The notes beneath the pieces were generated by a model, which saw only the letters and a program-made list of their open reading frames with translations, was not told where the DNA came from and made no database searches. 20,000 nucleotides of DNA, taken from the IMG/VR virus record IMGVR_UViG_3300025877_000002. One strand, given 5' to 3'. The position numbers and the translations under genes were made by a program. This document shows positions 1 to 20,000 of the stretch, piece by piece; the first letter of the stretch is position 1; each line of letters opens with the position of its first letter. Source of the stretch: an uncultured virus (IMG/VR IMGVR_UViG_3300025877_000002). Taxonomy: Duplodnaviria; Heunggongvirae; Uroviricota; Caudoviricetes.

Positions 1-346
1 ATTTACTTTGTGTAATTTCTTTTTTAAAAATACAATTTTCACCCGCTTTTAATTTTATTACTATATTGTTCATTAACTTGCGTAGTTCGTTTCTTTTGGT
101 AGTACGATATTTTTTACCACCGTCAAAATCCTGTAAATATTTTTTATCTTTAAATAAACCATTTCTACCACTACCACTTTGAGTAGTATTATTAGAAGTA
201 CTAATTTTATCTAATAAATTTGAAAGATTCTTACTATCTTGTTTTTTCTCTTTAACTACTTTTTCTTTTTTTACTTTTGCAGTTTTTGCAGTTTCAACAT
301 TTGCAGTTGCAGTTGTTGTTGTTGGAGTTGTTTCTGAATTTTGCAT
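1..346 (-). CDS. Lys/Thr-rich basic hypothetical protein, runs off the window edge (not in ORF track)
   Basis: Manual translation from ATG at 346: MQNSETTPTTTTATANVETAKTAKVKKEKVVKEKKQDSKNLSNLLDKISTSNNTTQSGSGRNGLFKDKKYLQDFDGGKKYRTTKRNELRKLMNNIVIKLKAGENCIFKKEITQSK..., open to base 1; A-rich leader. Confidence 0.75.
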   Translation of the reverse strand, partial: MQNSETTPTTTTATANVETAKTAKVKKEKVVKEKKQDSKNLSNLLDKISTSNNTTQSGSGRNGLFKDKKYLQDFDGGKKYRTTKRNELRKLMNNIVIKLKAGENCIFKKEITQSK

Positions 347-431
347 TTTTTTTGTTTTTAGATTGTTTGAATTATTTGTTTTTAATTATGAAGTAAAGAT
401 AATCTTTAAAGATGAAGATTAGATGAATTTT

Positions 432-641
432 TTAATTCAGATATAATAAAGAATTATTTATTTCTTTTATTAATTTAATTCGCTGAATTTTTAACTTGCT
501 TAAAAAATACATATTTTCAGCGAGTTGTTCACTATCTTTTACAGAATTTAAACTTTTATTTTCTGCGATAGTTTCGAGTCTTAATCCTGCTAATTGAATA
601 GTGGATTGAATAAATAAATTTAAGTTTTTAGATGTTTGCAT
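432..641 (-). CDS. Hypothetical protein, 69 aa
   Basis: ORF with A-rich leader directly downstream of the promoter at 677-708. Confidence 0.65.
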   Translation of the reverse strand: MQTSKNLNLFIQSTIQLAGLRLETIAENKSLNSVKDSEQLAENMYFLSKLKIQRIKLIKEINNSLLYLN

Positions 642-676
642 TTTTTTTTATGTTTTTAGATTTATTAATTTATACT

Positions 677-708
677 CAAATGTAAAACATAAAGTTTCAA
701 AAGTCAAA
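677..708 (-). promoter_or_regulatory. Bacteroidota-type promoter
   Basis: Minus strand TTTG (705-708), 20 nt spacer, TACATTTG (677-684). Confidence 0.75.
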
Positions 709-788
709 TATTATTTTTAAAATTCATCTAATCTTCATAATTAAAAAAAGTAGTATTTTATTACAACTTTTATTCTTATATGCAAATT

Positions 789-814
789 GGGTGGGTAGGT
801 GGGTAATTTTGGGG
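789..814 (+). other. G-quadruplex-forming motif at an AT/GC compositional junction
   Basis: GGG-T-GGG-TAGGT-GGG-TAATTTT-GGGG fits G3N1-7 x4. Confidence 0.45.
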
Positions 815-962
815 AAGGCATGAAGGCATGGTTGTGGGGGCAAATTAGGAAAAAAGTTGGAGGGCCCCCGGGAAAGGGCCTTGCCCACCTGCATGGTTAG
901 CTATTAGTATATAATGTCTAGCCAATATACATGTTAGAAGATATGAAGTAAGTGCTTTGGTA

Positions 963-1027
963 TACTTGCATTTGACTAGAAGTATGGAGAATAGAGCAGG
1001 AAAATGCAAGTAAACCTACTCTATTCT
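963..1027 (-). other. Structured RNA element (13-bp hairpin whose loop is complementary to a downstream 11-mer; candidate pseudoknot or terminator)
   Basis: 988-1000 pairs with 1015-1027 (one G-U on the minus strand); loop 1002-1012 is the exact reverse complement of 963-973. Confidence 0.5.
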
Positions 1028-1052
1028 TTATTCCATACCCCCTGAACCTGAT

Positions 1053-1139
1053 TTACTTAGATATCGCAGCGATCAGAGCAGTGATCAGGATCAGGATGGC
1101 TATAGGGCTCATTGGGTCATAGTAACGTTTCCGTATCAT
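1053..1139 (-). CDS. Small single-pass membrane peptide, 28 aa
   Basis: MIRKRYYDPMSPIAILILITALIAAISK; internal ATG of track ORF 1053..1331 avoids overlap with 1165..1539. Confidence 0.45.
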   Translation of the reverse strand: MIRKRYYDPMSPIAILILITALIAAISK

Positions 1140-1164
1140 AGTAAAGGATCTGATCAGTTTCGGA

Positions 1165-1539
1165 TTAGTATAGTTGGGTACTATGCGAGAGTCCGCATCG
1201 TTGGCATTCAGCACCCATGGATCCTGATTCTGGTCCGCCTTCATCGGTGCATACCCAGTCATGTCCTTGGGTAGCACAGATAGCAATGGCTTCCTTGTGG
1301 TCCTCGTTATCCATAAGATCGTTGATAGCAATTTCGAATCGGTCGGGATCCAAGCGATGGAAGTAGGTATCCCGGACCCAATGAATTAAGGTAGCCCAGG
1401 CATTTTCCCAGTTCTCTTGTATCTGTGTTTCTTCAGTTACCGGCAGGATCTTCCAGTGGGATCGGAATACGGGCATTAAGCCGAATTGTTCGAAATTTGG
1501 TTCGATTATTTCTAGGTATTCTGTTTCTTGGTGCATCAT
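1165..1539 (-). CDS. Hypothetical protein with C-terminal C-x3-GHxW...CxRCG zinc-binding motif
   Basis: CATQGHDWVC...ECQRCGL; ATGA overlap with upstream gene. Confidence 0.75.
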   Translation of the reverse strand: MMHQETEYLEIIEPNFEQFGLMPVFRSHWKILPVTEETQIQENWENAWATLIHWVRDTYFHRLDPDRFEIAINDLMDNEDHKEAIAICATQGHDWVCTDEGGPESGSMGAECQRCGLSHSTQLY

Positions 1540-1844
1540 AGTGATTGGAGTTTTTGGATGAAGGCGGCATGGAATACTAGCATCGGGAGGGAAAATAAGG
1601 TAGCCATTAGTTCCGCATCGATGTACTGATCGTAAAGTTTGAGCATCCGTTCAGCTTGTCCTGTCGGCAATTTGAGGGTTTGAATTAAATGGGTATGATA
1701 GGTTGCCCGGTGGATTTTTAATTGGTCCGACGGTTTACCTAGGTTAGTGGTTTGTTTCCTTGTCCGTTTGGCAACGGGGTGGGAAATTGCAGGTTGCATT
1801 TTTTTATTGTCTTGCATTTTTTTAGATATTAGTACTGTTTGCAT
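1536..1844 (-). CDS. Hypothetical protein, 102 aa
   Basis: ORF downstream of TATATTTG element at 1861-1868. Confidence 0.65.
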   Translation of the reverse strand: MQTVLISKKMQDNKKMQPAISHPVAKRTRKQTTNLGKPSDQLKIHRATYHTHLIQTLKLPTGQAERMLKLYDQYIDAELMATLFSLPMLVFHAAFIQKLQSL

Positions 1845-1860
1845 TTTTTAAATTATAGTG

Positions 1861-1868
1861 CAAATATA
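1861..1868 (-). promoter_or_regulatory. Bacteroidota -7 promoter element (no clear -33 box)
   Basis: TATATTTGCA on minus strand, same core as the repeated modules. Confidence 0.5.
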
Positions 1869-1930
1869 TATATATTATAATTATCTTTTATATTAAATTT
1901 TTGCGGCCCTGAAAATAGGTAGGCCTAGTG

Positions 1931-1999
1931 CCGTAGGGCCTATCACCTAAAAAGAGGAAAGGGCCTATCCAGCATGGTACCCTACCGTAGGGCCTATCA
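1931..1999. repeat. Short direct repeats CCGTAGGGCCTATCA
   Basis: 15-bp copies at 1931-1945 and 1985-1999; partial AGGGCCTATC at 1960-1969. Confidence 0.7.
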
Positions 2000-2021
2000 A
2001 GTCCAGGAATCGGTACCACAC

Positions 2022-2050
2022 AAAAAAGCCCCAACCCGTCGGCTGAGGCC
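2022..2050 (-). terminator. Rho-independent terminator
   Basis: Minus strand GCCTCAGCC-gacg-GGTTGGGGC-TTTTTT just after the stop of 2067..2879. Confidence 0.75.
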
Positions 2051-2066
2051 CAAGCAACATAACTAA

Positions 2067-2879
2067 CTAAACTATCTCATCATCATCTTCAAAATCCGAT
2101 TCCCTCCGAACCTCATGTCTTACTTTACTACTTACTATAGTAGCAGCAGTATCGGTTGTAGGGATTAGGGATCCATCGGTATCAACCCCTTGTTGGTAAT
2201 TGGCTCTTACCTCAGGTAGGTCGTCTATATTATATTGTTCCTTTAATTGGTCCTTCAATTGAGGTTCGGTAAGGAGCCTCATTGGTTGTTCTGTATTCAT
2301 TAGTTTAATCGCTTTCTCTGGGGTCAGGGCATCGGATTCGGATTGAGGATTAGAGCCTGGTACCAGATAGTGATTAGGGCTTGCTGCCCTGTGGGATTGG
2401 TCTAAAGTACGGTAGAGATCCAGGAGATTTTTGTCTGCCGCCAGTGCACCCGATATGGCTCGGTTTACCTCACCAGAGATGTAGGGCTTGTATTTTCCCC
2501 CCTGACTTTTGAGCATCGTACCGAGCTGTAAATCAGCAGTTTGGCTGTGATTTAGGGATTTTTTTATAGCCCAATTTTTGATGACCCTAAGGGATTGGGC
2601 AGTGTCTTCTAGGTCTGAATCTGGTCCCATCCCTTGCATATAACCCATACGTTTGTATAGATACCTGATGATATACATAGTATCTAATTGTAAGTAAGTT
2701 GATACTTCGTCTATAGTAAGTGGTTTGTTGTTTACTGTTTGATTGTTTATGAAGTAAAGGTTTAGTATGTGATCTTTGATCTTCTTTAATTCTTCTTGTT
2801 TGTTGGCTGATGTGTTTAGTGATTGGGCTTGGAGAGTAACTCCTAGTGGTCTGGGTATCCTTTGAATCTTTGTTTTCAT
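2067..2879 (-). CDS. Phage hypothetical protein, 270 aa (HTH-like N-terminal region, acidic tail)
   Basis: Long ORF; LTIDEVSTYLQLDTMYIIRYL is HTH-like; motifs SQGGKYKPYIS and YNIDDLPEV resemble uncultured Bacteroidota phage proteins (from memory, unverified). Confidence 0.8.
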   Translation of the reverse strand: MKTKIQRIPRPLGVTLQAQSLNTSANKQEELKKIKDHILNLYFINNQTVNNKPLTIDEVSTYLQLDTMYIIRYLYKRMGYMQGMGPDSDLEDTAQSLRVIKNWAIKKSLNHSQTADLQLGTMLKSQGGKYKPYISGEVNRAISGALAADKNLLDLYRTLDQSHRAASPNHYLVPGSNPQSESDALTPEKAIKLMNTEQPMRLLTEPQLKDQLKEQYNIDDLPEVRANYQQGVDTDGSLIPTTDTAATIVSSKVRHEVRRESDFEDDDEIV

Positions 2880-3043
2880 TTTAGTTTGTTTTGTAGCTGG
2901 GTGGGGGTTGATCCGTATCTAGCTCCGAATGTGGCCATCTTAGCCTGTTCTCTTTGGTGGTCTGTAACCATTGAATAAGGTACATTGAACATCTTGGATG
3001 CGGCTAGTTTGTGTTGGTCCTTATATCTCCTGTTTGTTTTCAT
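2876..3043 (-). CDS. 55-aa stand-alone family A DNA polymerase fingers (O-helix/motif B) mini-protein (not in ORF track)
   Basis: MKTNRRYKDQHKLAASKMFNVPYSMVTDHQREQAKMATFGARYGSTPTQLQNKLK; gapless DxH...QRxxAKxxxFGxxYG pattern; ATGA overlaps at both ends. Confidence 0.8.
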   Translation of the reverse strand: MKTNRRYKDQHKLAASKMFNVPYSMVTDHQREQAKMATFGARYGSTPTQLQNKLK

Positions 3044-3321
3044 TTATGTTTGTTTGGTAGCATGATATCTACTGATAGTAGTTTACCGTCCTGATGTATG
3101 ATAGCCGATGGTAGTTCGGCATTCTTTAATTGGATTGGGTAGTTAGTTGTTGGTGGCGGGGTTAATAGGGAAATTAGTTTAGAACCGTCCTCTTGTTCTG
3201 GCATCCTGGCTTGGGATCGGATTAGGCAATGTCTGATGTTGTAGGCTTCCTCTTGGGATAGTTCTACTACTATAATTGGTTCTTTCCTTTTCTGGGTTAC
3301 AGGTCTGATGTATGTTTTCAT
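3040..3321 (-). CDS. Hypothetical protein, 93 aa
   Basis: ATGA overlaps on both sides. Confidence 0.7.
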   Translation of the reverse strand: MKTYIRPVTQKRKEPIIVVELSQEEAYNIRHCLIRSQARMPEQEDGSKLISLLTPPPTTNYPIQLKNAELPSAIIHQDGKLLSVDIMLPNKHK

Positions 3322-3581
3322 GATATCTGTATTACTTCTTGTTTGGTCGGTGACTGATGTTGTATCTGGTCCTCGTGATTCTTGATGTATTCTCTTGCGG
3401 TTTCCTCTGTCTGAATGTAGTCTACTAAGTAGGTAAAGGATCCATCTCGGTAGGAAAGGGTTTCGTAGTAGGAATAGATCCTGATCCCGAATAGTTTGAT
3501 ATGTACTTGTTTCTGGGGCCAGTATCGGATAGAGTTATTCTCCATGGTTACTTTCAGTATCCTGTATTTCCTTTGTTTCAT
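3318..3581 (-). CDS. Hypothetical protein, 87 aa (start revised to MKQRKYRILK)
   Basis: ATG at 3581 overlaps the TGA of 3578..3748. Confidence 0.7.
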   Translation of the reverse strand: MKQRKYRILKVTMENNSIRYWPQKQVHIKLFGIRIYSYYETLSYRDGSFTYLVDYIQTEETAREYIKNHEDQIQHQSPTKQEVIQIS

Positions 3582-3748
3582 TTCTTTGGTTCCTCCTGTT
3601 TGAATAGTAGTTGGCAGTAGACTACTGCCCCGTTGGTTTTGGACATGGTCATGGGTTCGTTTTTTATCCATCCGTCCTTGATGGCTTGGTTTAGCTCTTT
3701 TTCAAAGCTCTTAGCATGGAAACTGTATACGAGATAGTATGTGATCAT
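3578..3748 (-). CDS. DUF1737-like small protein, 56 aa (not in ORF track)
   Basis: MITYYLVYSFHAKSFEKELNQAIKDGWIKNEPMTMSKTNGAVVYCQLLFKQEEPKK; helix-GW...YxQ pattern; ATGA overlap. Confidence 0.6.
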   Translation of the reverse strand: MITYYLVYSFHAKSFEKELNQAIKDGWIKNEPMTMSKTNGAVVYCQLLFKQEEPKK

Positions 3749-3876
3749 GATTTGAGGTATATTAAGCTTAGTTAGGCTTGTCTAGAAATTAGTATTTATG
3801 AATTTAAGTGCAATTAGTTAGCTTGTTTAGCTGTTGATGCTAGATATTCTAATTCGTTGGGTCCTAAAGAGATAAG

Positions 3877-3902
3877 CACAGGGATAAATGAATATCCCTG
3901 TG
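3877..3902 (-). terminator. Perfect 10-bp hairpin, probable terminator or processing stem
   Basis: CACAGGGATA-aatgaa-TATCCCTGTG downstream of 3930..4400; weak U tract. Confidence 0.55.
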
Positions 3903-3929
3903 TGTAGTTAAGGGTTTGGAATTGATGGA

Positions 3930-4400
3930 TTAGCTGCTTAAAACTCTTAGCTTAGTAAGGTCTATTTTGGCAGCTATGATTTTGAGAATATTTAATGATT
4001 GTTCGGTATCCTCATCGTCCAGTGGGAAGTGATGGATTACTTCGTCCTCCCTGAAGGATAGAGGCATAGTTGTAGTGATTGGAAGATCGGGATCGGATGA
4101 GATCTTGAGGAAGCATTCGATCATCGGTACCTTAGAGCGTATTTCTATAAGGTTCAGGATAAGCCCTGTTTCTGGTTCTTGGCCTTTTGGGTATTCTCTG
4201 GCTTTAAGCATGAAATTGACATCCTCTTGGGTTTGTTTAATGATCAGGGCAAAGAATTCGGAAGTACCGTCTTTGTGTACCTTGGTTACGGGTTGCATTT
4301 CTGTTTCCTCGTAGATTAGTTGGAATTTCTCATTGAAGGGCTCCATCCGATTTAGGATCGGTAGCATGGCTTGGGTTAAATGTTCTTTAGCTTTTTTCAT
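3930..4400 (-). CDS. Hypothetical protein, 156 aa
   Basis: ORF in operon; TAACTAACC leader. Confidence 0.75.
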   Translation of the reverse strand: MKKAKEHLTQAMLPILNRMEPFNEKFQLIYEETEMQPVTKVHKDGTSEFFALIIKQTQEDVNFMLKAREYPKGQEPETGLILNLIEIRSKVPMIECFLKISSDPDLPITTTMPLSFREDEVIHHFPLDDEDTEQSLNILKIIAAKIDLTKLRVLSS

Positions 4401-4406
4401 GGTTAG

Positions 4407-4619
4407 TTAAGAGTTTGGAATTGATGGAACTTCTTTAGCAATTTGTCTTAGATCTTGGTCACCTACGATATCTTGTAAAGTGGTGTAGAGATAGCCATCC
4501 CAGCCTGTACCATCCAAGTCAAATTGGTTCATGGCTTCTTCTAGGTTTTCATGAGGTCCTGTGATATGCAGGTCTTCCCAGTAATCGGGATCATCTTTAA
4601 AGAATATGAATATGAGCAT
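4407..4619 (-). CDS. Small acidic hypothetical protein, 70 aa (probable paralog of 7034..7225)
   Basis: ORF in operon; shared FxFF...LxxA...GxxYxTLx[DE] pattern. Confidence 0.7.
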   Translation of the reverse strand: MLIFIFFKDDPDYWEDLHITGPHENLEEAMNQFDLDGTGWDGYLYTTLQDIVGDQDLRQIAKEVPSIPNS

Positions 4620-4631
4620 GGTTATAGGATT

Positions 4632-5027
4632 TTAGTTATCGTCCTCATCTTCGTCCTCATCATAGTCTTCGACCTGGTTTTCGATTATGACTGAGTCCTC
4701 CTTGATTTTTGTTTGGATTGCTCGTAACTCTTTGGGGGTTGGTTTTACGATGAGCAATACCATGTATAAGAGCAATTCCCGAGATCCTTCAGGACTTATG
4801 TCCTGTCCGAAGAGATCAGCTATTGCTCTTCGCAACCCGGTAGAACGTATTGTTTGGTCCATCAGATCGGCAATAATCCCCAAGCTGAGAACTGGATCTT
4901 TGTTTGGATCCCCCCCGACTATTGTCATGATTTGTTGCCTGGTTTCTTCAGGTAAAGTGTCTACTTTGTCGGTTACTTCCATTAAGTAACGATGTTGTTC
5001 GGATAGGGTTTCTTTAGCTTTTTTCAT
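4632..5027 (-). CDS. Hypothetical protein with acidic C-terminal tail, 131 aa
   Basis: Ends EDYDEDEDEDDN. Confidence 0.75.
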   Translation of the reverse strand: MKKAKETLSEQHRYLMEVTDKVDTLPEETRQQIMTIVGGDPNKDPVLSLGIIADLMDQTIRSTGLRRAIADLFGQDISPEGSRELLLYMVLLIVKPTPKELRAIQTKIKEDSVIIENQVEDYDEDEDEDDN

Positions 5028-5040
5028 GGTTTGTTAGTTG

Positions 5041-5625
5041 TTAGTTAGTTGTTATAGTGTTGCGGTAGAATTCGTAATCTGTATCATGTGGGTTATTCTT
5101 GATCAGGTCCTTGATGAACTTGGCGTATCGTTTCTCTTGTTTGGTTACTTCGCAGAGTTGGGCAAAGATGTCTATGAATCCCGGCATGTAATCAAAGAAG
5201 TCATCGTCCCCGCCGGCACTGAAGGCAGTATTGGCAGCAACCAGTTCGAATAGGTTAATGTAGGTTTCGAGTTCATCCTCATGTTTGAATTCCAGCCTGA
5301 TGATGGTACCAGTATCAAAGGGTTCAAGGTTTGTAAGATCCCAAGTATGGTTTGCTTTGTAATAGCCGGTAACTTCGTTGTTGATTTTCCCAAGCATTAC
5401 CCGTTGGTTAGCCTCGTCCATACGTTTGGTATTCTCCTCGGGTTCTTTGTGACGGATATTACCGTATCCGAAGGCCAGTTGGAGTATGTCTTCAGTTTCC
5501 ATTTGGTCATAGATTACTGAGGCTCGGTGATAGCCCTGGGGTAAAGTGTGTTCCCCGTAGTGGGGGTAGGAGATCAGGATAGATATGTTACCCCCGTCTG
5601 TTTTTGTGAGATGGTCTGTTTTCAT
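5041..5625 (-). CDS. Hypothetical protein, 194 aa
   Basis: Long ORF in operon. Confidence 0.75.
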   Translation of the reverse strand: MKTDHLTKTDGGNISILISYPHYGEHTLPQGYHRASVIYDQMETEDILQLAFGYGNIRHKEPEENTKRMDEANQRVMLGKINNEVTGYYKANHTWDLTNLEPFDTGTIIRLEFKHEDELETYINLFELVAANTAFSAGGDDDFFDYMPGFIDIFAQLCEVTKQEKRYAKFIKDLIKNNPHDTDYEFYRNTITTN

Positions 5626-5627
5626 GA

Positions 5628-5981
5628 TTAGTATTGGCCTGAGTAATGGATTATGAAATGTATAGAATGATCTGAAAGTTGGATTTGGAGTGAGTCGTCT
5701 TTTTCTGATACCCAGATAACATGTAAACCCCGGTCCAGTATTTTCTCTGGGTCATGCAGGTGTTCATCTGGTTCGATACGCATTAGCAGAGCATTGATCT
5801 GTTCAAACTGATCGTCATGTTCTTCTGTTTTATGAAAATGTTCTCGGTAAACTAGAACCTCAGTAGAGGATTCATCGCCGAGTTGTATCAATGAGGAATG
5901 TTGAAGATGGTAAGCATGGCCTAGTTGGGGCAGCATGTTGTTTTCCAGGATATCCTGAATTTTTTGTTGGATTGTTTTCAT
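5628..5981 (-). CDS. His-rich hypothetical protein, 117 aa
   Basis: TAATG overlap with upstream gene. Confidence 0.7.
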   Translation of the reverse strand: MKTIQQKIQDILENNMLPQLGHAYHLQHSSLIQLGDESSTEVLVYREHFHKTEEHDDQFEQINALLMRIEPDEHLHDPEKILDRGLHVIWVSEKDDSLQIQLSDHSIHFIIHYSGQY

Positions 5982-6223
5982 TAGTAGGCCTGTTTGTCAA
6001 GTTTACCATGTGCATCGATGAAGAACCGTTGGACATGTTTAAGGTTAGAAGAGTGTCGGGCTGGATGATGGGCAGAGCATCCCCAAGCATGAAGGGCGAT
6101 CATTGATCGGAAGTAATGGTTGCGTTTGTTAGCCATGTACTTTGCAGAGATAGCCCCCGGGATTTTGTGGGGATAGCGGGGTGTTTGATATCCCTGATTT
6201 GTTTTGATGTGCGGTGTTGTCAT
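5981..6223 (-). CDS. Basic hypothetical protein, 80 aa
   Basis: First ORF after promoter at 6280-6311; stop coupled to next start. Confidence 0.55.
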   Translation of the reverse strand: MTTPHIKTNQGYQTPRYPHKIPGAISAKYMANKRNHYFRSMIALHAWGCSAHHPARHSSNLKHVQRFFIDAHGKLDKQAY

Positions 6224-6269
6224 TGGGTTCGGATTTTTGCATTATTTTATATTGCATTATTGCAATTAT

Positions 6270-6328
6270 ATATTATATGCAAATATAAAACCCAATTTAA
6301 CCCAATGCAAAACTTATTTTAGAGGCCC
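6270..6328 (-). promoter_or_regulatory. Repeated phage promoter module, copy 1
   Basis: TTTG (6308-6311), 20 nt, TATATTTG (6280-6287); conserved GGCC..AAAATA upstream. Confidence 0.85.
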
Positions 6329-6329
6329 A

Positions 6330-6539
6330 TTAGGGTCCTAAGGATTGGGCTATTTCGCATAGTTCGTTCTTCAGAACTTGAGGGTCTTCATCAAAGTGTC
6401 CCTTGCTCCATTGTTTACGAAGGAATAGGATTCTTTCGCATTCTCGGGGGCTAGGTTCTATAGCCTTAGCCTTTTCTAAAAGGTGGGCTGGGATGGAAAA
6501 CCAAGTTTGCATCTCGAGGAGCATTTCATGTAGGATCAT
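6330..6539 (-). CDS. Hypothetical protein, 69 aa
   Basis: ATGA overlap. Confidence 0.7.
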   Translation of the reverse strand: MILHEMLLEMQTWFSIPAHLLEKAKAIEPSPRECERILFLRKQWSKGHFDEDPQVLKNELCEIAQSLGP

Positions 6540-6790
6540 TGGGGAAGTAATTTTAAATGGTCTGTGCCGTAATTTAATAGGGATTTATCGTCTAGGTCAT
6601 TTAGCAGAACTAGCTTAATTTGATCCAGCCTTTTAATTATCCTAATTAATTCGGCATCGCACTCATATTGAAACTCTACTATATTACCGGATACCTCATC
6701 CATGAGGTTATCAACTCCCCCGCTGTTATCGTAATCAGCAGAGGGGATAGGGGGTAAATTCATTCCGTAAGGATGTTTGTTCTTTGCCAT
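6536..6790 (-). CDS. Hypothetical protein, 84 aa (start revised to MAKNKHPYG)
   Basis: ATG at 6790 follows the upstream stop at 6792. Confidence 0.7.
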   Translation of the reverse strand: MAKNKHPYGMNLPPIPSADYDNSGGVDNLMDEVSGNIVEFQYECDAELIRIIKRLDQIKLVLLNDLDDKSLLNYGTDHLKLLPQ

Positions 6791-6791
6791 G

Positions 6792-7037
6792 TTATTCTGT
6801 ATCGATATTATGTTTTTCAGCATAGTCTTCTATGTAGGCATCCAATTGCCTAGCAAGTAAATTGTATTTAATAACCACATCCCGAATCTCTTCGGGAAAA
6901 TCCTTCGGAGCATTATCAGCAACGGTACCGGATAATCCTTGCTCCTGTAGATTCCAGCAAATGGATTCCATGTTACCATAAGGTTTACCATCCTCTCCTA
7001 GAGGGAATTGATAAGGTGTTGAGGCTTTAGCTGTCAT
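6792..7037 (-). CDS. Hypothetical protein, 81 aa
   Basis: ATGA overlap. Confidence 0.7.
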   Translation of the reverse strand: MTAKASTPYQFPLGEDGKPYGNMESICWNLQEQGLSGTVADNAPKDFPEEIRDVVIKYNLLARQLDAYIEDYAEKHNIDTE

Positions 7038-7225
7038 TCTATAGGTTTTTGGATTTTTAGTAATTCGTCTAAGGTACAGTATGTCCAGCCTGGTTCATCA
7101 TCTCCAGCAGGATTATGCCATTCGGCTAAGGCATGGCTTAGGTCTACCCCCTGAGTTACGAATGGTGTTCGTTCATCAAACCTATCGGTAAAGTAATGGG
7201 GTGGGAAGAATACGAAGGTTTTCAT
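7034..7225 (-). CDS. Small acidic hypothetical protein, 63 aa (probable paralog of 4407..4619)
   Basis: Coupled ORF; shared pattern. Confidence 0.7.
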   Translation of the reverse strand: MKTFVFFPPHYFTDRFDERTPFVTQGVDLSHALAEWHNPAGDDEPGWTYCTLDELLKIQKPIE

Positions 7226-7437
7226 CAGTATTTGTGATTGGGCGGTGTAGCTTGTATTGGAGCAGACTGTTTCTTTTGCAATTCGTGGTATTCCCAGCTG
7301 CCGTCAGTGTAAAGAATGACGCGTCTACCATGATTAGTTGTTGCGTAATCTTCGAACTTTCTAGAGCTAGCCTGCATGATCTGGGCAGATCGTATCAAAA
7401 TGAATGATAGACCTATTAGTAGGATTAGCTTTATCAT
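7225..7437 (-). CDS. Exported or membrane-anchored small protein, DUF3157-like
   Basis: Hydrophobic N-terminus then ATTNHGRRVILYTDGSWEY. Confidence 0.6.
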   Translation of the reverse strand: MIKLILLIGLSFILIRSAQIMQASSRKFEDYATTNHGRRVILYTDGSWEYHELQKKQSAPIQATPPNHKY

Positions 7438-7850
7438 TATTCGATTGAGATTTTGTATTTGTCTTTTATGAAAGCTGAGAAGGAATGGATCTCCTGACCG
7501 ATTGAGGCAATGGTTAGATCTTCCCGGATGGAGTATTCGGATTGAATCTTGGGCATATTTCTGATTTCGTAATCCGCAGAACTCCTAGCAAGACTCTTAG
7601 CAATCTGTTCCCAACTATCAAACTTACACTTATTACTTGAGTAATCCCAATTTGCGCCATCCAATAGGATTCGGGTAGCATCGTCCCCGACAGCCTTTCG
7701 GGATACTGAGATAAGCTTTTCAGCAGTGGCCATGTGGTGTGGGTCTTCTTTTATATGGTCCTCCCGTTCATTTCTTGCGTCCTGAAGTTTGGAATGGATC
7801 TTTGAGGCTAAGGCATCGATTTGAGCCTTTGTTAGTGGTTTTGTTTTCAT
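7437..7850 (-). CDS. Hypothetical protein, 137 aa
   Basis: Coupled ORF. Confidence 0.75.
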   Translation of the reverse strand: MKTKPLTKAQIDALASKIHSKLQDARNEREDHIKEDPHHMATAEKLISVSRKAVGDDATRILLDGANWDYSSNKCKFDSWEQIAKSLARSSADYEIRNMPKIQSEYSIREDLTIASIGQEIHSFSAFIKDKYKISIE

Positions 7851-7853
7851 GGG

Positions 7854-8057
7854 TTATTTGGATTTAGCAGCCTTAGCTGAGATTGAACGTTGGTGGATCC
7901 AGCAGATCCGTGTGGTATCTCTGGTCATGACTTTGCATTGAGCACCGGCTTTGGTGATCTCTTTGCACTGTTGGGCTTTAGGCTCTGTTGCACCGAAGGC
8001 AATGGCTGCAGTTAGCACTATGGCTAACATGATAATGAGGGTTGCTTGTTTTTTCAT
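7854..8057 (-). CDS. Signal-peptide protein with DUF5763-like C-x8-C-x10-C-x2-H motif
   Basis: MKKQATLIIMLAIVLTAAIAFG signal; QCKEITKAGAQCKVMTRDTTRICWIH. Confidence 0.65.
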   Translation of the reverse strand: MKKQATLIIMLAIVLTAAIAFGATEPKAQQCKEITKAGAQCKVMTRDTTRICWIHQRSISAKAAKSK

Positions 8058-8521
8058 GATTGAATAAAGGATTGTAGTTTAAGGTACATGGCTATTGTAG
8101 TGATGCTGTTTTCGGGTAAGCTGTAGAGCCTTAGCTCCTTATTCTTAAGGACTTTACCGACTTTCACCTTATGACCGAGGACAGCATGGGTATAGTTTAG
8201 GAGATAGTTCACTCCGTTGGTCATTAGGTAGTTTTTGCAGAGTTCCCTTATTTCGTTGTTAACCCTGTCAGTAGCTTCTGAGGGCAGGAAATAAAAGGAC
8301 CGGGATTGATTAAGTACCTCGTCCCAAGATTTCTTGGTGAACCCGTTTTTTTTCAAGATAGCAGCCTTGGCCTTAAAGAAAGAAGGCGGTAGTAGCTTAT
8401 CGAAGTATTCGCTTGCAGCAGGCCCCGCTTCATGTATTTGTTTACCCGAGGCAGCCTGTATACCTTGAGTTATTAAGAAATAAAGGCAGAGTTCGACTCT
8501 GGAGAAAGATGGTTTTTTCAT
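8054..8521 (-). CDS. Hypothetical protein, 155 aa
   Basis: First gene after promoter copy 2. Confidence 0.75.
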   Translation of the reverse strand: MKKPSFSRVELCLYFLITQGIQAASGKQIHEAGPAASEYFDKLLPPSFFKAKAAILKKNGFTKKSWDEVLNQSRSFYFLPSEATDRVNNEIRELCKNYLMTNGVNYLLNYTHAVLGHKVKVGKVLKNKELRLYSLPENSITTIAMYLKLQSFIQS

Positions 8522-8537
8522 GGTGTTGGGATTTGCG

Positions 8538-8626
8538 TTTATTTTTTATAATTATTTTATAATGCAAATATAATACCCTATTGGGATCCAATGCAAAACA
8601 TATTTTAAGAGCCTTAAAATTGGGTT
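8538..8626 (-). promoter_or_regulatory. Repeated phage promoter module, copy 2
   Basis: TTTG (8594-8597), 21 nt, TATATTTG (8565-8572). Confidence 0.85.
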
Positions 8627-8863
8627 TTAGTGACCTTGGTAATTAGCTTCATCTAGGACCCAACTGAATTTGTCCTCGAATTGTTCTTGGGTAAGACCCG
8701 TTTTATTAATGGCTTCTGATAGCCAATTAGCAAGTTGTGATTCTGCTTCATAGGCAACTTGCCCCGCTTCTGTTTCGGTAAAATTTCCATCTTGAGTGGG
8801 CCACATACATCCGTATTGTAGGATATAAAGTTGTAAGTGAGTAAGGTGAAGGAATGGGTTCAT
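8627..8863 (-). CDS. Hypothetical protein, 78 aa
   Basis: ORF in operon. Confidence 0.7.
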   Translation of the reverse strand: MNPFLHLTHLQLYILQYGCMWPTQDGNFTETEAGQVAYEAESQLANWLSEAINKTGLTQEQFEDKFSWVLDEANYQGH

Positions 8864-8865
8864 GG

Positions 8866-9168
8866 TTATTTGATTATGAAGTGAATGTTGTTTTCTGTCA
8901 TGAGCTCAATAAGTTCTGTGGCATAATGGATATTATCCAAGGATTCTTGGACATCTTCGTCATCGGAGGATTCGCATTCCTTTACGAAAGCAGTATCAGC
9001 CTTAATCATATCATTAAGTTCCTCGATCCCTATTTGGAACCTGTTGTCCTCACCATGAAAATCCTCATCGAATTTATCACTTAACCATATATGAGCATCT
9101 TCGGATATTAACCCGTCAACAGAGTCAATGGATAAGCACCTTAATATAATATTGTCGGCTAGTTTCAT
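8866..9168 (-). CDS. Highly acidic hypothetical protein, 100 aa
   Basis: About 26 D/E versus 7 K/R by manual count. Confidence 0.75.
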   Translation of the reverse strand: MKLADNIILRCLSIDSVDGLISEDAHIWLSDKFDEDFHGEDNRFQIGIEELNDMIKADTAFVKECESSDDEDVQESLDNIHYATELIELMTENNIHFIIK

Positions 9169-9308
9169 GATCTTGGTCGGATATAACGTTTACCCGTAGT
9201 TGGGTCGAATGAGGATTGGATCCCAAGTGCAACTGTAGGTCCCTGCAGTTCTCTGAACTGTTTTGCTATACGTATGTCTGTGTATAGGCTTTCGTTGATT
9301 CTTATCAT
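9165..9308 (-). CDS. Hypothetical protein, 47 aa (not in ORF track)
   Basis: MIRINESLYTDIRIAKQFRELQGPTVALGIQSSFDPTTGKRYIRPRS; ATGA overlaps at both ends fill the gap exactly. Confidence 0.6.
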   Translation of the reverse strand: MIRINESLYTDIRIAKQFRELQGPTVALGIQSSFDPTTGKRYIRPRS

Positions 9309-9553
9309 GGCTTGAATAGTTGAATGTCTGTAACATTGAATCTTTGTATACCCTCGGTTGTATCGGCTATAATGTATAGTTCGTCACCGTCTTCCCCTAT
9401 TTCTAGGACTTCAGATTCGGGGAATAATAATAGGTTCCCGGCACCCAAGCTATCATCGGCTGATGATGCAATATAGGTGGGTTCATTGATTTGAGTGGAA
9501 TACCCGCTTTCAAAGTAGGATTTCCAGAGATCTGATTTAAGATTGAGTTTCAT
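9305..9553 (-). CDS. Acidic hypothetical protein (start revised to MKLNLKS)
   Basis: ATG at 9553; stop coupled to next gene. Confidence 0.65.
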   Translation of the reverse strand: MKLNLKSDLWKSYFESGYSTQINEPTYIASSADDSLGAGNLLLFPESEVLEIGEDGDELYIIADTTEGIQRFNVTDIQLFKP

Positions 9554-9824
9554 GTTTATCTTGATGAGTGATTTTTCTGTAGCTATGATAAGCAATAAGA
9601 GTCAGTGGTTCATCGTCTTCCCCGGCAATGGTCATTACCTTTTTTTCGGGGTCGTGGCAAACGATGTCTCGTTCAGTAAAGGACATCAGGGTGTTTTCCC
9701 AAGATTCATCATCGTTATAACCATTGTCTTTGAGTTGCCGTTTTACATGTACCACGTAAAGGACAGTATCCCCATAAAGAGTGATACTGTTTAATCGGCA
9801 GGATAGGAGGTATTTCTGTGCCAT
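9537..9824 (-). CDS. Hypothetical protein, 95 aa
   Basis: First gene after promoter copy 3. Confidence 0.7.
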   Translation of the reverse strand: MAQKYLLSCRLNSITLYGDTVLYVVHVKRQLKDNGYNDDESWENTLMSFTERDIVCHDPEKKVMTIAGEDDEPLTLIAYHSYRKITHQDKHETQS

Positions 9825-9828
9825 TGTA

Positions 9829-9917
9829 TTTATTTTTTATAATTATTTTATAATGCAAATATATAACCCAATATAGCACCCATGCAATACATATTTTAAG
9901 AGCCTTAAAAATGGGTT
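9829..9917 (-). promoter_or_regulatory. Repeated phage promoter module, copy 3
   Basis: TTG (9885-9887), 21 nt, TATATTTG (9856-9863); flanks nearly identical to copy 2. Confidence 0.85.
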
Positions 9918-9918
9918 A

Positions 9919-10320
9919 TTATCCGAATATGATTTCTTTGTAGAGTACAGTTTGAAGGATAGCATCCGCGTCATCCGCATCATCTTCCTCGGCTTTTATC
10001 CTGAGTAAGTTTTCAGTGGGGGTCATTTGCACCCGCTCATGAACCATGGCAAGTGTGACTACTTGGCTATAGTCTCCCTCGTTATCGTGATCCACGAAGT
10101 AGAGGGGATCTCCGCCCCGTAGCATTTCCATGATCACATCCTCTAAGCAAGGACTGCAAGTAGGATTAGCATCAGTAAGCCTTTTCCTAGCTTTGGCATA
10201 GGCTAAAGGGTCCTGATCCAATTCTAGTTCTATGCCATAGCTTCGAAGTTGTCCTCCGATATTGCATAGAGCATTGTAAAACATGTTTTCAGCCTCAGCT
10301 GGTTCTAGGATTATTTTCAT
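9919..10320 (-). CDS. Phage hypothetical protein, 133 aa, with C-terminal DAxxADxIxQ...FG motif
   Basis: Ends DDADDADAILQTVLYKEIIFG, a pattern I recall from phage hypothetical proteins. Confidence 0.75.
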   Translation of the reverse strand: MKIILEPAEAENMFYNALCNIGGQLRSYGIELELDQDPLAYAKARKRLTDANPTCSPCLEDVIMEMLRGGDPLYFVDHDNEGDYSQVVTLAMVHERVQMTPTENLLRIKAEEDDADDADAILQTVLYKEIIFG

Positions 10321-10487
10321 TGTTCTCTGTATTTAACGATTTGTTGTACCCAATATCCTCGTGCTAAGAAGGCAGTCCCCCAGGGTTGGTATCCTTTCCG
10401 GATTTTCTCATCGATTTTTTGAACTAGGCTCGGAAAATCGTTGGCCTCTATAAAGTCGACGAATGCTACATCTCTATTGTGGTTCAT
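10317..10487 (-). CDS. DUF1737-like small protein, 56 aa (not in ORF track)
   Basis: MNHNRDVAFVDFIEANDFPSLVQKIDEKIRKGYQPWGTAFLARGYWVQQIVKYREQ; LxxxIxxxIxxGYxPxG...QxxVK pattern; ATGA overlap. Confidence 0.7.
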   Translation of the reverse strand: MNHNRDVAFVDFIEANDFPSLVQKIDEKIRKGYQPWGTAFLARGYWVQQIVKYREQ

Positions 10488-10488
10488 G

Positions 10489-10791
10489 TTATTTTCGGAT
10501 TAAGGCAAGGTATTTGATGTTATCATATCGGCAAAGCATCTTAGTAGCTGCCTCGCTAATGATATTAATGAGGTTGACAGAAGATTGGGTACGATTACCT
10601 TTGGGTCTGTATTTCTGACAAGCAGTGATCATCGTATGACGATCTCCCATTCGAACGATACGGGATTTGTTCAGAGGATCCTGAACAGCAGTATTAAGGC
10701 TTTCAACATCTTTGAAAGCGGCAAGGACATAAGATTCATTGAATCTTACTTCATTAAGTTTTAGGGGCATAGTTTTGGGTTCTTTAGGCAT
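10489..10791 (-). CDS. Hypothetical protein, up to 100 aa
   Basis: ORF in operon; start may be the second Met. Confidence 0.65.
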   Translation of the reverse strand: MPKEPKTMPLKLNEVRFNESYVLAAFKDVESLNTAVQDPLNKSRIVRMGDRHTMITACQKYRPKGNRTQSSVNLINIISEAATKMLCRYDNIKYLALIRK

Positions 10792-10886
10792 ACTCCTAGT
10801 AGATTAGAATTTAGATTATTTAGCATTTGTTACTTAGTTATTAGTATTCTCTAGATTAGCTCTCGGTTTGATACAGTTTGGGGATT

Positions 10887-10951
10887 AAAAAATAAGGGCA
10901 CTAGGAAGAGGATCTCGTCATTAAGTTCGTCTTTATTTTCCTAGCACCCTT
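10887..10951 (-). terminator. Long-loop hairpin with U tract, probable terminator
   Basis: Minus strand AAGGGTGCTAGGAA, 30-nt loop, TTCCTAGTGCCCTT-ATTTTTT (two G-U pairs) after 10974..11384. Confidence 0.6.
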
Positions 10952-10973
10952 TACTAATAACATAAGATGAGGC

Positions 10974-11384
10974 TTATGCTACAGCTTCTTCGGCAACTTT
11001 AACCTTCGCTAATTCCGGTTTTACGAAGGTTGCTTTTGCCCACTCATTGTACTCTCTTACAAGTTCTGCTCTTGACTTCTTATCGGCAGCTTTCTCAATC
11101 TTTGCAAGGTATGAATCTCGCTTAGTTCGGGCAGCAGTGCGGAATTTCTTACGTTTCCCAAGAGAGTCAGCATCTTCCGGATAGATGTAAACCAAGACCT
11201 TTTCCTTGGTGATCTTTTTGGCCAAGACCTCCTTGTTGGCATCGTCCTGCTTCTTTTGTTTCTTAGCAAGTTTGCCTTCGGCGTTAGAGATTGCAGCTTC
11301 CACGATGGGATTTACTGATTGGGCAGCTGGTGCTGCAGCGGCAGCCTTTGCAAGGCGAGCGGCTTTCTTTTCTGATTTTGTCAT
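10974..11384 (-). CDS. Lys/Ala-rich basic protein, putative nucleic-acid binding
   Basis: Composition; YIYPEDADSLGKRKKFRTAAR motif; has its own promoter and terminator. Confidence 0.8.
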   Translation of the reverse strand: MTKSEKKAARLAKAAAAAPAAQSVNPIVEAAISNAEGKLAKKQKKQDDANKEVLAKKITKEKVLVYIYPEDADSLGKRKKFRTAARTKRDSYLAKIEKAADKKSRAELVREYNEWAKATFVKPELAKVKVAEEAVA

Positions 11385-11448
11385 TGTTTGATGGGATTAA
11401 TTGTTTGACTTATTAAGGTTTATATTGTATTTTTTATATGCAATTAAT

Positions 11449-11516
11449 TTATAATGCAAATATATATCTCCAAATGGACCCATAGCAATACATTTTTTCA
11501 GGGCCTTTAATTTGGG
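11449..11516 (-). promoter_or_regulatory. Repeated phage promoter module, copy 4
   Basis: TTG (11486-11488), 21 nt, TATATTTG (11457-11464). Confidence 0.8.
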
Positions 11517-11921
11517 TTAGTCGAATAGCTCGCAATATAGGAAATGAAGCTCGGACCAATCTTCTCGGTCAAGAGGAATGAATTCGTTGGTATGTTCATC
11601 ATATAGGATATATACGAATATCTCTGCTAGGCTATCCCAACATATATCGAACTGAGTAAAGCCTAATGCTTTTAATTCATCATCCCAGCAGTCAAGGTCC
11701 AGGAAATCCTCCATGGCACAGTCATACTTAGTGGTGTCAAAAGCAGCAATCGGACCCGCCATGAACACCCTTTCATCCCCAGTCGATACTCCCAACTCAT
11801 CAGTGGTGTAACCAAATCGGATGGCTAGTCCATTTAGTTTTTTCCTTTGTTTACGATCAAGGGTATCTTTCCAATCACAGGTTTCAAAGTGAATGGGTTT
11901 GTATCTGTTAGATAGGATCAT
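11517..11921 (-). CDS. Acidic hypothetical protein, 134 aa
   Basis: ATGA overlap. Confidence 0.75.
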   Translation of the reverse strand: MILSNRYKPIHFETCDWKDTLDRKQRKKLNGLAIRFGYTTDELGVSTGDERVFMAGPIAAFDTTKYDCAMEDFLDLDCWDDELKALGFTQFDICWDSLAEIFVYILYDEHTNEFIPLDREDWSELHFLYCELFD

Positions 11922-12454
11922 AGTGCGGTTTCTTGTTTGAAGCCCATGGATTTTAGTACCAGGGCTAATGTTTGTGGATTAGTAGTTTTCCAGTCCTCAA
12001 GTTTCGCTATTACCTGATCGAAGCTTGGCGGGATTGTAGCTGGTTCTTCGTAGGAGTTGAAGAACTCCTCTCGTTCAGAGGAATCGGAGGATTCTACTGC
12101 AGCTCTCAGTTCACCGCTGGTAAGACCCCCGCATCTGGAAAGCATATCAATCCGTTCACCGGGTTGGCAGTTATCCCAAGCTTCTAATAGGGACCACTTA
12201 GGCAGCCATCCTTTGTCATTGAGGACTTCTAATAGGTTCCTCATGTCATTTGCATTGTACCTGCCCTTGGGGGATTTACCGGGGTGTTCAAAAGAATTGG
12301 ACTCAGGGATACAGTCTACTACGTAGACAAGTTCTGATCCTTTTTCTATGAGATCAGCTTCTTCTAGGAATTCTTCCCTTTCGTCTTGGCCAAGATCCTC
12401 GATAATTTCTATGAGATCTACTGTGGCAGAGATGTCTACTGTGATTGGTTTCAT
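11918..12454 (-). CDS. Acidic hypothetical protein, 178 aa
   Basis: First gene after promoter copy 5. Confidence 0.75.
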   Translation of the reverse strand: MKPITVDISATVDLIEIIEDLGQDEREEFLEEADLIEKGSELVYVVDCIPESNSFEHPGKSPKGRYNANDMRNLLEVLNDKGWLPKWSLLEAWDNCQPGERIDMLSRCGGLTSGELRAAVESSDSSEREEFFNSYEEPATIPPSFDQVIAKLEDWKTTNPQTLALVLKSMGFKQETAL

Positions 12455-12459
12455 ATTTT

Positions 12460-12537
12460 TTATATTATTTTATAATGCAAATATATAACCCATTAGTGAA
12501 CCCATGCAAATCATTTTTTCGGGGCTCTTAATTTAGG
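12460..12537 (-). promoter_or_regulatory. Repeated phage promoter module, copy 5 (overlaps 3' end of 12511..12804)
   Basis: TTTG (12507-12510), 21 nt, TATATTTG (12478-12485). Confidence 0.85.
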
Positions 12538-12804
12538 TTTAGTTAAGTAGGCCCATGAAATTACCTTCGTGTTTCCAGAGATACCTTCTATTAGCCATAG
12601 CCATGAGCCATCAGTATATGACCATCTCCTAGCGGGTCTCGGTACAGTTTCTTCTCTTCTATAGTTTCCCACTTTTTCCCATTCCCAATGTACTAACACT
12701 AGCTTGGAAATCTCTCTACCATATACCTTAGATAATTTCTTATCCACTTTAGGTAAGGATTCTGAAGCATCTCTCCAGATGATGGGTTTATACTTTGAGC
12801 TCAT
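12511..12804 (-). CDS. DUF551-like phage protein
   Basis: WRDASESLPK...VLV...VISWAYL pattern. Confidence 0.6.
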   Translation of the reverse strand: MSSKYKPIIWRDASESLPKVDKKLSKVYGREISKLVLVHWEWEKVGNYRREETVPRPARRWSYTDGSWLWLIEGISGNTKVISWAYLTKPKLRAPKK

Positions 12805-13553
12805 GATAGCAGGCCTCTATTGAATGTTGATCCCCCGTTTACTCCTTTATTCAGGGATACTGATCTTCCAGCTTCTCTTCCCATTTCTAATCCCCCTCTT
12901 GCTGATCTCTTCGTCATGGATCGAGATGTTCTAACTCGGTAGGCAGAGTTATCAATGTACTCCTTGATTTCCTGTCCCGATACTCTGATCAATCCAGTGA
13001 TCTTAGAATCCTGTTGGGACATTTGCTCAACTGTAGTTGAAAGCCTTTGCCCAATGGATTGAACACATCCAGTTAAAAAGCCCCGTATAAAGGCTCCCCG
13101 TTTTTCATGTCCCAAGTATTCGGAGAATGCCTTTCGAGCAAGGTTCCTGATTAGTGGGACTAGGTATGAAGCGAAGTATTCCACTACTTGCCTGTTAGCC
13201 TGTGTGCCAAAGAGGATAATGTCTTTGCCGCCTCCTTTCTTGTGGGATCGGGTCATTAATACAAAGCAGAGATTATTCTTTGCAATGTGGTGGTACAGGG
13301 TGGGTATCCAGTCCCCTTCCTTACCAGAGGTCATCTCTGATGTTTCAATCCTATCTTCAGTGATGGGAGCTTTGGTTGTACCAAAGGCTCGGGCATCATC
13401 TTCCGAGAGATTGTATTGCATTAAAATTTGTTGGGCTCTTGCAGCAGCATTCTCAGCTTCTGCTAGTGAACCAACTGCCTTTGCTCCTTCTGCAAGGTTA
13501 AGCAGTTTGTTGAGACGCTTCAGTACATCGTCCGGAATCGTTTGATTTGCCAT
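12801..13553 (-). CDS. DUF2786 domain-containing protein
   Basis: VLKRLNKLLNLAE...EAENAAARAQQILMQYNLS N-terminal signature; C-terminal FIRGF and GREAGRSVSLN. Confidence 0.85.
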   Translation of the reverse strand: MANQTIPDDVLKRLNKLLNLAEGAKAVGSLAEAENAAARAQQILMQYNLSEDDARAFGTTKAPITEDRIETSEMTSGKEGDWIPTLYHHIAKNNLCFVLMTRSHKKGGGKDIILFGTQANRQVVEYFASYLVPLIRNLARKAFSEYLGHEKRGAFIRGFLTGCVQSIGQRLSTTVEQMSQQDSKITGLIRVSGQEIKEYIDNSAYRVRTSRSMTKRSARGGLEMGREAGRSVSLNKGVNGGSTFNRGLLS

Positions 13554-13785
13554 AGGGTTTTAAGATTTGTAATGGTTCGTTGATCTTTAATTCAAGGATC
13601 TTGATATCCCGTTTGATAGCAGCTTCTCTTACAGTGAGAGCTGTTCCGCAGGTGATATCTTGTCCGATATGTTTCACCCGAGAATAGTATTCATGATCAG
13701 GGAATCGGGGATTGCGTCTTCTGCTACTTGGGGATAATTTGTATACTCCCTTGAAGCCTGTTGTGTTGGGTTTACCTTTTGCCAT
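13498..13785 (-). CDS. Stand-alone AP2-like DNA-binding protein
   Basis: NTTGFKGVY...YYSRV...CGT..TVREAAIKRD. Confidence 0.7.
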   Translation of the reverse strand: MAKGKPNTTGFKGVYKLSPSSRRRNPRFPDHEYYSRVKHIGQDITCGTALTVREAAIKRDIKILELKINEPLQILKPYGKSNDSGRCTEASQQTA

Positions 13786-13794
13786 ATATGGTTT

Positions 13795-14199
13795 TTAATC
13801 GCCCCGTGTGTCGGGGGGTCTGTGGAAATTTGGATCATAGCATTTATCGCAAACTATCCCCGCAAAGGAGAAGTGCTTGAATCTCTTTTGGGACTTGAAC
13901 TTATTGCATTGTCCGCAGTACCATTTGCCGGCCTTTATATTTGCTATGAAGGTAGGTAACTTGACTTTGAATTCCAACCAATCAACAAAGGTGATTAGCG
14001 ATATTGAAGGCCCTGCGTATAGAGTAAGAGACTCGGTACCAACTACAAACTGTAATTGAGGTTTACCGGTTAGGTCTTCTATCCAAAGTGGGGGACTTTG
14101 TTGCCCTGGTACATGGTAACTAGCCGCATCTAACCTAAGGTCTCTGAATGACTTTATCTGAATAAAATCGGATTCAGTATAGTGGAGTGCTCTTCTCAT
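13795..14199 (-). CDS. Hypothetical protein with C-terminal CxxC...CxxC zinc ribbon
   Basis: WYCGQCNK...AGIVCDKCY. Confidence 0.7.
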   Translation of the reverse strand: MRRALHYTESDFIQIKSFRDLRLDAASYHVPGQQSPPLWIEDLTGKPQLQFVVGTESLTLYAGPSISLITFVDWLEFKVKLPTFIANIKAGKWYCGQCNKFKSQKRFKHFSFAGIVCDKCYDPNFHRPPDTRGD

Positions 14200-14462
14200 T
14201 TATGTTTTGATTTAAGGTTATCGTTTGGAGTAAGCCATTCCGGCAATACAACTAAAGCAGTGGGACCCAAGTGTTTGGGATTTCTCCAATACTTTATGGA
14301 TCCTTTCTTGAAAAGGTATTCAAGGCTCTTGTAAACTTTTAGTTTCATTTCGGGGGTCATCCGGAATCCAGCAGGAGTTAAAGCCTGATAGATCTCATCG
14401 TGCCGCATAGGTTTTCCCTTAGCAGTAAGGATCTTGATGATAGTGTTTGTTTGCTTTGCCAT
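14196..14462 (-). CDS. Winged-helix DNA-binding protein
   Basis: IIKILTAKGKPMRHDEIYQAL...VYKSLEYLFKKGSI. Confidence 0.65.
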   Translation of the reverse strand: MAKQTNTIIKILTAKGKPMRHDEIYQALTPAGFRMTPEMKLKVYKSLEYLFKKGSIKYWRNPKHLGPTALVVLPEWLTPNDNLKSKHK

Positions 14463-14477
14463 ATTAATTGTATTTAT

Positions 14478-14540
14478 TTATTATAATGCAAAATTATATC
14501 CCAATTGAACCCAATGCAAAACATATTTTCAAGGCCTTTA
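14478..14540 (-). promoter_or_regulatory. Repeated phage promoter module, copy 6
   Basis: TTTG (14517-14520), 20 nt, TAATTTTG (14489-14496). Confidence 0.85.
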
Positions 14541-14819
14541 ATATCGGGTTTGTGATGTGTTTTTTTCTATGTCTTCCAATACGTCCCTAGTAGTCCTCTT
14601 CTTAGGCTTGGTTATTGTGTATGGGACTGTATCATAGTGATTAGAAGTGTCTTCTACATAAATATATTCCTTAATTGGGGGAGGCGGTACAGGTTCCAGC
14701 CATATACCGACAAACACAAGAAATCCCACTACTAATAGCGGGATTCCGAAATATTTAGCAAAAAACTTGGAGGCCTGTTTTACAGCAGCCATTTCCTCAG
14801 GGGTCATTTCCTTAGCCAT
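14538..14819 (-). CDS. Single-pass membrane protein, 93 aa
   Basis: YFGIPLLVVGFLVFVGIWL transmembrane segment followed by poly-Pro. Confidence 0.7.
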   Translation of the reverse strand: MAKEMTPEEMAAVKQASKFFAKYFGIPLLVVGFLVFVGIWLEPVPPPPIKEYIYVEDTSNHYDTVPYTITKPKKRTTRDVLEDIEKNTSQTRY

Positions 14820-15316
14820 TTTGGTGTTTTTCTTTTGGTGTACTTATGAAGATGTTGTTTGTGCCTTTTATAATACATTCGGTAGGCAAGAACTGTATCG
14901 TCTATCTGCAAGTCTTCATCCTCCCCCACTACGGCAATAAATAAGAAGGGTTCAGAGGAATCAAAGCTGTTATCTAATATAATCTGCTGGAATAATTCAT
15001 GCAGTCTTCTAGCTTTAATGAATTTATCCTTATTCCCGAATCGGAAGTCGTATTCTTTGATTAGATAACCTAAGAACTGGGTTAGCCATACAAAATTCCT
15101 TTGGTGTTGCTGAACCCATAGAGTGCAGGGGTGATTGAGATGAGTACGGTTATATACCTGGTCCTTGTAGGATTGACTAAATGTAGTTTTGCCCACATGT
15201 GTATTTATCCCGTTTGAGAGAAGTTGACAGGTTTCTGTAATCAGCTTGATTATATGCTTATCCCCGTGGTATCTAGCAGCCCATTTAGGATCCTTGGATA
15301 GGACGAAGATGTTCAT
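14804..15316 (-). CDS. denV: Pyrimidine dimer DNA glycosylase / endonuclease V-like protein
   Basis: MNIFVLSKDP..AA.YH.DKH.IK...E..QLLS and THLNHPCTLW motifs of the Pyr_excise-related phage family. Confidence 0.75.
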   Translation of the reverse strand: MNIFVLSKDPKWAARYHGDKHIIKLITETCQLLSNGINTHVGKTTFSQSYKDQVYNRTHLNHPCTLWVQQHQRNFVWLTQFLGYLIKEYDFRFGNKDKFIKARRLHELFQQIILDNSFDSSEPFLFIAVVGEDEDLQIDDTVLAYRMYYKRHKQHLHKYTKRKTPKWLRK

Positions 15317-15585
15317 ATATCGATGAATACGGATTTAGCAACTACTATTTTGTCATTGTTCCGAAGGTTGGAGTGAATCCATGATCCTCGGGATTCAGCA
15401 TTCATAAATTCCTCAAACTTCTTCGCTGATACGGGAGCGTAGTGATAAACGAATTTGCGATCCGAGAATACCACGTGCATCGTGTTCCCCGAGTGAGCCA
15501 CCATCTCGAGGTTTGAGGAAGTTAGGATTTGGGTCCAAGTGACCGAACTCTGATTGAATTCCACTTGTTGGATTGGGTTTGGCAT
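15313..15585 (-). CDS. KTSC domain protein
   Basis: SSNLEMVAH...MHVVF...YHYAPV....EEFMNAESRGSWIHSNLR. Confidence 0.85.
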   Translation of the reverse strand: MPNPIQQVEFNQSSVTWTQILTSSNLEMVAHSGNTMHVVFSDRKFVYHYAPVSAKKFEEFMNAESRGSWIHSNLRNNDKIVVAKSVFIDI

Positions 15586-15775
15586 CTTTTAGAGGTTTGC
15601 AATTAGTACGACTGGTTATTTTGTTTGATCCGGGTGAGATGTAGATTGATACAAATTTATGAGGGTAAGCTCCCCTCGTTGTTTTCCGTATCAATCCGCA
15701 TACTCGGCAGATAGATACATCTGTGAACCCAGGTTCATTGGGCTTCTTAGCCCATGTGTGTCTTACTTTTTCCAT
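15413..15775 (-). CDS. Hypothetical protein with HxW...CxxCG zinc-binding N-terminal half
   Basis: RHTW...ICRVCGL; 3' part overlaps the KTSC gene by 173 nt. Confidence 0.55.
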   Translation of the reverse strand: MEKVRHTWAKKPNEPGFTDVSICRVCGLIRKTTRGAYPHKFVSIYISPGSNKITSRTNCKPLKDAKPNPTSGIQSEFGHLDPNPNFLKPRDGGSLGEHDARGILGSQIRLSLRSRISEEV

Positions 15776-15954
15776 CGTTTTATTTCTCGATTAGTTTTCC
15801 GTTTCACAATCTCAGCTCCAGGATCCTCTTTCTTAAGAAGTTTGAAAGCCTCGATGTTGTTGACATGTTTTAGCTTCCCATTAGACATTTTTACCGAAAG
15901 CTGATGTTTGCCTTTGATCGGGCCGCTCCCGATGTTTGTTAGATTAAATCCCAT
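15763..15954 (-). CDS. Basic hypothetical protein, 63 aa
   Basis: ORF in operon. Confidence 0.65.
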   Translation of the reverse strand: MGFNLTNIGSGPIKGKHQLSVKMSNGKLKHVNNIEAFKLLKKEDPGAEIVKRKTNREIKRWKK

Positions 15955-15960
15955 TGTGTG

Positions 15961-16317
15961 TTAATTGATGTGGTCGTGTAAGAACATGACAATATCCAAC
16001 TTGTAATACAGGGAAGGGGGTAAAAACCCATCCTCCTCAAACTCGTCTGCATAGTTGAGCAAAACATCTTTCACAGAGCATAATTCGGCTAACTCTAGTT
16101 TAAAAAGTAATTGCTCATTAAGTTTTATATTCTCATAAGTTTCTGTGATACTAGCAAGTTCTAATTGCAACTCGGACTTATTAACTGCAAACCCTTTATC
16201 CTCCAGCTCCTTATCGAGAGCTGGGTTGGAATATAACCGGATGTAGGAAGCAATTTGATAATCGGCAACTTGTTGTATGATTTCTTTTTCTTGGTCGGAT
16301 AAGGGAACTATCACCAT
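15961..16317 (-). CDS. Acidic hypothetical protein, 118 aa
   Basis: First gene after promoter copy 7. Confidence 0.75.
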   Translation of the reverse strand: MVIVPLSDQEKEIIQQVADYQIASYIRLYSNPALDKELEDKGFAVNKSELQLELASITETYENIKLNEQLLFKLELAELCSVKDVLLNYADEFEEDGFLPPSLYYKLDIVMFLHDHIN

Positions 16318-16329
16318 ATATATTTATTT

Positions 16330-16392
16330 TTTTTATAATATGCAAATATAATACCTAGTTTTAACCAATGCAAAACTTATTTTCAAGGCCCA
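16330..16392 (-). promoter_or_regulatory. Repeated phage promoter module, copy 7
   Basis: TTTG (16371-16374), 20 nt, TATATTTG (16343-16350). Confidence 0.85.
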
Positions 16393-16396
16393 TTTT

Positions 16397-17203
16397 TTAG
16401 CGGGTTTTGATATCGTCTTTCCAACGGTTATAGAATTTGGAAGGTGTGGCATCCTTGTCCATTTTGAGTTTGCGGTGTTCGACTGAAAAGCGGAGTCTTT
16501 CATCCTCTTTCATGTATACCGGGAATTGGAGCATTTCCTTTTTGGAGAAATTAATGGTTTTAGCAGCCTCATTCCAAGGAAGGTCTTTCAGGGTCATGTA
16601 GTGTTTCTTATATAAGTAAACCTGTACATTCTTACCTTTCTCTTTACCCAGTTTGAATCCGAATACTAATTGGGGATCGTATTTATCAGCTTTGGGATTC
16701 TTAGCAATCTTAATTGCCCGGACCATAAATTGAAGGCCTTGGTGTTTCTCTTCCACTTCCACGGGGATTCCGAAGAGTTTGAAGTAATCCGTATTCCTGA
16801 AAACAAATCCTCTTTCTCGTAGGAGATTAATCATCTCATCCTGAGTTTTGGATTTGGCAACTATCTCATGGTAAAGTTCCTTGATAGGTTCCTCATCCAG
16901 TAGGCCCACTGCTTTTTTATAGGCTTTCTTTTCCTTTACGGGATTAATGGGCAAATCTAGCATCAGTTTACCTAAGTATTCCTGTGCTGCAACTGCATCT
17001 CCTTTATCGGCTAGAGTGAACTCTATTTGCAAGGGATCAGGGTGTTTTACAGACGGTCCCTTTAGGAATTCTGCATTCTGCATGATCAACCTATCTGAGA
17101 TTACTGCTCCGTTAGGCTTAAGCAATCTGATCCTCATTTTACGATCAAATTCTATGGTATCTTGGCCTACTACATCGGCAGGCTTTTCTTTTTCTTTTTT
17201 CAT
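16397..17203 (-). CDS. Phage hypothetical protein, 268 aa
   Basis: Long Lys-rich ORF; motifs AKNPKADKYDPQLVFGF and PSKFYNRW resemble uncultured Bacteroidota phage proteins (from memory, unverified). Confidence 0.8.
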   Translation of the reverse strand: MKKEKEKPADVVGQDTIEFDRKMRIRLLKPNGAVISDRLIMQNAEFLKGPSVKHPDPLQIEFTLADKGDAVAAQEYLGKLMLDLPINPVKEKKAYKKAVGLLDEEPIKELYHEIVAKSKTQDEMINLLRERGFVFRNTDYFKLFGIPVEVEEKHQGLQFMVRAIKIAKNPKADKYDPQLVFGFKLGKEKGKNVQVYLYKKHYMTLKDLPWNEAAKTINFSKKEMLQFPVYMKEDERLRFSVEHRKLKMDKDATPSKFYNRWKDDIKTR

Positions 17204-17228
17204 GGCTATTAAGTAAGGGGTTAAAACT

Positions 17229-17271
17229 AAAAAAGCCCCTGGATGAAGGGAGTTATCATCGGGGGCTTTTT
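17229..17271. terminator. Rho-independent terminator, possibly bidirectional
   Basis: AAAAAAGCCCCTGGATGA...TCATCGGGGGCTTTTT. Confidence 0.75.
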
Positions 17272-17319
17272 CTAATCAGCTGAGGTTAGGACTCATGCGG
17301 TTCGGGTACCGTTACCTGA

Positions 17320-17805
17320 TTAATCTTCAGAAGATTTTTTCTTCTTTTTCTTTTTCACTTCCCCAGCAGGTGCAGCGGGTGCAGCTTCTGCCTTAGCAGC
17401 TTTCTCCTTTTTAGGAGCAGCATCACCGGCAGGCTTATTAGCCGCAGCACGTTGTTTAGCACGGAAGCGTTTTCTTTCTTTCGGATCGGTCATATCCGCA
17501 GGATAATCGTAAGTAGTGTTACGACCTGAAGCTCCACCTTTAGAGCCTTTTGCTGATTTCAAGGTTGCCTTAGCATCCTTAACAGCTTGACGAAGGGCAG
17601 CATATTCCTTCTTAACTGCCTTATCGGTAGGATCAGAATCCTCCTTAAGTTTGTGCTTAGCCATGAATTCCTTCAGGCTTGTTTTAGCAGTTTCCAATGC
17701 TACCTTAGCATCTTTCTTACTTGTTCCAGCTTCCGCAGCAGGAGCGGTTGTTGCGGCAGGTGCAGCTGCATCTACGGCTTTTTTCTTTTTTTTCTTGTCA
17801 GACAT
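17320..17805 (-). CDS. Histone H1-like Lys/Ala-rich protein
   Basis: Poly-Lys at both termini, AAPA repeats, YDYPADMTDPKERKRFRAKQR motif. Confidence 0.8.
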   Translation of the reverse strand: MSDKKKKKKAVDAAAPAATTAPAAEAGTSKKDAKVALETAKTSLKEFMAKHKLKEDSDPTDKAVKKEYAALRQAVKDAKATLKSAKGSKGGASGRNTTYDYPADMTDPKERKRFRAKQRAAANKPAGDAAPKKEKAAKAEAAPAAPAGEVKKKKKKKSSED

Positions 17806-17881
17806 TGTCTTGGAATTAAATTGATATATGATATATTGGGATTAAATAGAATTTCCTAATTCTCAGAGTGAGAAATTCCAC

Positions 17882-18265
17882 TTAAGTGATTTTTAACTTA
17901 GCTAGAGGAACTTCTTCCGCTTCCATGATGAAATTAGTGATATTATCTTTCTCGAACTTCTTGATTAACAGTAATCGGGCTTGGGTCATAGCATCATCGG
18001 GATGGATATCAGTAAATACTGCCGAGAACCTTTTAGTCTCTCCCCCAACCTCTATTGCCCCCTTGACCTTAACAATATTGGCAAGGCATCCCACCTGTTT
18101 TATCTTTACCTTCATCCGTTGGATTCGGGATTCCATTGATCTCATCCTTTCGGTATATACTGAACCTTTCCTCATGTTGGTATAGGAAAACTCCAATTGT
18201 TCCCGTTGCTCTTCGGTATTCTTTATATCCCTCAGCCAGCGGGCTATTTTTGATTCAGGTACCAT
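17882..18265 (-). CDS. Hypothetical protein, 127 aa (N-terminal coiled coil)
   Basis: TAATG overlap with upstream gene. Confidence 0.75.
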   Translation of the reverse strand: MVPESKIARWLRDIKNTEEQREQLEFSYTNMRKGSVYTERMRSMESRIQRMKVKIKQVGCLANIVKVKGAIEVGGETKRFSAVFTDIHPDDAMTQARLLLIKKFEKDNITNFIMEAEEVPLAKLKIT

Positions 18266-19011
18266 TAATTTAGGATTGTGTGACTACGGAATTTAAGATC
18301 GGTATTGGGATATAGGATATGTTCGGGTAAATCTGAAAAACTGTCCGGCGTTAATTTGGCTAGGTTCCAGTTTGGATTACCCCGTTGTTTCTTTTGGGTT
18401 AACTTAAATTTATTTTGGATATAGTTATAAGAACGGTGTGCTTCTGCATCAATCGGGGCAACATCTAGTAAATTAATAAGATAGCAGTTTATATTATAGA
18501 TGAGTTGCAACTTCAATCTTCTAGCAAAAACCCGAGAATCTATATAACCTTCGCTATAATACTCCATCCTATTCCTTCTTCGAGCAGCTTTACTGGCTTT
18601 TTGATATATCCTTGTTTCCCTCTCTGCGCATTCTTCAATTGTGAAACAAACCATGGTTATAAACCTTGCAGCTAAATCCACGTTTATGGGCTTACCTACT
18701 AATCTTACTGTTCCGATTGGAACAATACTGGAATTCAAATCTGCTACCCATACAGCCTTTACATGAAGCATATCGCAGATCAGCTTTATGCAAGATCCAT
18801 ACTCAGATATATCCCGATTGTAGTGGGCTTTGGTTAGGTATAGGTCTGTAACCTTGGGTTCTTGTATAAATCTGTGGAAATGGATCAGATGAGGCTTAAG
18901 GTTCTTAAGCTTTTTGGTAAAGTCCTGCCTTACATATTTTAGGTTCGGTTTAGCGGAATACCTGAAAACGTTTTTTAGTAAGGCTACGTGATTAGGAAAC
19001 AGAAGTGACAT
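18265..19011 (-). CDS. Hypothetical protein, 248 aa, weakly like the central domain of 12801..13553
   Basis: VRLVGKPINVDLAARFITMV versus IILFGTQANRQVVEYFASYL. Confidence 0.7.
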   Translation of the reverse strand: MSLLFPNHVALLKNVFRYSAKPNLKYVRQDFTKKLKNLKPHLIHFHRFIQEPKVTDLYLTKAHYNRDISEYGSCIKLICDMLHVKAVWVADLNSSIVPIGTVRLVGKPINVDLAARFITMVCFTIEECAERETRIYQKASKAARRRNRMEYYSEGYIDSRVFARRLKLQLIYNINCYLINLLDVAPIDAEAHRSYNYIQNKFKLTQKKQRGNPNWNLAKLTPDSFSDLPEHILYPNTDLKFRSHTILN

Positions 19012-19306
19012 TGGGCCAGTGGGTTTTAGGTATGATTATTTTTACGGTTTTCTTTTCCTCATTCACAAAGTATTCGCATATTTCCCTTACTTCTGTAAGC
19101 ATTACACTTGCTCTACTAAGGAGTAACTCATTCATCTCAATCAGCTTTTCCCGATTGGGGATGTCATTTGCTACTTCCACTTCTGAGATTACCTCGATGA
19201 AGTTGGAAAGGATTACTAACAAAGCCCCGGCATCCTCTGCGGATACCGGCATGGCTATTGTTTCGGGGTCGTTTGTATGATCTTCGTATTGGATTGATTG
19301 AGCCAT
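18992..19306 (-). CDS. Hypothetical protein, 104 aa
   Basis: ORF in operon. Confidence 0.7.
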   Translation of the reverse strand: MAQSIQYEDHTNDPETIAMPVSAEDAGALLVILSNFIEVISEVEVANDIPNREKLIEMNELLLSRASVMLTEVREICEYFVNEEKKTVKIIIPKTHWPNVTSVS

Positions 19307-19626
19307 GTCTTTAGTTCGCCTTTACTGATGAAAATGGGTACAGGTAAGTGGCCTGCTACGTTCTTACTTGGGAATATTACGATAGCGGAAGTATCGTCTT
19401 GCCTTATCCTTTTAATTAATTGGATCGGTACTTCATCCATTGAATCATAGGTCTTTAATGCTATGTCTGTAGCAACCTTGAAGATAGTGATATCTACATA
19501 ACCCGGATCATCTGGAGTTTTCATCACAGATTTAACTGGGATCTTTTTTATCTTCCTATCCGTGGGGTCGATTGTCCATAGGACACTACCATTAACAAGG
19601 TCTTTGAAGGTTAATGGCTTACTCAT
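19255..19626 (-). CDS. Hypothetical protein, 123 aa
   Basis: ATGA overlap with upstream small gene. Confidence 0.7.
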   Translation of the reverse strand: MSKPLTFKDLVNGSVLWTIDPTDRKIKKIPVKSVMKTPDDPGYVDITIFKVATDIALKTYDSMDEVPIQLIKRIRQDDTSAIVIFPSKNVAGHLPVPIFISKGELKTWLNQSNTKIIQTTPKQ

Positions 19627-19787
19627 AGTTTCTCGGTTGAGGTATTTGATTTACCGAATTTGGCTTGAAGCATTTCCCTTCTTTCTCGGGCATACTGTTC
19701 AATTGACTCGATTGCATCGATTTCATTAATGAGGGCTATCTTGGCTTTTATTGAAGCTATAACCATGTGGAGTTCTGGGCTGATCAT
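19623..19787 (-). CDS. Hypothetical protein, 54 aa (not in ORF track)
   Basis: MISPELHMVIASIKAKIALINEIDAIESIEQYARERREMLQAKFGKSNTSTEKL; ATGA overlap. Confidence 0.6.
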   Translation of the reverse strand: MISPELHMVIASIKAKIALINEIDAIESIEQYARERREMLQAKFGKSNTSTEKL

Positions 19788-19803
19788 GATTTGGGTTTAA
19801 ACT

Positions 19804-19833
19804 AAAAAAGAGTCCCGAAATTGGGACTCTTTT
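19804..19833. terminator. Rho-independent terminator
   Basis: AAAAAAGAGTCCC-gaaatt-GGGACTCTTTT, perfect stem. Confidence 0.85.
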
Positions 19834-19857
19834 CATTCGAGCAAGGAAGCGTACTAA

Positions 19858-20000
19858 TTATTTCTTACCTTTCTTTTTGGCAGCTGGAGCAGCTTTGCCT
19901 TTTTTCTTAGCCGGGGCTTCATCTTCGTCCTCGTCCTCATCTTCGTCCTCATCTTCGTCCTCATCTTCGTCCTCATCTTCGTCCTCATCTTCGTCCTCGT
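19858..20000 (-). CDS. C-terminus of a protein with poly-(DE) tract and Lys-rich tail (5' end outside window)
   Basis: ...EDEDEDEDEDEDEDEDEDEDEDEAPAKKKGKAAPAAKKKGKK then TAA, followed by terminator. Confidence 0.8.
   Translation of the reverse strand, partial: EDEDEDEDEDEDEDEDEDEDEDEDEDEAPAKKKGKAAPAAKKKGKK
19919..20000. repeat. 12-bp tandem repeat (TCATCTTCGTCC)n encoding DEDE
   Basis: Directly visible; continues to window edge. Confidence 0.9.

Follow-up and report, generated by a model that had tools for sequence, protein, structure and literature searches.

A dispensable phage cassette encoding a predicted stand-alone counterpart of the fingers of family A DNA polymerases

What use could a phage have for a gene that resembles only the dNTP-binding fingers of a DNA polymerase? 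The question is raised by a 55-codon open reading frame (ORF) in a 20,000-nucleotide stretch of DNA from an uncultured tailed phage, the whole of which is called here the window. The ORF occupies 2876..3043 on the minus strand, as do all features given below, and was identified as stand-alone PolA fingers (helices N, O and O1, with motif B) from the ORF list, Pfam and an alignment with the Klenow fragment. The first-pass annotation had described an intact ORF of this sequence at this position, coupled on both sides by ATGA overlaps, and both points agree with the ORF list and with the coordinates of the neighbours (3040..3321 and 2067..2879). At the start of the mini-gene its ATG (3043-3041) shares an ATGA with the stop codon of the 93-aa ORF upstream, and at the end its TGA (2878-2876) does so with the start codon of the 270-aa ORF downstream. 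We predict with confidence that the ORF is a genuine, intact and translationally coupled gene, the product of which has a net charge of +8 by sequence count. The identical 55-aa protein was recorded on seven contigs, the longest of 82,823 bp, and a single haplotype of the gene is known, which precludes a direct measurement of selection on this copy. Scans of IMG/VR and JGI with the mini-protein or the 270-aa neighbour as query returned the same phage only (99.9-100%) and no other relatives, megablast of the window against GenBank phages gave no match, and word-index searches, in themselves weak evidence, retrieved as near variants only the protein itself and no longer forms.

Residues 5-55 of the mini-protein matched positions 181-231 of the 381 in the Pfam profile DNA_pol_A (PF00476; E 7.6e-10) with 38.7 bits, above the curated cut-off of 34.3 bits, so that the profile check proposed together with the first-pass annotation came out in its favour; a custom PolA profile of 507 positions gave E 8.9e-18. 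In a phmmer comparison with PDB sequences, residues 7-50 aligned to residues 407-450 of a 605-residue Klenow chain. The absence of gaps had been anticipated in the first-pass annotation and was confirmed; 17 of 44 residues are identical by count in the printed alignment, against the figure of about 17 of 46 given there. With position 1 of the chain taken by us to be Pol I residue 324, H11, R31, K35, F39 and Y43 correspond to residues 734, 754, 758, 762 and 766 of Pol I, and the equivalents of H734, R754, K758, F762 and Y766 are indeed all kept. The Arg, Lys, Phe and Tyr of motif B, in the O-helix, by which a family A polymerase is recognized, are present in the mini-protein, and its homology to these enzymes is far beyond chance. 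Motif A with its catalytic Asp and motif C of the palm are missing, the protein spanning 51 of the 381 profile positions, and scores were far below the cut-offs for a Pol I equivalog (NCBIfam NF004397, 33.6 bits against 720) and for TIGR00593 (25.7 bits against 600). The mini-protein cannot polymerize, as had been stated before, because motifs A and C are absent from the ORF and from its flanks.

An AlphaFold2 model of the mini-protein (mean pLDDT 76.8) contained three helices. Codons 10-19 (2987..3016; block pLDDT 93) form the predicted equivalent of helix N and carry H11 as well as A15 and F19, both of them family-invariant (alignments A1 and A4). The equivalent of the O-helix, with R31, K35, F39 and Y43, extends over codons 28-43 (2915..2962) according to AlphaFold2, Foldseek and the Klenow alignment, and a short O1-like third helix was modelled with low confidence at codons 47-53 (2885..2905; block pLDDT 55-62). 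The best 50 PDB matches in Foldseek were all family A polymerases (TMq 0.53-0.70) with non-significant E-values of 0.07 or worse, on account of which the fold match rests on this ranking and on superpositions with rmsd 0.5-1.8 Å over 30-42 residues of PolA structures in several of the matches. AlphaFold may also simply reproduce the PolA fold for such a sequence.

A phmmer search against 1.84 billion representatives yielded 20 non-self matches at E<=1e-3, which on inspection of the sequences comprised 12 short proteins of 58-146 aa that begin at a Met of their own and have ends unlike those of PolA, four long PolAs, and four artefacts or broken fragments that were set aside. A profile search found 47 proteins of 49-166 aa, which do not look like truncations at contig ends because some lie on contigs of 54-63 kb. 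Dozens of minis are about 30-55% identical to that of the window, all in intact ORFs. Among 37 aligned minis (alignment A4, Friunavirus left out) D9, A15, F19, R31 and K35 were invariant, and V21, V26, T27, A34 and Y43 were conserved in at least 90%; the Arg and Lys equivalent to R754 and K758 were likewise invariant throughout the alignments built from protein-search matches, again with Friunavirus left out. The conserved residues of the minis are also the most conserved of PolA, and searches find only members that keep them, which introduces an ascertainment bias. The position of H734 is not fixed across the family, several members having Tyr, the Gly of 'FG' and 'YG' is lost in many, and in the Friunavirus members R31, K35 and H11 are replaced by Gln, Arg and Tyr, respectively. 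The window protein itself has all five invariant residues and resembles the others in its short length (about 50-150 aa across the family), in having separate start and stop codons, and in that nothing but the N/O segment is recognizable in it. We place it firmly in a widespread phage family of 'polymerase fingertip' mini-proteins.

In a tree of the 47 minis and 73 longer PolAs, built on 42 columns, with 75 of 117 inner branches unresolved and the long PolAs chosen by shared motif, the mini/long label changed three times, against a mean of 37.5 after shuffling and with none of 500 shuffles as low; the window mini was sister to a 138-aa protein (P0003; SH-aLRT 83). Neighbouring genes differed among the five genomic contexts examined, full-length PolA was also encoded by all five of the mini-bearing genomes examined, and in an 86-kb phage the mini lay two genes downstream of polA. 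The module is doubled in tandem in one family member and fused to different domains in others. Cultured examples are fBA2_005 of the Acinetobacter Friunavirus fBenAci002 (59 aa) and ORF5 of Pectobacterium phage PPWS2 (60 aa); both phages are Autographiviridae, and the mini is surrounded by the small genes of the left genome end, in fBenAci002 upstream of the primase. PPWS2 ORF5 is labelled 'DNA polymerase' and fBA2_005 carries the note 'DNA_pol_A superfamily', in keeping with an earlier guess that similar short ORFs would be found in databases under a polymerase name. The Friunavirus group, the ORFs of which belong to the early region, corresponds to phrog_38792 ('unknown function'), which scored 146 bits with its own member and 33.5 bits with the window mini. 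A match in an SPO1-like Bacillus phage labelled 'hypothetical protein' proved to be an ordinary PolA of 1101 aa. A scan of metagenomes for further minis with the pattern ASK[MI]FNVP, which fits long PolAs too, gave 80 loci, 79 of them ORFs of at least 206 aa (for the most part bacterial Pol I, about 883 aa long) and one the same phage. A full-text search of openly available papers found no paper describing stand-alone PolA-fingers proteins.

The six ORFs around the mini-gene gave no PolA match in Pfam at E<=1, and a six-frame scan of the 60.6-kb record at E<=10 returned two PolA matches only, the mini ORF and a distant full-length gene. An unfiltered scan with the custom profile, covering every stop-to-stop segment of at least 15 aa, found no other PolA-like stretch in any frame of the 20-kb window (next best E 0.21). 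The flanking ORFs are accordingly free of palm motifs in the Pfam, six-frame and unfiltered scans, hidden polA remnants beside the mini-gene were rejected on the last two, and the first-pass judgement that this is not a decaying local piece of polA stands, there being no second PolA-like stretch in the window. The complete PolA of the same phage (715 aa) is encoded about 30 kb away, includes a complete motif B and carries an insert of about 20 residues in its N/O region; descent of the mini-gene from it by recent copying was rejected (BLASTP E 48). The mini-gene is evidently no fragment of the complete PolA of its phage, and no copy of it either.

An exact 13-nt direct repeat is found at both junctions of the mini-gene, with the upstream copy, AAATGAAAACAAA, at 3033..3045 reaching over the 93-aa stop codon and the mini start, and the downstream copy at 2869..2881 spanning the mini stop and the start of the 270-aa ORF. 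These were the only two matches in the window at up to one mismatch, with 0.33 expected and two reached in five of 200 shuffles. Contigs of related strains, the flanks of which are 95-99% alike to the window, have joints that end at 3047 and begin at 2881 or 2885, with the 13-nt repeats at these borders: 2881 was joined to 3047 with 382 other letters (X1) and 2885 to 3047 with 174 letters (X4), and in X5 contigs 2891 was joined to 3318 with 121 letters. In run X2 the form with the mini-gene had a depth of 5.8 against 55-62 in the flanks, and the metatranscriptome run X5 contained only a strain without it; the strain variants come from contigs of public wastewater runs that are labelled RNA-Seq and may hold DNA, and are not evidence of transcription. 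The 93-aa ORF (3040..3321) is kept in strains without the mini-gene (X1, X2 and X4) and was lost together with it in one (X5), and the 270-aa ORF (2067..2879) is conserved in related strains (nine differences in 840 nt). Neither of these ATGA-joined neighbours matched a family in Pfam, PHROG, NCBIfam or PADLOC, and an Atlas search with the 270-aa ORF gave sub-threshold leads only. Conserved flanks around a slot of differing content are the pattern of an accessory cassette, with a like pattern in Friunavirus. The mini-gene is an optional, dispensable cassette bounded by two 13-nt repeats at stop/start junctions.

Selection could be followed in Friunavirus, where the mini appears as a clean 172-bp presence/absence difference, with another insert at that spot in phage ZC2. 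Mini DNA was present in 33 phage records against 156 with the flank, about a fifth. In the 14 pairs with amino-acid differences dN/dS was 0.18-0.53, below 1 in all 14 and about ten times that of the adjacent gene (0.01-0.06). The copies in Pipo and W8 are shortened by a TA repeat inside the O-helix. Together with the searches these values support the earlier expectation that stand-alone homologues exist under purifying selection, which is weak to moderate.

What such a protein might do can be proposed from the residues it keeps. Our tentative, in our opinion plausible, explanation is a real cassette of the fingertip family, encoding a putative non-catalytic binder of triphosphate nucleotides or DNA ends that would serve as an accessory factor in phage conflict. 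The product would be a small, very basic (+8) helical hairpin retaining the phosphate-gripping R31 and K35 of the O-helix and the stacking Tyr Y43; it would bind a triphosphate-bearing nucleotide or a DNA end and perform no catalysis, and the phage would deploy it as a dispensable factor against the host or other phages, where it might, for instance, tie up a nucleotide or a primer-template or compete for one. The idea of a ligand is favoured by the charge and by the invariance of R31 and K35 in spite of their exposure to solvent in an isolated hairpin; against it speak the Gln, Arg and Tyr of the Friunavirus members at the R31, K35 and H11 positions, the loss of the 'FG' and 'YG' glycines in many members and the shortened Pipo and W8 copies. 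That about four-fifths of the Friunavirus records and the commoner strains of this phage lack the mini-gene, and that its dN/dS in Friunavirus is about ten times that of the neighbouring gene, weighs against the explanation as a whole. A single 6-kDa hairpin is unlikely to act as a stoichiometric nucleotide sponge. A broader version, which we hold to be rather improbable, would make the fingertip minis widespread, putative non-catalytic binders of nucleotides or primer ends, exchanged as cassettes in response to nucleotide-based or polymerase-directed immunity. If true, they might capture chain-terminating or signalling nucleotides, or shield PolA-type replication from its attackers or decoy these, and their role against such immunity would account for the fact that the phages in which they have been seen to date all replicate by means of a PolA that they encode themselves.

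An unlikely but serious alternative holds that the hairpin copies the surface of the PolA fingers, binds a host factor or a defence sensor whose usual object of recognition or attack is a PolA, and titrates it without activating it. Full-length PolA in all five genomes examined and the company of small left-end genes in the cultured Autographiviridae are consistent with such a decoy, which is favoured because the slot is swapped between strains and because phage accessory genes mostly counter host defences, as a preprint states (10.1101/2023.04.06.535777). For the PolA of its own phage the mini-protein would be a poor decoy, as it has no BLASTP similarity to that enzyme, whose N/O region bears the insert of about 20 residues. 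The association with PolA, seen in five genomes, may only mirror where such fragments arise, there is neither a known partner nor a match in PADLOC (which covers defence proteins only), and mimicry of a surface does not by itself predict invariant R31 and K35.

There is also a small but real chance that the gene is a passenger, a PolA fragment that was picked up through illegitimate recombination, spread in the form of a small cassette and does little or nothing, staying open through its shortness and through tight gene packing that selects for intact stop/start junctions. A dispensable gene in a minority form (depth 5.8 against 55-62), present in 33 Friunavirus records against 156 with the flank, would be expected of a passenger, as would the relaxed constraint relative to the next gene (0.18-0.53 against 0.01-0.06), the truncations in Pipo and W8 and the loss of O-helix glycines in many members, and the 13-nt junction repeats offer a simple route of gain and loss. 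However, dozens of members at about 30-55% identity are all intact, share invariant residues amid unrelated neighbours and cluster apart from long PolAs on the tree, which argues for long-term upkeep as coding sequence; dN/dS below 1 in all 14 informative Friunavirus pairs, the tandem duplication in one member and the fusions to other domains in others also speak against a passenger.

That the hairpin modulates a polymerase, be it the PolA of the phage or the Pol I of the host, through a dominant-negative effect or a change in the choice of substrate, seems quite improbable: a full-length PolA accompanies the mini in all five genomes, two genes upstream of it in the 86-kb phage, but the enzyme of the present phage has its own complete motif B and hence nothing to complement, a free N/O hairpin has no known docking site on a folded PolA, gene and polA are here about 30 kb apart, and the gene is dispensable. 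That the gene is an exon of an intron-bearing polA, a piece of one split by an intein or a homing endonuclease, or a scar left by homing is very improbable and largely refuted, for although split PolAs exist, with exo/pol splitting in T7-like phages described in PMC10201439, although P0008 (619 aa) starts at a point matching the mini ORF, and although an HNH endonuclease gene lies about 900 bp upstream of the PPWS2 mini, neither the window nor the 60.6-kb record holds complementary PolA pieces besides the intact 715-aa gene, Pfam found no homing-endonuclease or other nuclease domain in the 41 window ORFs scanned, and no endonuclease is annotated near the fBenAci002 mini.

PolAs are among the best-studied enzymes, yet a recurrent family that keeps only the dNTP-gripping helices has gone unseen in the largest recent PolA classification (PMC10201439), which left out every PF00476 sequence below 350 aa and thus could not have seen it. 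If the minis fold and bind a ligand alone, they would be a naturally occurring module of minimal size for binding nucleotides or DNA, would add a new kind to the genes that phages use as accessories or in conflict, and would offer a case study in the reuse of a fragment of an essential enzyme; if the family is functionless, it would be a clean example of junction microhomology shuffling small cassettes in phage genomes. The putative binder of nucleotides or DNA ends is directly testable, with a protein of 55 residues, cultured Friunavirus with and without the cassette, and obvious point-mutant controls.

Compared with the fingers of E. coli Klenow, Bst and Taq (helices N, O and O1; motif B), the mini-protein aligns to Klenow with the dNTP-contact residues kept. 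From whole family A polymerases it differs in lacking motifs A and C as well as thumb and exonuclease domain, and in presenting about 50 of the 381 Pfam positions as a gene in its own right, with separate start and stop codons. With phrog_38792 and PPWS2 ORF5 it shares a short stand-alone ORF from the equivalent PolA segment, in phages that have a full PolA, as an optional cassette placed exactly at gene junctions. It is remote from phrog_38792 (33.5 against 146 bits), comes from a phage of about 81-83 kb that is unrelated and in which other genes flank it, and retains the Arg of R754 and the Lys of K758, which in the Friunavirus members are replaced by Gln and Arg, respectively. A synthetic peptide of 50 residues from E. 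coli DNA polymerase I, studied by Mullen and colleagues, reportedly comprises residues 728-777. The title of this work, as cited in PMC4082485, states that the peptide binds substrate and DNA (Mullen, Shenbagamurthi and Mildvan 1989, J Biol Chem 264:19637; see also Mullen, Vaughn and Mildvan 1993, Arch Biochem Biophys 301:174), and the peptide, apparently equal to the segment of the mini-protein and studied in isolation, would be a biochemical precedent for what a natural protein of this kind could do, the one being a laboratory product and the other encoded by a gene. The T7-like cyanophages, with separate exo and pol genes (PMC10201439), likewise distribute PolA sequence over more than one phage gene; their parts sum to a whole enzyme, whereas here the whole PolA is encoded elsewhere and the mini-protein is extra.

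The minus strand of the window holds, at 2876-3043, an intact ORF of 55 codons (the mini-gene; its product, the mini). Its start codon (ATG) shares bases with the stop codon (TGA) of a 93-aa ORF upstream (3040-3321), and its own TGA does so with the ATG of a 270-aa ORF downstream (2067-2879). The mini matched the Pfam profile of family A DNA polymerases (PolA), DNA_pol_A, with an E-value of 7.6e-10 and 38.7 bits (curated cut-off 34.3), the match being restricted to profile positions 181-231 of 381. Residues 7-50 aligned without gaps to chain positions 407-450 of the E. coli Pol I large fragment (Klenow; phmmer, PDB sequences), with 17 of 44 residues identical. Taking chain position 1 to be Pol I residue 324, as we presume, H11, R31, K35, F39 and Y43 of the mini are equivalent to H734, R754, K758, F762 and Y766. 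The first-pass annotation, which described a clean ORF coupled to both neighbours and a PolA fingers homologue retaining the dNTP-contacting residues, was confirmed in every detail by the overlapping start and stop, the Pfam match and the gapless alignment. The identical protein is recorded from seven contigs reaching 82,823 bp, and the phage is also present on an 81,056-bp metagenome contig.

A phmmer search of 1.84 billion representative proteins returned 20 non-self matches at E≤1e-3. Upon sequence inspection, 12 of these were short proteins (58-146 aa) that begin with a Met of their own and whose ends are not PolA sequence, four were long PolAs, and four were discarded, namely one match whose ends derive from sequencing adapters and three fragments whose tails are out of frame. 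Searching with a profile built on 13 minis yielded 47 proteins (49-166 aa), several of which come from 54-63-kb contigs and so are not contig-end truncations. A large subgroup (92-98 aa) contains an extra, degenerate motif A with Asn at the catalytic Asp position, and one 98-aa protein (P0002) carries the N/O-helix module twice in tandem, the first copy strongly degenerate. Cultured carriers are the Acinetobacter Friunavirus fBenAci002 (gene fBA2_005, 59 aa, record note 'DNA_pol_A superfamily') and Pectobacterium phage PPWS2 (ORF5, 60 aa), both with the mini near the left end of an Autographiviridae genome, among small genes; annotation of ORF5 as 'DNA polymerase' bears out the earlier guess that similar short ORFs are labelled as polymerases in databases. 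The Friunavirus group is phrog_38792 ('unknown function'), to which the window mini is only remotely matched, and the nearest ESM Atlas look-alikes, as leads only, are clusters that have 64-109 members and are represented by proteins of 69-72 aa. Three minis (60, 61 and 122 aa) and 17 longer PolA ORFs made up 20 other IMG/VR loci with the family pattern, and among 80 JGI loci 79 were long and one was the window phage itself, hence minis are rare beside true polymerases. No neighbouring gene was common to the five mini contexts examined. In the 86-kb phage encoding the 61-aa mini (locus L019), a PolA frame of 723 aa (3217-5388) ends close to motif C, and a separate 109-aa ORF (5590-5919), which we take to resemble the C-terminal end of a T7-type PolA, lies about 200 bp downstream with the mini directly after it; the interruption may come from gene splitting, a frameshift or some intervening element.

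D9, A15, F19, R31 and K35 were invariant among 37 aligned minis, and V21, V26, T27, A34 and Y43 were at least 90% conserved; in the Friunavirus proteins, which lie outside this alignment, H11, R31 and K35 are replaced by Tyr, Gln and Arg, respectively. Many minis have lost Gly from 'FG' and 'YG', pairs that are intact in the window mini. In a 42-column tree combining 73 longer PolAs with 47 minis, three changes sufficed for the mini/long label (shuffled mean 37.5; none of 500 shuffles as low). The tree is poorly resolved, with 75 of 117 inner branches open, and its long set was chosen by shared motif; it suggests one or a few origins of the minis. The sister of the window mini was P0003 (138 aa; SH-aLRT 83). 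Downstream of its PolA-like part, P0003 has a stretch resembling the C-terminal end of the 93-aa ORF (8 of 14 identical, E 0.002 in a single comparison), followed by a CxxC...CxxC motif; this likeness may reflect fusion of neighbouring genes or chance.

An AlphaFold2 model built from a 13-sequence alignment (mean pLDDT 76.8; core blocks 86-94) has helices at residues 10-19, 28-43 and 47-53. The best 50 Foldseek matches in the PDB were all family A polymerases (TMq 0.53-0.70; rmsd as low as 0.5 Å over 30 residues), although no E-value was better than 0.07, owing to the shortness of the model. A role as a protein decoy seems unlikely to us.

Contigs from public wastewater runs, with flanks 95-99% alike and representing strain variants rather than transcription, differed at the mini-gene. 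In run X1, position 2881 is joined to 3047 with 382 other letters between; in X4, 2885 to 3047 with 174; and in X5, 2891 to 3318 with 121, both the mini-gene and the 93-aa gene being gone. In run X2 the mini form had a depth of 5.8 vs 55-62 in the flanks. A 13-nt exact direct repeat on the coding strand, AAATGAAAACAAA (3033-3045 and 2869-2881, its only two matches in the window), coincides with the cassette borders, each copy comprising a stop/start junction and first codons (MKT...), and several genes of the region begin with an identical ATGAAAACA. Strains without the mini-gene also show a 499-nt deletion with 16 nt of microhomology that removes a 156-aa ORF (3913-4413), and replacement of part of a 117-aa ORF (3322-3571; 248 nt by 110 other letters). 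The region around the mini-gene is built as a mosaic in which small genes can be swapped, and the border repeat, common gene starts and 16-nt microhomology make exchange through junction microhomology a plausible mechanism. The 156-aa and 131-aa ORFs (3930-4400 and 4632-5027, minus strand) have identical first 18 nt, ATGAAAAAAGCTAAAGAA, encoding MKKAKE, and may be paralogues or share a recombination-prone start.

In Friunavirus, the mini-gene is cleanly present or absent as a 172-bp segment that separates a 199-aa gene from one for a small membrane protein; its DNA was detected in 33 records vs 156 for the flank, and phage ZC2 has a different insert at this site. With a single version of the window gene on record, selection was measured on six Friunavirus copies: pairwise dN/dS was 0.18-0.53 (14 pairs with amino-acid differences), with 15 of 29 variable sites at third codon positions, and the adjoining gene gave 0.01-0.06. 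In phages Pipo and W8, a TA repeat lying within the O-helix shortens the mini. From these values and the shortened copies, constraint is real but weak, as expected of an accessory gene. That the mini is a near-functionless passenger appears to us improbable. In the Pipo (L118, 181-510) and W8 (L119) variant, where the (TA)n run interrupts the O-helix, Arg is back at the R754-equivalent position, and in Pipo the frame continues into the next gene, annotated 'putative DNA-binding protein'.

A 12-nt motif, TTTGCAYTATAA, occurs six times in the window, always on the coding (minus) strand (1853-1864, 8557-8568, 9848-9859, 11449-11460, 12470-12481 and 14481-14492; 0.41 expected, none of 200 shuffles reaching six), several copies falling into gaps directly ahead of gene starts. 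It resembles a phage or host promoter element, in which case the mini-gene would belong to a transcription unit that extends from about 8560 to about 1870. Just three neighbours in the 20-kb array are Pfam-recognisable (14804-15316, 15313-15585 and 12801-13553, minus strand): a pyrimidine-dimer DNA glycosylase (Pyr_excise, E 1.5e-7), a KTSC-domain protein (E 1.2e-8) and a DUF2786/DUF7168 protein; the remaining window ORFs scanned matched no family above its Pfam cut-off.

A full-length PolA was encoded in all five mini-carrying genomes examined. The virus record around the window (60,576 bp, estimated 71% complete) has exactly two PolA matches at E≤10, the mini ORF and, about 30 kb away, a full-length 715-aa ORF that comprises both an exonuclease and a polymerase part and has a motif B itself. 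With both in one genome the mini might modulate a polymerase, a role we consider distinctly improbable. Derivation as a copy of the 715-aa PolA was rejected, BLASTP finding no similarity between the two. A custom PolA profile (507 positions, from 43 long PolAs, all filters off), run against all stop-to-stop segments of at least 15 aa in six frames of the window, matched the mini ORF alone (E 8.9e-18; next best E 0.21), so that a remnant of a local polA, which the first-pass annotation had also argued against, was rejected as well. The mini is neither remnant, exon nor copy of a local polymerase, and, a Pfam scan of 41 window ORFs having shown no homing-endonuclease domain, we consider a scar of gene splitting or homing highly improbable.

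We hold with great confidence that the mini cannot polymerise, stands alone, is dispensable, moves as a cassette and belongs to a conserved family. R31 and K35 would be solvent-exposed in the isolated N/O hairpin. Given the invariance of both, the presence of Y43 and a net charge of +8, we tentatively propose that the mini binds a phosphate-rich ligand, for instance DNA or a nucleoside triphosphate. Location in a swapped slot among small genes without assigned function fits an accessory gene, and phage accessory genes are reported to act mainly in conflicts with the host or with other phages (10.1101/2023.04.06.535777). An accessory cassette encoding a ligand-binding hairpin used in conflict is thus a reading that we favour while judging it somewhat short of an even chance.

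The family is already catalogued, as a PHROG of unknown function and as GenBank ORFs called 'DNA polymerase' or 'hypothetical'; full-text searches of the main articles in openly accessible journals returned no paper describing stand-alone minis. A broad 2023 PolA classification dropped sequences of <350 aa before analysis (PMC10201439). As derivatives of family A polymerases, the minis have an architecture that is new and non-enzymatic. Ligand binding by such a segment would have a precedent in a synthetic 50-residue Pol I peptide. This peptide reportedly spans Pol I residues 728-777. Binding of substrate and DNA by such a peptide has been reported (Mullen et al. 1989, 1993; cited in PMC4082485).
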